This document shows, one piece after another, positions 1-60,215 of a DNA stretch of 60,215 nt. Where the stretch lies: positions 1 to 60,215 of IMG/VR virus record IMGVR_UViG_3300013131_003128. The stretch is one strand, 5' to 3'. The notes beneath the pieces are model-generated. The model ran no database searches. It had not been told where the DNA came from and saw only the letters and a program-made list of their open reading frames with translations. This DNA comes from a virus (Duplodnaviria > Caudoviricetes). Each line of letters opens with the position of its first letter. Positions within the stretch are counted from its first letter, which is position 1. The position numbers and the translations under genes were made by a program.

Positions 1-187
1 CTGTGCCCACATGGGCTAAATTTAAGAAATGATCATATTGTAAACTGAGTTCAACTATCTTCTCTATGTCTTGCAGTTGAGTCAAGTCATAACCATTGGA
101 TCTACTGCAGCCGTGTATTTGATCTTTAAAATGTTCATACAACACCAAACCTATGGGAGATGTGTGCCCTGTCATTAATATTTTCAT
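1..187 (-). CDS. Short-chain dehydrogenase/reductase-like protein (partial, runs off the window start)
   Basis: Not in the ORF track. Manual translation from ATG 187 gives MKILMTGHTSPIGLVLYEHF...GCSRSNGYDL, with a Rossmann TGxxxxIG motif. ATGA overlap with the stop of 184..765. Confidence 0.65.
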   Translation of the reverse strand, partial: MKILMTGHTSPIGLVLYEHFKDQIHGCSRSNGYDLTQLQDIEKIVELSLQYDHFLNLAHVGT

Positions 188-765
188 ATCACTGTGAACC
201 TTACAATTTGAATAAATCTACTGTCCGTGTTATCTCCATTGCCATACTCCTCCAGTTCGAACATTATGGGATTGTGTCCTTGCCAATAGAATTCTTTTTC
301 TGCACTTAACATGGTGCCTGCCTGCACTGACTGATTGTGTATCAGTGTTTCGCCGTTCAATTTAAAATGAAAGTATTCTTGACTGATACCAAATTTATCA
401 TTGAAAGATTGCAATGATTGTGCATCACACAGTGATAAATTGTAGATAAATTTACACAACCACCAGTCTGCGTCTTTGTAAATCAAATTGACCTCTGCTG
501 TGAGTGATATGTGTTTGTCATCATGCCAACTTTGTTTATTTTGTAGCACCAATGTGTTGTTATTTTTTTGTAAAACAATTTCAGCACTTCTTTTTATGCT
601 TTTTTTTTCAGCAGTTTCCTTGCTTAGTTCTATGGTATCAAACAGTGTGGAATTGTTCCATTGCAGTGTCAATTGATCCTGCAGTTTGCCTTCAGCAACC
701 AGTTCATTGGCTGCATAAGAAGCACGCATCACTGGAAAATAATCAAACTGTAATGTTTTTTTCAT
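184..765 (-). CDS. Hypothetical protein
   Basis: 193-aa ORF coupled to both neighbours by ATGA overlaps; no motif recognised. Confidence 0.7.
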   Translation of the reverse strand: MKKTLQFDYFPVMRASYAANELVAEGKLQDQLTLQWNNSTLFDTIELSKETAEKKSIKRSAEIVLQKNNNTLVLQNKQSWHDDKHISLTAEVNLIYKDADWWLCKFIYNLSLCDAQSLQSFNDKFGISQEYFHFKLNGETLIHNQSVQAGTMLSAEKEFYWQGHNPIMFELEEYGNGDNTDSRFIQIVRFTVI

Positions 766-1517
766 TGTTTTAATTGTGCCACTAGTTCTTTATTAAAAAT
801 ACCTTCTATTCTCATGGACCAGCTTACTTTGTTGGTGTTTTCCAGTCCGCCATGCCAATCGTGATTGTTCCAATAGAATGAGTTGCCAGGTTTCATGTGT
901 ATTTTTTCGTCTCCATTTTCCACATACAAAGATCTGTCATTCATGGGATCAAACCATATGAAATGCTCTTCTTGTTCATACGGCTCCATCTGTAAAAAAC
1001 AATCTCTGTGTCTGATAGTTTTTAGTCCGGAATTCTTCAACAACAGTATGATCGGTCCCAATGGTTCAAATGGCAGTTCTTTAGCCCAATCCACCAGCGT
1101 GGGAAAATATTTGGATGCCTCTGTCCATCTACAGTCATACATTGGTTTTTTATTTGCATCATAAGGCACACAAGGAGCATTTATGCATCTATCAAATTCT
1201 CTTATCACAAGATAATTCAATGCTTCATACACAGGATACTGATACATTAACCAGTAATGAAAACCCACTGCGTCAGTTTTTTCCAACTCTGCACCGTACT
1301 GTTTTAGTTTGGGATCTGTTTCTTTATCACGCCAATAATTGTATGCACCTCTGATATCGTCTGTATATTCCTCATGATTTTCTATGCCATAGTTCAATCT
1401 AATATGTGCGTGAGCTTTGCCTATGCCATAGTGAATATCTTTTGAGATATCTTTTAATTGTTGGATATTCACATAAGGATCCATACAGATGTATGGTTTA
1501 CCGTAAACACCTTTCAT
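762..1517 (-). CDS. Fe(II)/2-oxoglutarate-type (cupin) oxygenase
   Basis: HxD motif (IRHRD) plus distal His (NNHDWHGG) and terminal SMRIEG, as in Asp/Asn beta-hydroxylase-like phage oxygenases. Confidence 0.65.
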   Translation of the reverse strand: MKGVYGKPYICMDPYVNIQQLKDISKDIHYGIGKAHAHIRLNYGIENHEEYTDDIRGAYNYWRDKETDPKLKQYGAELEKTDAVGFHYWLMYQYPVYEALNYLVIREFDRCINAPCVPYDANKKPMYDCRWTEASKYFPTLVDWAKELPFEPLGPIILLLKNSGLKTIRHRDCFLQMEPYEQEEHFIWFDPMNDRSLYVENGDEKIHMKPGNSFYWNNHDWHGGLENTNKVSWSMRIEGIFNKELVAQLKQ

Positions 1518-1518
1518 A

Positions 1519-2067
1519 TTATCCCCACACGTTGAAAATATATTTGGGCACTAATCCTGCATTGGATCCTGCATGCCATGCAGTGCGTCGGGGCCATTTC
1601 CAAGTGCTGCCTGTTTCTTGATTGTACAAACAATCATCCTCCACAATGAGAACATGTCCTGGCGCTGGTGGACTTATGTGGCAATGAAATCGCACTATTT
1701 CTTTTTGGTGTTCCAAAGTAGCTTCATCATCGGTGATGTCCCAATGCCAAGGTGCTACATCACCAGGTTTCACTCTGCTGATCCAAGCATTGACATAACT
1801 GCTCATTCCCACCCAATCACAGAATTTTTCCACTATCTTTTTGTCAAAATTTGTGCCTGGTAGATACATATCCCAACTGGCATTGCCTCCTTCATGCTTC
1901 ATTTTATAACCAGCTTCACGCAATGGTTTGGCCACTTCTTCCACTCCTGGCACATGGTGTCCTACGTCATGTCTTGGTCCTATATAAGCACTCTGTTGAT
2001 CCTCAATGCTTTTTATAACACTGTGCCAATCAATCACGTCTTTACAATTACCCACGTATTCAAGCAT
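1519..2067 (-). CDS. Fe(II)/2-oxoglutarate-type oxygenase
   Basis: ISRVKPGDVAPWHWD (HxD) and WHAGSNAG (distal His). Confidence 0.7.
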   Translation of the reverse strand: MLEYVGNCKDVIDWHSVIKSIEDQQSAYIGPRHDVGHHVPGVEEVAKPLREAGYKMKHEGGNASWDMYLPGTNFDKKIVEKFCDWVGMSSYVNAWISRVKPGDVAPWHWDITDDEATLEHQKEIVRFHCHISPPAPGHVLIVEDDCLYNQETGSTWKWPRRTAWHAGSNAGLVPKYIFNVWG

Positions 2068-2695
2068 TTAAAAAATCTCCTGGCCATTCACCATAATTCA
2101 TTTTTACAGTTAATTCATACAATTTAAAAGTGTCGTACAGTTCACCCACAAGACTCTGAGCAAATCTAGGATGATTAGAATCAAACAATATGGATTTTAA
2201 CAATTCTTTGGACACATATCTATCTTCAGTGCTGCTGCAACCATACAAGTCCATGATGCGAATGTGATTGTTATTATCCATGTAAAAAGTATGTGGGTAA
2301 AGATTGGATTTGCGTATGTTGTCAGCTAATAAGTCAATAAGTATGTCTTTGATCTGCTGTTGCCAATTGGACACTGTGGATATTTCGCCAGTGTGTATCA
2401 TTTTACTCACACTGCGATCATACCATTTGAATTCCACAATTCTATTTTTGTAGTCAATATTTGAAATTTCAGGAGCATATGGTTTGTGTTTTAATTTTTC
2501 CATGTAATTGATTTCTCTTGAAAACCAATTTTGTCTTAGATCCTCAGTCATGTTAGTATTAACAAAATACGTGTTGTCATTAAAATTCATTTTAAATATA
2601 GTTTTATTAGGATTAATCAATGGTTCATACACCAAATTAGCAATAGCCAATGTGCCCAATTCATACTTGTAAAAGTTATTCCAGTATTCTATCAT
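2060..2695 (-). CDS. Kinase-like (APH/protein kinase fold) protein
   Basis: FKM...REI N-lobe pattern, degenerate catalytic loop SNLYPHTF, DFG-like IMDLY. Confidence 0.45.
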   Translation of the reverse strand: MIEYWNNFYKYELGTLAIANLVYEPLINPNKTIFKMNFNDNTYFVNTNMTEDLRQNWFSREINYMEKLKHKPYAPEISNIDYKNRIVEFKWYDRSVSKMIHTGEISTVSNWQQQIKDILIDLLADNIRKSNLYPHTFYMDNNNHIRIMDLYGCSSTEDRYVSKELLKSILFDSNHPRFAQSLVGELYDTFKLYELTVKMNYGEWPGDFLNA

Positions 2696-2771
2696 AATGC
2701 GTATTTGTTAAATACTTATTTGCCGCATTGGTCCATAGAGGCCATTATAGATTAGTGCGGTTATACAATAA

Positions 2772-3956
2772 TTAAACCACAATTTCAAATATTCTTTTAT
2801 TGCTACTGTGTAGGTCAGTTAAAGTAACAAATTGAATTAAGTCTTGGAATTTCATTTGCAACATGGTTTGAATTTCTTTGGGCAAAGCCGGAATAGGCTC
2901 AATATATACCATATATCCCTTTTCTAACAATTTACAACACAACAAATACAATTGGCTTTGTTCAATGTCCATCACGTTTGGTTTGTAAGATATGTTTTTA
3001 AAATAGAATGGCAAATTTTCTACATTTTTTTTTGCAAAAAAATCTGCTAAGAATAATGTATGCTGTTGGTTAAATTGGTCAACAGTATCACCCATAGCAA
3101 ATTTTATTCCTACTTTAGATGCATAATGAGACAGTGCTCTATTATCTCTAGGTAAACATGGGCCGCCGTATCCTAATCCATATTTAAAAAATTTTTTTCC
3201 TATTCTTGTATCTGAACCTATCATATCCAATGTAAGATCGATTTCATTATCCAGTTTAGACATAATTAAAATTTCTCCTAAAATATTTGCAAAAGATATT
3301 TTAGTAGTCAAATAACAATTCACAGCTATTTTTGCTATCTCTGCTGCGGTGAAACTTAATACATGTATGTTTGGTTTTATGGTTTGTATATCAAAATAAA
3401 TTTGTTGATATTTTTTTATTACCTTATTAGATTTCCCACCTATCAATACTATCTCTGCTTGTTGTAGATCTTTTATTATAGTACCCTGAGCTGTAAATAC
3501 TGGATTGTACAACAAAGACGCATGATATGGTTGCAATTGTTTTTCTAAATTTTCACAATTTCCAGGATTTACTGTGCTACCCACAACTATTATTTTTTCT
3601 TTAATATCTAAATTACATTTACATATTTGTGTAATAATATTTTGAATTTTAGAAATATCATAACTTCCATCGGAGTTACTTGGAGTAGGCACCATAATAT
3701 AAATTATTTCACAATTTTGAAATATTTTTTGAGCGTCGTTGATAAACACTATGTGATTATTTTTAAACAAATTGCACACATCAGGCTCGTTATTATTCAC
3801 AACACCTTGTTTTAAATTTTCCACATGAACTTTGTTATTATCGTAAGCGTACACTTGATATCCAGCTTGGTCTAAAAGTAATGCATAGCAAAGACCAATA
3901 CGGCCAACACCTATTACTCCTATGTTTGGTAATGTTTTTTTGTTTGAAATATTCAT
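2772..3956 (-). CDS. UDP-glucose/GDP-mannose dehydrogenase family protein
   Basis: GVIGVGRIG Rossmann motif, VPTP, STVNPG, AEIAK, catalytic GYGGPCLPRD. Confidence 0.9.
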   Translation of the reverse strand: MNISNKKTLPNIGVIGVGRIGLCYALLLDQAGYQVYAYDNNKVHVENLKQGVVNNNEPDVCNLFKNNHIVFINDAQKIFQNCEIIYIMVPTPSNSDGSYDISKIQNIITQICKCNLDIKEKIIVVGSTVNPGNCENLEKQLQPYHASLLYNPVFTAQGTIIKDLQQAEIVLIGGKSNKVIKKYQQIYFDIQTIKPNIHVLSFTAAEIAKIAVNCYLTTKISFANILGEILIMSKLDNEIDLTLDMIGSDTRIGKKFFKYGLGYGGPCLPRDNRALSHYASKVGIKFAMGDTVDQFNQQHTLFLADFFAKKNVENLPFYFKNISYKPNVMDIEQSQLYLLCCKLLEKGYMVYIEPIPALPKEIQTMLQMKFQDLIQFVTLTDLHSSNKRIFEIVV

Positions 3957-3992
3957 TTAAATGTGTATTTGATGTGCTTGGCCAGTTTAATC

Positions 3993-4691
3993 TTAATCAT
4001 GCGTAATTTGCACCGCAAATCCGCAATTATTTGAAATGTTTTTTAATTCTTTCAAATATTCTCTTTCCAAATCAAGATTTATTTCTTCATCTGTGATTGC
4101 TTTAAAATTATCAATAATTTTTTCCTTATTGGCTTTGTTTAACCAAATAGAAAAAGTTTGATCAAAAAGATATCTTAAATTATAAGGCGCATCTATGGCT
4201 TTAATTTTAACATGTGTTGGATTTTGTAACTGACCTCTGTTCAGTAATTTCCTTATGACCAATTGAATTCTATCTAAATATCCAAAATTCACAGCAGTGT
4301 GTATGTGTGTAGTATCCATAAGATAACAACAATTATCTGTCAAAGTAGGATACATTTTTGTGTTCACTAGATCAATCAGATAGCTGTGTTCTCCCTGCAA
4401 TGTCACATGATATCTATCATCGATATCGGAATGTGCAAGATAAGTGAAGCCTGGTTTCATTACAATTATTCTTGCTTCACCTACTGGTCCCAACGTGTTA
4501 AAAAGTTGCACTAGTTCTTTGGTTTGCCACTCTGATTTTAACTTCCAAGGATCATAGAAAAAATCTCCTGTTGGATCATTCATACAAGTCTTACACATGA
4601 ATGTTTCTTTGTCTTTGTGTTCAGTGTTGAATTTTGGTAAATTTTTTAAAATATCTTGTGCTGATAGTTTTATATCTAATTTTTGAAGCAT
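3993..4691 (-). CDS. Asp/Asn beta-hydroxylase-like Fe(II)/2OG oxygenase
   Basis: EARIIVMKPG...AHSDIDDRYH...HIHTAVNFG...RIQLV. Confidence 0.75.
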   Translation of the reverse strand: MLQKLDIKLSAQDILKNLPKFNTEHKDKETFMCKTCMNDPTGDFFYDPWKLKSEWQTKELVQLFNTLGPVGEARIIVMKPGFTYLAHSDIDDRYHVTLQGEHSYLIDLVNTKMYPTLTDNCCYLMDTTHIHTAVNFGYLDRIQLVIRKLLNRGQLQNPTHVKIKAIDAPYNLRYLFDQTFSIWLNKANKEKIIDNFKAITDEEINLDLEREYLKELKNISNNCGFAVQITHD

Positions 4692-4695
4692 ATTG

Positions 4696-4743
4696 GTATT
4701 TATCGCAAAATATTATGTGGGCAGTTAATTAAGGTAAATATAC
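4696..4743. promoter_or_regulatory. Back-to-back T4-type late promoters
   Basis: ATAAATAC on the minus strand (4696-4703) just upstream of ATG 4691; TAAATA on the plus strand (4735-4740) upstream of ATG 4753. Both resemble the gp55 box TATAAATA. Confidence 0.55.
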
Positions 4744-4752
4744 TTTGATAAC

Positions 4753-6222
4753 ATGTCCTATATAGAAACATCAGAATCTGTCGATGAAACTGCTGCTGAA
4801 AAATTGCTGCATGCCCATAAAGACCAAAAAAATTCGCAACTTTTAGATTGGAAGGAAAAAATTAAACAAATATCTGGCAGTTCTAGTTTTTGTATTCTGC
4901 CATGGATACATCTAGCCACTAGACCCAATGGCGACATGAGAATATGTTGTGTGGCCAATGCTAGCGGAGCAGACAGTGGAGACTACAAAGTAGGACTGGT
5001 CAAAAAAGAAGATGGTGAGCCTGCCAACTTTGGAAAAGATTTGCCCACTGCAGCATTCAACAACGACTACATGAAATCTGTAAGAAAGTTGATGTTGTCT
5101 GGACAAATACCTGCCAGCTGCACAAAATGTTTTGATGAAGAAGACAAAGGCATAGTCAGTAAACGAGTTTGGGAAACAGGCACTTGGTATCTGCAGGAGC
5201 AAACAGACATCAAAGAACTCATAAGAGAAACCCAAGAAGATGGAACAGTGCCGCATAAGTTACAATATCTTGATCTTAGATTAGGTCACACTTGCAATTT
5301 AAAATGCATCATGTGTTCACCTCATGATTCCAGTCAATGGGTCAATGATCACAAAACAGTATACCCTCAGTTCACTAGCGAATTAATCAAAAAACAAATG
5401 AGTTGGCAACAGGATGATTTCGATAATCGCTGGCATGAAAATCCTGCATTTTGGGAACAGATCTATGAACAAATACCCCACATAAAACAATTATATTTTG
5501 CAGGTGGTGAACCATTATTAATAAAAGAACACAAGGCTTTCTTGAAAGAAATTATTAAAAGAGGACATGCTCACAAGATAGGTTTACGGTACAATACCAA
5601 TGGCACATTGATCAATGAAGAAATAATAGAAATTTGGGAGCAATTTAAAAAAGTTAAGGTGGGCATAAGTGTGGATGCCATAGGTGATCGTTTGCATTAC
5701 ATACGTTTTCCCACTGATTCAACACAGGTAGAAAAAAATCTATGGCGTCTTGAACGCACCAGTGAAAGAATACAGACCAGCATTGCATTGGCTGTGCAGA
5801 TATTAAACATCAAACATGTGCCAGATTTTATTAAATGGAAAGTGAACAGTGGATTTAAAAAATTAAATTTTGACACTAATGCTGCAGGACAAATTACTGG
5901 CGGTGGTCTGGTAGGTGTGCATCTTTTATGGATACCCACATGGTTATCCATACGTGTGTTGCCCAAAGAAGACAAAGTTCATGTGAGACAATTGTTTGCT
6001 GAATTAAAACAATGGTTATGGAAGCATTACACCAAAGACACAGAGTTTTGGGAGAAAAATCCATATGGCTGGAAGCGTTGGGAAGGCATACTGGACTGGA
6101 TGAATGCTACAGATCACACTAATTTACTGCCGGATTTTAAACAATACATAGAAAAGATGGATCAACATAGAAAAACTGATTTTCGATTGACCTTTCCTGA
6201 AATTTCTCATTTGATCAAATGA
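4753..6222 (+). CDS. Radical SAM protein with N-terminal SPASM/twitch-like Cys domain
   Basis: CNLKCIMC (CxxxCxxC), FAGGEP, YNTNG; N-terminal FCILPW...CC...CTKC. Confidence 0.9.
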   Translation: MSYIETSESVDETAAEKLLHAHKDQKNSQLLDWKEKIKQISGSSSFCILPWIHLATRPNGDMRICCVANASGADSGDYKVGLVKKEDGEPANFGKDLPTAAFNNDYMKSVRKLMLSGQIPASCTKCFDEEDKGIVSKRVWETGTWYLQEQTDIKELIRETQEDGTVPHKLQYLDLRLGHTCNLKCIMCSPHDSSQWVNDHKTVYPQFTSELIKKQMSWQQDDFDNRWHENPAFWEQIYEQIPHIKQLYFAGGEPLLIKEHKAFLKEIIKRGHAHKIGLRYNTNGTLINEEIIEIWEQFKKVKVGISVDAIGDRLHYIRFPTDSTQVEKNLWRLERTSERIQTSIALAVQILNIKHVPDFIKWKVNSGFKKLNFDTNAAGQITGGGLVGVHLLWIPTWLSIRVLPKEDKVHVRQLFAELKQWLWKHYTKDTEFWEKNPYGWKRWEGILDWMNATDHTNLLPDFKQYIEKMDQHRKTDFRLTFPEISHLIK

Positions 6223-7238
6223 AACCTGTAAGAATAGACTCCACTCAAAAAAAACACATTTTAAATGTGCGTTGGAACCCCAATAATGTTTGTAACTTTC
6301 AATGTCGTTATTGTTTTCCTGACGCCAATACAGGCACTCACAAATCGCCTAAAGATTTAGATTTGGTTATAAAAAATTGGGATCATCTATTAAATTTTTA
6401 CAAAACCAAGCTCAACAAGAGCAAATTTCAATTTTTTATAGCAGGCGGTGAACCCACGCTATGGAAGGATCTAGGAATTTTTATGTTTGAAATTAAAAAA
6501 AAACACAATGCCTACATCAGTCTTATATCCAATGGCTCACGCACAGTAAGATGGTGGAAAGAGCATGCCAATGAGATAGACAATGCACATCTTACTTTAC
6601 ATCTAGCACAAGGAGATGTGAACCACATGATTGAAGTATCAGATGTATTGTATGCAGCTGGATCTAAAGTCACAGTTAAAGTGCTTATGGATCCTAATCA
6701 CTGGTCACAAGGCATAGAAGCCATTGCAAAAATGAAAAAATACAGTAAGTATCCTTGGTTTATCATGGTGGCAGAAGTGATAGAGCCCTATCATATCAGC
6801 AACGAAATCGCTCCTGGAGTCAAACGATATGACAAGAAACAATTACAATATTTGAAAAAGGATTTAAAGAGATGGCCCAGTCTATGGTGGTTTTGGAAAA
6901 ATCGAAAATTACTTAAAGATGAAATAAGATTGTATGAGAGCAAATACACCATGCCAGAAGGCACAACAAAATATGCTAGACCTGGTACCTATATCAATGA
7001 AGGATGGAATCAATTTAAAGATTGGAAATGCAACATAGGTTTAGAAAGCATATATGTGGATTGGAACGGTGATCTCAAAGGAGCCTGCAATGCAAAGTTG
7101 TATGGTTTAAACTATTATCACAATATTTTAAAAACAGATTTCATCAACACATTTAACCCAGAAATCAAACCAGTAACCTGTCCTTTTGCTGCTTGTTTTT
7201 GCATGCCCGAAACACAAATTACAAAATGGAAAACATAA
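6219..7238 (+). CDS. Radical SAM protein with C-terminal twitch/SPASM-like domain
   Basis: CNFQCRYC, AGGEPT, SNGSR; C-terminal CNIG...GAC...CPFAACFC. Confidence 0.9.
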   Translation: MKPVRIDSTQKKHILNVRWNPNNVCNFQCRYCFPDANTGTHKSPKDLDLVIKNWDHLLNFYKTKLNKSKFQFFIAGGEPTLWKDLGIFMFEIKKKHNAYISLISNGSRTVRWWKEHANEIDNAHLTLHLAQGDVNHMIEVSDVLYAAGSKVTVKVLMDPNHWSQGIEAIAKMKKYSKYPWFIMVAEVIEPYHISNEIAPGVKRYDKKQLQYLKKDLKRWPSLWWFWKNRKLLKDEIRLYESKYTMPEGTTKYARPGTYINEGWNQFKDWKCNIGLESIYVDWNGDLKGACNAKLYGLNYYHNILKTDFINTFNPEIKPVTCPFAACFCMPETQITKWKT

Positions 7239-8215
7239 TACAAATACACAGTAATCAGCACAAAGATAGTTTAAGAATTGAATTATTTCTCAGCAACAGA
7301 TGCAATTACAAGTGCTGGTATTGTTTTCCTGGATCCAATGAAGGCACACACGGTTGGCCCGATCTAGCACTGATCAAAAAAAATCTTTCTCATCTCATTG
7401 AACATTACAAAAAAAATATTGGCAAAAAAGATTTCTATCTGCATATTATAGGGGGTGAGCCCACCATATGGAAAGATTTTGGAGAATTTACCAAATACTT
7501 TAAAATAAAATTCAACTGTTTAATCAGCATTAGCACCAATGGATCACGCACACTGAGATGGTGGGAAGAATATGGTCATTACAATGACATTGTGATGCTG
7601 AGCTGTCATCATGAAAGAGTGCATGTGCCACATATCATTGCTGTAGCAGATCTTTTACACAGTAAAAAAGTTGTGGTGGATGCCAATGTACTTATGGATC
7701 CACATGCTTGGGATAAATGCATATCCATAGTAGAACAACTTAAAAATAGCAATCATAAATGGGCTATAAACGTGTTAGAAATATATCACGCCACCGTAGA
7801 ATATAATTTTGAACAAAAAAAATATATCAGTCACTGTAATAAAAGAGAACCTTCGTTAATGCAATATTTTTTTAGTAAAAAAAGAAGGAGATTTGAAAAA
7901 TTTAATCGTTCACCTACAGTTTTATTCAGTAATCACAGTAAAAAAAAAGTTTCAGAAAACTATATTTCTTTAAACGGACAAAATCATTTTCAAGGATGGT
8001 TATGTCATGTGGGAGTAGATACTATTCAGATTGACAAAGATGGACGTATTAAAGGAGCGTGTGGCAATAGACTTTTTATGAAAAACTATTATTTTAATCT
8101 ATTAGATCAAAATTTTACTGATAAGTTTTATCCAGATATTGTGCCCACAATTTGTGAAAGAAAAAATTGTACATGTCAGCCTGAAATAAATTGCAATAAA
8201 AAACTTTTAATTTAA
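7226..8215 (+). CDS. Radical SAM protein, paralog of 6219..7238
   Basis: CNYKCWYC, IGGEPT, TNGSR, CHVG...GAC...CERKNCTC. Likely start is ATG 7226. Confidence 0.9.
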   Translation: MENIIQIHSNQHKDSLRIELFLSNRCNYKCWYCFPGSNEGTHGWPDLALIKKNLSHLIEHYKKNIGKKDFYLHIIGGEPTIWKDFGEFTKYFKIKFNCLISISTNGSRTLRWWEEYGHYNDIVMLSCHHERVHVPHIIAVADLLHSKKVVVDANVLMDPHAWDKCISIVEQLKNSNHKWAINVLEIYHATVEYNFEQKKYISHCNKREPSLMQYFFSKKRRRFEKFNRSPTVLFSNHSKKKVSENYISLNGQNHFQGWLCHVGVDTIQIDKDGRIKGACGNRLFMKNYYFNLLDQNFTDKFYPDIVPTICERKNCTCQPEINCNKKLLI

Positions 8216-9111
8216 TAATTTTTATTTTTAGTGATTGCTATATCTGCTGCACAAGTGCACCAATTTCTAGTGCAGATTATAGAATTTTTAGGCATTTCAA
8301 ATTTACCATGATAGATGTTACCCAAACTGCCACCCACCCTACAAGTGGCTCGGTGAACTGCACCATCCCAATTGATCATGAGACTTTCCACTCCAGCCAT
8401 GCAACTCCATCCTTTAAATTGATTGTTTTTGTTGATTAATAAATCATTCACATTGCAACGTACTTTGTCATCTATCAAAATATTTTTTGGTGGTGTGTGA
8501 TTGCTCACTGTCAAAAATTCTTTTTCTTCTTCGCTGTAATGGATCATGTCTTCAAAATCATCATGTGTTTTGGTCCAGCGTATGGGTCTTAATGCATAAG
8601 ATATGTTGTGTTCTAAAAGAGCCTTACAAGCGTCTTTAACGTCTTTTAAACGCCCTGGCAGCATCATCATATGCACTAGAACATTTTTGTTGGCAGACTG
8701 CTTATAAACCTTGATAATTGTGTTTATGACCTTCAGCCAATCAGATTCGAAATGCACACTGAACACAATGTGATTAATATAATTTTCCAAAATATTTTGG
8801 TAGAATTCCACAGTTCTGGTACCATTGGTGGTAACATTGATCCAACCTATTTTCATTTGTTTCATATGAACAAGTAATTCTTCAATGTGAGGATGCACAC
8901 AAGGCTCTCCGCCCGTAAGACTGATGCGTATTTTGCCCAATTGAGACAGCACATCCACAGTGGATTTAAGCACTGATATATCAGTGTGCTCACTGTAATT
9001 GTCGTGTATCTCGGCAGGACAGTAGGAGCAATCAAGATTACAACGTTTGCCGAGATTCCATTCAACTTTAATCTGATCCTGATGAGGCCAATTGCTGGTA
9101 ATTTTATACAT
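8212..9111 (-). CDS. Radical SAM protein with C-terminal twitch-like domain
   Basis: CNLDCSYC, TGGEP, TTNG, CMAG...ATC...CTRNWCTC. Likely start is ATG 9111. Confidence 0.9.
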   Translation of the reverse strand: MYKITSNWPHQDQIKVEWNLGKRCNLDCSYCPAEIHDNYSEHTDISVLKSTVDVLSQLGKIRISLTGGEPCVHPHIEELLVHMKQMKIGWINVTTNGTRTVEFYQNILENYINHIVFSVHFESDWLKVINTIIKVYKQSANKNVLVHMMMLPGRLKDVKDACKALLEHNISYALRPIRWTKTHDDFEDMIHYSEEEKEFLTVSNHTPPKNILIDDKVRCNVNDLLINKNNQFKGWSCMAGVESLMINWDGAVHRATCRVGGSLGNIYHGKFEMPKNSIICTRNWCTCAADIAITKNKNY

Positions 9112-10366
9112 AATCTTTAAATTCTGGAGTGACTTCTTCAAAGCATTGATTGCGTGTCTTGTCTAATCTACGATTAAATTCCACACAATCTTGCCAAAGT
9201 TGACTTTGGTCTATGGCATTGATATAATTGATGTTGTCTTGTATTTGCCCTAGTGTGTAGTTCAGTAACTTAGGGTGTTGTTTGATCATTTTAAAGTTTT
9301 TGATTTTACTGCTGACTGAGTTTAATCTATCAATTGCCTTGTCTTTCAATTTGCGAGGCAACACCTGTGCTGATAACACTTTAGGATATTCAACTCTGTG
9401 ACTGTGAAATACAATGCCTATGTCATTAAGAAAATATTCAATAATTTTATCCAAAACCATTACATTACTAACCTGCACTGTCACTGCGCCTACTATCCTA
9501 CTGATGTTTGGTATGGTTTGTATTTGTTTGATATTGTTAATTAATTTCGACCAAGATGCATTACCTCTGATATATTCGTAATTAGATTCTATACCATCTA
9601 TGCTAACATTCACTGCTACACTTTTAAATTTGGGCCAATATTGCCAAATAGTTCTGTCACCTTTGCCCAACATGCTGAGATTAGTAGCATATTTAATTTC
9701 TATTTGATGACCATATGGCGCCAACATATCTAATATTCTATAATGTTGAGGATCCATCAGTGGTTCTCCCCCCGCAAATTCTACTCTACGAAAGTAAGGC
9801 AATAATTTTTCTAAACTAACCCACCATTTTGGATCGTCTTGAAATTTGTCTAAAAAAGGTTTATTTTCTAGATTATGTTTTTCCACAATATCAAACATGA
9901 TATTGCTTTCTTTTTTGTAAAATTCTTTTATCACACTCCAATCATTCCAACTGGTACTATCCATGGGATGACACATACGACATTTAAGATTACACAGATT
10001 GTTTAATTTTAATTCTATAGTAGGAATTTCAAAAGGCATAGAAAAATCGTCCTGTAATTTTTCTAATGCGTCTGGATAAAGATTTACACGTGCTTCGGGT
10101 ATGTTTCCTCTAATATGTCTTTGTCGGAGACTTTCTACTCCTTGATCTTCCAGCCTAAAACAAGCATCACATTCTTTAGGGCGTTCACCATTCAGTACTT
10201 GTTTGCGTATGCGCTTCATGGTTTCATTATTCCATATTTCTTCTAAAGTTTGTTCCGCTACATTACCCACCGGATGACTTCGGCAACAGGCTGTAACTGC
10301 GCCGTCTTCTCTGGTTGCTAGTCCCGTGAACGGATGCATACAGAATGTTTTACTGAGTTTTTTCAA
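9104..10366 (-). CDS. Radical SAM protein with N-terminal SPASM/twitch-like domain, paralog of 4753..6222
   Basis: FCMHPF...ACC...CDAC, CNLKCRMC, FAGGEP. Likely TTG start at 10366 preceded by AGGAAG. Confidence 0.88.
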   Translation of the reverse strand: MKKLSKTFCMHPFTGLATREDGAVTACCRSHPVGNVAEQTLEEIWNNETMKRIRKQVLNGERPKECDACFRLEDQGVESLRQRHIRGNIPEARVNLYPDALEKLQDDFSMPFEIPTIELKLNNLCNLKCRMCHPMDSTSWNDWSVIKEFYKKESNIMFDIVEKHNLENKPFLDKFQDDPKWWVSLEKLLPYFRRVEFAGGEPLMDPQHYRILDMLAPYGHQIEIKYATNLSMLGKGDRTIWQYWPKFKSVAVNVSIDGIESNYEYIRGNASWSKLINNIKQIQTIPNISRIVGAVTVQVSNVMVLDKIIEYFLNDIGIVFHSHRVEYPKVLSAQVLPRKLKDKAIDRLNSVSSKIKNFKMIKQHPKLLNYTLGQIQDNINYINAIDQSQLWQDCVEFNRRLDKTRNQCFEEVTPEFKDYV

Positions 10367-11096
10367 TTGCCCACTTCCTTTCTTTACACCAAAAACATTC
10401 ACCACACTCTGGCACATATTGATTACTTACATAATTGGTATAATTTATACCTTGAATTTCACCTTCACAACTTCTAGTGAGATCAAATAAATCTTGTATG
10501 TTGTGTGTTATGTATTGTTGTACTACCCAGTCTTTCTCTATAAATCTTAAAGGATGTAGTGCCCATTTGTTCATGTGTCTCATAATCTGTAGATGAGTGT
10601 TATCTTCGTTTATCTCTATATCTCGTTCACGCATGCCGCCTAATGATATATTTCTAGGATTACGGGTAACTCCATTGTAATATGCTTCACATTGATTTTG
10701 CTCGCACACATATTCAGCAAAAGCTCTGATCTCTATGTTGTCACCACTAACTTTTTTGCCGTATTCATCAGTAAGATTAGGACCAGTGTGGGCATATTCT
10801 AGATCTGGTGCAATAAAATTTTCATATCTTTTAAATGTAATATTTGGAAATCTATTACACAGCCATTTGTACACCGCCATGCTATTGTCACGCTGCCAAG
10901 GTTTAGTTTTCCAACATCTTATGTGACTTATTACATGCATTTCAACATTTAGTTTGTTTTTTTGAAAAATATCTGCTAGTAGATAACCCAGCAGTGCGCT
11001 GTCAGCTCCGCCAGATATACTGATACAAATTTTTTTCCAATCATATGAAAATGGAATGTCAACCTTATCTATATTGCAAAAACTGAGATTAGACAT
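10350..11096 (-). CDS. PP-loop ATP pyrophosphatase (QueC-like)
   Basis: ISISGGADS PP-loop; TRSC...CGECFWC Zn motif. Similar to QueC but function not established. Confidence 0.75.
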   Translation of the reverse strand: MSNLSFCNIDKVDIPFSYDWKKICISISGGADSALLGYLLADIFQKNKLNVEMHVISHIRCWKTKPWQRDNSMAVYKWLCNRFPNITFKRYENFIAPDLEYAHTGPNLTDEYGKKVSGDNIEIRAFAEYVCEQNQCEAYYNGVTRNPRNISLGGMRERDIEINEDNTHLQIMRHMNKWALHPLRFIEKDWVVQQYITHNIQDLFDLTRSCEGEIQGINYTNYVSNQYVPECGECFWCKERKWAIEKTQ

Positions 11097-11940
11097 GTGT
11101 CTCCAAATAATTTATAAGTTTAGATACTCCCAAAGGTCCTTCATTGCTCATAGCTAGATGTATACATTTGGTTTCTAATAGATTAAAATCTTTACATATT
11201 TTTTCATAGTGATCTTGATATTCTGTCCAAAGATAATCCATTGGAAATTTTTGCATAAAATGCATGCCTATTTTAACAGCAGCTTTGATCACCATGTTGT
11301 AGTCATTCATGAGACTGATTGAATCATTGACTTGTTCACTTTTGTGCCATCTTACACCAATTCTATTCCATCCTAGACCTAATCCTTTGCTTAAACTGCT
11401 GGCAAAACTCACTATGGCTGGATGATCAAAATTAAATTCAATATCTTTACAGCATGACATCCACGCTCCGTCGATGTGTACAGGAATATTTTTTATAAGT
11501 GCTTGATTTAAAATAGATTGCATGTCATGTCTCATGTCTCCTGTGCTAGGAAATGGCATAGCAACTACCAAAGGCACAGCTTGTTTCAATTCTTCTATTT
11601 TTTTTATTATGTGTGCCTGACCTAATCTCTCATGATATCTATAATCATTTTCAAACACTTGTAAATTGCCTTGCATGTAGAGATTATCGATATACTGTGT
11701 GCAACCTAAAATTACGTCTTTTCTTTGAAAACTCAGATGTCCTTTAAATCTGTTAATGGTTGAAGAAAAAATATATTGTTCAAACTTTTGAATAAATTCT
11801 GCACATAATTCTTTGTTTATATTTTTGTCTATTCCTCCGGTAAGAACGTTAGTGATTTCATTTTTAATTTTTTGATCACTTAATGGACTTGGACGATGTG
11901 TTTCTAAATTCTTTTTAGAATAGCCAGTAGTTTTATTCAT
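11089..11940 (-). CDS. PLP-dependent transferase/decarboxylase-like protein
   Basis: VHIDGAW (PLP-binding Asp) and SLSKGLG (Schiff-base Lys), RIG. Confidence 0.65.
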   Translation of the reverse strand: MNKTTGYSKKNLETHRPSPLSDQKIKNEITNVLTGGIDKNINKELCAEFIQKFEQYIFSSTINRFKGHLSFQRKDVILGCTQYIDNLYMQGNLQVFENDYRYHERLGQAHIIKKIEELKQAVPLVVAMPFPSTGDMRHDMQSILNQALIKNIPVHIDGAWMSCCKDIEFNFDHPAIVSFASSLSKGLGLGWNRIGVRWHKSEQVNDSISLMNDYNMVIKAAVKIGMHFMQKFPMDYLWTEYQDHYEKICKDFNLLETKCIHLAMSNEGPLGVSKLINYLETHV

Positions 11941-13324
11941 TTATGTAATCCTGTTTTGTATTTAAGTGTTCTGTTTTTTGCGCAGAATCTTTCGTGTGCC
12001 ATGTGGCTTTGAGACAAGAATTCACGTTTTGTTCGGTAAAATCAGTCGCACATCCTATTAGTCTGTTGTAGTGCACCAATCCAGACCACGCATGATCTGA
12101 TAAAATTATATTGATTTTTTCTTTGTGTTTTTTAAGATAGTTTATTAAATTGTTTTCTGCCTTTATTCTTTGTGTGAGACTGACAAATGCTGCATTGGGC
12201 TCATAACAAAAAACATTGCTTAGATTCAATATTGTATTATGGTGATTTATTACAGGAACGCTAAAATTTTCTAATATATCACAGTGATGAAAACTGAAAT
12301 GTAAGTTTTCTACTATATGCCATAAATGTTTAATTTTATCAAAATGTAAATCAATTTCTTCTTTGGAATTTATCCAATGGTTGGTATTTGTGGGCATCAC
12401 TGATTTAAGAAAAGAATAATAATCTTTACCTTTAAATTTTTCTACAATATTTTTTATATATCGCAAAGCATTTTCATTATGATCATAAAAAGATATCAAA
12501 GTATTGTCTGTGTAACCATATTTGTGCAAATAAAACAACCAGTTCAATCCGCTAGCAGGTGTAATGAATTGTATTATAGGTCCTGAAATTTGCAATTGTT
12601 GTGGTTCTTCAGTATTAATAGGATAGAACAATTTATTTTTTGCAAATTTATATCGATCATGTATAAATTCACTGTTTTTAATAAAATCTTCTTCATACTG
12701 AGCGTAATAACAACGCTTACTATTGCGTATGCTTGAATCAAATATTAAAACATTTTCATCATTTTCCAGTGCTACACTTAATATTTCATTGCCATGCCAT
12801 TTGTGCTGATATTGTTTTTTTAAAGTGCCTGATTTTATCCATAAAGGAGTATAATCGTCATGATAATTTTCCACACTTCTCACAGGTTGCACGTGTTCAT
12901 GTGTGGCATTCATTTGAATTTGTGTAATTTTTGGCATATTGTATTGGGCATATTTTTTTAAATTGATCACGTAACATTGTGAGTGTAATTCAAAATAGCC
13001 TTCACGTCTGTCTAATACATGACCTGCTAAAAAAAAATCTTTTGAACACAATTCTATCAAATGATTAAAAAAAATAGATCCTAAAAATTCTGTATCTGCA
13101 TCAAAAACTACTGCGTGACTATATTTTTTTGTAATTGTTGGCAAAACTTGGTTCACATCTAATGTATTAATTAGATCATATCCTTTGCTGCAAATGTTAC
13201 TGATACTATAATCAGCAATATTTTTTATAATTTCTTTATGATCATTGTTTTTAATTAAATGTGTGTTGTCCACGCATACAAAAATTATATTAGATTTTTT
13301 ATTTAATCCACTAAAGAATATCAT
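11933..13324 (-). CDS. Hypothetical protein (possible glycosyltransferase-like N-terminus, methyltransferase-like C-terminus)
   Basis: 463-aa ORF coupled to neighbours; VFDAD and TPASGL...FYD are weak motifs. Confidence 0.55.
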   Translation of the reverse strand: MIFFSGLNKKSNIIFVCVDNTHLIKNNDHKEIIKNIADYSISNICSKGYDLINTLDVNQVLPTITKKYSHAVVFDADTEFLGSIFFNHLIELCSKDFFLAGHVLDRREGYFELHSQCYVINLKKYAQYNMPKITQIQMNATHEHVQPVRSVENYHDDYTPLWIKSGTLKKQYQHKWHGNEILSVALENDENVLIFDSSIRNSKRCYYAQYEEDFIKNSEFIHDRYKFAKNKLFYPINTEEPQQLQISGPIIQFITPASGLNWLFYLHKYGYTDNTLISFYDHNENALRYIKNIVEKFKGKDYYSFLKSVMPTNTNHWINSKEEIDLHFDKIKHLWHIVENLHFSFHHCDILENFSVPVINHHNTILNLSNVFCYEPNAAFVSLTQRIKAENNLINYLKKHKEKINIILSDHAWSGLVHYNRLIGCATDFTEQNVNSCLKATWHTKDSAQKTEHLNTKQDYINE

Positions 13325-13979
13325 TTTTTATTGCACTCCTAGCAATTAATTCGCAAAATTTTTCACGTTGCTTGCCCACGTGTACCTGAGCAATCATGTG
13401 TATTCTATCTTTGGTACCGTTGTTTTTTACTGTGTGATTGTTTAGTATGTTAATTAAAAACACACTGCCTGGTTTCCAAGGCACTATGCCGTGATTTTCA
13501 ATTTCCATAATGCAATCTTTAGGGTGAGTAATGCTGCAATTAATAGGCAATAGATAATCTAGCAAATCTATGTTATCCAACTTATTGTTTGGAGAATCAT
13601 TGTGCAAGCCCACATAACCATTGGGTGCTAATTTCATAAATCTAACTCTAGTAAATTTTTCTGCAGGAAAGTTTTTCCAAAATTGGGTGGCTTTTGGGGC
13701 TAATTGTGTCAAGGCAGTCCAATAATAAGGAGCATTTAATTCATCCATGTGTCCATAATGTTGTGATACTTGAGTTTTAGTAATGCCCAGACCGTGTAAA
13801 CAACAACTTTGCCATCCTTTGTGATTTTCTCCTTCTCTATGATCCACATAAAAATCATTCACAGCAGATAACTCTTGATGATCCATATAATTGTCAAATG
13901 AAATGTCTAATTGTAACCAGCCTATTTGTTTTTTTTTAAATTTTTCTAATATTTGTTTGGTTATTTGTTCATTGTTCAT
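13311..13979 (-). CDS. Asp/Asn beta-hydroxylase-like Fe(II)/2OG oxygenase
   Basis: RVRFMKLAPNGYVGLHND...NNHTVKN...RIHMI. Confidence 0.8.
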   Translation of the reverse strand: MNNEQITKQILEKFKKKQIGWLQLDISFDNYMDHQELSAVNDFYVDHREGENHKGWQSCCLHGLGITKTQVSQHYGHMDELNAPYYWTALTQLAPKATQFWKNFPAEKFTRVRFMKLAPNGYVGLHNDSPNNKLDNIDLLDYLLPINCSITHPKDCIMEIENHGIVPWKPGSVFLINILNNHTVKNNGTKDRIHMIAQVHVGKQREKFCELIARSAIKNDIL

Positions 13980-14584
13980 TGTTTTTTACCTACAATCATA
14001 AATCTTTTGTATTTTTCTGTTTGTAATTCACTGGGTTCCACTATAGGATACAGTTTACTTTGTGAAACAAACTGATTTAAATCTTTCATGGGATTCACAT
14101 GTTCAGCAATCACATAGTCATTGCTTTGCAACACAATAATTTTGTCTTTGGGTATTAAATTCAACCATTCATTGTATTGTTCTGTTGTCAAATGCTCACA
14201 CACTGTGTTGATAATCATATCATAACGATCATATTCTTTATAATTCAGCATGTCTTGAGTGACAGCACGGAATCTTCCAGCGATTTCATACTGTTTGTTC
14301 ATGGTATTGGCTGTGTTTTCACACTTGCTGTCTATGTCCATGCTGGTTATTCGGTTCACATACAGATCGCTGTTGAATAAAAGTGTGGCCATCACTCCAT
14401 ACCATCCACCACAAATCAAAATATCCATACTGTATGCTCTGGGTAATTTTTTTAGTTGTTCAATCAACCATACTTTGCTGTTGATTTGACCTTTCCAGAA
14501 ACTTTCCAGTGTGCGATATCTATCATCAGACTGTCTGATGGCATCCATCCAAAATAAAACGTCTTGTATGTTAATTTTCAACAA
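13976..14584 (-). CDS. Class I SAM-dependent methyltransferase
   Basis: ILICGGWYG SAM-binding loop, SMDID, INTVCEH. Confidence 0.75.
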   Translation of the reverse strand: MLKINIQDVLFWMDAIRQSDDRYRTLESFWKGQINSKVWLIEQLKKLPRAYSMDILICGGWYGVMATLLFNSDLYVNRITSMDIDSKCENTANTMNKQYEIAGRFRAVTQDMLNYKEYDRYDMIINTVCEHLTTEQYNEWLNLIPKDKIIVLQSNDYVIAEHVNPMKDLNQFVSQSKLYPIVEPSELQTEKYKRFMIVGKKQ

Positions 14585-15560
14585 ATTGCGCTCCTAGTTT
14601 ATCAAATGAACCACATTGTTTGCTGCATTCTTTCAATCCCACTGTGTTCCACTGTGATTCAATCTTAGCAAAATAACCGCTGGCAAATATTTCCTGCAGT
14701 GTTTGACGATGCAGATTGGGAAATTCTGAAATTTTTTCCATATAATCTATTCTTGATTCCTGCATGGGTGGTATCCATTCCATATCCAACCAACAGCAGG
14801 GTGAAACATTGCCACAAGCACTCACATATATCTGTTTGCCTTTTTGCGCTTTGCAAACAATGTGTGGTCTGTCTTCTTTTTGTGATTGTTCAATCAATGG
14901 AATCATCTCCAAACTGTTTTGAGTGGGCTTTATTCTGTGCGTGGGTCTGCCCATATCATCAATCACCTGCAAATAATCTTGTTTGAATCTAGAAGTGTGT
15001 TTGATACTAAAGTCCGCAAAGCCCATTTGTTTGCTCATGGTTCTTGCTTGTTCAATTTGATGTTCATTGTGAGCAAACACCAGCATGTGCCATTTGGCCA
15101 CTCCACCTGCTGCGATGAATGCTTGCGCATTCTGCATAATCTTATCAAAATCTGTGCTGATCCTGTACAAATGATTGGTATCTTTTAGACCATCCAATCC
15201 AAATGTTACTTTTACCTTTAATTGTGCCAGTCTCTTCCACCAGTCTGTGTCTCTAGCACTGCCGTTGGTGTGCATGGCCAATCTAATAGCAGGATTGGCT
15301 TCACGCAGATACTGATATATTTCCAATGTGTCTTTGGATATGATAGGATCACCCAAATTACCACACATGAACAAACTATGTAATTGTTGTACAAATTTTT
15401 TTGCGAACCATTGTTTGAATTGTGCCACAGTGATCTCTTCCAACTTGATAAAAGGATTTAAAGGACCTCCACTGATTCTTCTGGGACACATGGGACATCG
15501 GGCTTGACACTTGCTGGTGATTTCCAAATGAATATCTCTTATGTCTTCATATCTATACAT
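14571..15560 (-). CDS. Radical SAM/SPASM protein
   Basis: CQARCPMC, GNLGDP, HTNG; C-terminal C...PCCW...CSKQC. Confidence 0.9.
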   Translation of the reverse strand: MYRYEDIRDIHLEITSKCQARCPMCPRRISGGPLNPFIKLEEITVAQFKQWFAKKFVQQLHSLFMCGNLGDPIISKDTLEIYQYLREANPAIRLAMHTNGSARDTDWWKRLAQLKVKVTFGLDGLKDTNHLYRISTDFDKIMQNAQAFIAAGGVAKWHMLVFAHNEHQIEQARTMSKQMGFADFSIKHTSRFKQDYLQVIDDMGRPTHRIKPTQNSLEMIPLIEQSQKEDRPHIVCKAQKGKQIYVSACGNVSPCCWLDMEWIPPMQESRIDYMEKISEFPNLHRQTLQEIFASGYFAKIESQWNTVGLKECSKQCGSFDKLGAQFVEN

Positions 15561-16554
15561 GTCTGGCCTTGGGTATTTTGCTATCTGCTGAACTCACACA
15601 AGTGGGAGTGATGCAAATTCTTGGTTTATCAAACAGTTTAAATCCTTGTTCTATACTGCCCAGTGGTTCATCATGACAACTGTAACTGCGTTTGACTTCT
15701 CCGCCTGGTTCTCTAATGATACAACTCTGATATCCAGCATTACAGTGCCATCCTTGGAATTTATTGAAGCCAAAAGCATTGAATCTTTCTGCTTGATCCA
15801 TGTAATACTTGTTGCCTTGTGCGTCTTGCATTTCGATTTGAAATAGATCCTTGTATTTTTCACCTTCCTGTATGCGTTGTGGAAATCCTGTTTGCAAAGT
15901 GTTCAATTGTGCAACACTGTAACCATCTACCACATGACTGGCAGTCGGATCACTCTGTGGTTTCAGTGTGACATTGATGCCTCTGGAGTGAAATCTAGCG
16001 CATCTGTCATAGTATTCTGTGAATCTATTGGGCACCATCACTTGATTGATTGTGACAAACACATTATTCTTCATTAACAGCAATATTTTATCTCCAAATT
16101 TTTGTTCATCAGCAAATTCAGCATGAAAACTGGCAGTGATGCTGCGACGGTTCAAAGACTTTGTGGCTTCCAACCATCTATGCCACCATTTTTCCGAAGG
16201 ACTTAGATTGGTGGTCATGTGAATACTCTGATATTCTGCAGCCGTGTCAGCGCTGTAATGCTGTATCAACTGTAAAAAATCTTTGTAGGCCGTGGGTTCT
16301 CCACCTGAGAAACTGAAATGATAGTCTGTGAATCCATTCAATCTGGCCTGGCGTTTGATTTCATCCACCACTGCTGTGTAAACTGACAATGGTCTGTGAT
16401 CTTTCTGTTTGCTTTTGGCATAAGGCCAGCAGTAAGAGCAATCATAATTGCAAAAACGAGCCAAGATCCAACTCACAGAAAATAACTTGCTGTTCAGCAT
16501 GGTGCGTTGACCAAAGTTTATGATTTTATCAAATGGAATGTTATGATCTATCAT
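15553..16554 (-). CDS. Radical SAM protein with C-terminal twitch-like domain
   Basis: CNYDCSYC, SGGEPT, TTN, CNAG...SC...CITPTC. Likely start is ATG 16554 (ATGA overlap). Confidence 0.9.
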   Translation of the reverse strand: MIDHNIPFDKIINFGQRTMLNSKLFSVSWILARFCNYDCSYCWPYAKSKQKDHRPLSVYTAVVDEIKRQARLNGFTDYHFSFSGGEPTAYKDFLQLIQHYSADTAAEYQSIHMTTNLSPSEKWWHRWLEATKSLNRRSITASFHAEFADEQKFGDKILLLMKNNVFVTINQVMVPNRFTEYYDRCARFHSRGINVTLKPQSDPTASHVVDGYSVAQLNTLQTGFPQRIQEGEKYKDLFQIEMQDAQGNKYYMDQAERFNAFGFNKFQGWHCNAGYQSCIIREPGGEVKRSYSCHDEPLGSIEQGFKLFDKPRICITPTCVSSADSKIPKARHV

Positions 16555-17255
16555 AATACATCTTTCTCCATGTGTGGAAATTGCCCCACAAATGTCAATC
16601 GTAACCATTCAAAGTTGTTGATCATTCTCAAAGCATCTAAATTACCTCTGTTGTCTGTGCCATACACTCTGCCTGCCAATGCTCCAGCAATGGCATACTC
16701 TCCAAATAGTTGATCTGCACCCACTGTGCACCAGATTAACAATCTTTTTTCAGTTTCTTTGTCCACTTGACGATCAATCACCTTGCTGCTGAGTTTGACA
16801 CACTCTCTAAAAGCACTTTTCCATGTGTTGAACGGATCTGTGTTGAACATGGTCACGTTAGAAACTTGTTCATTAGCAAAAAAAACATCTGATATGCTGG
16901 TGGTCATGTCTATTCTATTAATATCCATCTGCATGGTTAATCTTTTAGGCAATAATTTTACGCCTCCATAGCCATATTCCAATTCATTAATAGGATTAGA
17001 ACTTCTCCACACATGCACAGCATTATGATATTTGTCTGGCACAACATAATTAAAATAAAAATCATCTTTGATCACAGCATCACCATCCACTACCCAAAAC
17101 ATTTTGGTTAAACTCTGTGTGGCAGCTTTGATGTGTGCTTGTTGAATGCCTTTCACACCATGAATTCTTTGAGTCAATGGAAATCTTTGTTTCAACACAG
17201 CATAATTTTGATCTGCGTTGGGTTCATTGTAACTGATAAAAAATATATCGTACAT
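16551..17255 (-). CDS. Glycosyltransferase-like protein (GT-A fold)
   Basis: DIFFISYNEPN...HGVKG..AH...WVVDGD (DxD); paralog of 17255..18163. Confidence 0.65.
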   Translation of the reverse strand: MYDIFFISYNEPNADQNYAVLKQRFPLTQRIHGVKGIQQAHIKAATQSLTKMFWVVDGDAVIKDDFYFNYVVPDKYHNAVHVWRSSNPINELEYGYGGVKLLPKRLTMQMDINRIDMTTSISDVFFANEQVSNVTMFNTDPFNTWKSAFRECVKLSSKVIDRQVDKETEKRLLIWCTVGADQLFGEYAIAGALAGRVYGTDNRGNLDALRMINNFEWLRLTFVGQFPHMEKDVL

Positions 17256-18163
17256 CAAATTGTCTTTCTAATTATACGAGGCGTATTCACGTACAATTTT
17301 TTAAAAAATTTGCTGTTATCAACGCCAAAAGGTTCTACAGGAAAATCCATATCATGGATTTTTTTTAATTCTTTACCTAAAATTATACTTTTTTGCTTGG
17401 CATCTTTTTCATCACAGGTATCATTATTGCTAAAACTCAACCATAATTGTTCTAAATTTTTAAAATCTCTAACCTGTGTATAGTCCCACATGGTGCAAAG
17501 CACTCTATAACAGCCTTCTCTAGCGCCTGCAATAGACCAAATACCATGTTCCACATCCTGACCCACAGTCATCCAAATCAATAATCTATGATAGTTCTGC
17601 CACCACAGTTCACTAACGTGTTTAATCCTATAATTTTTGCTTAAACTCATCTTTACTCCTTCTCTAAAACCAGCTCTCCACGCCTGTTTGGCTGTGCTGT
17701 TGATGTAACTGGTGCTATAATTTTCGTTAAACTGATACAAATTATTAAAATAACAAAATTCTATTTCGTTATGGTCTTTACCAATGTAATTTTCATGTGT
17801 TTTCATTTCTTTTACAAATTTTCTAGTCCATAACTTGAGACTGCCATTGCCATATTTTAATCCATTCACATTAATGTGTCCGCACCAGCTAAAGATCCAG
17901 TTTGAGTCCATACCCATAGCATCCAAATCCAGTATCACGTCTAATATTTTTGGATTAATTTGTGTGTCACCATCGACAGTTAAAAAATATTCTGTGGCAG
18001 AAAGATCAGCGCATGCCTTATGAGCAGTGTCTGATCCATGTACACCATGCACTCGTTTAGCCCAAGGCACCAATTGTTTTAGTGCTGCATAGTTTCTTTC
18101 ACAATTGGGTTCGTCATAGCTTAAAAATATTATGTCGCAATCTTTTATTGCAATTTTATTCAT
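17255..18163 (-). CDS. Glycosyltransferase-like protein (GT-A fold)
   Basis: DIIFLSYDEPN...HGVHG..AH...TVDGD, AWRAGFREGVK. Likely start is ATG 18163. Confidence 0.65.
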   Translation of the reverse strand: MNKIAIKDCDIIFLSYDEPNCERNYAALKQLVPWAKRVHGVHGSDTAHKACADLSATEYFLTVDGDTQINPKILDVILDLDAMGMDSNWIFSWCGHINVNGLKYGNGSLKLWTRKFVKEMKTHENYIGKDHNEIEFCYFNNLYQFNENYSTSYINSTAKQAWRAGFREGVKMSLSKNYRIKHVSELWWQNYHRLLIWMTVGQDVEHGIWSIAGAREGCYRVLCTMWDYTQVRDFKNLEQLWLSFSNNDTCDEKDAKQKSIILGKELKKIHDMDFPVEPFGVDNSKFFKKLYVNTPRIIRKTI

Positions 18164-18713
18164 ATATTCTTTCCAAAGAGTAATCAAAAACTTTTTTGCA
18201 GTAAATGTCTACCTCATCTCTTGGTGTGTAATCAAAACTTATTGTTTTTTTAATAGTTAATTCATACAAATTAACTTCAAATATTTGATCCAATTGAGTA
18301 GCATCATTTTTTTTACAACTATAAAAATTGTGCATTCTTTGATTGGTATCTGATACTGTGACTTTAAGTGTATTTTTAAAATTTTCATCTATAATAAATT
18401 CTATTTTTTTTTGTTTTTTTAATATTCTAATGAGAATGCCTTTGTGATCTTTGGTTTTATTTGGAATTTTGTACACATTTTTATTTACAATATTATTTGT
18501 ACTGTTTTGCACAATAAGACCTTCTTTTTGCACCACCCCTCTTTTGCATAATTTATAGATGCCTTGCACATATTCTATTTTATAATTGAACATAGATTCA
18601 AGTCCCATTATAAATTTTTCTCCTAATTGATTATCTATGGGTACACTGTTGTGAGATTCACTTACAGAGCAGCTAAGAATTTTTCCTGATTCTAAATCAA
18701 AGGTTACAAACAT
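18156..18713 (-). CDS. Hypothetical protein
   Basis: ORF inside the operon; likely start MFVTFD at 18713. Confidence 0.6.
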   Translation of the reverse strand: MFVTFDLESGKILSCSVSESHNSVPIDNQLGEKFIMGLESMFNYKIEYVQGIYKLCKRGVVQKEGLIVQNSTNNIVNKNVYKIPNKTKDHKGILIRILKKQKKIEFIIDENFKNTLKVTVSDTNQRMHNFYSCKKNDATQLDQIFEVNLYELTIKKTISFDYTPRDEVDIYCKKVFDYSLERIYE

Positions 18714-18714
18714 T

Positions 18715-19563
18715 TTATTCAATCCTTTTAGAATATTTTTTTTCAATTATTTTTAACAAATCATCAGTTAAAAATTCATTTTCCACATAATGCAGTACTC
18801 CTTGCTGACGGAAATTGTCAATTTTTATTTGCATGTTTGAGTCAAAGTACACGTTTACTTTTTCCATCCAATTATTGGGCACAGTAATCCAATTTTGTAA
18901 ATGTGGTTTCATATGAGTAAAAGTAATAAATGAATTTGTGCTGGTAATTTTCGACGTAAGATTTAAAATTTTACTGGCCAAAGACACACTAACATCCATA
19001 CTGCACCATGTTTGTTGATTTTTTGGAGTAAATTCTGCATAAAAAATATTGTGGTTGCGTACAATGTTTGCCAAAAGATCTAAAAATTTAAAATTTTCTC
19101 GGCATCGATTGTAGTAATGCACTCCACAATATAGATTGGGTAGATCATTTTCCACAAAGGTTTTGCGATAAAAATCACTGCCTACATACTCATCTCTGTA
19201 ATTTTTTACTGTGCTGGTGAAGTACATGTTGTAATTTTGCAAAAATTTCCACCAATGACTGATATCTGACAACACTAACATATCAGCATCCAATATTATA
19301 CTGCGTTCAAATGGAGTGCATTGATATATTTTATATCTGTTTTGAATTTTCCAGTCTTGATCTGCAGCTTCATCATTTCCTGGAATATCTAACACATGAT
19401 CAAAAACTTTACTAATACTTTTGTTAATATTTGCATTGGTAATAAGGCAAACTTTACTGTTGGGCATTTGTATTTTTATACTCATTGCTAGAGCATAGGC
19501 TTGAGTAGCATAGTCAGTATTTTTATTATGCTGTGCAAATATGCAAAAACCTTGTGCTGTCAT
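18715..19563 (-). CDS. Glycosyltransferase-like protein (GT8/mannosyltransferase-like)
   Basis: AYALAMSIK...TPFERSIILDADML (DxD); paralog of 19560..20411. Confidence 0.7.
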   Translation of the reverse strand: MTAQGFCIFAQHNKNTDYATQAYALAMSIKIQMPNSKVCLITNANINKSISKVFDHVLDIPGNDEAADQDWKIQNRYKIYQCTPFERSIILDADMLVLSDISHWWKFLQNYNMYFTSTVKNYRDEYVGSDFYRKTFVENDLPNLYCGVHYYNRCRENFKFLDLLANIVRNHNIFYAEFTPKNQQTWCSMDVSVSLASKILNLTSKITSTNSFITFTHMKPHLQNWITVPNNWMEKVNVYFDSNMQIKIDNFRQQGVLHYVENEFLTDDLLKIIEKKYSKRIE

Positions 19564-20411
19564 ACTTGTAGTTCTTTGTTAATCACATTATCTAAACTAA
19601 ATTTATTCATAACGTGCAAATTAATATTTTTGGCAGCTGTTTTTACGTAAGACGATCCTGTAAATAATGATAATTGCCATCTGTTATTTTCAAAATGTTC
19701 TGCTTTGTCCCTGTCTGTGATATAATAAAGAGAATCTGGAATTTTAAAAGGCCAAACACTTTTTACATGACCATTCAATATGTGTATGGCCATGCTAAAT
19801 GCAAAGTCATTCCTAAAATTTATTTCAGGTATTTGCCATACGAACCTATAGTAGTTCCAATTGTTGTTTATATGATTAATAATTTCAAATAATTTACACA
19901 CTCTTTGCGTTTTTTTAAAATAAAACACTGTAGCCCAATACATCTCCATACCTGTGTCGCTGATGTATTTTATTTTCCATTCAGATTGGTTAAAATAATT
20001 GATGTAAATGGATTTTTGATGTATTAAAAAATCTTCTTTGCTGTGAAAACATTTTAATAAATTGGAATTGCCTAATATGTAATCAGTGTCCATCACAATA
20101 GTTTCATCATACGGAGTCAATTCATAAGCAGTGGATCTAAGATGATTTTTCCATAAATCATTTATTTTATTTTCAGCGCCGTTGTAAAAATCTCTAGTTT
20201 GTGTGGTGTCAAATTTTTCCACAGCAATCACTTTGTCAAATATTTTAACGTGTTTTTTGTAATTCATGTGCAAGTGTGCTTGATTGGACGTGACTAAAGT
20301 CACAGGTATTTGCAAATATTTTTTAACCTGCATTGCTGCAAATATGCTCTGCTTGACATAGTCCACTGTCTGATTATTGTGTGCAAACATCAACACTCCG
20401 TGCGAGTTCAT
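19560..20411 (-). CDS. Glycosyltransferase-like protein (GT8-like)
   Basis: TPYDETIVMDTDY (DxD), FRNDFAFS, HVMNK. Confidence 0.7.
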   Translation of the reverse strand: MNSHGVLMFAHNNQTVDYVKQSIFAAMQVKKYLQIPVTLVTSNQAHLHMNYKKHVKIFDKVIAVEKFDTTQTRDFYNGAENKINDLWKNHLRSTAYELTPYDETIVMDTDYILGNSNLLKCFHSKEDFLIHQKSIYINYFNQSEWKIKYISDTGMEMYWATVFYFKKTQRVCKLFEIINHINNNWNYYRFVWQIPEINFRNDFAFSMAIHILNGHVKSVWPFKIPDSLYYITDRDKAEHFENNRWQLSLFTGSSYVKTAAKNINLHVMNKFSLDNVINKELQV

Positions 20412-20415
20412 TTTA

Positions 20416-20757
20416 TTACACTTTTCCTTTATTTGCTAAAAGATGTTGATACTCTGTATGATATTGATTAAGATTTGTTTGATAAAGATTCCACGCAGCA
20501 TCATTAAATGAAATTAAATCAGTCACCAAAACTGGATTTTGAAAATCATCTAATAAAACCACATCTTTATCTCTTTTACGATCAATATAATTTTGACACA
20601 ACTGCAAGAGATAATGATTTACCGTAAATTGTGATCCTTGATAAAATAATATGTTACTGTCAATGAACTGATCTTTCAGCAATTTTAACTGATTATTGAA
20701 ATTTATCATTTCAACAGATATAGATATGCTGTCTTGTGTGATGTTTGTTTTATTCAT
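20416..20757 (-). CDS. Hypothetical protein, first gene of the glycosyltransferase/radical SAM operon
   Basis: 113 aa with a GGGAG SD and upstream promoters. Confidence 0.7.
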   Translation of the reverse strand: MNKTNITQDSISISVEMINFNNQLKLLKDQFIDSNILFYQGSQFTVNHYLLQLCQNYIDRKRDKDVVLLDDFQNPVLVTDLISFNDAAWNLYQTNLNQYHTEYQHLLANKGKV

Positions 20758-20772
20758 AATTCTCCCTTTTAA

Positions 20773-20801
20773 AGTATATCACTTTTGATATGCAAAGTCA
20801 A
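20773..20801 (-). promoter_or_regulatory. Sigma70-type promoter
   Basis: TTGACT (20801-20796), 17-nt spacer, TATACT (20778-20773). A late-type CTAAATA lies just upstream (20811-20817). Confidence 0.75.
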
Positions 20802-20849
20802 CTGCAATCTTATTTAGATGTGTAAAATTTTGGCTAGGTGTAGAATGGT

Positions 20850-21749
20850 TTAGGCTGTGACTGTGCCGCTCATGGCACCAAAAGTGGGTTCTGTGATGGT
20901 GATGGGATCACTCAGTGCACCGTTGGCTATGCGTCTGTTCACATTGATGTTGAGATTGGCTTGTACATCTTCATCTATATTGCCTGCAGCAGCATCATCC
21001 AGTGTGATTTGAAACTCAATCACCAGGCTGGAAATATCTGTGAATCTCACCTGAATGTTGAAATTGCTGGCTGTGTACACACCACCGCCAACACTGGAAT
21101 ACACTGTTTGATAACTGGTGGTCAGTGTGGTGTAGGCCACGGACGAAGTCAGTGTGCCACCTGAACCTGATCTGCTGGAAGCAAGATTAGCAAAAGTCAA
21201 AGTTCCCATATTAGTAATAAACATTGTGTTCCAATCATCGTTTTTAGCTGTGCCAGCTGTGACATTCATATCAATCTGCACTGCTCCACCTGAGTTAAAA
21301 AAATGTCTAGCATCATTGGTGCTGGCAAAAGTCACTGTGAAGTTGCCCACACGTGTGGCATTCCAAGTGGTGGTTCTCACATAACTGGATGCTGTGTTGT
21401 CTGTGGTTAATCTGCTGGCGCTGATGGTGTTCCTGTTGGTGTTGATGTTGGTGGCCAGTGTTTCAAAATTTGCATATGAATTATTGAGCGCATTGACGTC
21501 ATCCACTGTGTTAGCAGTGCTGACCACAGCCAATGTGGGATATGAATTGTTTTGATGCAGATAGGCTTTGCGAATGTCCAATCTCAAAGTGTTCATGTGA
21601 TCGTCTTCAATCAACTGATTTTGTGCCACTTGCGAACTTTGTAACCCTTGACCATAACCAGCATCTCCTGATCCTGTGCTCAGCACATTGGCCACTGTGG
21701 ACTGTATGATGTTGTATCTTGCTGCTGTAATTATATCACCTACTGCCAT
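20850..21749 (-). CDS. Putative virion structural protein (tail/fibre associated)
   Basis: Thr/Ser/Asn/Gly-rich beta-type sequence, ARHFFNSGG; follows the fibre genes; late box CTAAATA at 21769-21775. Confidence 0.65.
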   Translation of the reverse strand: MAVGDIITAARYNIIQSTVANVLSTGSGDAGYGQGLQSSQVAQNQLIEDDHMNTLRLDIRKAYLHQNNSYPTLAVVSTANTVDDVNALNNSYANFETLATNINTNRNTISASRLTTDNTASSYVRTTTWNATRVGNFTVTFASTNDARHFFNSGGAVQIDMNVTAGTAKNDDWNTMFITNMGTLTFANLASSRSGSGGTLTSSVAYTTLTTSYQTVYSSVGGGVYTASNFNIQVRFTDISSLVIEFQITLDDAAAGNIDEDVQANLNINVNRRIANGALSDPITITEPTFGAMSGTVTA

Positions 21750-21820
21750 AAACTATTTCCTATGTGAGTATTTAGTTGGGTTAAACTGTCCCGTGCGTAT
21801 TTTAGACATCATAAGGATTA

Positions 21821-23257
21821 TTATTTGATATAACACTCAACCAGTTTGACGCCTGATCTGCTGTCAGTTTCCAAAGTGACTGCAAAATAATCACCTTCTG
21901 TGACTTTGATACCAATTCCTGCTGTGCTGCTGACTCCAATTTTGTCACCTTTGACTACTGTGCCTGTTACCAAAACTGGCACTCTGCCTTTGATAGCCAC
22001 TGCAGTGCCGCCTTGCAGTTCAGCGTTCATCAAATATGCTGGAGCGCCGCTCACCACGCCTACCACTATGCTGCCTTGAGTGGCTTTTTGAATTTCTTTT
22101 GCACCGCCTATGCTCATCACGGTGCCAATGGGATGATTTTCATCTGCCAAATATTTCTCTGCCAAGTCCGCATATCTTGCTTGAGTGGCCACGCCATTGA
22201 AAATGTTTGCCGTCAAATTGCCTGAAGCATCTCGCAACGCCACTGTGTTCACACCTGCAACAGTTGATCCGCTGTACAGTGTGGAACTCACTTTGATTGC
22301 TGTGGCTTCCGATGCTAATCCTGTGAAGTTGGTAGCATACACGTTGCTGAACACATTTGCTACTGTGCCCAAAGTGAATGTGTTGGTTATCTGTGGATTG
22401 ATACCTGTAGCAGTCACACTCACTGAGTGTGTGTTGCTGGCTCCCATTTTGATTATTGAACCCACTTCATTGATAATTCTGCCTTCGTTGCCGTTGATGA
22501 TGCTCACTCTAAGATCATTGCCGGTGCCCACTGTGAAACCTGTGTCATCAAAATTGGTGTTGCCACCCACTTGTAAAAAGTTAGCAGCATCCACTCCACC
22601 CAATTTTAGTGCGTTGGACGCTGTGCCCCAGAATCTATGATCTGTGCTGGTCACTCCACCTGTGGCGTTCTGTGTGTTCACCATGGTGATACCTTTTTTC
22701 ACACTGTCAAAACCTGTGATGAATTGAGTGGGATCCACTGTGTTGATGGTAAATGCACTGTTGCTGATTAAGAATACTGTGACATCATCTATGATGCCTT
22801 CTATGATGGGTTGATTCACATTCAGTGTGTCTTTGACTGTGCGACTTTTCAACTGAGTGGTTGTGGCTCCTACTCCTTGTGGTCCCACCAACACAAATGC
22901 TGAGCCATTGTAAGCATACAATTGATCATTGGCAGTGTCCCACCAAAAATCTCCAGTGGTCAATCCAGCTGGTTGAGAGGTGCCCACTTCAGCACCACCA
23001 GTGGTTCTGAATTTCACTCCGTCGTAAAATTTTAATTTGTTGGCTGCTGTGTCAAACCATATCTGTCCATCCAGTGGTCTGCTGGGTGCATTGTTGCTGG
23101 CAAAATTTTCCAATAAATGCACAAAGTTTTCATTTTGAATTTCTCCGTAGCCAGCATAGTTTCTGCCCACCAGTTTGAGGTTAGTGGTTTGATCAATGGT
23201 ACCATCTTGAATATAGGTAAGCAGTGTTCCATTAGTTAGATCTATTTGATATGGCAT
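21821..23257 (-). CDS. Tail fibre-like protein with C-terminal intramolecular-chaperone-like domain
   Basis: Shared N-terminal module (LVGRNYAGYGEIQNENFVHLLENFAS...GQIWFD); C-terminal YADLAEKY...GRVPV. Confidence 0.75.
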   Translation of the reverse strand: MPYQIDLTNGTLLTYIQDGTIDQTTNLKLVGRNYAGYGEIQNENFVHLLENFASNNAPSRPLDGQIWFDTAANKLKFYDGVKFRTTGGAEVGTSQPAGLTTGDFWWDTANDQLYAYNGSAFVLVGPQGVGATTTQLKSRTVKDTLNVNQPIIEGIIDDVTVFLISNSAFTINTVDPTQFITGFDSVKKGITMVNTQNATGGVTSTDHRFWGTASNALKLGGVDAANFLQVGGNTNFDDTGFTVGTGNDLRVSIINGNEGRIINEVGSIIKMGASNTHSVSVTATGINPQITNTFTLGTVANVFSNVYATNFTGLASEATAIKVSSTLYSGSTVAGVNTVALRDASGNLTANIFNGVATQARYADLAEKYLADENHPIGTVMSIGGAKEIQKATQGSIVVGVVSGAPAYLMNAELQGGTAVAIKGRVPVLVTGTVVKGDKIGVSSTAGIGIKVTEGDYFAVTLETDSRSGVKLVECYIK

Positions 23258-23285
23258 ATTTTTTTTCCTTTTACAAGTTTATTTA

Positions 23286-25481
23286 TCAAACCACAGTGGA
23301 TGTCAAATTGCTGTGAAATGTCCAAGCACCCCCTGAAACTATGAATTGTTTAAGACCTCTGTTGACCACAGCAGTCACAGTGCCTGTCACAGTGTTGAAA
23401 GCCACATCCTGCAGCACAGTTTTGTTCGAATTGCCCAGTTGGGGTGTTCTTACCACAGCAGCACTGCCGGCGTTGTACAGTCCACCTGCCACTGAATCAA
23501 TAGTAGGTATAGTGGCTGAAATATCTATGTCAAATTGTGTGCTGGGAATGGCATTTTCTATCACTTTGGCCACCGTGTATGTGCCATCAAATCCTGTGGG
23601 AGCAAACACTCCTGCGCCGTTGCAACCTGAAATGGTCACTGTGTTGCCCACTTCATAAAAATGTGCTGTCAAACTGGTAATTCTTATATGACCTGGATCC
23701 AACAATGCTGCACCGCTGAGAGTAGTTTGAATAGTCTGCACTGTGTTGGGAGCAGCATTCAAAGTCTGATCCACCGCAGTGGTTGATTTGTCCAATCCTG
23801 ATTCCAAATTTGCTCCAGGAATATTCACGTTCAATGAACCTGACTCCACGGTGTGTACTCTAGCTATTCTACCTGTGGCACTGGCGGGTATTCCCAATCC
23901 GGCTCCAGCATATCCAGCCACTGGATAAAGATCATTCAATAAATTTATGATGCTGCCATTTACTCCGGCTCCTAGCAGAGAAAATCCTGTGATGTCTACC
24001 ACTAGACTGATGGGCAAGTATCCATCCACATAATCTTTTCTGGTGGCATCTGTGGCAGCTGACGGCAATCCCAGCCCAGTGATTCTCGCTGAACCTTGCA
24101 CGCTGATAATGTTTGTGCTGGCTTGCAATTGTAAATTTCCTGTGGCACTGATGGTGATGCCTGACAGTGATAAATTGCCCACATTCAAAGTGGTCAAGGT
24201 ACCAATGCCTGTCAAACCTGGTGCGCTGGTCACTGTGGCACCCAATGTGGTGCTGCTCAACACGCTAGTACCGTTGATCTTGTATTCTTTGCCAGTGGCT
24301 AGATTAAAATGTTCTGAACTTTTCCAAGTGTCTGTGGCATCCTGCCACAATAATGTTTTGTCTCCTGCTGTGGATTTCAGCACAATACCACCACCATCTA
24401 TGTAGGCATCATTGCCCAATGCTGTGCCGGTGATAGTGGCCAATTCTATGGTCTTGTCTTCCACTCTTAAATCTTCTGCTGTGACTGCTGTGCTGCTGCC
24501 GCTGGTGATTAGATTGCCTTGTATTCTCACATCTCCTGTGATGTCCAATGAGTACGCAGGAGTGGTGTTGAATATGCCCACTCTGGCAGCACTGCCATCC
24601 ACAAATATGGCTGTGTACTCTGCAGGATTTTTAGCGTTGATAGCAATATCAGCATTGCTCACATTGCTTACAATAATATTAGAGTTGGGCAGAGTCGCAC
24701 TGCCAAATTTCAATTGAAGACTGTCATTCAATCCCAAAGTCAATCCTGAATTATTTTGTATTTTTAAACTGCCTGTGGTGACATCGTTGGCATCACTGCG
24801 CAAAAATGAATCAGCCAATATAGTGGTGCCTAATCCATCAATCAATCCTTCTGCCAATGTGGCAATGCCTCTGTATTTGTATGCATTGTTGACAAGATTA
24901 AAACCTGGATAAATGATTCCCAACGGATTGGATCCTGTGATCAATTCGGAAATCACTTGAGCTGCTATGGGAGTAAATTGTGCAGCACTCCAAACACCTA
25001 TCAATGTGTTTTGCACAAAAAATTTCAATACTGTTTTGGTTTGATTTTGTGTGTTCAATATGCTTTGAGCCACAAAGCCTGACACACCTTGTGCTGCTGT
25101 GTGTGTTGGACCCACCAGCACCAAATCAGTGCCGTCGAAGAAACTCATCTGATTGGTGAGACTGTTGAGCCAAATATCACCAGTGGCTAAATTGGGTTGT
25201 GTGCTGGCCACAATAATGCCATTGGTAGCAAATGCTGTGCCATTGTAAACTTTCAATCTGTTTTCCGCAGTGTCATACCACAATTGACCACGCATAGGAT
25301 TTGCGGGAGCAGATGAACTGGCAAAATTTTCCAGCATCTTCACAAAGTTTTCATTGATTAATTCTCCAAAGCCTTTGTAGTTTCTTCCAATCAGTGTGAT
25401 ATCTGATGCTGATGTATCTATGCTGCCGTCCAGCAGATCCACCAATAGTGTGCCGTCAGTTTTGTTTATTTTGTAACTCAT
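23286..25481 (-). CDS. Tail fibre-like protein
   Basis: Same N-terminal module (LIGRNYKGFGELINENFVKMLENFAS...GQLWYD); Gly/Thr-rich shaft. Confidence 0.75.
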   Translation of the reverse strand: MSYKINKTDGTLLVDLLDGSIDTSASDITLIGRNYKGFGELINENFVKMLENFASSSAPANPMRGQLWYDTAENRLKVYNGTAFATNGIIVASTQPNLATGDIWLNSLTNQMSFFDGTDLVLVGPTHTAAQGVSGFVAQSILNTQNQTKTVLKFFVQNTLIGVWSAAQFTPIAAQVISELITGSNPLGIIYPGFNLVNNAYKYRGIATLAEGLIDGLGTTILADSFLRSDANDVTTGSLKIQNNSGLTLGLNDSLQLKFGSATLPNSNIIVSNVSNADIAINAKNPAEYTAIFVDGSAARVGIFNTTPAYSLDITGDVRIQGNLITSGSSTAVTAEDLRVEDKTIELATITGTALGNDAYIDGGGIVLKSTAGDKTLLWQDATDTWKSSEHFNLATGKEYKINGTSVLSSTTLGATVTSAPGLTGIGTLTTLNVGNLSLSGITISATGNLQLQASTNIISVQGSARITGLGLPSAATDATRKDYVDGYLPISLVVDITGFSLLGAGVNGSIINLLNDLYPVAGYAGAGLGIPASATGRIARVHTVESGSLNVNIPGANLESGLDKSTTAVDQTLNAAPNTVQTIQTTLSGAALLDPGHIRITSLTAHFYEVGNTVTISGCNGAGVFAPTGFDGTYTVAKVIENAIPSTQFDIDISATIPTIDSVAGGLYNAGSAAVVRTPQLGNSNKTVLQDVAFNTVTGTVTAVVNRGLKQFIVSGGAWTFHSNLTSTVV

Positions 25482-27508
25482 TATGGTGTTTGTCCTGTGT
25501 AAATTATATAATTGATGGTCAAGAATGGATTCATCACGTCCTGTGGTTGCCCCAGTGTGGGATTGGCCACTCCACCGCTAGATGATATAGCAGAACCTTG
25601 TCCTGTGCCTGTGGGCGCATCATAAGTGATTGCTGTGACTTCACCTGCTCCTACGCCTGGCACATCTCTAATTGCATAATATTGTGCACCTGCTGCACCT
25701 TGCAAATCATGTTCGTGTTCAGGTAAATTTTGTATGCCTATGGTTTTATTTTCTGTGCCACCAAATCCTCCCACTGAATCAGCAGCCACATCTGTGACTC
25801 TGTTGGCTCCTGTGCCTCCCATGTTGTCTCGACCCAAAGGCAGTCTGCCTCTCAAATCAGGCAATAAAAAATATGACCCGGTGCCACTGGGTGGTGTACC
25901 AAAACTGTGTCCTACCACAGCAAATAATTCGGGATATGTGCTTCTTAACACTTCTGATCCATCACACAACAACCAGTATGCAGGTGTTGAGGAGCCAGCA
26001 TAGGGAAAAATACTGCCTGCAGGAATTTTAGCAATGGCATTGAATAGATTGTCTCTGCCAATTTTGAAAACTCCTGTGGTGCCTGACACTCTGTTGAAAA
26101 TAAATTCATCACTGGACAAAGAGCTGGCCTGTGCTGTTTTATTGGCTATAAAACTGTTGCTGACCGAAGTCACAAAAGTTTTTGTTGTGCCACCCGTTTG
26201 TCCATCAAACGTAAAACTTGGGGCACTCACATCACCACTCATCTCAAATGTGGTCAAACTGGTCAATTTATTGCTGGTTCCTGAAGCACCACTCACTGTG
26301 CCTGTGATGTTGCCTATGAGATTGCCCACAAAATTATTGGCATATATGTTCAAATATCTATTGCTGACTGAACCAATATTGTAAGTGTTGTTGGCATTGG
26401 GTGCAATGTCTCTACTGGTGACACTGTCTTGAAAAGTGGCAGCTTCTCCCACATATAATTTTTTAGCTATGCCAACTCCACCTTTTACTATTAGTGCGCC
26501 AGTGCTGACATTGTTGGCATTGGTCACTGCGTCCACATATAGTTCTCCACTTGACTTGATGTTGCCTGTGACATCCAGTGCTTCGGCTGGTGCTGAATTG
26601 TTGATGCCCACATTGGTGTTGGAATCTATTCTCATCACTGTGCGAGTGACACCTTGATCATTCACTCTAAAATCAATATTGGCTCCTGCTGTTCTATGAC
26701 TGATTACGGCTGCTTGTCCTTCAATGCCAATGTTAAATATGGCACTGTTGCCCACATCCAACCCATCATTGTTGTTGATTTTTAGTGAAAAGTCAGCAAT
26801 ATTGGCTTTGTCTTTTCTTAAAAACAAAGATCCTGAAACCACTTCGCTGTTGGCAGCGATCAGTGCATCTGCTTTCTGTGCAGTGCCATAAAATTTACCC
26901 ACTCCTGCACCTTCTATGTTGGCAGCGCTGAGATTGACTCCTGGTTGAATGGTACTAAATCCTGTGATGGCAGCCTTGGGAGTGAAGGCTTTGGTGCTGA
27001 TGATGGCCACTGGTTTGGCTTGCACTTCCAATAGAACTACAGTGTAGGTCACATTGTCTGTGCCTATGATTTCATATGGCTTGCTGCCTGTGCTCAATCC
27101 TTGACTGAATTCTGGTCCTACCAACACCCAACCTGATCCTGTGAAAAGATACAATTGTTGATTGTCTGTGTCCACCCAAAGGTCACCCACCACACTCTCG
27201 CCAGCTGCTGGTTGAGTGAGTGCTTTTTTTAATCCGCCTGCTGCTACCCACTGTGTGCCGTCATAAATTTTTAATTGGTCCACGCCCACTGTGGTATCAT
27301 ACCACAACTGGCCTTCCACTGCATTCACAGGAGCAGTGTTCTTGGCAAAATTTTCTAACAAATGTAAAAAATTTTCTGCTATAATGGTACCATATGAAGT
27401 GGTATTTCGTCCTGGTAATGACAAACTGGTCTGTTGATTGACTGTGCCGTCGTCCACAGTAAGACTGCCTTTGTTGACCACATCTGTAAAATTTACTGTG
27501 TATGCCAT
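25481..27508 (-). CDS. Tail fibre with tail-collar domain (gp12-like)
   Basis: Same N-terminal module; collar motif PAGSIFPYAG...WLLCDGS...YPELFAVVG...LPDLRGR; HEH; terminal NPFLTINYII. Confidence 0.85.
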   Translation of the reverse strand: MAYTVNFTDVVNKGSLTVDDGTVNQQTSLSLPGRNTTSYGTIIAENFLHLLENFAKNTAPVNAVEGQLWYDTTVGVDQLKIYDGTQWVAAGGLKKALTQPAAGESVVGDLWVDTDNQQLYLFTGSGWVLVGPEFSQGLSTGSKPYEIIGTDNVTYTVVLLEVQAKPVAIISTKAFTPKAAITGFSTIQPGVNLSAANIEGAGVGKFYGTAQKADALIAANSEVVSGSLFLRKDKANIADFSLKINNNDGLDVGNSAIFNIGIEGQAAVISHRTAGANIDFRVNDQGVTRTVMRIDSNTNVGINNSAPAEALDVTGNIKSSGELYVDAVTNANNVSTGALIVKGGVGIAKKLYVGEAATFQDSVTSRDIAPNANNTYNIGSVSNRYLNIYANNFVGNLIGNITGTVSGASGTSNKLTSLTTFEMSGDVSAPSFTFDGQTGGTTKTFVTSVSNSFIANKTAQASSLSSDEFIFNRVSGTTGVFKIGRDNLFNAIAKIPAGSIFPYAGSSTPAYWLLCDGSEVLRSTYPELFAVVGHSFGTPPSGTGSYFLLPDLRGRLPLGRDNMGGTGANRVTDVAADSVGGFGGTENKTIGIQNLPEHEHDLQGAAGAQYYAIRDVPGVGAGEVTAITYDAPTGTGQGSAISSSGGVANPTLGQPQDVMNPFLTINYIIYTGQTP

Positions 27509-27520
27509 ATTTTATGTCAA

Positions 27521-28123
27521 TTATAAACCAGATAAACTTTGTATTCTTACTGTGTAATCTATCTGTATTAACCTGTTTAAACTTTTTTGCACTGGATGAA
27601 ATATCACGTGAGTTAATAATCTACCTGTGCCTGAACTGGAGTAGCTCTGCAATCCCAATTCATCAAACACGTACAAATTTTCTGTGCCTGTGGCAGCGTC
27701 CACTGCATCCTGACCGCTGGGCTCACCATAATCCAACAAACAAGTGACCAATATATCTGTGTAATTGGTGCCACTGACGTGACGAGTTTCGATTTTGTTT
27801 CTCACAGGGTCTGTGTTGCTGACTGATCTGTCATCCACCACTTTGCTGAATGTTTGATTATACAGTGTGGCATTCGTGCCGGTGCTGTTAGGAGTAAGAT
27901 AGGTCACTATGCCTGTGGGATCAATGTAGGTACCACCTGTGCCGAACACCATGGAATTGATAAATCCTTGACCTTCATTGGCCAAACTTTCTGCCAATCC
28001 TATGCTCATGTTTTCATAGTGTATTGCATTGCGTTGATTGACCAGAATTTCACCAGTGTTTGGATCCAATATTTTGATGTGTCCTTGTATCAGTGTGCCG
28101 TTGTGTTCGTTAAAATTGTTCAT
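27521..28123 (-). CDS. Putative baseplate/fibre-attachment structural protein
   Basis: GHIKI...NAIH...FDELGL...HPVQKS...IDYTVRI; late box at 28144-28150. Confidence 0.6.
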   Translation of the reverse strand: MNNFNEHNGTLIQGHIKILDPNTGEILVNQRNAIHYENMSIGLAESLANEGQGFINSMVFGTGGTYIDPTGIVTYLTPNSTGTNATLYNQTFSKVVDDRSVSNTDPVRNKIETRHVSGTNYTDILVTCLLDYGEPSGQDAVDAATGTENLYVFDELGLQSYSSSGTGRLLTHVIFHPVQKSLNRLIQIDYTVRIQSLSGL

Positions 28124-28146
28124 TAAATCATCCTTTTATCATGTAT

Positions 28147-31100
28147 TTATTGCGGCAAACTCACTTCTTTTGCACGCAAGAATCTAGCTATATCATTCTC
28201 TGTTTGACTCAATGCTGTGTCTGCATTCCATAGTTTACCCAGCCTACGCACCACTGTAATGCGGGTATTTATGGGAGGTGCCACAGTCAAGGTTAAAGTA
28301 GTGGAAGTACCAGTAACACTGAATTCAGCTGGTAAAATCACATCTGCTTCAGGACTGTCCATTCCCAGCGCAACATTGTATTGATTGATACTGTTTTTTC
28401 TTAATCTTTTGCCTGCCACAAACACTTCGAATTCATTGGCTGATTGAGGAATCCAGCTCAAAGTAATATTTTGAGTGGATCCATCACTGGTAAACACCTC
28501 TGTGACTGTTTCATCAGCATAAGGAACATTTTGGAAAGCAGACTGGTCAAATGTTTCAACTCCCACTGCATGCACTGTTTTAATACCAGTGCCCAATGTG
28601 CCTCGTCTCAATTGACCCACTCTGTTGTTGTGTTTTAAAAAATATTCTATTCTTTCGCCATCAATAAACAACACTCCTGGTCTGCCAGCCAGAGGATTAG
28701 GCACAGTCAATCCTGTGGTATCCGTTAAAAATATTTCTTGACTGTACCAATATAAATTTTGAGTCAAGTAATATTTGTAATCATTACCAAGACGTTTGTA
28801 GTGTGTTCTGTTTAGCATGTCTTTGAATTGTCTAAATCCAAATTTTACATTGTATTTGGGAGCGGTAAAATGTACAATATCCAAAACGTCGTTAGGCTGA
28901 AGAGGAGTGCGTATTTTCAACAACTGTTGATCATTTGAAATTTTATAATCCACGCTTGGAGATAGAGTGGTGCCATTCACTGACACCCATACATATTGTG
29001 CATCCAGAGCAGGATCGCGCAGACGCACAATGCCGTTGGTTAAATTTTGATATTCAAAATAATCTTCACTGTTAACCACCAAAGTGCTTCTAGCCACCAC
29101 ATCATAATTAATGCGTTCTATTTGTTCCACGTCATGATTGGTGAACTGCCATACTTTGATTGTTTGACCAATCGTTGGTGCAGTGTCTAAGGTGAGCACA
29201 TTGCCAACCACTGTGTAGTCGCCGTCTGAAATCACATACACTTTTAATTTATCACCCACAGTGCCCACACCTAATTCTAAAAACACACTGCTGCTGGCAC
29301 TTTCCCATCTGTATTGAGTGGTCACAAGTTCTATGCCATTAAGAAATACTCTCACATCAGTGTTTAAAACTGATCCAATAGGCTGTTGCCAATTGTTGAG
29401 TGCATACTGTCTGTTTGCTGTGACATCAAATCTTTCGTTGTATCCGGCATTCAGCACACTGTTGCCCACTTTCACTATCACATTGTGTGTGAGTGGTTCT
29501 TGATTGAAAGGCGTAGCACTTAAAGTGTACACAGCAGTGCTGCCATCACCTAAAAAATCATCATAAGTGACTTCACTGAAAGTTTTGCTGACACTGTTGT
29601 ATATCACATAAGTGATCACACTGCCTGCTGCTGGAGGTATTGCAAATCTTATCAATGTCATGCCAGTGTATTGATATCCACTGTCGGTTTCTCCTACAAT
29701 GTAACTAACTGTTTGACCATTCACTTTGACATAAGATGTTTGATTGACGTTGTATTTGGCTCTGGTCACAAATATAAATGTGCTGCCATCTCCCAAAAAT
29801 GTATCTGTGTCCACAATGCTTTCACCATTGATACTCATGGTGATTATGTTTATCTGTGCATTCATGGCCGGAGCACTGTTGAAAATCACAGTCTTGGTGG
29901 GGAAGTCAGTGGTGTACAAAGAATTGCTCATAATCACATTATTCACTTTGACAAACACACCTTCTTGACTTTGTGGCAATGAATCTATAACAAAAGTTGT
30001 GGTGGTTCCATTGCCTTTGTAATTGTAACTGTTGATTCTGCTGCCGGTTTCTCCTGATCTATCATACACTTGTATGTCCACTGTGTCCAACACTTGTCCT
30101 GGAACTAATTCTTCTGGACCTTTGCTGGTGGTCGGTGTTACAAATCCATCACCATCCACAATGATATCTTGTGAAAGTATTCCTGTGGCAGTGTTGTAGG
30201 TCAAATCACCTCCTTGCAATAGTGTGTCATAGGCATCAGGATCTGGCAAGAAACTGCCATCACTGGTGGATTTGCGTATCACAATCAAATCATTGTTCAC
30301 TGTGGGAATCACTTGCTCGTCAATCTGCACCACTGTGGTGCTGCCATCGCCCACAATGGTCTTCATCAGTGCATTGGGATTGCTCACTGGTTGAGGTGTG
30401 CCATAGTTGGGATCATCTATACGCACTCCATTTTTATAAATGTTGTAATTTACACCTGCTGCCAATGGCTGACTCAGCACAAAAGTGTTGGTGCTGCCAT
30501 CCAATCTAAACACTTCATCTTCAAATGTGGTATCATAAGTGTCCCAAGTGGAAGTAAAATAAGGATCAGCGTCCCATCCTGTGCCTCCACCAAATGAAAA
30601 ACTTCGCACCTCTACTCCGCCATAGTCTATGCCGTCAATCAATTGAGCCAAATCTTTGCCCAGTTGACCTGTGGTGGGTTCATACAACAGATTTACTCTG
30701 TCTTGCGTTTGCAACACGTTGGCATCTATTTCATATTGAATTTGTATGGTACTGCCCAATGCTGGAGGCTGATTAAATGTAACGAATCCTTTATAACGCA
30801 GATATGACTTGCTGGTATCTTCTGCATTGTTATAAATGTATTCGCTGAACAATGCTCTTCTTTGATTCACTGTGACTGTAATTTTATTAGACTTAAGATT
30901 GATGGGCCACTTCAATAAAAATTTAAGTTGATTGCCTGAACCAACAAAATTTTCTGTTCTCACAAGATTAGTGATCAACAATGTGCCCGTTGTTCTATCA
31001 AATTTTACTCTGATATGCGTGGATTTGATCAAAGAATCACCCAGTACAGCCACAGCAGTGGCAGTAACACCGCCAGTGCTCAAAGTTCCTTGAATACTGA

Positions 31101-34100
31101 TTGTAGGAGCTGATATGTAACCTGATCCTTGATTAATAATTTCAATGCGTGTGACTTTGCCATTGGTCACGTATGCTTTAGCAGTGGCTCCTGTGCCTCC
31201 ACCACCTGTAATATGCAACACAGGCACGCCCAAATATCCACTGCCTGCGTTGGAAATTTTAATGTCTTTTATTTTAAAACCTAAATTGTCGAACCAGTGC
31301 TTGTTGGGGTATGTGTCTGTGAAATTGTATCCATTTATTTGATTGTTGGCAATTTTAGCCACACTAACTTCTATTTTATTGGTTTGCGCATTATAAGTAG
31401 CTGGCAGATCAAAATCAGTTACTCCCATAGGATCATTGTCTAAAAATTCATAAGCACTGATGTATTCTCTTATTTTTGTTTTGTAGGGTTTTGCTTCGTT
31501 GATATAATCTTGATAATTTTCTAAATTGTCATTTTTATAAGCCACTTTTTGAGATAATTCTCCCACATTGTGTTTGCCTTTGACAAAGCTGGTTTTAAAT
31601 GCCCAGTCCACTGAAGATTGTTCAGAAAATACATATCGTAAGCTGGCAAAAAATAGTTGATTGTATTCAGTTTCTAACTCATCCACAAAAATACTATCTC
31701 TTATGGTTTCCAATATGATTCTTGTTTCTGTGATAGGTTGATAATCATATGTGGTTAAATCATAACTGGTGCTGTTAAAGCCTACACTGATCGACGATGC
31801 AAAGTCAAATAACTGATTGGAAAATTGTATGGTTCCGTTCTGTCTACCCACAGTTTTGTAATTGATGGTGTAGTCTACATCTGGTTTATTGTCTATTTTT
31901 TCCAACAAAATCCAACCACCAGTGCCTATATTTTCAATCTTTACAATGTCACCAATTGCATCATCTATCAGTTGCAATTTGTAACTGTCAGAAATGCTCT
32001 GATCTATTTCTGTAAATTTTCCATATCCGTCCGCATACCAGTCCACATAATTCCAAAATAAATTGACATTGTAGGCTTGCAAGACACTTCTATTCCAAAT
32101 GCCTTCTGCTTCATCCCAGTTGTAAATGGCCCATTTGCCATTGATATTTTCATCAGATTTAATCAGCACACTGAATTTTCTTACCTCGATGCGTGTGTTG
32201 TTGCTGTAATTGCTGCCACTGCGATTCACTGTGACATTGGTTATTTGTCCAAACACATTGGTGGTTAGTGTAAGTTCAGCTCCTGATCCTGTGCCTCTAG
32301 GATCTATTATTTTATAAGTTGGCACCACTTTGTAACCACTGCCACTGGCAGCAATGTTCACTGTGATTATTTTTCCGTCCACAATCACTGGTGTCAATAC
32401 TGCGGGTGTCACATTGGCTGTGCCAACAAAAGCTAGATCGGCAAATGAATCTTTGCTGAGATCATACAATCTTTTCACGCTGCTGGGTACGGTTTCTGAT
32501 TCTGATAATCTACTGATGTCATTATTGTAAACTATTAAATTTTTTAGACAAACTGCGTTGATTCTTTCAATCAATTGTTTTAATGCTTCAATACGATTTA
32601 TAAACCAGCTTTGTCTTGGTTTTCTCAGCGTGCCATATTTGTATTTGGTGCTGAGTTTTTCGTCAGGTACTGTGCGAAAATTTTCATCATAACCTATCAA
32701 ACTGTTAAACCATACAGACTCTATCTCCTTGTTGGGTCTACTGTAGTTCACTCCATCACTTATCAATTGATATTGATTGTGTATGTTGATATTTTTATCA
32801 GCTATGTTCCAAAAACTAAAATTAATAGCCACATCTTGATTTTGCAGTAAGTTAGCAACATTGTACAGTGAAAATTTATTATCACTCAACAATGTCACAT
32901 GTCTATAAAATTGTTTTCTTGGATCTTCTATCAACTGTGCCACATCAAATGCACTGAGTTTTTTTCTGCCTTCAATGTTGGGCAACGTAGTTTTATTTTT
33001 CACCCAAAAATAATATCTCACACTGAAACTTTGGGAAATATAGTCATACACACGTCTTTCAGCGTAGGTAGATGTGTTGTAGCGAGCAGTGCCGCTTATG
33101 CCTGCCAGCACAGCCGCTGCAGAATTACTGCTGGCCAATGCATTCCATTCTTGTGGAGTATAAATTGATTCCACCCATTCACACACATCTATGGATGATC
33201 CTGGAAATAATTTGTTCCAATAATTATTAGCAAAAATAATATTATTTTGATATGCATTGTAGAATTTTACAGTGCTCAAATCCCACCACAACCTGCCCAC
33301 TTGTTCTTTGCTCCAACTGGTTTGAGCATCCACTGTGACGCCTGTGTGTCCATTGGTGTAAACTGCTGGATCATAGTTTGTTTTGTAATATAATTCTTGT
33401 TCAGCCGTACCAGCAATTTTTCCTTGTATAGGATCCAAGTAATCCAATTTGGAAATTAATTTATTAGTTTTAACATTGTATAAAAATATAGATTTTACTT
33501 TATGTAAATCTGCTGGATACATTGGAGTCTTGTGATTTGTCCATGTGTTGGAATCTACAGACTTTCTAAAATCAATTATCAATCCTTCTGTGTTTGGAGA
33601 TGCTAGATCATTTATGTAGAAAGGCAAAGATGCATATACATGATTGTCAATAATTTTTAAATTTTTTCCAAATTCAGATAGATTGGTATTATTCACACTG
33701 AGTTCATCAGCATATATCAGCACGTGATTGTAATTTTCATACACATAGATTGACCCTGTGTTGTAAATCTTGGTGTTAAATGTGGTGGCACCTTTGTCAA
33801 AATATGTTAATCCTTGGTCTAGACTAAAATTCAATTCTGTGTCCCCATTGACACTGGACACCACTAATGTGTTTCCATCAAAATCTATATTGTTTCCAAA
33901 TCTTTCTGTGGCTTTGGGCTGTGGGCTGGAAAGCGTTTGCACTGATTGAAACACTCCATTGATTTGTTTGTACAAGTACACCACCCCACCATCTGTGATA
34001 ATTTGATCAGCACGAGGATTGGACACAGACAATAACATGCCATTGTTGCTCACTGCAATCTTGCTGGCAAATTCTGCGTTGTCTTCTCCACTGTCTGGTG

Positions 34101-37100
34101 AAGTTAGTGTTTGTGCAAATTGATATCTATTGTTGTTCAATCTATACACCACTAATTTTTTTTGAATAGTAGAGTCCACCAGATCATCAATGGCCACTGC
34201 AAGCACTGATCCTGAATCGTTCACGTCAAATGCAGAACCAAAAGATGTCAATGATTGTATGTTCTGTGTGCTGTCTCCTTCTATTGTGGGAAATGAAGGA
34301 GATCCTGGTATTGGTCCTGGTGGCACAAAACCTAAATAGTCTATGCCTTCAGGTTGTTCTTCCCAAAATATTGCATTGAAACTGCCAGGGCTTTGTATGG
34401 TTAAACTCTTGTATATGACATCATTGTATGCCACCAAATCATTGGTATAATAAGTTTCTGTGACATCAAACAAGCCTGTGTAGTATGGATCCACATTAAG
34501 GTGCCAGTCTGGCACAGTGGTAGCTTTTTTCACAAAATATAATCTACCAGCACTGGCTCCGCCATTGGTGGTTGCTGTGCCCACATAAAGAGTGGTTATG
34601 TTATTGTTCTGTCTCAGTTTTACAGATGTGCCCAATCCGAGAAAATTTCCTTCTGCTGACAAGGCTGCAGGTTGTGCTTGCGGTACTATGAAAGATTGAT
34701 ACAATGTGTAGCTGTTGTTGCGCTGACGCTGATACACCATGAATATGCCTTGCTCATTCAACCCTGAAATGTAGCCTAATCCAGCAGGTATATTGAAAGT
34801 TTGTTCATAGTCTCTGTTGGTGCGTGAAGGCACACTGGAAGTTCTACTGACTCCATCTTGAGTGATATCTTGGTACAAATAATATTCCAAACCATTTATA
34901 AAATGATATGCGCTGTTGCTGGCTGGAACAAGATTATTCACAGCATCAAACACAAACAATGAGCCCACCACTGCATCTTCCAATTCACTGCGTTGAATCA
35001 CTCCCACAGTTCTGTTGGGTGTGCCGATTAAGGTCAAATTGACTGGTGGACCAAAGTCAGTGCCCACACTGAACGATCCGGTTTTGTTTTTGATGTATAT
35101 TTGTAGTAGATTGAACCCAATCACTTTCACATAAGCAACTTCTGCTTGACTGCCCGTGGCATCATCCTGCACAGTGTCGCCCACTGTGGGCACATAAAAT
35201 AAGCCTAAACCGTCTGGCTGTGCCAGCACTCTTAAAAATCCATTCCACACATCAATTATTTCTTTCACGCCATTGAGATCCTCAAAAGGTAAATCCAAAG
35301 CAGTGGGTTCAGTCACCGCAGGAGGTGCTCCTGTCTGTATGGTGTTGTACCAGATTCCCACTTCATCATAAGTAGCAGTGGGCAGCACGTCACTCATAGA
35401 TTTGGGCACTCTCACTAGGAATCTACTGTCAAATATATCTCCTATGTAGGTGCTGTAACCAGGGATAGATTCTGTTTTGTAATAACTCAAGATACTCAAC
35501 TGACTAGCAGGTGTGATAATAGTTGGCAATATTGACTGTGCTTGTTGTGTGTCCAAACTGTTGAAATACAAGAAAGCTGTGCGTGGATCACCTGCTTTGA
35601 TGATGTCCCTCACCACCAGTGATTTTTTGTTGTCTGCCTGTGCTGATGTGGTGCCTGGTGATGGCACATCTATCTTCCACCATCCAGCCACACTGTCATA
35701 ATCTTCCAAAAATACGCGAGTGTAATCTCCCACAGGAGTAGGTCCCAATCTTATTTGTGCAGCATCTGCTAAATTACCTGTGACATTTTTTAAATATATG
35801 ATAGATTGAGTGCCTTGAGTAAAAATATATGCCACTGTGCCGTTGGCGTTATCAGTGTTCAACCCATCACCCACTAAGGGAGCAGTAATAGTCAAATCTA
35901 TGTTGATAATTTCATCAATTTTTTCATCAATCAAATGTGCTCCATCAATGAACGCTTTGTTTATGCCCACTGCTGTGCCATTGAATGGTGTGTTGCCTGT
36001 GGGATATTCTGTGGTCAAATTGTTCCAATACAATACTAAAGTGTCACCCACTGCACTGCCTCTGTATTGATCTGTGGTGGCTCTGATCAAAATGTGGTCA
36101 GCGCCCACGCCTGCAAAAGTGTAATTGCCTGTGATCATTTGTTTGATTTCAGGATAACTGTTTGTGCCAGCATCATATTCGGCTTCACTCCAAAAACTAC
36201 TGGCACTGAATGTGGTAAAGTCCACTGAAGGGTCTTGGCCCAGTACTGGATTCACCACACTCCATAATTGTTGTTTGTGCAACACTATGTCACCCACAGC
36301 ATACGATGCATTCACATTGTACACGCCTTTGTAATATGATCTCACGTTGGAGGCTTTGGGAGCACCTACCACTATGTATTTGCCATCTGGGCTGATATCC
36401 ACTGCCGCTCCAAAGTCTGCTGTGCCTGTCCAAATATTTTGTGGCACATCTATCACTTGTCTAAGAGTGAATTGACCTCCATTGCTGCCACGCTGATACA
36501 CGTACAGTCCAATATTTTGATCTGCCACCACCATCACGTTGTTGCTGTGATCCACGGCTATGCTTTGTCCATAAGAGCCGCTGCTGTCAGTGTTCCAATT
36601 TGTAATGTGTTGATGTTGTTGAAAAGTTTTTTTATTTTTTAACACTACCCAATCATCAAGATTGTTGTTTTCTATCCAAAATAAATCATTGTCTTTGAAT
36701 CCAGCAAATTCACTGGCTTTGTTGTTAATATTTTGAAGCTGGCTCAATTTGTTGCTGACAAATTTACCTAGAAATCCAAATGAAGATCCATCGTTGGTTG
36801 TCTGCTGTGTGACACCATTTTTTTCACAAGTGATTTTGTCCAACGCAACACTTTTCACTTTGAACAACTGAGTGGAGTTGAGTTGTGGGATAGTCACTGA
36901 AATTATGTCATCCTTGTTCAATAACACAGGCATATCAGTGGTCACAATAACCAAATTATTTTGTTCCTCCACTGTGAGCACTTTAGATTCAATTTTAATG
37001 TGTTTATAAATGTTCCAGCTCTGTTGAAAAAAACCTATCCACACATATTGTCCAAACTTTAGTTGTGTGGTGTCTATGGTGAGTATGTCATCATAAAATT

Positions 37101-40100
37101 TTAATGTAAAATTTACATCTTCTGGATCCACAAAACCGGCTGTTTTAACATATTCTTCCAAGCCAGTTTTGATAGGAAATGGTCTGTGATTGTAATTAGA
37201 TGATTGCAAATAGGTTTCATCAGATTTGATTCGCACCACAAAATCAGGATCTGATGGTGTAGGATCATCTGTTAACAACACAGGTTGTGGATTCAATCTA
37301 AATTTTTTTTCGTCTAACAGATACTCCACTTCATCAAATGCTTCTGCTGCACCATACTGTCCAGTTCTGATAGCCCATTCTTCATAGAACTCAATGCTGT
37401 CTTTGTCAGCGCTGGCCAATGAGTCAAACAATTTGCTCAGCGCATTTTTTGTACCTTTGTCCTGTATAAATCCTTGATAAAATTTGTATTGCGCCACGTC
37501 ATCATTAATAATGTTTTGTAGATATTCTCTCTTTTGATAGCCTATCAAATGTTGTGCTAGTTTTTGCTGTGTTACATCAAAATTATCTGTGTCTAAATCA
37601 TAAAAATCTCCAAACTGATTGGTTTTGTATTCAAAGTTTGGTCTGAGTATGCTCACAGGTCTTTGATTCAATCTAGTCCAAAATTCATTTTCAAAAATAT
37701 CACTGCCTTTGACATTTACATTGGCACTGTAAAAAAATTCTTTGTATTTGACCACATCGCTCATGGCATAATCTGTGTAAGTCTGCCATTCTTTCACAAT
37801 CACTTCGTCATACACAAATCCGGGCACATCCAAAGATCCATTCCAATCACTGACCACATATCCTATGACTTTGATCCGTTCCTGTCTGTATCCTGGAGCT
37901 AAATCATAGATTACATCATTGAACACCGTCACGTTGTCTATTAGCACCACGTGTTCTTTTTGAACTAAAGGAATTTTTACAAAATAGATTCCTTCACTGG
38001 TATTTTTTGTGGTTAAGGTAAAGTCGTTGCCTTGGCGCACCACTTGTAGTCTTTGTCGTAATATTTTTACACCGTCCGCTCTCAACACAGCGTAGTCATA
38101 AAAATTATCAAACACATTGTCTGCCACGGCGTATTGAGTTTTTAATTTCAACACATTGGCTGCAGGACTCAAAGCCAACACTGCTCCGGCTCTCCAATTT
38201 TGTGTGGTCCAAAATAAAAATTCTTGTGCGCTCAACCCCCAATTTTCTACAGTGTTGATGTCTTTGTTAAAACTGTCAAAAATAAAACCTTTGGATTCAA
38301 GATATGCAGAATATCCTAATAAAAAATCCACCACATCTTGTGGTTTGCTCAGCACTGTGCCGTAATCAATAGTAGATAGTGTGTTGGAAAAATTTCTGCT
38401 GAAAGTAGCCACTACTCCGCCTTCAGTTGGCAAGGCTGGTAATCTTTGATACTTGCTATTGTCAAATTTATTGCCACTGAAATGATCTATTTTGGCTGCA
38501 TAATACTGATTTTGAAACTGCACTATCTGTGTGGCTGAGTAGCGTTTGTTCACTGTCCACACAACATATTGACTGCTGACAGCACCAACTTTTTTGATTG
38601 GATCATCCAGCTTTTTAACTGGTTTAAAATAATTAAATTTAGGATAGTTAGAGTCATATCCTTTTATCACAAACCCTTGCGGAAGTTTTTCAATGACCAC
38701 ACCGCTGTACACCAGCACTTCAACTGGCGAACTTATATTTAGATGTATGTCGTAGTTTTCGTCTGGCACAAACACATTGCTTTTGTTCAAAGGCGACCTA
38801 CTGTCCAGCAACAGTTTAAATTTTTCTTTTTCTGTGAATCCTTTGACCCTAAAACCCAACTGTTGAGTGAGGCTTGTCAATGATTGCTTGTAATCTTGAT
38901 AATTTGTTAACACATCTGTTTTTATGTAATCTGCAATGTAGTTGATTATGCCTGAAGTCAAAATAAAATTTTCATCTTTTTGACTGTTAGGAAAAATTAA
39001 ATCTTTTAGAGATATTCTTTTTTCAGTCACATTGTTTATGATTTCATCTGTAATGTTTTTTGAAATTCTTGACACGTCAAAGTTTACGCCCATAGTGTAA
39101 GCAGGTCTATTCAACATCATTGCTTTTAACACAGCAAAAGGATAGTTAGAACTGCGTCTCCAAGCAGTTTCCACTGGAGCATGATCTCCAAATTTAAAAT
39201 TTTCAGTGGATAAACTTAAAATAAAATTTTTTGCGTAGTTACTTTCCATGGGACTGAGTAAATTACCATCTTCATCCACTGGCAAATGATTTAACAAATC
39301 AGTGCGTTTGTATCTGCTGTCATACACTAATTTTTTACCTGGCTCTCTAATCACACCAGACTGAAGATCTTCCCAAAGAATCAAGTTGTCACTGGTGTAT
39401 GGTGCTGGACCATACACTTGAGTCCACCAAGTGGGCTGCTCACTGAAGCCCAACATTTCCCAAGGATGGCTGTGTGGTCTGTCTGTGTCATAGGCTTGCT
39501 TGTAAATGGCTCTCCAAAATCCTGGCAATGGTTTGCCCATTGGAGACAGCATGTGTGAATGATTATAGGTAAAATCATTCAAACTATCATAGAAAAAACT
39601 ATTTGTGTAATCTGATCCACCAGCTAAACTGTTCCATCTAACAAAATCATCTATGATTGATTGATCAATATTTTCAATTTTATATCCTGTGTCTCTGTAT
39701 GCTCCAGGAAACAAATCATGTATGTTTCTGAAATCTTTGTTGTACACAACTTTTATATTGTTGTAGATTCTTTTTTCAAGTTCTAACAACAAGTTGTCCC
39801 TATAATCCCCAAAAGCCACGATTAGACTGCCATCATGTCCTTGGATCACAGCCACTGGATCAATCAAAGTGTCATCTTGATATATCTTTGGTTGATATCT
39901 AGGATATAAACCTAATTTGGTTGGTGTAGGTGGCACATGATTGCCTATAGTGCTTTCATATTCAAATATTTCGACCAAATCATCCACCACTAATGCTTTG
40001 GAAATCACACAAAAATTTTCATTATTGAAACTGTAATCTATGCCATGCAACAATTGTGCACCATTCAAATACACCTGCACTGCTTTGGTGCTGAGTGTGT

Positions 40101-42879
40101 TCATGCTGAATGTTTGACTCAAAGCAAAATAGATGTTGCTGTCATCGTACACTTTGTAAGATAATTTTTTTGCAGCTCCATAAGGAATCATGTCACTGAA
40201 ATAAAAAGGCATGTTAGAATTTTTATCAGCATTGATGTTTTGCATTATGAGATCCACATGTTCACGCACTGTGCCTCCAAATCCACTGTTTTCAGCAGTT
40301 TGCAAAAATAATTTTTTAAATTTGTCATATTCTTTAGCAGCGTAGGTAACTGCTTTGACCACATTGGCTTGTTTTTCTGCTACATGGTACAGAGCCAAAT
40401 TGATTGGTGCACTGTGTTGCACAAATTGAGTGCCATATTTTGTGATATCTCCTAGATCTCTTAGATTGTTAGACCCTGGATTGAAGCCTACAAAGGCGTC
40501 TATACTTTCAACTATGCTGTTCACATGGTTGTTTACTTGGCCAAAAGTAAAACTGTTAACATTGGCATTGAGAGGATTGTTTTGTAAATTGATTGGCATC
40601 TCATAATATCCCAAAGCGGTTTTATATTCATTGCAGTGTGTTTTCAAAACTATTGATTGATTGTCTTGCAATTTTTTATTCAATCTAACATACAGCACAT
40701 CATTGTTTGTGAAAGTGGTAAATTGATTGGATGCCAACAATTCATTATCAACATAAACTTTAAGAATCAAGTTTTGAATCAAACCACTGCGTGCATACTG
40801 ATCAATGGCAAAATCGTTGGTTTGTTCTTTGCCAAAATATTGTCTTATCACCATCTGCCTGCTATTACTTGCAGCTTTGATCCAGCCATGTGTGTATTTT
40901 TTTGATGTTCTTGAGCTGTATTTTTTCAAATATCCCACATCTGTGTTTTTTTGTATCAGCGTGTCACCTTGTTGATAGGTGAAAGAATCCGTTAAAAGGT
41001 TAAAATCATACACTATGTCACCCACATTATTGACATTTCTATATGATAACGGAAACCCCAGTTCTGCGTCATTCACACCTGTGCCAATTCTATAACTAAA
41101 AATTTTATTGCCTAAAAAATTTGTACTGAAATATTTTTGTGTGTCACTAAAACTAACTCCTGTACTATCACATAAGTCAAACAGTGGTGCTTGATTATTT
41201 GAAATTTTTGCTTGTGCTGTTTTCCAAGATTGGCCATTGTAGTAAAACATTTTGCCTTGATTGACTTCACCATTCAAGATCAATACCACTTCATTTTCCA
41301 ATGGTTGAGTATCTTCAACTTCTGTCAGTGCTATTTGTTTGTTGGTGGGGTCACCATCACCACCAAAATTAATTATTTTTACCTGAAATATTTTGTTTTT
41401 GACCAGTATGTCTGTGTCCGCAGTCACTAAAATTCTCATGCCGTTCACCAAATCCACACCATCCACATTGTAACCTGTGGCTCCTTCTATGTCGGAAAAC
41501 ACATCAGTGGTGAATGTGTCAATCACATCCACGTGCTGTTTGGCAAATGTGCCAAACTCATGCAATTTTAAACCAGCTTCGAATTCTATGATGGGTCGTT
41601 TGGCTCTCAGTGTTTCGTCCACATCCAAAGGCACTCCATTGTAGTCGGCCACTGCTTGCAGCACTGATTTGTGGGTCCATTTGTTGTCTCTGCTCCATGG
41701 ATTTCTGTCCAAAGAATTTTTTTTGATTACAATATAATCTTTTTGATCTGCTGCAGTGTCATCAATATCATAAGTGGCTCTGTCAAATCCTTCAGCATCA
41801 TCAAACTGATCTAAATTTTCATCTGCAATGTCATTGGGCACTGCTAGTTCCTGTTCATTGGTCAATTGAATGGATTCGCCCACTCCTTCCACATACCAAT
41901 CGTTCTGTGCATATTTTGCAGGAGTAACATTGCCTTTGAAATTCACTTTCATACCGTTGGAAAGAGCAATACCATTGTTTAATGTGAAATCTTTTTTGCC
42001 TATGAGTTCTTTTTCCACATCTATTTCACTGTTTTCTTCAATATTGGCTATTAGTATTAATCCATAGGCATTGATATCATTGGCCGACACATAATATAAA
42101 GTGTCTGGTGTGTTTGCATCCACCACAAAAGTCATCACGCCTTGCTCTATGTTCTGATCACTCACACCATTGGGAGATTCAGCAAATAAAAAATCTTCAT
42201 CCAAAGTTCTAGCAGTTTTGATAGTGAATGGCAGTCCTGGAGTATTGATATCAAAACGATAAGTGATGCCTCTGTACAGTGTGATGGTGGCATTAACTGT
42301 TTGACCATCTGGTGTCAATAGATAGGCCACATTGTCCTGATTGTCACTCAGCGTGACTGTGTAGGTACTTTGTACCTGTTGCTGTAGTCCTGTGATGGTG
42401 ATGGGATCGGGACCATAGGTCAGCCAGTAATATTCTCTAAAATTTACAAATTTATCCCAGTCAATGTTGGGATTCCAACTGTAGTATTCCTGAGCATTCA
42501 ACACGCTGTGGTTGTCCACATTGCCACCCAAACTTTTGATTTGGTTGATGTAGTCCACATAATCTTTGTGGAAGATTACATTGTTGAGATTGTCTCTGCG
42601 CACCACCACTGGTTCCAATTGGTAGTTTTGTCTATCATCACTGACTTCTTGCACATAACTGTCATTGAACTCAAATGCTTTGGCTGTTTTTCTGCCATAG
42701 AAAGCACTGATTTTTTCCACAGTGCCTGGACTTAGCAGTTGATCTAAAGTACTGTAAAGAAATTTGTTGTTGGTGGGAGTTCTAAAAAACCTTGGCAATA
42801 AGTTGCTGGTTTTTCGCTTGCTGGAATTATCTGATCCAATTGGTAAAGCAAATTCTTCTTGATTATTGTCGTAAGCCAT
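28147..42879 (-). CDS. Giant multidomain virion protein (baseplate wedge gp7/gp8 position)
   Basis: 4910-aa ORF directly downstream of the gp6-like gene; FG-GAP-like blades, CBM5/12-like aromatic motifs, GSGY repeats and GDGST repeats. Confidence 0.75.
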   Translation of the reverse strand: MAYDNNQEEFALPIGSDNSSKRKTSNLLPRFFRTPTNNKFLYSTLDQLLSPGTVEKISAFYGRKTAKAFEFNDSYVQEVSDDRQNYQLEPVVVRRDNLNNVIFHKDYVDYINQIKSLGGNVDNHSVLNAQEYYSWNPNIDWDKFVNFREYYWLTYGPDPITITGLQQQVQSTYTVTLSDNQDNVAYLLTPDGQTVNATITLYRGITYRFDINTPGLPFTIKTARTLDEDFLFAESPNGVSDQNIEQGVMTFVVDANTPDTLYYVSANDINAYGLILIANIEENSEIDVEKELIGKKDFTLNNGIALSNGMKVNFKGNVTPAKYAQNDWYVEGVGESIQLTNEQELAVPNDIADENLDQFDDAEGFDRATYDIDDTAADQKDYIVIKKNSLDRNPWSRDNKWTHKSVLQAVADYNGVPLDVDETLRAKRPIIEFEAGLKLHEFGTFAKQHVDVIDTFTTDVFSDIEGATGYNVDGVDLVNGMRILVTADTDILVKNKIFQVKIINFGGDGDPTNKQIALTEVEDTQPLENEVVLILNGEVNQGKMFYYNGQSWKTAQAKISNNQAPLFDLCDSTGVSFSDTQKYFSTNFLGNKIFSYRIGTGVNDAELGFPLSYRNVNNVGDIVYDFNLLTDSFTYQQGDTLIQKNTDVGYLKKYSSRTSKKYTHGWIKAASNSRQMVIRQYFGKEQTNDFAIDQYARSGLIQNLILKVYVDNELLASNQFTTFTNNDVLYVRLNKKLQDNQSIVLKTHCNEYKTALGYYEMPINLQNNPLNANVNSFTFGQVNNHVNSIVESIDAFVGFNPGSNNLRDLGDITKYGTQFVQHSAPINLALYHVAEKQANVVKAVTYAAKEYDKFKKLFLQTAENSGFGGTVREHVDLIMQNINADKNSNMPFYFSDMIPYGAAKKLSYKVYDDSNIYFALSQTFSMNTLSTKAVQVYLNGAQLLHGIDYSFNNENFCVISKALVVDDLVEIFEYESTIGNHVPPTPTKLGLYPRYQPKIYQDDTLIDPVAVIQGHDGSLIVAFGDYRDNLLLELEKRIYNNIKVVYNKDFRNIHDLFPGAYRDTGYKIENIDQSIIDDFVRWNSLAGGSDYTNSFFYDSLNDFTYNHSHMLSPMGKPLPGFWRAIYKQAYDTDRPHSHPWEMLGFSEQPTWWTQVYGPAPYTSDNLILWEDLQSGVIREPGKKLVYDSRYKRTDLLNHLPVDEDGNLLSPMESNYAKNFILSLSTENFKFGDHAPVETAWRRSSNYPFAVLKAMMLNRPAYTMGVNFDVSRISKNITDEIINNVTEKRISLKDLIFPNSQKDENFILTSGIINYIADYIKTDVLTNYQDYKQSLTSLTQQLGFRVKGFTEKEKFKLLLDSRSPLNKSNVFVPDENYDIHLNISSPVEVLVYSGVVIEKLPQGFVIKGYDSNYPKFNYFKPVKKLDDPIKKVGAVSSQYVVWTVNKRYSATQIVQFQNQYYAAKIDHFSGNKFDNSKYQRLPALPTEGGVVATFSRNFSNTLSTIDYGTVLSKPQDVVDFLLGYSAYLESKGFIFDSFNKDINTVENWGLSAQEFLFWTTQNWRAGAVLALSPAANVLKLKTQYAVADNVFDNFYDYAVLRADGVKILRQRLQVVRQGNDFTLTTKNTSEGIYFVKIPLVQKEHVVLIDNVTVFNDVIYDLAPGYRQERIKVIGYVVSDWNGSLDVPGFVYDEVIVKEWQTYTDYAMSDVVKYKEFFYSANVNVKGSDIFENEFWTRLNQRPVSILRPNFEYKTNQFGDFYDLDTDNFDVTQQKLAQHLIGYQKREYLQNIINDDVAQYKFYQGFIQDKGTKNALSKLFDSLASADKDSIEFYEEWAIRTGQYGAAEAFDEVEYLLDEKKFRLNPQPVLLTDDPTPSDPDFVVRIKSDETYLQSSNYNHRPFPIKTGLEEYVKTAGFVDPEDVNFTLKFYDDILTIDTTQLKFGQYVWIGFFQQSWNIYKHIKIESKVLTVEEQNNLVIVTTDMPVLLNKDDIISVTIPQLNSTQLFKVKSVALDKITCEKNGVTQQTTNDGSSFGFLGKFVSNKLSQLQNINNKASEFAGFKDNDLFWIENNNLDDWVVLKNKKTFQQHQHITNWNTDSSGSYGQSIAVDHSNNVMVVADQNIGLYVYQRGSNGGQFTLRQVIDVPQNIWTGTADFGAAVDISPDGKYIVVGAPKASNVRSYYKGVYNVNASYAVGDIVLHKQQLWSVVNPVLGQDPSVDFTTFSASSFWSEAEYDAGTNSYPEIKQMITGNYTFAGVGADHILIRATTDQYRGSAVGDTLVLYWNNLTTEYPTGNTPFNGTAVGINKAFIDGAHLIDEKIDEIINIDLTITAPLVGDGLNTDNANGTVAYIFTQGTQSIIYLKNVTGNLADAAQIRLGPTPVGDYTRVFLEDYDSVAGWWKIDVPSPGTTSAQADNKKSLVVRDIIKAGDPRTAFLYFNSLDTQQAQSILPTIITPASQLSILSYYKTESIPGYSTYIGDIFDSRFLVRVPKSMSDVLPTATYDEVGIWYNTIQTGAPPAVTEPTALDLPFEDLNGVKEIIDVWNGFLRVLAQPDGLGLFYVPTVGDTVQDDATGSQAEVAYVKVIGFNLLQIYIKNKTGSFSVGTDFGPPVNLTLIGTPNRTVGVIQRSELEDAVVGSLFVFDAVNNLVPASNSAYHFINGLEYYLYQDITQDGVSRTSSVPSRTNRDYEQTFNIPAGLGYISGLNEQGIFMVYQRQRNNSYTLYQSFIVPQAQPAALSAEGNFLGLGTSVKLRQNNNITTLYVGTATTNGGASAGRLYFVKKATTVPDWHLNVDPYYTGLFDVTETYYTNDLVAYNDVIYKSLTIQSPGSFNAIFWEEQPEGIDYLGFVPPGPIPGSPSFPTIEGDSTQNIQSLTSFGSAFDVNDSGSVLAVAIDDLVDSTIQKKLVVYRLNNNRYQFAQTLTSPDSGEDNAEFASKIAVSNNGMLLSVSNPRADQIITDGGVVYLYKQINGVFQSVQTLSSPQPKATERFGNNIDFDGNTLVVSSVNGDTELNFSLDQGLTYFDKGATTFNTKIYNTGSIYVYENYNHVLIYADELSVNNTNLSEFGKNLKIIDNHVYASLPFYINDLASPNTEGLIIDFRKSVDSNTWTNHKTPMYPADLHKVKSIFLYNVKTNKLISKLDYLDPIQGKIAGTAEQELYYKTNYDPAVYTNGHTGVTVDAQTSWSKEQVGRLWWDLSTVKFYNAYQNNIIFANNYWNKLFPGSSIDVCEWVESIYTPQEWNALASSNSAAAVLAGISGTARYNTSTYAERRVYDYISQSFSVRYYFWVKNKTTLPNIEGRKKLSAFDVAQLIEDPRKQFYRHVTLLSDNKFSLYNVANLLQNQDVAINFSFWNIADKNINIHNQYQLISDGVNYSRPNKEIESVWFNSLIGYDENFRTVPDEKLSTKYKYGTLRKPRQSWFINRIEALKQLIERINAVCLKNLIVYNNDISRLSESETVPSSVKRLYDLSKDSFADLAFVGTANVTPAVLTPVIVDGKIITVNIAASGSGYKVVPTYKIIDPRGTGSGAELTLTTNVFGQITNVTVNRSGSNYSNNTRIEVRKFSVLIKSDENINGKWAIYNWDEAEGIWNRSVLQAYNVNLFWNYVDWYADGYGKFTEIDQSISDSYKLQLIDDAIGDIVKIENIGTGGWILLEKIDNKPDVDYTINYKTVGRQNGTIQFSNQLFDFASSISVGFNSTSYDLTTYDYQPITETRIILETIRDSIFVDELETEYNQLFFASLRYVFSEQSSVDWAFKTSFVKGKHNVGELSQKVAYKNDNLENYQDYINEAKPYKTKIREYISAYEFLDNDPMGVTDFDLPATYNAQTNKIEVSVAKIANNQINGYNFTDTYPNKHWFDNLGFKIKDIKISNAGSGYLGVPVLHITGGGGTGATAKAYVTNGKVTRIEIINQGSGYISAPTISIQGTLSTGGVTATAVAVLGDSLIKSTHIRVKFDRTTGTLLITNLVRTENFVGSGNQLKFLLKWPINLKSNKITVTVNQRRALFSEYIYNNAEDTSKSYLRYKGFVTFNQPPALGSTIQIQYEIDANVLQTQDRVNLLYEPTTGQLGKDLAQLIDGIDYGGVEVRSFSFGGGTGWDADPYFTSTWDTYDTTFEDEVFRLDGSTNTFVLSQPLAAGVNYNIYKNGVRIDDPNYGTPQPVSNPNALMKTIVGDGSTTVVQIDEQVIPTVNNDLIVIRKSTSDGSFLPDPDAYDTLLQGGDLTYNTATGILSQDIIVDGDGFVTPTTSKGPEELVPGQVLDTVDIQVYDRSGETGSRINSYNYKGNGTTTTFVIDSLPQSQEGVFVKVNNVIMSNSLYTTDFPTKTVIFNSAPAMNAQINIITMSINGESIVDTDTFLGDGSTFIFVTRAKYNVNQTSYVKVNGQTVSYIVGETDSGYQYTGMTLIRFAIPPAAGSVITYVIYNSVSKTFSEVTYDDFLGDGSTAVYTLSATPFNQEPLTHNVIVKVGNSVLNAGYNERFDVTANRQYALNNWQQPIGSVLNTDVRVFLNGIELVTTQYRWESASSSVFLELGVGTVGDKLKVYVISDGDYTVVGNVLTLDTAPTIGQTIKVWQFTNHDVEQIERINYDVVARSTLVVNSEDYFEYQNLTNGIVRLRDPALDAQYVWVSVNGTTLSPSVDYKISNDQQLLKIRTPLQPNDVLDIVHFTAPKYNVKFGFRQFKDMLNRTHYKRLGNDYKYYLTQNLYWYSQEIFLTDTTGLTVPNPLAGRPGVLFIDGERIEYFLKHNNRVGQLRRGTLGTGIKTVHAVGVETFDQSAFQNVPYADETVTEVFTSDGSTQNITLSWIPQSANEFEVFVAGKRLRKNSINQYNVALGMDSPEADVILPAEFSVTGTSTTLTLTVAPPINTRITVVRRLGKLWNADTALSQTENDIARFLRAKEVSLPQ

Positions 42880-45800
42880 TAATAACTCCCGCTGGAAGAC
42901 CCGCCACCGGAAGAACTGCTAGTGCTACTGGTGATGCCTGTGTTGATTGAGTTGGTAGCAGAGACCACTAAACCACTGGCTCTCAATTTGGAAGCGGTCA
43001 AAGCATCAATTATTTCAACATCCTGTACAGTTGCTCCACTGATAAAAATTTCATCACTTTCAGATTTTATTTCATACAAGCTGCCAAATGTTTGCACCAC
43101 TTGATCTGGCACTATCACAAAGGTCACAATGTCCGGAGCCAGTTGAGTCATTACATAGGTACTGAGTTCGGAAAAATAAAAAGTATCACCAAAATCCCAA
43201 TTTTCTAAATTGAAATATTGATTGATGGCTTGAATCACACGCACCTTGATATCATCATTGTTTGTGACTTCGTTAATATTTTTTACCACTTTAAATGTGG
43301 CTTGAAATTTAGATTCAGATTTATCACCAAATAACACTTTGTATTTGACTGGATGATATATCACTTCATCGCTGATCGATTTGATAAGGTTGATCTGTGT
43401 ACCAAAATTTTTGTACATGGAATCTGAACTCAACGGTAAAGGTTTATTTTCCACAGTGCCGTCCAACCACGATCTAAAATTGGCGTCATATGACCTAGTT
43501 AATAAAAAAACATCTATAATATTGGTTACACTGGGATCTATTCTGCTGGAACTGTCAGCACTGTGTAGATATTGAAATTTTAGACTTGCTCTTCCCAAAT
43601 GAGCTTTGTAATCTCCTATGACTTCAAGAGTTTGGGTACTAATTGATAACTTTTTAAACACTCCCGTCACTGAATTATAAAACACTGTGTCAACATCATA
43701 TGCACTGTAAGCACCTATTTGATTGTCATTAGTTATGACCAAAATATTTTCCAAATCAGCTGACACATAATTAAAGTCGTCAACTCCAGCTGAAGTTATT
43801 TTTTTTTGAAATATGTAATTGTTAGACAATACTAGATCTTTAAAAGCATCAGGGTTATCCATTAATCCGTCATCATTGGAGTCGAATTGAGCGATTTCAA
43901 TTTTTTTACTGTCCACATAACCTTGAATATCTCTATATTCTTGTGTAATCTGCCAATCCACATTGTTCTGCATGGGAGTGAGCACACCCGGAGCAGTGTT
44001 GATAGATAATACAGAAATTTTATCTTTGACTACCTTGCCGCTGTTGGCCACATAGTCTTTGTTGTTGTTGTCATAGAAAAAACGAATTTCTTGATCACTT
44101 TCAAAAACATATCTTAATCCTCGATATGTCACTGTGTAAAGTTCTGTGTCTGTGGTGAACAACAATAACCAGCTGGCATCCTGCTGTTGATTAGAGTTAT
44201 CACCGGTCTTGCCAGTGCTGAAATTTCCAAATACATTTAAATTGGTTTCATCAATCACTGCCCAATCTCTCACAGCAGTGTTGTATCTCAAACCAAACAC
44301 ACTGTTGGAAAATATTTTGTCCAACATCTGCAACTTGATGTCATTGGATAAAACTTTTGAAAATTTTGCGATAATTTGAGTGAGAATAGCTCCTGTGGGT
44401 ATAATATCACTCAATACTATTGGTCCTGTGCTGTCTGGTTGAATCACTGTGCCGCTGTCGATCACTTTGATCACTGTGGCCCATCTTGTTGTGCTGTCTC
44501 CCAATGCATTGGGCGTGCCTGATTGCAACTCACCTTTGCTGTTGAAATAAAATCCAGACGGTGCCACAAATTTACACTGTGCTTGTGCTTCTAAATATTT
44601 CAATACACTTTGCGTAAAACTGCCCACTGTGATTTTATTATCGTCCACATCCTGCAAACATCCTGTGGAAATGCTGCTGCTGGCACTGCTTTGATACCAA
44701 TAGTAGGCCACATCTGTGGTCAATATCAAAGGAAAATTATCTTGATAAAAATTAAAAAGTTTTTTTTCAGCAATAAGAGGTTCAATCACATTATTGATCA
44801 CTCCTTCTATGTCTGTCCTACTGACATAATTAAAAGTGATGCCGTTGTCCACTCGTTCTTTGTAGATTATTCCATCGTTACCGTATATATTGGTGCTGCT
44901 GTATTTGCTGGTAGCGTCCAACAGATCAAAATATCTTGAAATTCCACTGCTGGTTCTGTTGACTGATTTCACCTTGATTATTTCTTGATTGGCAGACAAT
45001 GGAGCAACATTATAATCTTCACCAGTGATCATTCTGTTCTGTGTGTAATATGTGGCTGGTGCATTGGATCTTATGGACGCTGATGTCTCTGAATTACTTG
45101 CATTATCAATGGTGTACTGCAATGACATGGCAATGGTGAGTATTTCGATTTTGCCTGAAGCACTCACATAAGGCATTTGAATTTCAATATTGGTCATGTC
45201 TGCTGGTACAATTTTGAACTGTCTATTGTCACTCACTCGGTAATAGATTCTAAATGCACCTTTGGGCAAATTGCCGAATGTGCCATCAGCAAATTGTAGA
45301 TTGATTCTGTCTTCGGTTCTGGTGATCACACTGTAGATATTTCTAATGGACTTGGCAGTGCTGTTGTAGATCACATTGTTGCCTTCAGTGGCACTCACTT
45401 TGGTCCATAATTCTTGCTCCACTTGATTATTGTTGAGTGAATATAACCACACATCAGTCTGATTGATGTTGTCAGTGTCAATGGACACTATCTGATTGGG
45501 TGTGGACAGTGGCACAGTGAAGTCACCTTGTTGTAGCACACCCTGTCTAAAATGAAAAAAGAATCCTGTGTTGCTGCTGGCATATCCTTTGCCATCATCT
45601 TTGTACACACATGACAATTTGTTTGTGGGCAATGGTGCCAGTTCTTCAATGGCGCCTGAGTTCACGTCCACTGAAACCACTTCAAATTGTGTGTTTCTGC
45701 CGTCTATGGTTTTGGAAAAAGTGAATACTGGTATTTCTTGCAAATTAGAATTGAGTTGATACTGCTCCACAGGAATTCCGTCCACAACGTCTTTTTTATT

Positions 45801-46319
45801 GGGACGACCTATTTTGGTGTTGACTGGCAGTGCAGCATTCAATACTTTTACAAATTGTTCATACCAATCTGCATTGCTGGAGTCGTTCCATATGATGGTT
45901 TGATTGCTGAGATTCACATTGTTGCTGTCAATGATTTCTTCTGAGGTGGAAATTGATTGTATTTTTAAAAGTCCATTGGCACATTGATTGCGTTTGGCAC
46001 TGTAGCTCAACAATCTAGCCAGTCTCAGCACTGATTCTCTACGCTCTGCCAGCTCGATAAAATTCTCTCTGGCATTCAAATCAATTCTAAAAGCAATGTT
46101 TTGTCCCAAGAATGCTATCAGATCTATAAGGGCAAGGTATTCACTGCTCTCCAGATAGTCATTGAAATCTTCAGGATAGTTCTGGCGCAGATAACTGATC
46201 ATGGATCTGCGCAGATTGTCAAAATCATAGCTGGTGAAGTCAGCGTTTCTAAAACTTTGATAGACCTTTCTCCAGTCTTCTGCCAGCAATAATCTATTCA
46301 ATCTATCTGTGGATGACAT
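42879..46319 (-). CDS. Baseplate wedge subunit (T4 gp6-like)
   Basis: DFDNLRRSMISYLRQNYPEDFNDY...ARENFIELAERRESVLRLARLLSY; NAPATYYTQNRMITGEDY. Confidence 0.85.
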   Translation of the reverse strand: MSSTDRLNRLLLAEDWRKVYQSFRNADFTSYDFDNLRRSMISYLRQNYPEDFNDYLESSEYLALIDLIAFLGQNIAFRIDLNARENFIELAERRESVLRLARLLSYSAKRNQCANGLLKIQSISTSEEIIDSNNVNLSNQTIIWNDSSNADWYEQFVKVLNAALPVNTKIGRPNKKDVVDGIPVEQYQLNSNLQEIPVFTFSKTIDGRNTQFEVVSVDVNSGAIEELAPLPTNKLSCVYKDDGKGYASSNTGFFFHFRQGVLQQGDFTVPLSTPNQIVSIDTDNINQTDVWLYSLNNNQVEQELWTKVSATEGNNVIYNSTAKSIRNIYSVITRTEDRINLQFADGTFGNLPKGAFRIYYRVSDNRQFKIVPADMTNIEIQMPYVSASGKIEILTIAMSLQYTIDNASNSETSASIRSNAPATYYTQNRMITGEDYNVAPLSANQEIIKVKSVNRTSSGISRYFDLLDATSKYSSTNIYGNDGIIYKERVDNGITFNYVSRTDIEGVINNVIEPLIAEKKLFNFYQDNFPLILTTDVAYYWYQSSASSSISTGCLQDVDDNKITVGSFTQSVLKYLEAQAQCKFVAPSGFYFNSKGELQSGTPNALGDSTTRWATVIKVIDSGTVIQPDSTGPIVLSDIIPTGAILTQIIAKFSKVLSNDIKLQMLDKIFSNSVFGLRYNTAVRDWAVIDETNLNVFGNFSTGKTGDNSNQQQDASWLLLFTTDTELYTVTYRGLRYVFESDQEIRFFYDNNNKDYVANSGKVVKDKISVLSINTAPGVLTPMQNNVDWQITQEYRDIQGYVDSKKIEIAQFDSNDDGLMDNPDAFKDLVLSNNYIFQKKITSAGVDDFNYVSADLENILVITNDNQIGAYSAYDVDTVFYNSVTGVFKKLSISTQTLEVIGDYKAHLGRASLKFQYLHSADSSSRIDPSVTNIIDVFLLTRSYDANFRSWLDGTVENKPLPLSSDSMYKNFGTQINLIKSISDEVIYHPVKYKVLFGDKSESKFQATFKVVKNINEVTNNDDIKVRVIQAINQYFNLENWDFGDTFYFSELSTYVMTQLAPDIVTFVIVPDQVVQTFGSLYEIKSESDEIFISGATVQDVEIIDALTASKLRASGLVVSATNSINTGITSSTSSSSGGGSSSGSY

Positions 46320-46373
46320 ATATCTCCGTTGTATGAAGTTATTTATTAGGTTTGATTAAATGCTCTGTTAATT

Positions 46374-46820
46374 CTAGCTGATTAAACCCAGCTTTTCGTC
46401 GAACTTTAGACGCAAACTTTCGGAAATATTGTAGGTAAGATAGGTGAGATCGCATTGTATTTGTATGCCGCTTTCATAGGTGTCCACAGTCACTCCTTCC
46501 ACCTGCACTCTGGGGTCATAATTCACAATTGCTGTGACATTGTCAATGATCTGTTGTTTCATGCTTTCTGTGAGTGGTTCAAACAAACTGTCCCAAATAA
46601 TGGTGCCAAATTCAGGGTTTTCTAATTTTTCACCCTGACGTATGTGAAAATGATTGAGCAAATCCTGTCTTATCAATGCAATATCATACAAATTAAAGCT
46701 GTTGGCATTGGGATCCACTGTGCTGATACCTCTGTATGCTCTGGGTCCAGATGCTTGAGTGAATGCTTTTTTAGATTTAAGCACTATGTCTTTGTATAAT
46801 TTTTTTTCCTGTGCGCTCAT
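46374..46820 (-). CDS. Baseplate wedge subunit gp25-like (GPW/gp25 family)
   Basis: LIRQDLLNHFHIRQGEKLENPEFGTIIWDSLFEP...YDPRV. Confidence 0.9.
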   Translation of the reverse strand: MSAQEKKLYKDIVLKSKKAFTQASGPRAYRGISTVDPNANSFNLYDIALIRQDLLNHFHIRQGEKLENPEFGTIIWDSLFEPLTESMKQQIIDNVTAIVNYDPRVQVEGVTVDTYESGIQIQCDLTYLTYNISESLRLKFDEKLGLIS

Positions 46821-46828
46821 ATAGGTAT

Positions 46829-47812
46829 TTATGTGTGTTTTCTTTCGTGTTTATTGATTGCAATTTGTTCTTTGATCCATTGGTAAGTGTGTTTAAGTCC
46901 AGTCTCTAAATCTTCATTTGGCTTCCAACCAGTGTGTAGTTTTATAAATTTATTGTGACTGGTTCTGGCCATCACTCCTGTTGGGCCTGGAACGTTTTTA
47001 ATGCGCACAGTCTTACTAACTATTTTGCAAATAAGCTGCGCTAGATTGTTTATGCTGATCATTCTTTCACTGCCAAGGTTGAGTGGAAATTGGTAATCAC
47101 TGTGCATGATTTTGTGAATGCCTTGTATGCATTCATCGATATAAAGAAAACTGCGTGTTTGATTGCCAGATCCCCAAACCTCGATTTCACCATCTTCTTC
47201 ACACAATGCTATTTTTCTACACAAGGCAGCTGGAACTTTTTCTTTTTCATTGTTCCAAGATCCCAATGGTCCAAAGATGTTATGAAACCTTGCTATTCTC
47301 ACATGAGTGTTGTAATTTTTAGCAAATGAAAGTAAAAGTCTTTCGCTAAAAAGTTTTTCCCAACCGTATTCACTGTCTGGATCAGCAGGATATGCACTGT
47401 CTTCACTTAATGAAATATTGTCTGTATCTTTTTGACTGTGTGCCGGATAGATGCACGCACTGGAACTATAAAAAATTCTTTTCACATCTTTCTTGTGCAT
47501 TGCGCGGATGACGTTAAGATTTATTGTTGCAGAGTTGTACATGATGTCAGCGTCATTTTTACCAGTAAAAATATAACCAGCCCCACCCATATCAGCTGCC
47601 AATTGATAAACCTCTTGCAAATCAGAAGATATCAATTGCTCCACTGCAAATTGATTTCTTAGATCTAGAATGTGAAATTCGTCAGCATCCGTATTAGTGT
47701 ATTCGGGATATTTTAGATCCACACCAATCACATAGTGTCCTTGTTTTTTTAAACTGGTGACCAAATGTGTTCCTATAAACCCACCTGCGCCGCACACTAG
47801 TATTTTTGGCAT
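46829..47812 (-). CDS. NAD-dependent epimerase/dehydratase (GDP-mannose 3,5-epimerase-like)
   Basis: GAGGFIG, LAADMGGAGYI, YSSSACIYP, YGWEK (YxxxK), RFHNIFGP. Confidence 0.88.
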   Translation of the reverse strand: MPKILVCGAGGFIGTHLVTSLKKQGHYVIGVDLKYPEYTNTDADEFHILDLRNQFAVEQLISSDLQEVYQLAADMGGAGYIFTGKNDADIMYNSATINLNVIRAMHKKDVKRIFYSSSACIYPAHSQKDTDNISLSEDSAYPADPDSEYGWEKLFSERLLLSFAKNYNTHVRIARFHNIFGPLGSWNNEKEKVPAALCRKIALCEEDGEIEVWGSGNQTRSFLYIDECIQGIHKIMHSDYQFPLNLGSERMISINNLAQLICKIVSKTVRIKNVPGPTGVMARTSHNKFIKLHTGWKPNEDLETGLKHTYQWIKEQIAINKHERKHT

Positions 47813-47825
47813 AAATTTTATCTGT

Positions 47826-48011
47826 TTATCCTTGTGGAAAAGTCTTGTTAGAAGCTGTGATTATTTTTGCAGAGTAGGAAGCACCATCATCTATTATATC
47901 ACCCAGTCTAGCCACCATCTGTGCCTTGTGTCCTATGAATACCTTGGCTGTGGATTGACTGGCTGCTTCTATGCTGCTGGTGATTGATGCTGGAATAGTA
48001 AAATATAGCAT
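47826..48011 (-). CDS. Short PAAR-like spike tip protein (gp5.4 position)
   Basis: KVFIG...VARLGD...IITAS, directly after the gp5-like gene; late box at 48017-48023; only 61 aa. Confidence 0.55.
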   Translation of the reverse strand: MLYFTIPASITSSIEAASQSTAKVFIGHKAQMVARLGDIIDDGASYSAKIITASNKTFPQG

Positions 48012-48019
48012 AAAAATAT

Positions 48020-49504
48020 TTATTTTTTAAATGTGTCAGGTATGCCTGACAAGGCTGAGTTGGGTATCTGCTCATTGGTTGTACGATCAGTGCGTGATGT
48101 TTTCACATTGTCAGGGTTCAAATTTTCATGATGTGGCCATGGTTCATGCTGAGGCACTCTTTTCATAATGCTTTCTGTTTCAGGCAGAACAAAAGTTGTC
48201 AAATTGCTCACACTGATAGCACTAGTAGCACTGGTGCTGCCACTTCTAGAAGAAGGTGTAGCGTGATCTGTTTTGCCATCAGCTTTTACTGTGTGACTGT
48301 CACCGCCCAGCGTGAAAAAATAATCTGTTCCAATGTTTTCGTGCAGTTGACTGCCCACAGTAATATAACCATTGCTGTTGGCTTTCAAAAATAGTTCGGT
48401 GCTTTCAATAGTTGTATTCAAAGCAGACTTAATATTAACATTGCGACCTGCTTCTATGTTCACATCTCTATCTGCTTTAAAATTAAAATCTGCTTCTGTG
48501 TGAAAACTGATGCTGTCTTTGGCATACACATCTATTTTGCCATTGGCTGTCATTTCTATCCAAGTGGTGCCTTTGGCATTGCCGATGTAGATTAGATCTT
48601 CTGAATTGTGCAGCAATATTTGATGACCTGTGCGTGTTCTTATGCGCACCAACTCGTTGTGAGGTATGGTTTCATCTGCTGGAGTGAGTATGTCTGTGGT
48701 TTTATTCACATATTGAGAAGGGCCAGTGGCTGCTGATGTCTTGCGCAAAAATTTATCATCGCCATCATCCATCACAATGCTGCTGCCGCCCAATCTAGAA
48801 TGATATCTGCCGCCCTTGCCTCGTGCATTGCCGCGTTTGTCCAAAGGGCCTGGAGTGCTGACTCCAAACACACTGCTGGGTGCTTCACGTCTAGCACTGG
48901 TGGTGGTCAAACCTCTGATTTCATCCTCTAAGAGTCCTTGATTTTGCAAAACATTTTTAAAATCAGTGTTGATGGGTTTTAAATTTTTAGTTGCATCTAA
49001 TAAATTTAAACTGTTGATCAACAATTCTTTGTTGTATTCGCCCACTGGTAGTTTCTTACCAATGTCTGTGATATTACCTATGGTGTCAGTGAAAGTGGTT
49101 GCGGGTCTGCCGTCAGGAATCATAAAATTTTGATTTTCCGCCTGCACACATCCAATCCAGTAGCCTTTGTTGATGTTGCCTTCCACAAATATCACCAGCA
49201 CTATGTTGCCGATGTCTGGCGGCACAAACCACATGCCGTAGCTCTGCTGACTGCTGGCATAGTCGTTGTTCTTGACCACTCCAGCATAGTTGGTCACACC
49301 ATAGAAAGGATTGAGATATTCCACCTGCACACGCTGATTGGCTTCCAGCGAATCCATGCCAGGATCCACAGATCTCAGCAACTCAACCTCCAGTGTGCCC
49401 ATGTATTTGCCATCCAGATGACTGGTAATCCTGGCTTCGTAAGGTCCAGCGTTTTTGATTGAGCCTTGCTGATTGGCGCTGCTTCTGCGATCAATTGAAA
49501 ACAT
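48020..49504 (-). CDS. Baseplate central spike (gp5/VgrG-like, no lysozyme domain)
   Basis: OB-fold motif SYGMWFVPPDIG..VLVIF; RTRTGHQILLH; beta-helix repeats; RVPQHEPW. Confidence 0.8.
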   Translation of the reverse strand: MFSIDRRSSANQQGSIKNAGPYEARITSHLDGKYMGTLEVELLRSVDPGMDSLEANQRVQVEYLNPFYGVTNYAGVVKNNDYASSQQSYGMWFVPPDIGNIVLVIFVEGNINKGYWIGCVQAENQNFMIPDGRPATTFTDTIGNITDIGKKLPVGEYNKELLINSLNLLDATKNLKPINTDFKNVLQNQGLLEDEIRGLTTTSARREAPSSVFGVSTPGPLDKRGNARGKGGRYHSRLGGSSIVMDDGDDKFLRKTSAATGPSQYVNKTTDILTPADETIPHNELVRIRTRTGHQILLHNSEDLIYIGNAKGTTWIEMTANGKIDVYAKDSISFHTEADFNFKADRDVNIEAGRNVNIKSALNTTIESTELFLKANSNGYITVGSQLHENIGTDYFFTLGGDSHTVKADGKTDHATPSSRSGSTSATSAISVSNLTTFVLPETESIMKRVPQHEPWPHHENLNPDNVKTSRTDRTTNEQIPNSALSGIPDTFKK

Positions 49505-51726
49505 TATAGTTGTGATTCTCCAGTATTAACATCTTCCGATGACCCACTCAACACAGTGGTATCGGTGGCTGTGCCTTTGACTTCTTGATTTGGCACTCTC
49601 ACCAGTTGCAGTGTCTGCACAAAGGTTCCATTTTGAAAAACAGAATCCACTTGATTCAATCGGTACACTCCGCTGAATTCATCCAACTGCACAAAATTTT
49701 TATTGAGATCATTAGCTGTGCTTTTGAAAACCATGTTGCCACTGGACGCATAGTCTATGGGAGTTTTAAAATTCACCACACAATACAAACCGGCGAAAGT
49801 GGTTTCAGCACTGCCATCATTGTTAATAAATTTTTTTTCTCCTGTTCGTGGATCTTTGCCTACACTGGCATAGTAGTTGCCCAATCCGCTGTCGGCTAAA
49901 AAGTATGGATCTCCCAACAGTTCTAGATTGGCATTGGTCAAACTGATGCTGCCAGTCATAATCATGTCGTGAAATTCCAGAGTATGTCTTTGTTCTGTGG
50001 TGAGTTCGCCCAATGCTTCATAATTCTTTCTGCGAGGACTGGCAAAATAATTGGCGGTAATTTTGCCTGTGCCTACATTTTGTTTTGCAGTCTCGCCTGG
50101 GCTGTCGTCTGTGTCTGCATTCTGGTCTCCTTCGTTTCTTGTTTTTTTATTAGGATCTTGTTTGGAATTACCTTTATCATTGGGCAACTGTTGCTGGTAA
50201 CTGGCTAAAATTTTAATCTCAAAATTTAACACATCTAAATTTTTTCCAGTGAAAATATAATCATATTCTTTAACCACAAATTTCTTAAAATTTACTGTGT
50301 CAGTTTTTCTGTTTATTTTTGCAAACAGTGATTCATGCACTTTGTGCTCTATCACATCAAACACAATCAGTTTGGGATAAGTGCCGTTTTGTTCCACAAT
50401 CTTTTCGTCATTGATGTAAAAACATCTGGGCACTATTTTGAACCATGATTTGAAGCCATTTGCATCACTGGGTTGAAACAAACGTTGACCATAATCACTC
50501 AGCAGTATCACATTTGTGATGATTTCTGACACCTTGCTGCCCTGTTTGAAAGTCAAATTTGGAATTTGACCTCGAGATGCAGGTTTTGATAGTTTTGTAA
50601 TCTTATCATAGAATTTATTATCATCCTCACTGCCTACTTTTTTATTCTGTTGTTTGGTAAGATTTATTTTTGCACTGCCAATGCTGTTAAGAGTGTTTTT
50701 GGATTGCACATAACTGGTGGTGCTGGGAGTGCTCACAATCTGTGCTCCGGTACCAATCACTGCGCTTCTTTGAGCATCTGGATTGAATGTGGTTCCTGAT
50801 TCTGCTTCTTGATATCCAGTTCTTTGACTGAGTTTTTCTTGTTCCTCTTGAATGGGAAAATTCACTATGATGTCATTTATTTCTTCCAAAGTTTTTTTAT
50901 TTTTGTTTTTTGCTTTTCTATTTTTGTTCAATTCTTCCTGCAGTGATATCTGCAACATTTCTTGCACTGTGATGCCTTCAAGTTTAAAGTCTTTGGGTAA
51001 GGTTTCCACACTCCCCATCAGTGCAAGATCACTGACGGGCACAGCCCTAATCTGATACTGTGCTCCGGCCTGATCAGCAGTGAAATCTATATTTGTAATT
51101 TTAATAGGAAATATTCGTTTGGTAGTGTTGCCCAAAGCGTCTTTGACTGATTCTGTTCTGTTTTGCAACGTGTGTCCCACAAATTCAATAATCAAACACC
51201 AAGGAGCCTCTATATAGTTTTTGAAACCTGCTTTTAATCCAGACTGTCTTAATGTTTCCACAAATGTGCCCATGCTGTAGGGTTCATACACATTAAATTC
51301 TATTTTTGATATATTGCTTTGACCTTTTTGATTTGGTGCAATTACTGTATTGATGCTCACATCGTTAATGAAATATTCACGTGCATTTCTTGTGTTAGAA
51401 CTGCCACCATTAAAATCCAGATCATATTGGGTGAGATATTTGGATTTACTAGACCCGCCGCTCCTCAGTATGATCACTTCTGGTGGCTTTTGACGCAGTC
51501 TAGCTGGAAAATTAATCTCTTCCAATGTGAGACATGCCAAAGTAAAAATACAGTTGAAGGAATTGTACTGATGCAAAGGGTTTGGCACTTTGTTGGGAAA
51601 CAATTCTCCCACGTCCACTGTGGCTGTGTCTGAAGCAAAAGTGTCTCTTTGACCCAATCCATTGAGATCTCTTTGTGCTTCTGTGGTTGATATCACTCTG
51701 ATGTCGGTAGATGTGTTAGGAGCCAT
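49504..51726 (-). CDS. Putative baseplate hub protein (gp27-like position)
   Basis: Lies between gp53 and gp5 homologs; YDYIFTGKN, ELLGDPYF, FSGVY...F.QTL. Confidence 0.55.
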   Translation of the reverse strand: MAPNTSTDIRVISTTEAQRDLNGLGQRDTFASDTATVDVGELFPNKVPNPLHQYNSFNCIFTLACLTLEEINFPARLRQKPPEVIILRSGGSSKSKYLTQYDLDFNGGSSNTRNAREYFINDVSINTVIAPNQKGQSNISKIEFNVYEPYSMGTFVETLRQSGLKAGFKNYIEAPWCLIIEFVGHTLQNRTESVKDALGNTTKRIFPIKITNIDFTADQAGAQYQIRAVPVSDLALMGSVETLPKDFKLEGITVQEMLQISLQEELNKNRKAKNKNKKTLEEINDIIVNFPIQEEQEKLSQRTGYQEAESGTTFNPDAQRSAVIGTGAQIVSTPSTTSYVQSKNTLNSIGSAKINLTKQQNKKVGSEDDNKFYDKITKLSKPASRGQIPNLTFKQGSKVSEIITNVILLSDYGQRLFQPSDANGFKSWFKIVPRCFYINDEKIVEQNGTYPKLIVFDVIEHKVHESLFAKINRKTDTVNFKKFVVKEYDYIFTGKNLDVLNFEIKILASYQQQLPNDKGNSKQDPNKKTRNEGDQNADTDDSPGETAKQNVGTGKITANYFASPRRKNYEALGELTTEQRHTLEFHDMIMTGSISLTNANLELLGDPYFLADSGLGNYYASVGKDPRTGEKKFINNDGSAETTFAGLYCVVNFKTPIDYASSGNMVFKSTANDLNKNFVQLDEFSGVYRLNQVDSVFQNGTFVQTLQLVRVPNQEVKGTATDTTVLSGSSEDVNTGESQL

Positions 51727-51729
51727 TGG

Positions 51730-52032
51730 TTAGATCCCTAAGGCTTGTCTTAATTTGGGTCCTTGTGGAAGATAAATTTTTACGCCTGCCACCAAATCAT
51801 ACACAGGATCTTTGATCACATCCATGTTTCTTTGTGCAAACACCCACCATAACTTTGTGTTGTTGTACAAATCATATGCTAATAAATCTGGTCTATGTGT
51901 GTATTGTGGCTCCACAGTGTACAACACGTCATCAGCAGTGGCTGGAATAGGTCTGATACTGAGCAAATCCAAATATTGATCATTCACTGTTTGAGTGTTG
52001 GCAAAAGGACTGTATGATTGATATTGAGCCAT
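51730..52032 (-). CDS. Baseplate wedge protein gp53-like (LysM-like)
   Basis: RPDLLAYDLY...LWWVFAQRN...IYLP. Confidence 0.85.
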   Translation of the reverse strand: MAQYQSYSPFANTQTVNDQYLDLLSIRPIPATADDVLYTVEPQYTHRPDLLAYDLYNNTKLWWVFAQRNMDVIKDPVYDLVAGVKIYLPQGPKLRQALGI

Positions 52033-52835
52033 TAGATAAATCCTCCTTCGCCTTGCACATATTTGCCATTGACAAAATTATTCATATTAAATTGTGACAC
52101 AGCAGCTCTGCTGTATTGAGGTTTGACCTGCACAGTGATCAAACTTTGTGAAGGAGCCCAAGCATAATTTTGATAAACACCATCATCAAAATCTCCCTGT
52201 GCTTCTGCAAATAATCCAGTTTGAATATAGTCCACTTCCGCTCCCAGCTCTATGTTAAAACTTTGTATGATTACCGGCACATTTTTAAACACAAAGTCTC
52301 CATAACCATTCAACAACACCACTGGCGGTGGCGATCCTGCATCAGAACTGCCTTCACCATAACGCATTTTGGTGCAACTTCTTAGATAGTGGACGCAAGA
52401 CACCCAGTATTCTGCTTCCACACCATTTTGCACATAAAAATCACCGTTGATTTGAATATTATCCACTGTGCTGTAATTGAATGAACTGAAAGTGTAGTTG
52501 GTGTGTACAGGATTGTTGTCAGTGTATTGAGCTGAGTGAGACATCAGTATGCTTGGTGTGAAAGGAAATGTGAATCCTCCAGTTTTCATCACTGGCAGCA
52601 TCAATCTACTGTCTTTGAATGTGTTGGGAATGCTCAACTTTACTCGCCAATCTTTTTCGCCTGGTTTGGTCAACGCTGTGGCTTGTGTCAAAGTTTTGGT
52701 AGCACCTATGCCATCTTTGGGCAGGAATTTGCCCCTCACATCACTCATGCTAAATCCAGTGCTGATGACTTTGGCTGCTCCAGCAGCTATTGTTGTTGCA
52801 GCGGTACCCACTGTTTTTTTTAAGAAATCTGCCAT
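52032..52835 (-). CDS. Tail tube initiator-like protein (gp48/gp54-like)
   Basis: FPFTP...HTNY...GSPPPVVLLNGYG.FVFKNVPVII; first gene of the late baseplate operon. Confidence 0.55.
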   Translation of the reverse strand: MADFLKKTVGTAATTIAAGAAKVISTGFSMSDVRGKFLPKDGIGATKTLTQATALTKPGEKDWRVKLSIPNTFKDSRLMLPVMKTGGFTFPFTPSILMSHSAQYTDNNPVHTNYTFSSFNYSTVDNIQINGDFYVQNGVEAEYWVSCVHYLRSCTKMRYGEGSSDAGSPPPVVLLNGYGDFVFKNVPVIIQSFNIELGAEVDYIQTGLFAEAQGDFDDGVYQNYAWAPSQSLITVQVKPQYSRAAVSQFNMNNFVNGKYVQGEGGFI

Positions 52836-52852
52836 ATGTCAAATATATCAAG

Positions 52853-52887
52853 TATTTATTGACAAAATTAACTGCGTAGTTTATACT
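52853..52887. promoter_or_regulatory. Overlapping divergent promoters: late ATAAATA (minus) and sigma70 (plus)
   Basis: Plus strand: TTGACA 52859-52864, 17 nt, TATACT 52882-52887, upstream of gp55. Minus strand: ATAAATA 52853-52859, upstream of the baseplate operon. Confidence 0.8.
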
Positions 52888-52911
52888 GAAGGCTAATTAC
52901 AAAGGAATTCA

Positions 52912-53736
52912 ATGAAAAAAATCAACTATCTCAACAACAAAGACCTGCTGGAAGAGATACACAAATCCAAGAACAGCTATTGCAGCTACACCAAAGAAGA
53001 GCTCAGTCGTTATGATCTAATTATTTCCTCCCTAGAACGAATTAATGTGAGAACCATAGCAGAAGCCAAACGTGTGAGAGCCAAACGTCTTACCCAGGAA
53101 GAATTTGAAAAACGCAGACTCACCAATCCCAAGGTCAAATTGTCAGAATGTGAAGTGGACTATAGAAAGATACAGAAACACGAGTTGGTGTTTAGAGTCA
53201 TGACCTATGACCACATACCCAATGAACCAGGTCGCAAAAAAAATCCCAAAAGTTCTGCAGATTCTAAGATTAAAGTGAACTTTCCTGCTTTTCAACATTG
53301 GAAGTATGACGAGAAAGATAATCTTTCATGTGTGGGCAAGAGTCACTGGGAAGGCGGCATGCACAATGGCAAGTTCAACAAGGAGGGCGGCAAGCCCACT
53401 GCCAAACTGGCCATGATGTGGATGAAACTGTGTGAACGTTATGCCACCAGAGGCAATGTGAGAGGCTACACCTACAATGATGAGATGCAAGGACAGGCCA
53501 TACTGCAGTTGACTCAGATTGGACTGCAATTTGATGAATCAAAGTCAAACAATCCATTTGCTTACTACACCGCAGCCGTGACCAATTCATTTGTGAGAAT
53601 CATCAATATCGAAAAAAGAAATCAAAATATCAGAGACGACATTCTGGAAATGAATGACATGATGCCCAGTCACACACGTCAAAACGCAGAAGCATATCAA
53701 AATGCTGTGGACCGGGAATTCAAAAAGAAAATTTAA
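52912..53736 (+). CDS. Late-transcription sigma factor (T4 gp55-like)
   Basis: NYLNNKDLL, YTYNDEM, FDESKSNNPFAYYT, FVRIINIEKR; adjacent to gp47/gp46 as in T4. Confidence 0.85.
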   Translation: MKKINYLNNKDLLEEIHKSKNSYCSYTKEELSRYDLIISSLERINVRTIAEAKRVRAKRLTQEEFEKRRLTNPKVKLSECEVDYRKIQKHELVFRVMTYDHIPNEPGRKKNPKSSADSKIKVNFPAFQHWKYDEKDNLSCVGKSHWEGGMHNGKFNKEGGKPTAKLAMMWMKLCERYATRGNVRGYTYNDEMQGQAILQLTQIGLQFDESKSNNPFAYYTAAVTNSFVRIINIEKRNQNIRDDILEMNDMMPSHTRQNAEAYQNAVDREFKKKI

Positions 53737-53740
53737 CTTA

Positions 53741-53769
53741 TTGACTTTATTCAATTTTTTGTTTACAAT
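53741..53769 (+). promoter_or_regulatory. Sigma70-type promoter
   Basis: TTGACT 53741-53746, 17 nt, TACAAT 53764-53769, upstream of the gp47-like gene. Confidence 0.75.
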
Positions 53770-53792
53770 GAAGTCTTGGAAATTTATATTTG

Positions 53793-54800
53793 ATGTTTAA
53801 AAAAGCAGCAGTCTTTACTGACATACATTTTGGTTTAAAGAGCAACAGTGTGATTCACAATCAGGACTGTGAAGAATTTGTGGACTGGTACATTGATCAG
53901 GCCAAACAAAACCAATGCGAAACTGGCATATTCTGTGGTGATTGGCATCACAATAGAAATTCATTAAACTTGATGACCATGGATGTGTCCATCAAGTGTT
54001 TGGAAAAGTTGGGCAAGGCATTTGAAAAATTTTATTTCTTCCCTGGTAATCACGATCTGTACTACAAAGACAAGCGTGATATTCACTCAGTGGAGTTTGC
54101 AAGATTCATTCCTGGGATCAATGTGATCACAGAGACCACCACCATAGATGACACAACCTTGGTGCCTTGGTTGGTGGGAGATGAATACAAACAGATTAAA
54201 AAAATCAAAAGCAGATACATGTTTGGACATTTTGAATTGCCACACTTCTTAATGAATGCCATGATAGAAATGCCAGACACTGGATTGATACAGACTGCAG
54301 ACTTTGTGCATCCAGAATATGTGTTCACAGGTCATTTCCACAAGAGACAAACAGCAAAAAACATACATTACATTGGCAATCCCATGCCACACAACTATGC
54401 AGATGTGAATGATGATCAGCGTGGCATGATGATCATGGAACATGGTGGCACTCCCAGATACATCAATTGGTACAACTGCCCTAGATATTTGAAAGTCAAT
54501 CTCAGTGAGCTGTTGAATGATGCCAAAAACATTATTAAACCTAAAATGCATTTGCAGGTCACTCTGGACATAGACATCAGCTATGAAGAAGCCAGTTTTA
54601 TCAAAGAAACTTTCATCAAAGATTACAACTGTAGAGAAATTGTGCTGATTCCTGGCAAGAAAGATGATGAAATGACCAGCACGTTGGATATCACACGTTT
54701 TGAATCTGTGGATGAGATAGTTAGCAAAGAAATCAATGCCATAGAATCCGACAGCTACAACAAAAACACACTGTTGGAAATTTACAGGGATCTACAATGA
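53793..54800 (+). CDS. Recombination endonuclease subunit (T4 gp47/Mre11/SbcD-like)
   Basis: Metallophosphoesterase motifs TDIHFG, GDWHH, GNHD, GHF, GHFH. Confidence 0.92.
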   Translation: MFKKAAVFTDIHFGLKSNSVIHNQDCEEFVDWYIDQAKQNQCETGIFCGDWHHNRNSLNLMTMDVSIKCLEKLGKAFEKFYFFPGNHDLYYKDKRDIHSVEFARFIPGINVITETTTIDDTTLVPWLVGDEYKQIKKIKSRYMFGHFELPHFLMNAMIEMPDTGLIQTADFVHPEYVFTGHFHKRQTAKNIHYIGNPMPHNYADVNDDQRGMMIMEHGGTPRYINWYNCPRYLKVNLSELLNDAKNIIKPKMHLQVTLDIDISYEEASFIKETFIKDYNCREIVLIPGKKDDEMTSTLDITRFESVDEIVSKEINAIESDSYNKNTLLEIYRDLQ

Positions 54801-56575
54801 TAAAGATCAAAAGTCTCACAGTTAAAAATTTCATGAGTGTGGGCAATCAAACACAGGGTGTGATGCTGGACAAACAAAGACTCACATTGGTGCTGGGTGA
54901 AAATTTGGATCAGGGAGGAGATGATGCTGGCAGCAGAAACGGCACTGGTAAAACCACACTGATCAACGCACTGAGTTATGGACTGTTTGGTGAAGCATTA
55001 ACAAAAATACGCAGAGAAAATTTGGTCAACAAGACCAACAACAAAAACATGTTGGTCACACTGACTTTTGAAAAAGATGGTGTGAAATATCGCATTGAGA
55101 GGGGCAGACGTCCCAACACACTGAGATACTTTATCAATGACAGTGAGCAGGAAATCACTGACGAGAGTCAAGGCGACAGCAGAATGACTCAGGCAGCTAT
55201 CAATCACATGTTGGGCTTATCACATGCCATGTTCAAACACATATTGGCATTGAATACGTACACTGAACCTTTTTTGAGCATGAGCGCCAATGATCAAAAA
55301 GACATCATAGAACAGTTGTTGGGTATCACACTGCTGAGTGAAAAAGCAGAACTGTTGAAAGATCGCATTAGAGTCAGCAAAGAAGATATGGCCATGGAAA
55401 ATGCTCGTTTGGAAGGTATCAAAATGAGCAATGAAAAGATCAAAGAAACCATCAACTCCTTGAGCAACAAAGAAAAAATTTGGAACACACAAAAAAACTT
55501 GGACATAGAAAAACTGAATAAATCCATCAAGGAACTGGAGTCTGTGGACATTGACCGAGAGTTGGTCACACATCAACAGTTGGAAGATTGGCTCAAAATC
55601 AATAATGAATTGAAACAATTGCAAAAAGATCGCAGCAGTTTGGAAATGACGCTGCTGCAGGCAGACAAAACAGTTAATAAAGTAGGCAATGACTTAGACA
55701 AACTGCATGACAAAGCCACTTGTTATGCCTGTGGTCAGGAATTGCACAATGATAAATTTTGTGAAATACAACGCAAGTTGGAAGAAGAATATGGTGAAGC
55801 CGTCAACTACAATCAAAGCATACAGGCTGAAATGGCCATGATAGATGAAGCCATCAAACTCATGGGCACACAAAGCACACGTCCAGACACATACTATGAC
55901 AGCATCAAAGAAGCATATGAACACAGGCAACATCTAGAAACTTACAAAAGCACACTGAAAAACAAACAAGCAGAACAAAATCCTTATGTGGATCAAATCA
56001 CTGAACTCAGCACAGAAGCACTGCAAGAATTGGACTGGAGCGAAGTGAATCGTTTGCAAACACTCAAAGATCATCAAGAATTTTTATTAAAATTGTTGAC
56101 CAACAAAGACAGTTTTATCAGAAAGAAAATCATAGATCAGAATTTGGCTTTTTTAAACAACAGACTCACACACTATCTCTCAGCATTGGGATTACCGCAC
56201 ACAGTGACTTTCAAAAACGATTTGAGTGTGCAAATCACCATGTTGGGTCAAGAACTTGACTTTGACAATCTCAGCAGAGGTGAGCGCAATAGATTGATAT
56301 TGGGATTGAGCTTTGCATTTAGAGATGTGTGGGAAAGTTTGTATCAAGAAATCAATCTGTTGTTCATAGATGAATTGATTGATTCTGGTTTGGACACAGC
56401 GGGTGTGGAATCATCCATAGCCATACTGAAACGCATGAGCAGAGAGCGTGGCAAGAGCATATATCTGATCAGCCACAGAGATGAACTCATGGGTAGGGTC
56501 AACAACACACTGAAAGTGATCAAAGAAAATGGATTCACTTCCTACAGCAATTCAACTGAATTTCACGAGATATAG
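54797..56575 (+). CDS. Recombination ATPase subunit (T4 gp46/Rad50/SbcC-like)
   Basis: KNFMS, Walker A NGTGKT, coiled coil with CYAC zinc hook, LSRGE signature, Walker B LFIDE, ISH. Confidence 0.93.
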   Translation: MIKIKSLTVKNFMSVGNQTQGVMLDKQRLTLVLGENLDQGGDDAGSRNGTGKTTLINALSYGLFGEALTKIRRENLVNKTNNKNMLVTLTFEKDGVKYRIERGRRPNTLRYFINDSEQEITDESQGDSRMTQAAINHMLGLSHAMFKHILALNTYTEPFLSMSANDQKDIIEQLLGITLLSEKAELLKDRIRVSKEDMAMENARLEGIKMSNEKIKETINSLSNKEKIWNTQKNLDIEKLNKSIKELESVDIDRELVTHQQLEDWLKINNELKQLQKDRSSLEMTLLQADKTVNKVGNDLDKLHDKATCYACGQELHNDKFCEIQRKLEEEYGEAVNYNQSIQAEMAMIDEAIKLMGTQSTRPDTYYDSIKEAYEHRQHLETYKSTLKNKQAEQNPYVDQITELSTEALQELDWSEVNRLQTLKDHQEFLLKLLTNKDSFIRKKIIDQNLAFLNNRLTHYLSALGLPHTVTFKNDLSVQITMLGQELDFDNLSRGERNRLILGLSFAFRDVWESLYQEINLLFIDELIDSGLDTAGVESSIAILKRMSRERGKSIYLISHRDELMGRVNNTLKVIKENGFTSYSNSTEFHEI

Positions 56576-56583
56576 GAGCACAC

Positions 56584-56784
56584 ATGGACGACACACATGA
56601 TTTACTGACCAAGGCCTACATGAACTATTTCAAATACAATGAAAAGTTTGCCAAAAGACCCAGCCGTCAGAGCAAAATACAGGCCAGAAAATGGTTGAGT
56701 GAAATACGCAAATTGGGTCGCACACGCCGAGCAGAAATTGTGCAGGAATACAAACAGCACAAAGAAAAGAATCGCAGCCAGTAG
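56584..56784 (+). CDS. Small basic helical protein (possibly Hc1/histone-H1-like DNA binder)
   Basis: 66 aa, AGGAG SD, K/R-rich ARKWLSEIRKLGRTRRAEI. Confidence 0.55.
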   Translation: MDDTHDLLTKAYMNYFKYNEKFAKRPSRQSKIQARKWLSEIRKLGRTRRAEIVQEYKQHKEKNRSQ

Positions 56785-56866
56785 CACGGCGCAGCCGCTG
56801 CGGCTCACGCTACAGTTTGTACGAAGTACAAAGCTGCGGCACAAAAAATTTTCTGGCTCTTCACAC

Positions 56867-56899
56867 TACCAAAATATCTAATTCATTACCAAAATATCT
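56867..56899 (+). repeat. Direct repeat TACCAAAATATCT x2 (20-bp period)
   Basis: Exact 13-mers at 56867-56879 and 56887-56899. Confidence 0.85.
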
Positions 56900-56949
56900 C
56901 TTAGATCCAAGACTCTGCAGGATGAAATCTCACTCGCGTAAGTAATGGC

Positions 56950-57384
56950 ATGTCATGGATGTATCAAGGTGCTCCCATAGAATCACTGCCGGTGGGCACA
57001 GTGGGATTTGTGTATCTCATCACCAATCGCGCCACAGGACGCAAGTATGTGGGCAAGAAATTAGCACAGTTCCGCAAATCACGTCCACCTTTGAAAGGAC
57101 GCCACAATCGCCGTCGCAGTGTGGTGGAGAGTGACTGGCGAGACTACTGGGGCAGCAATGATGTGCTGATGCAGGATGTGCAACGTTTGGGAGCGGATCA
57201 ATTCACACGTGAAATACTGTACATCTGTCGCAGCCGCGGTGTCATGGGATATCTGGAGGCTCTGGAACAGTTTGAACGTGGAGTGCTGGAATCTGATGAA
57301 TACTACAATGGCATCATCAATGTGAGAATAGGCAGCAGCAATTTATTGAGAGAAGAAATCCAAAGGCTCAAGGCAAAAACATAG
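56950..57384 (+). CDS. Minimal GIY-YIG family endonuclease
   Basis: GFVYLITN...KYVGKK (GIY-YIG), YWGS, REIL, LEALEQ, YYN; no C-terminal DNA-binding extension. Confidence 0.8.
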   Translation: MSWMYQGAPIESLPVGTVGFVYLITNRATGRKYVGKKLAQFRKSRPPLKGRHNRRRSVVESDWRDYWGSNDVLMQDVQRLGADQFTREILYICRSRGVMGYLEALEQFERGVLESDEYYNGIINVRIGSSNLLREEIQRLKAKT

Positions 57385-57670
57385 CAACACTGCAGATCGT
57401 GAGATCCAGGAAATGCGTCTTGCAAAGATGGTGAATCCTGAGTTGCACCGTGAGGCAAAACGATGGTGCTCTGTGAAACAGACACAACACCCACACAGAT
57501 CAGTGGCTTGAACCGCTGATCCCGTGTTCCGTAGCAATGAAGTCAGCCATAGGGGGTATAGGGCTACCGCCCCTGAGTTGCGTGGCTGTTCAAGATGGCA
57601 GGCTCATCTCGTATGACGTGACCACTTCTCCCGATTCTGGGAGAAGTATGGATGCGCTATCTGTATGAGC
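57384..57670 (+). ncRNA. Putative highly structured non-coding RNA (unclassified)
   Basis: No credible ORF; about 8 nested stems, two GUGA (GNRA) loops and G-U wobble pairs favouring the plus strand (detail in findings). Confidence 0.6.
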
Positions 57671-57675
57671 GAGCA

Positions 57676-57745
57676 GTTGCTTCGCAACCGAATTTATTCC
57701 AACAGTGAGAGCGCAGCGATCACTTGGACGAACTTGGTTCGTCCA
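57676..57745. other. Cluster of three short-loop hairpins at the convergence of transcription units
   Basis: GTTGC-TTC-GCAAC (57676-57688); AGTGA-GA-GC-GCA-GC-GA-TCACT (57704-57724); TGGACGAAC-TTG-GTTCGTCCA (57725-57745). Confidence 0.75.
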
Positions 57746-57874
57746 CTACTTGTGTTTGGGATCACGTGAGCTGCGCTGTCTTTTGAGTTGATCTTGCTCG
57801 TCACTGTGCCAAATGTGCCAAGCCACCAAAATCACCACCAGCATTGTGGCAATGTTTAAAATAATGTTTATCAT
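57746..57874 (-). CDS. Small single-pass membrane protein (42 aa)
   Basis: MINIILNIATMLVVILVAWHIW plus charged tail; GGAGG SD; ATGA overlap with the upstream ORF. Confidence 0.55.
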   Translation of the reverse strand: MINIILNIATMLVVILVAWHIWHSDEQDQLKRQRSSRDPKHK

Positions 57875-58485
57875 GATATTGTGTCCTCCGTGGTTGGGTT
57901 GGTCAGCGATTTGAGTGCCTGTGCAGCGTCCTGCGGCAGGTTGGGATCGAATTCTGTGACTGACTGCCACAGATTTTCTTGCGCGGGTGCTGATCGCACC
58001 CTGTAGAGGTCAGTGTGAGGCCAAGATCTCACCTGCAGTGCCTGCAGCACAGCATGACTGTACACATGCACACTCTGAGGCTGCATGTGGATCAATCTGT
58101 CTATGTTGGCATGATTCAACACACTGTGATAGGTTTGAATTTCAGTCACTAGATTATCATCAGCAAAGTTTCTGGCAAATTGGTTGCCGCGCAGCCACGT
58201 GGTGGCTGAATCAATCACCACATCCTCTGCTCTCAGTCTGCAGCGTATGCGTGAGAAGCCCATGTGTCTCAATCGCTCTGCGGTGTGACGTCCCACACAC
58301 TGTATGGGTTGATTCAATAATTCTGTGATGGCATGTTGATAGTGTTGTATGGCCGCAATGTGTGTGATCAGCAAGGGTTGAGTCACAGCAGCCACATGCG
58401 CCACTGCCTCAGTGGTGACACAGGGCATCCACATGTCCCCGTCCGGTATGGTGTGATTCACGTTGCTCTGTGTGTACACTCTCAT
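57871..58485 (-). CDS. Uroporphyrinogen-III synthase (HemD)-like protein
   Basis: CVGRHTAERLRHMGF resembles the HemD AVGxxTAxxLxxxGF motif; WLRG and EIQTYHS also align; short and divergent. Confidence 0.5.
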   Translation of the reverse strand: MRVYTQSNVNHTIPDGDMWMPCVTTEAVAHVAAVTQPLLITHIAAIQHYQHAITELLNQPIQCVGRHTAERLRHMGFSRIRCRLRAEDVVIDSATTWLRGNQFARNFADDNLVTEIQTYHSVLNHANIDRLIHMQPQSVHVYSHAVLQALQVRSWPHTDLYRVRSAPAQENLWQSVTEFDPNLPQDAAQALKSLTNPTTEDTIS

Positions 58486-58556
58486 CGTAAGATTATTTAA
58501 CGGCAGCGTGGTTGTATTAAAATATATTATTTGGTTTCTGATGCCGTGCTGGGCTG

Positions 58557-58733
58557 TTAAAAGAATGGCATGCCGGTCTTTTTGGCAGTTTCTAGGTTTT
58601 CTTTGATGATACGGCCTATGATTTCACGATCTTCATAGCTGATCATGAACAGATCCTCCAAACTCATGCTGCCCCGCATGTACCAGGCCATTTTGAACAG
58701 ATCCATTTTGAAATTTTTGGTTTCGTTCTCCAT
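58557..58733 (-). CDS. gp51-like baseplate hub/tail assembly protein (probably the C-terminal part of a -1 frameshift fusion)
   Basis: Not in the ORF track. Manual translation: MENETKNFKMDLFKMAWYMRGSMSLEDLFMISYEDREIIGRIIKENLETAKKTGMPFF. Frame is open upstream to 58802. Confidence 0.7.
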   Translation of the reverse strand: MENETKNFKMDLFKMAWYMRGSMSLEDLFMISYEDREIIGRIIKENLETAKKTGMPFF

Positions 58734-58780
58734 GTCTCGGACTTCTTTTAAAATGTCCGGCAGAGAACTGGGCAGTATTT

Positions 58781-59647
58781 TTATGCGAAAAAATTTGACT
58801 GATCAAACGTCACAGGCACTTCAAAAGTGGCAGGTGCTCCAGCTTTGATGTCTTCAGGTGTGCTGGTGACCTTGATGGGTTTGATGCTGAAAGATTCTCC
58901 TTGCTTTTGCACATGCTTCATTATTTCAGAATAAAAATTTTTTTCTGACTTGGCAATGAATTCCGTGATGTGAGCAGGATCTGTGACCACCACTCCATCC
59001 ACTGAGATACTGACCACACTGTTGGCCACCATGGCTATGGTGATATCTGTGAGTTTGCGGAAACTCTGTTGAAACATGCCCATTTTGGTTTGTTCATCCA
59101 ATTTGTCATCGTTGACCACGTTGACTATTCTTTGTTCTTCAAAACTTTTGATTGCACCATCAGAGAATTCTTTGTAGTTGATGGGTCTCAAGGTCACAGT
59201 CATGGGACCTATTTGCACAGTGTCCACAAACTGACCCGACATGAGATCATCCAAGGCCAAACGCAAGTCCATGCTGAAATCTCGTTTGATGGTGGTGTTG
59301 GGCACAGTGATGTTGACATCCATGTTTTCACCGTAGGTGGCAATTCTGATGGCAATCAGCACAGCATCCAAGTCTATGCTGGGCATCAGCCAAGCATTTT
59401 TGATATTGGGCACACAGCTTTGTATCACATCCACAGTGGCCTGACCATTCATCAGAGCATCGGGAGTTTTGAACAGCAATTCGTCTTTGGCAGTCATGGC
59501 ATACACTGCCAGTTCACCTGTGACCGGCATGTCCAACACACCAGCTGGGTAGAATTTGCCTTTGCTGGGCAAGCGCATGTAGTTTTTGACCTGTCTAAAA
59601 TACTTCTGTAAGGGATTACTGCCCTGTTTGATTGGATTTTCTGCCAT
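58781..59647 (-). CDS. Baseplate hub assembly protein (T4 gp26-like)
   Basis: NPLQKYFRQ...LPSKGKFY...MTAKDELLFKTPDALMNG...IDLDAVLIAIRIATYGE, terminal NFF. Start ATG 59647 with GGAGG SD. Confidence 0.8.
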   Translation of the reverse strand: MAENPIKQGSNPLQKYFRQVKNYMRLPSKGKFYPAGVLDMPVTGELAVYAMTAKDELLFKTPDALMNGQATVDVIQSCVPNIKNAWLMPSIDLDAVLIAIRIATYGENMDVNITVPNTTIKRDFSMDLRLALDDLMSGQFVDTVQIGPMTVTLRPINYKEFSDGAIKSFEEQRIVNVVNDDKLDEQTKMGMFQQSFRKLTDITIAMVANSVVSISVDGVVVTDPAHITEFIAKSEKNFYSEIMKHVQKQGESFSIKPIKVTSTPEDIKAGAPATFEVPVTFDQSNFFA

Positions 59648-59658
59648 TATAACCTCCG

Positions 59659-59695
59659 TATAAATAAGTGTGCTAATATAGTGCGTATATTTATA
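59659..59695. promoter_or_regulatory. Two perfect TATAAATA late promoters facing each other
   Basis: TATAAATA on plus at 59659-59666 and on minus at 59688-59695. Confidence 0.75.
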
Positions 59696-59721
59696 ATCGC
59701 AATTAAGTGAGTATTTAATAA

Positions 59722-60215
59722 ATGGTTTCAGAAGTAAAAATAGAAGGCGGTCAATTTGATGGTGCCATACTGAAGGGAGCTGCCACAGATGCCACACTAC
59801 AACTAATTTTACAAAAAATTGGCGCAGATGGCAAAGGGGCCAAACAAGCCACTGCCATGGCCAAGAGCATGAATGAGGTCACCAAAAGTGCCAAAAATGC
59901 TTCCAATACATTTGATCAGCACGTAACCTATCACAAAAAATTTTCCAGTGTGATACAGGATTTTGGGCTCAACATAGTCAAGGGCACAGACAAATTTGGT
60001 GATTTTACCTCCAGTCTCACTGGCTACATGTCTCAGTTTGGTTTGGGCTTCACACTGTTGGCACAAGGCATTCAAAGATTGGTGGATGAACTGGATCAGC
60101 AGATTGGTAGATTTAGAGAGCTCAGCACAGTGGGTGCAGATTTTGGTGACAGCATTTTTGCTTCCAGAATGGCTGCCATTGACGCAGGCTTGAGTTTGGA
60201 CACTTTTCAAAAAGC
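59722..60215 (+). CDS. Probable tape measure/gp29-like protein (partial, runs off the window end)
   Basis: Not in the ORF track. Open from ATG 59722 to the end: MVSEVKIEGGQFDGAILKGAATDATLQLIL...FRELSTVGADFGDSIFASRMAAIDAGLSLDTFQK. Ala/Gly-rich helical sequence divergent from the gp26-like gene. Confidence 0.6.
   Translation, partial: MVSEVKIEGGQFDGAILKGAATDATLQLILQKIGADGKGAKQATAMAKSMNEVTKSAKNASNTFDQHVTYHKKFSSVIQDFGLNIVKGTDKFGDFTSSLTGYMSQFGLGFTLLAQGIQRLVDELDQQIGRFRELSTVGADFGDSIFASRMAAIDAGLSLDTFQK

Follow-up and report, generated by a model that had tools for sequence, protein, structure and literature searches.

The omega RNAs of HEARO/IscB and of TnpB are nuclease-associated RNAs with a terminal guide of about 16-20 nt, and the bridge RNA of IS110 is a folded RNA beside a recombinase, in which two short programmable segments specify two different partners. 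In type III toxin-antitoxin systems tandem repeats of the whole RNA unit lie upstream of the gene for an endoribonuclease toxin. The Seg proteins of phage T4 are free-standing GIY-YIG homing endonucleases with a separate DNA-binding domain and a sporadic pattern of presence and absence. Comparable orphan RNAs beside nucleases or recombinases have later proved to be guide RNAs, and the RNA family described here therefore deserves experiment. Among orphan motifs, Methylobacterium-1 (RF01712) appears in a table of Weinberg et al (2010; PMC2864571), which classes it as neither a cis-regulatory RNA nor a switch and gives Methylobacterium and marine sequence as its sources.

The window analysed here, a stretch of 60,215 nucleotides, comes from a freshwater T4-like phage. 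It contains a conserved block in the order gp47, gp46, small ORF, nuclease and RNA, with the RNA at the 3' end of the block:

54797..56575, + strand: gp46-like (Rad50/SbcC-type) recombination nuclease subunit (phrog_77 at 9.1e-100; SMC_N and AAA_23 domains), the upstream anchor of the block
56584..56784, + strand: small conserved ORF of 66 aa between gp46 and the nuclease slot (from the ORF list)
56950..57384, + strand: GIY-YIG nuclease of the SegE type, 144 aa, catalytic domain only (PF19835, phrog_447, invariant motif columns)
57384..57690, + strand: whole structured RNA, from the stop codon to a terminator-like hairpin (conservation, nhmmer, covariation)

The 66-aa ORF, which has no Pfam or PHROG match, corresponds to a cluster of 76 members (s78) found 5' of the nuclease gene in most loci. 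Among the matches listed for a search seeded with the RNA motif, 82 of the 118 RNA-carrying loci have the C-terminus of gp46 5' of the RNA and in the same orientation. The slot directly before the RNA in these 82 loci is occupied by a GIY-YIG gene in 66, by a PD-(D/E)XK gene in 15 and by neither in one. The PD-(D/E)XK protein is unrelated to the GIY-YIG protein and matches PF24608 (PDDEXK_15) at 4.5e-28. Both nuclease genes are present together in one locus only, GIY-YIG alone being found in 164 loci and PD-(D/E)XK alone in 18. Both families are known as DNA nucleases.

The stretch 57384-57690 on the + strand encodes a genuine, conserved, doubly pseudoknotted structured RNA of about 250-300 nt whose 5' end coincides with the GIY-YIG stop codon, and uncultured T4-like phages from aquatic habitats frequently carry it. 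It was found by nhmmer in 186 of 202 sequences overall, in 55 of 80 loci seeded with the protein and in 118 of 120 seeded with the RNA motif alone, the motif-seeded set from the viral collection numbering at least 120 stretches. The conservation downstream of close homologues of the nuclease that the original prediction of a structured RNA led one to look for is present, as the RNA is found at 65 of the 69 such loci that extend 350 nt or more beyond the gene; among relatives the conservation of the stretch ends near 57668-57672. In an alignment of 76 diverse sequences with 51 pairs (A3), 76.0% of cells are paired, compared with 61.0% after shuffling and 41-55% when the partners are slid. The covariation score is 0.468, compared with 0.200 for shuffled alignments, none of 500 of which reach it, and 0.11-0.20 for slid partners. 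It is this comparison and not the folding energy that bears out the structured region originally proposed, since the single-sequence fold is only slightly more stable than chance would give (MFE -108.7 kcal/mol, shuffles -95.4 +/- 5.6 kcal/mol, z -2.36; 3 of 100 shuffles fold equally well) and the minus-strand fold has a z of -3.51. The assignment to the plus strand also holds, with G-U pairs that fit this strand and a start at the nuclease stop codon. Six-frame translation of 13 diverse homologous stretches revealed no ORF conserved in frame or strand, in agreement with the earlier statement that no credible ORF follows the stop codon.

The lack of a tRNA, tmRNA or intron signature was likewise confirmed. 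ARAGORN found no tRNA or tmRNA gene in the window and Rfam none; a group I intron with a homing gene has no Rfam match, nor is there an interrupted gene flanking the locus, where in the ORF list a complete small ORF lies 5' of the nuclease gene and convergent minus-strand genes lie 3' of the RNA. Searched at gathering thresholds the whole window gave no Rfam match, and at E up to 10 the sole match in 56500-58600 was a chance one to DnaX (56741-56803, E 3). A match to a known Rfam family, which the original prediction had named as grounds for its own refutation, exists only indirectly: a bacterial relative matches RF01712, and the window RNA itself does not. No match was obtained when the window stretch and two other representatives of the RNA were compared by blastn with 50,697 GenBank phage records.

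From 5' to 3' the RNA is composed of the following elements:

57384..57458, + strand: 5' domain, clade-specific, with GCAAC/GTTGC around GATC-GTGA-GATC and CAGGA/TCCTG, then a CC-GTGA-GG hairpin
57465..57491, + strand: helix Pc (helix 1), GGTG/CACC, closing the near-invariant loop CUCUGUGAAACAGACACAA (57469-57487)
57493..57527, + strand: long hairpin Pd (helices 2 and 3), its loop CUUGAA (57507-57512) providing the 5' strand of pseudoknot PK2
57531..57567, + strand: pseudoknot PK1 (helix 5), GUAGC (57531-57535) with GCUAC (57563-57567) in the inner Pe loop
57544..57588, + strand: Pe domain, outer helix CAGCC/GGCUG and inner helix GGGG/CCCC (helices 6 and 7)
57589..57598, + strand: 3' strand of PK2 (helix 4), UUCAAG (57589-57594), then a conserved AUGG
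57605..57617, + strand: repeat R1, CAUCUCGUAUGAC, with the variable word GUAUGA (57611-57616) that it shares with R2
57624..57651, + strand: hairpin Ph (helix 9), ACUUCUCCC/GGGAGAAGU, then AUGG
57657..57669, + strand: repeat R2, CUAUCUGUAUGAG, with the same variable word as R1
57676..57688, + strand: terminal hairpin GUUGC-UUC-GCAAC, then CGAAUUUAUU (terminator scan; columns 362-376 of alignment A1)

The 5' domain is found only in relatives whose nhmmer match begins at model position 1, and other clades have different hairpins in its place; within it the proposed GATC-GTGA-GATC stem is upheld by a compensatory change from GATC/GATC to GATA/TATC visible in A1. In A3, Pc is 90% paired with double changes in 4 of its 5 pairs, and most columns of its loop are invariant. 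Helices 2 and 3 of Pd are 86% and 59% paired with double changes in 12 of 12 pairs; of the stem GATCAGTGG/CCGCTGATC put forward earlier, the outer extension accounts for the 86% and the inner part, with double changes in 8 of 8 pairs, for the 59% in a gappy alignment. Ph, previously given as ACTTCTCCC/GGGAGAAGT, is 86% paired with double changes in 8 of 9 pairs. The outer and inner helices of Pe, both of which had also been seen from the single sequence (CAGCC/GGCTG and GGGG/CCCC), are 62% and 74% paired, the latter with few double changes. PK1 is the best paired element at 97.9%, with double changes in 4 of 5 pairs and columns that include the top canonical mutual-information pair. PK2 is 79% paired with double changes in 6 of 6 pairs, and mutual information links HMM columns 135-139 with 224-228. 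The stem of the terminal hairpin covaries and its UUCG loop is kept, and this terminator-like hairpin is the probable 3' end of the RNA. The AUGR following Ph is identical, position for position, to the AUGR at 57595-57598 in 60 of 99 cases, compared with 23.3 when partners are permuted.

Three stems of the original prediction had to be given up. The GGTA...TACC stem gives way to PK1, in which GCTAC (57563-57567) pairs instead with GTAGC (57531-57535) in 98% of cases, TCTGT-GAA-ACAGA is part of the near-invariant loop and reads GAAAAAGA in most relatives, and the segments of GCTCAT/ATGAGC belong to two direct repeats and not to an inverted pair. A candidate hairpin Pg (UCAU/AUGA) is not claimed because it is paired in merely 50%. 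RNAalifold also proposes a pairing, Pi (CCGU/UAUGG), that overlaps PK1 and consists mostly of invariant pairs. Both pseudoknots and the twin repeats were absent from the original prediction.

The variable segment on a conserved scaffold that had been suggested as a thing to look for exists, and it exists twice. R1 and R2 are predicted single-stranded elements of about 11-13 nt that differ between lineages and have an identical core within each RNA. An exact word of 6-9 nt is common to both in 104 of 107 representatives. Over 9 columns the two are identical in 60 of 81 sequences, compared with a mean of 5.5 (maximum 12) when partners are permuted, and the covariation of this identity reaches a mutual information of 1.21. 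Identity between the two elements is only partial in the beta-proteobacterial copies. No exact reverse complement of the words occurs inside any of the RNAs, and within 600 nt there are only scattered, inconsistent ones; the duplex energies calculated between the words and the remainder of the RNA are not more favourable than those of shuffled words (mean z +0.24, with 2% below -1.5). The match of the variable segment to a target that was sought at the same time did not materialise, with no exact complement of the window's word in its 60 kb, which is part of the genome, and none for the words of three bacterial loci in 4.8-8 kb. A symmetric R1:R2 duplex, or a k-turn or box C/D structure, was rejected, as many of the variants (GAAUAAU, ACGAAAU, GCCACAU and others) are unable to form it. 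The identity of R1 and R2 could alternatively be kept by a protein partner, a switch between alternative folds or a role at the level of DNA. Whatever their role, the lineage-variable twin words provide a concrete, testable handle on the function of the RNA.

The 144-aa protein belongs to the family SegE_GIY-YIG (PF19835), which covers residues 3-123 with an E-value of 9.7e-32 and 110.2 bits against a cut-off of 25, and matches PHROG 447 (a 148-position profile) at 6e-35. The GIY (FVY) and YIG (YVG) motifs and the Arg, Glu and Asn positions do not vary in alignments A2 and A4, where the invariant columns include F20, Y22, Y33, G35, R55, E103 and N120, so that the catalytic positions of the family are kept. 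Pfam shows no second domain and no C-terminal DNA-binding domain, in line with the original statement that this ORF lacks a separate one. In an AlphaFold2 model (pLDDT 86) the nearest solved fold is the catalytic domain of I-TevI, which is weakly similar (Foldseek probability 0.66, E about 1), with no Foldseek match in the PDB at E up to 0.001. Searched against solved structures, the single sequence gave no match at E up to 1 and the profile a single match, by chance. Homologues are present in 627 phage records, annotated for the most part as 'NAD synthetase'. T4 endonuclease II (DenA), a candidate relative suggested by the position of distant homologues 3' of nrdA/nrdB, was supported by no search and was rejected.

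The RNA has relatives in bacteria. An HMM built from the phage sequences matches bacterial loci, for example L317 at 4e-11, at the very place that RF01712 also recognises there (L317:1906-2014, 49.9 bits on the Rfam model against a gathering score of 40). The window RNA has no match to RF01712 at gathering nor at E up to 10, and a search of 8 diverse phage loci at E up to 1 was equally negative. The order of elements in RF01712, a helix with a CUCUGWGAAAAAG loop, a long hairpin and a CCGU strand, is nonetheless that of the phage RNA, in columns that are invariant or covarying in A3. From these sequence comparisons the phage RNA is an extended relative of this orphan motif, with homology established via intermediates. 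The bacterial copies adjoin Phage_integrase, Resolvase or HNH genes, and this association with enzymes that cut and join DNA may be more than coincidence. There are two copies in one genome and three in another, one of the latter maybe a duplicate record, and matches in only 1 of 151 genomes of that bacterial order. The RNA family also rides on bacterial mobile elements. By eye, the bacterial copies share a conserved upstream sequence containing TTGACA.

The best explanation of the whole is that 57384-57690 (+) is the gene of a structured non-coding RNA which is a neighbour of the nuclease by synteny and probably acts in trans, a reading to which we give a probability of roughly 0.6. The RNA would probably form the 3' end of the operon transcript or arise from that transcript by processing. 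Its pseudoknotted scaffold would display the two identical single-stranded elements, each consisting of UCU(C) and the variable word, and these could base-pair with two copies of a complementary RNA or single-stranded DNA outside the RNA. The two nucleases of the slot would probably be interchangeable recombination or DNA-processing enzymes and not homing endonucleases, as is suggested by their mutually exclusive occurrence beside gp46/gp47.

An unlikely alternative, though the least unlikely of the rivals, is that the fold is a 3'-UTR element acting in cis, which would either serve the stability or termination of the gp47-gp46-nuclease transcript or regulate it by alternating between two conformations. 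Structure extends from the stop codon to a terminator-like hairpin. Contigs from RNA libraries of three studies span 57125-57599 and 57583-57825, and three of these contigs run across the GIY-YIG stop codon into the RNA. The contigs show presence and not transcription, DNA carry-over is possible and transcript ends are not given by them; the uncovered stretches 56823-57109 and beyond 57847 carry no weight. In favour of a switch, the 5' strand of Ph could pair with either of two GAAGU segments (57539-57543 or 57643-57647), and AUGG is likewise present in two copies, so that the copies could compete for a partner. The RNA, however, is also found after unrelated genes and where there is no co-oriented gene upstream, the TTGACA-containing sequence precedes the bacterial copies, and a double pseudoknot with near-invariant loops exceeds the needs of a stabiliser or terminator.

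The first suggestion of the original prediction was a ribonucleoprotein, in which the RNA serves as scaffold or guide for the adjacent GIY-YIG or PD-(D/E)XK nuclease and, as it may now be put, the twin elements specify the nucleic acid to be cut. A nuclease gene directly upstream in 81 of the 82 gp46-linked loci listed, the RNA beside nearly all close GIY-YIG homologues, a variable word on a conserved scaffold and the integrase, resolvase or HNH genes next to the bacterial relatives would all be expected of such a system. It nevertheless appears improbable. The RNA stays, homologous throughout, when the unrelated PD-(D/E)XK fold replaces GIY-YIG, and identical variable words are found whether the gene upstream encodes GIY-YIG, PD-(D/E)XK or an unrelated protein. 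In 12 of the 13 loci without gp46 and with at least 2.5 kb upstream, neither nuclease adjoins the RNA. Conversely, among the many phage homologues of the GIY-YIG protein, the five distant ones inspected in cultured phages (37-57% identity to the window protein, A2) have no RNA at their loci, and in two of these the next CDS follows within 30 nt, leaving no room for it. The slot proteins are of only 144-180 aa with a single catalytic domain, the word is merely 6-9 nt and no target was found in the window. The replacement by PD-(D/E)XK, together with a slot that is almost never empty, points to the RNA being a neighbour by synteny and not a dedicated cofactor; a dedicated partnership with the GIY-YIG nuclease is not supported by these sequence patterns. 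Inside the gp46 block, where 81 of the 82 listed loci have both RNA and nuclease, there may still be a functional link between the two. More generally, a tight adjacency of gene and RNA in phages can be plain synteny.

It is likewise improbable that the RNA gene is a conserved landing site where homing-type nucleases settle in phages and integrases in bacteria, much as tRNA and tmRNA genes attract selfish and recombination genes. Four or five unrelated families of DNA enzymes lie directly upstream of it (GIY-YIG, PD-(D/E)XK, tyrosine integrases, serine resolvase and HNH), and the GIY-YIG Pfam family is named for the Seg homing enzymes of T4. Sporadic homing genes would, however, leave many sites empty, and with the slot filled in all but one of the listed gp46-linked loci empty sites are almost absent; the 144-aa protein lacks a DNA-binding domain, and the bacterial RNA, sporadic and multicopy, resembles cargo and not a fixed chromosomal target.

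A more speculative proposal, slightly less probable still than the preceding two, is a programmable adaptor, in which the scaffold holds two copies of a guide word and would join two identical nucleic-acid sites for adjacent DNA-processing enzymes, these being GIY-YIG or PD-(D/E)XK near gp46/gp47 and integrases, resolvase or HNH in the bacterial elements. If true, it would constitute a new RNA-directed recombination or cleavage system tied to no single protein family. Very improbable is the second idea of the original prediction, an origin or primer RNA in which a persistent hybrid beside the recombination genes primes replication: the RNA does adjoin gp46 and gp47 and a short word present twice would allow a nascent strand to re-anneal, but covariation with G-U pairs and loop-to-strand pseudoknots indicate a folded free RNA, it occurs in non-replicative contexts and bacterial islands, and no gene for a polymerase or a reverse transcriptase was noticed among the ORFs listed around it, a minority of which were scanned against Pfam.

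Compared with the known systems, the locus shares with the Seg homing endonucleases of T4 the PF19835 catalytic domain and a T4-like phage as host of the gene. It differs in that the protein is a single 144-aa domain without a C-terminal DNA-binding domain and that its family is near-constant in the slot, not sporadic. Unlike type III toxin-antitoxin systems, it has the RNA downstream of the nuclease gene, the repeats are short words only, and the nucleases are of families known to act on DNA. With HEARO/IscB and the TnpB omega RNAs it has in common a structured RNA of a few hundred nucleotides beside a small nuclease gene in mobile DNA and a variable segment on a conserved scaffold. In contrast to those systems, the window has no Rfam match and no IscB or TnpB gene, the neighbouring proteins being only GIY-YIG or PDDEXK_15, the nuclease beside the phage RNA is interchangeable and often absent, and the word is internal and duplicated and not a terminal guide. 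The IS110 bridge RNA resembles it as a folded RNA near a DNA recombination enzyme that displays two short segments; here, however, no DEDD recombinase gene is seen, both segments share one sequence, and the enzymes near the phage and bacterial RNAs come from several unrelated families. The likeness to RF01712 is closer, as the match in L317 spans the leading hairpin, Pc with its CUCUGAGAAAAAGCAA loop, Pd and the CCGU strand, in the same order as in the window RNA. The Rfam model of 103 positions ends at the CCGU strand, whereas the phage RNA runs about 150 nt further through PK1, Pe, PK2, Ph and the twin R elements and has clade-specific 5' domains. An orphan Rfam motif that has been known since 2010 represents the 5' portion of a far larger RNA with two pseudoknots.

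The window covers 60 kb of a T4-like phage and is present in DNA runs of freshwater and lake metagenomes; the RNA under study (57384-57690, +) lies in it among the following genes:

54797-56575, gp46 (phrog_77, 9.1e-100)
56584-56784, 66-aa ORF, next after gp46
56950-57384, 144-aa GIY-YIG ORF (Pfam SegE_GIY-YIG at residues 3-123, E 9.7e-32; PHROG 447, 6e-35)
57746-57884 (-), small membrane-like ORF with one hydrophobic helix, convergent, downstream of the RNA
57871-58485 (-), 204-aa ORF without a family, convergent, adjoining the small hydrophobic-helix ORF
downstream of the RNA after the 204-aa ORF, baseplate-hub gene, convergent

G+C is about 0.50 across 56950-58500, compared with about 0.40 in the flanks, an island that reaches from the GIY-YIG gene across the RNA to the two minus-strand ORFs convergent with it. 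The 204-aa ORF appears by eye to belong to cluster p189, a group of 33 ORFs in related loci that are often convergent to the RNA. Between the 66-aa ORF and the GIY-YIG start, 13-nt exact direct repeats, TACCAAAATATCT, are located at 56867-56879 and 56887-56899, 20 nt apart, with a G+C-rich palindrome followed by an A/T run just upstream (approximately 56790-56850). The repeats and the palindromic stretch could be promoter and terminator elements of the nuclease-RNA unit.

Single-sequence folding was mildly better than chance (z -2.36 for the plus strand, -3.51 for the minus strand), and the RNA is judged real because comparison across relatives settles the question. Of 600 stretches matched when viral contigs were scanned with the protein as seed, 584 were relatives, and 80 of these were retained. 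By blastn, conservation continues through the stop codon and ends near 57668-57672, and the RNA region is conserved even at loci where the protein is just 66-70% identical. Iterated nhmmer detected the element in 55 of 80 protein-seeded loci; among protein-seeded loci with at least 350 nt downstream it is present in 65 of 69, so that the conservation looked for in the original prediction is indeed there downstream of close homologues. With an 18-nt RNA motif alone as seed, at least 120 stretches were found, and the whole element is present in 118 of the 120 among the matches listed. No conserved reading frame was found across the RNA region of the relatives, in keeping with the earlier view that it holds no credible ORF. 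In a MAFFT alignment of 76 representatives, 76.0% of cells were paired under the proposed structure of 51 pairs, against 61.0% when shuffled and 41-55% when slid, with a covariation score of 0.468 against 0.200 for shuffled alignments, reached by none of 500 shuffles. The structured RNA proposed to follow the GIY-YIG ORF is real, with support from covariation beyond what could be known from one sequence. Its parts are as follows:

57384-57458, clade-specific 5' domain
57465-57491, helix Pc (GGTG/CACC), closing the near-invariant loop CUCUGUGAAACAGACACAA
57493-57527, long hairpin Pd
57531-57535 / 57563-57567, pseudoknot PK1 (GUAGC/GCUAC), 98% paired, double changes in 4 of 5 pairs
57544-57588, Pe domain
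57507-57512 / 57589-57594, pseudoknot PK2 (Pd loop CUUGAA/UUCAAG), 79% paired, double changes in 6 of 6 pairs
57605-57617, direct repeat R1, CAUCUCGUAUGAC
57624-57647, hairpin Ph
57657-57669, direct repeat R2, CUAUCUGUAUGAG
57676-57688, terminal UUCG-type hairpin, detected by a terminator scan

Judged by this covariation-supported anatomy, several of the stems originally drawn are therefore right, while GCTCAT/ATGAGC, TCTGT/ACAGA and GGTA/TACC are not.

The strongest signal after PK1 in a mutual-information scan is a column identity (MI 1.21, 0% canonical) that is not a base pair and belongs to the direct repeats R1 and R2. Each consists of UCU(C) followed by a lineage-specific word (ACAUGAU, GAAUAAU, ACGAAAU, AGUACA, GCCACAU, AUAGCAG and others), which is the same at both sites within one RNA. 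An exact 6-9-nt word is common to R1 and R2 in 104 of 107 representatives, all less than 92% identical to one another, and the two are fully identical across nine aligned columns in 60 of 81, compared with a mean of 5.5 and a maximum of 12 for permuted partners. The AUGR ahead of each R element, and the GAAGU ahead of AUGR (57539-57543 and 57643-57647), have the same twin identity more weakly. Since R elements, AUGR and GAAGU all behave as twins, the RNA holds a module S-AUGR-linker-UCU-word twice, with the Pe domain inserted in the first copy. The variable segment that had been sought is thus present, and twice over; as for a target, no exact complement of the word occurs in the 60-kb window. 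Nor was an exact reverse complement seen inside any RNA, with only scattered ones within 600 nt, and duplexes of the word with its own RNA were no better in energy than those of shuffled words (mean z +0.24). Our best guess is that the identity constraint reflects pairing of both copies with a sequence outside the RNA.

In RNA libraries, four runs from three studies have contigs (88-99% alike) over 57125-57599 and 57583-57825; the stop codon at 57384 is bridged by three of these contigs. These agree with co-transcription of the ORF and the RNA, as a record of presence only, without transcript ends and with DNA carry-over possible.

The 144-aa ORF was correctly identified in the original prediction. 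Neither Pfam nor PHROG gives it a second domain, and its Pfam match, together with catalytic positions that are invariant, predicts a GIY-YIG nuclease. Its AlphaFold2 model is confident (pLDDT 86); Foldseek against the PDB gave no match at E ≤0.001, the best relevant one being the I-TevI catalytic domain (probability 0.66), and no PDB match was found by sequence. In GenBank, 627 phage records, most of them of cyanophages, contain homologues, for the most part annotated 'NAD synthetase'. Given the Pfam match to a GIY-YIG nuclease, this name for the short family (PHROG 447) looks like a propagated misannotation.

That nuclease and RNA form one system, as had been proposed, is not supported, although the observation behind it was largely right. 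Among the 120 motif-seeded loci listed, the gene directly upstream of the RNA encodes GIY-YIG in 71, PDDEXK_15 (PF24608, 4.5e-28) in 16; in 27 there is some other gene or none, the remainder being truncated (4) or without the RNA (2). At least 7 of the 27 have a GIY-YIG gene further upstream, separated by another ORF. Such intervening ORFs (L101, L109, L128, L138, L152, L159 and L160 of the comparison set) include a methyltransferase gene in L138 and genes for proteins of 238-356 aa without a family; the junction accepts insertions, since extra ORFs occur there in seven loci. The commonest order is gp47, gp46, small ORF, nuclease, RNA, and the two nuclease genes are mutually exclusive (GIY-YIG only in 164 loci, PD-(D/E)XK only in 18, both in 1). 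Where the gp46 C-terminus lies upstream (82 loci among the matches listed), the slot before the RNA holds GIY-YIG in 66, PD-(D/E)XK in 15 and neither in 1; where there is no gp46 in at least 2.5 kb of upstream sequence, neither nuclease is adjacent in 12 of 13 loci listed. Upstream genes outside the gp46 block include a phosphorylase-family protein and proteins without a family. Identical R words occur beside GIY-YIG, PD-(D/E)XK and other neighbours, and nhmmer did not find the RNA in five GIY-YIG phage records (Melnitz, P-TIM68, ACG-2014f, S-SRM01 and phiN3), in two of which no more than 30 nt separate the gene from the next CDS. Slot swaps, nuclease-free loci, common R words and RNA-free GIY-YIG phages together indicate that the adjacency in the window is synteny inside one phage group. 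As the slot is nearly always occupied, by one or other of two folds, we infer from gene order that its enzymes are interchangeable recombination or DNA-processing nucleases, not sporadic homing enzymes. Nothing relevant on a GIY-YIG-associated RNA was found among the publications listed.

The 18-nt motif also matched at least 120 stretches in a set of one genome per prokaryote species, most expected by chance; nhmmer at E ≤1e-3 confirmed 15 of 124 sequences tested. Two strong matches (L290, L323) are phage-like contigs binned into MAGs, with further copies on long bacterial contigs of Polynucleobacter, Oxalobacteraceae, Burkholderiaceae, Sphingomonadaceae, Erythrobacteraceae and Dechloromonas. 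In these copies the elements come in the same order, PK2 complementarity included, and the alphaproteobacterial copies also carry a 9-nt twin word. Neighbours include 191-aa and 330-aa Phage_integrase proteins, a serine resolvase and an HNH gene. One Polynucleobacter MAG has two near-identical, inverted copies 44 kb apart (L327 and L329; contig G003:C27, 65906-66014 (+) and 110350-110459 (-)), one of them following an integrase, the other close to an HNH gene; a second genome has three matches, one possibly a duplicate record. Among 151 genomes sampled from the order, only 1 has a match. The distribution is thus sporadic, in the pattern of a mobile element. Betaproteobacterial copies (L327 and L329; L328, L331) have a common conserved upstream sequence with TTGACA, and GAACGAAGUGAA is conserved approximately 100-150 nt beyond R2; this motif also appears in L290. 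Two Pfam-less protein families recur near bacterial copies: an 82-aa protein directly upstream of the RNA (L231 854-1102, L278 4103-4351) and a 210-252-aa protein with a common WFEFYKLA motif (L231 3523-4281; the 210-aa ORF of L329).

Comparison with Rfam gave a divided answer: neither the RNA of the window nor eight diverse phage loci reached RF01712, the Methylobacterium-1 RNA, while a bacterial relative (L317:1906-2014) scored 49.9 bits, where the gathering score is 40. The motif is described from Methylobacterium and marine sequence as an RNA that is neither cis-regulatory nor a switch (Weinberg et al, 2010; PMC2864571), and no functional study of it by name was found among the full-text articles listed. 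A catalogue of more than 10,000 viral candidate RNAs (PMC10690425) may include the present RNA in its supplements. The RF01712 model, of 103 positions, ends at the CCGU strand and so describes the 5' part only, whereas the phage-borne RNA has a 3' half beyond it. The element is a longer variant, carried by phages, of an orphan Rfam family: its 3' half is undescribed, and it contains both pseudoknots as well as the two variable words, strikingly identical to each other.
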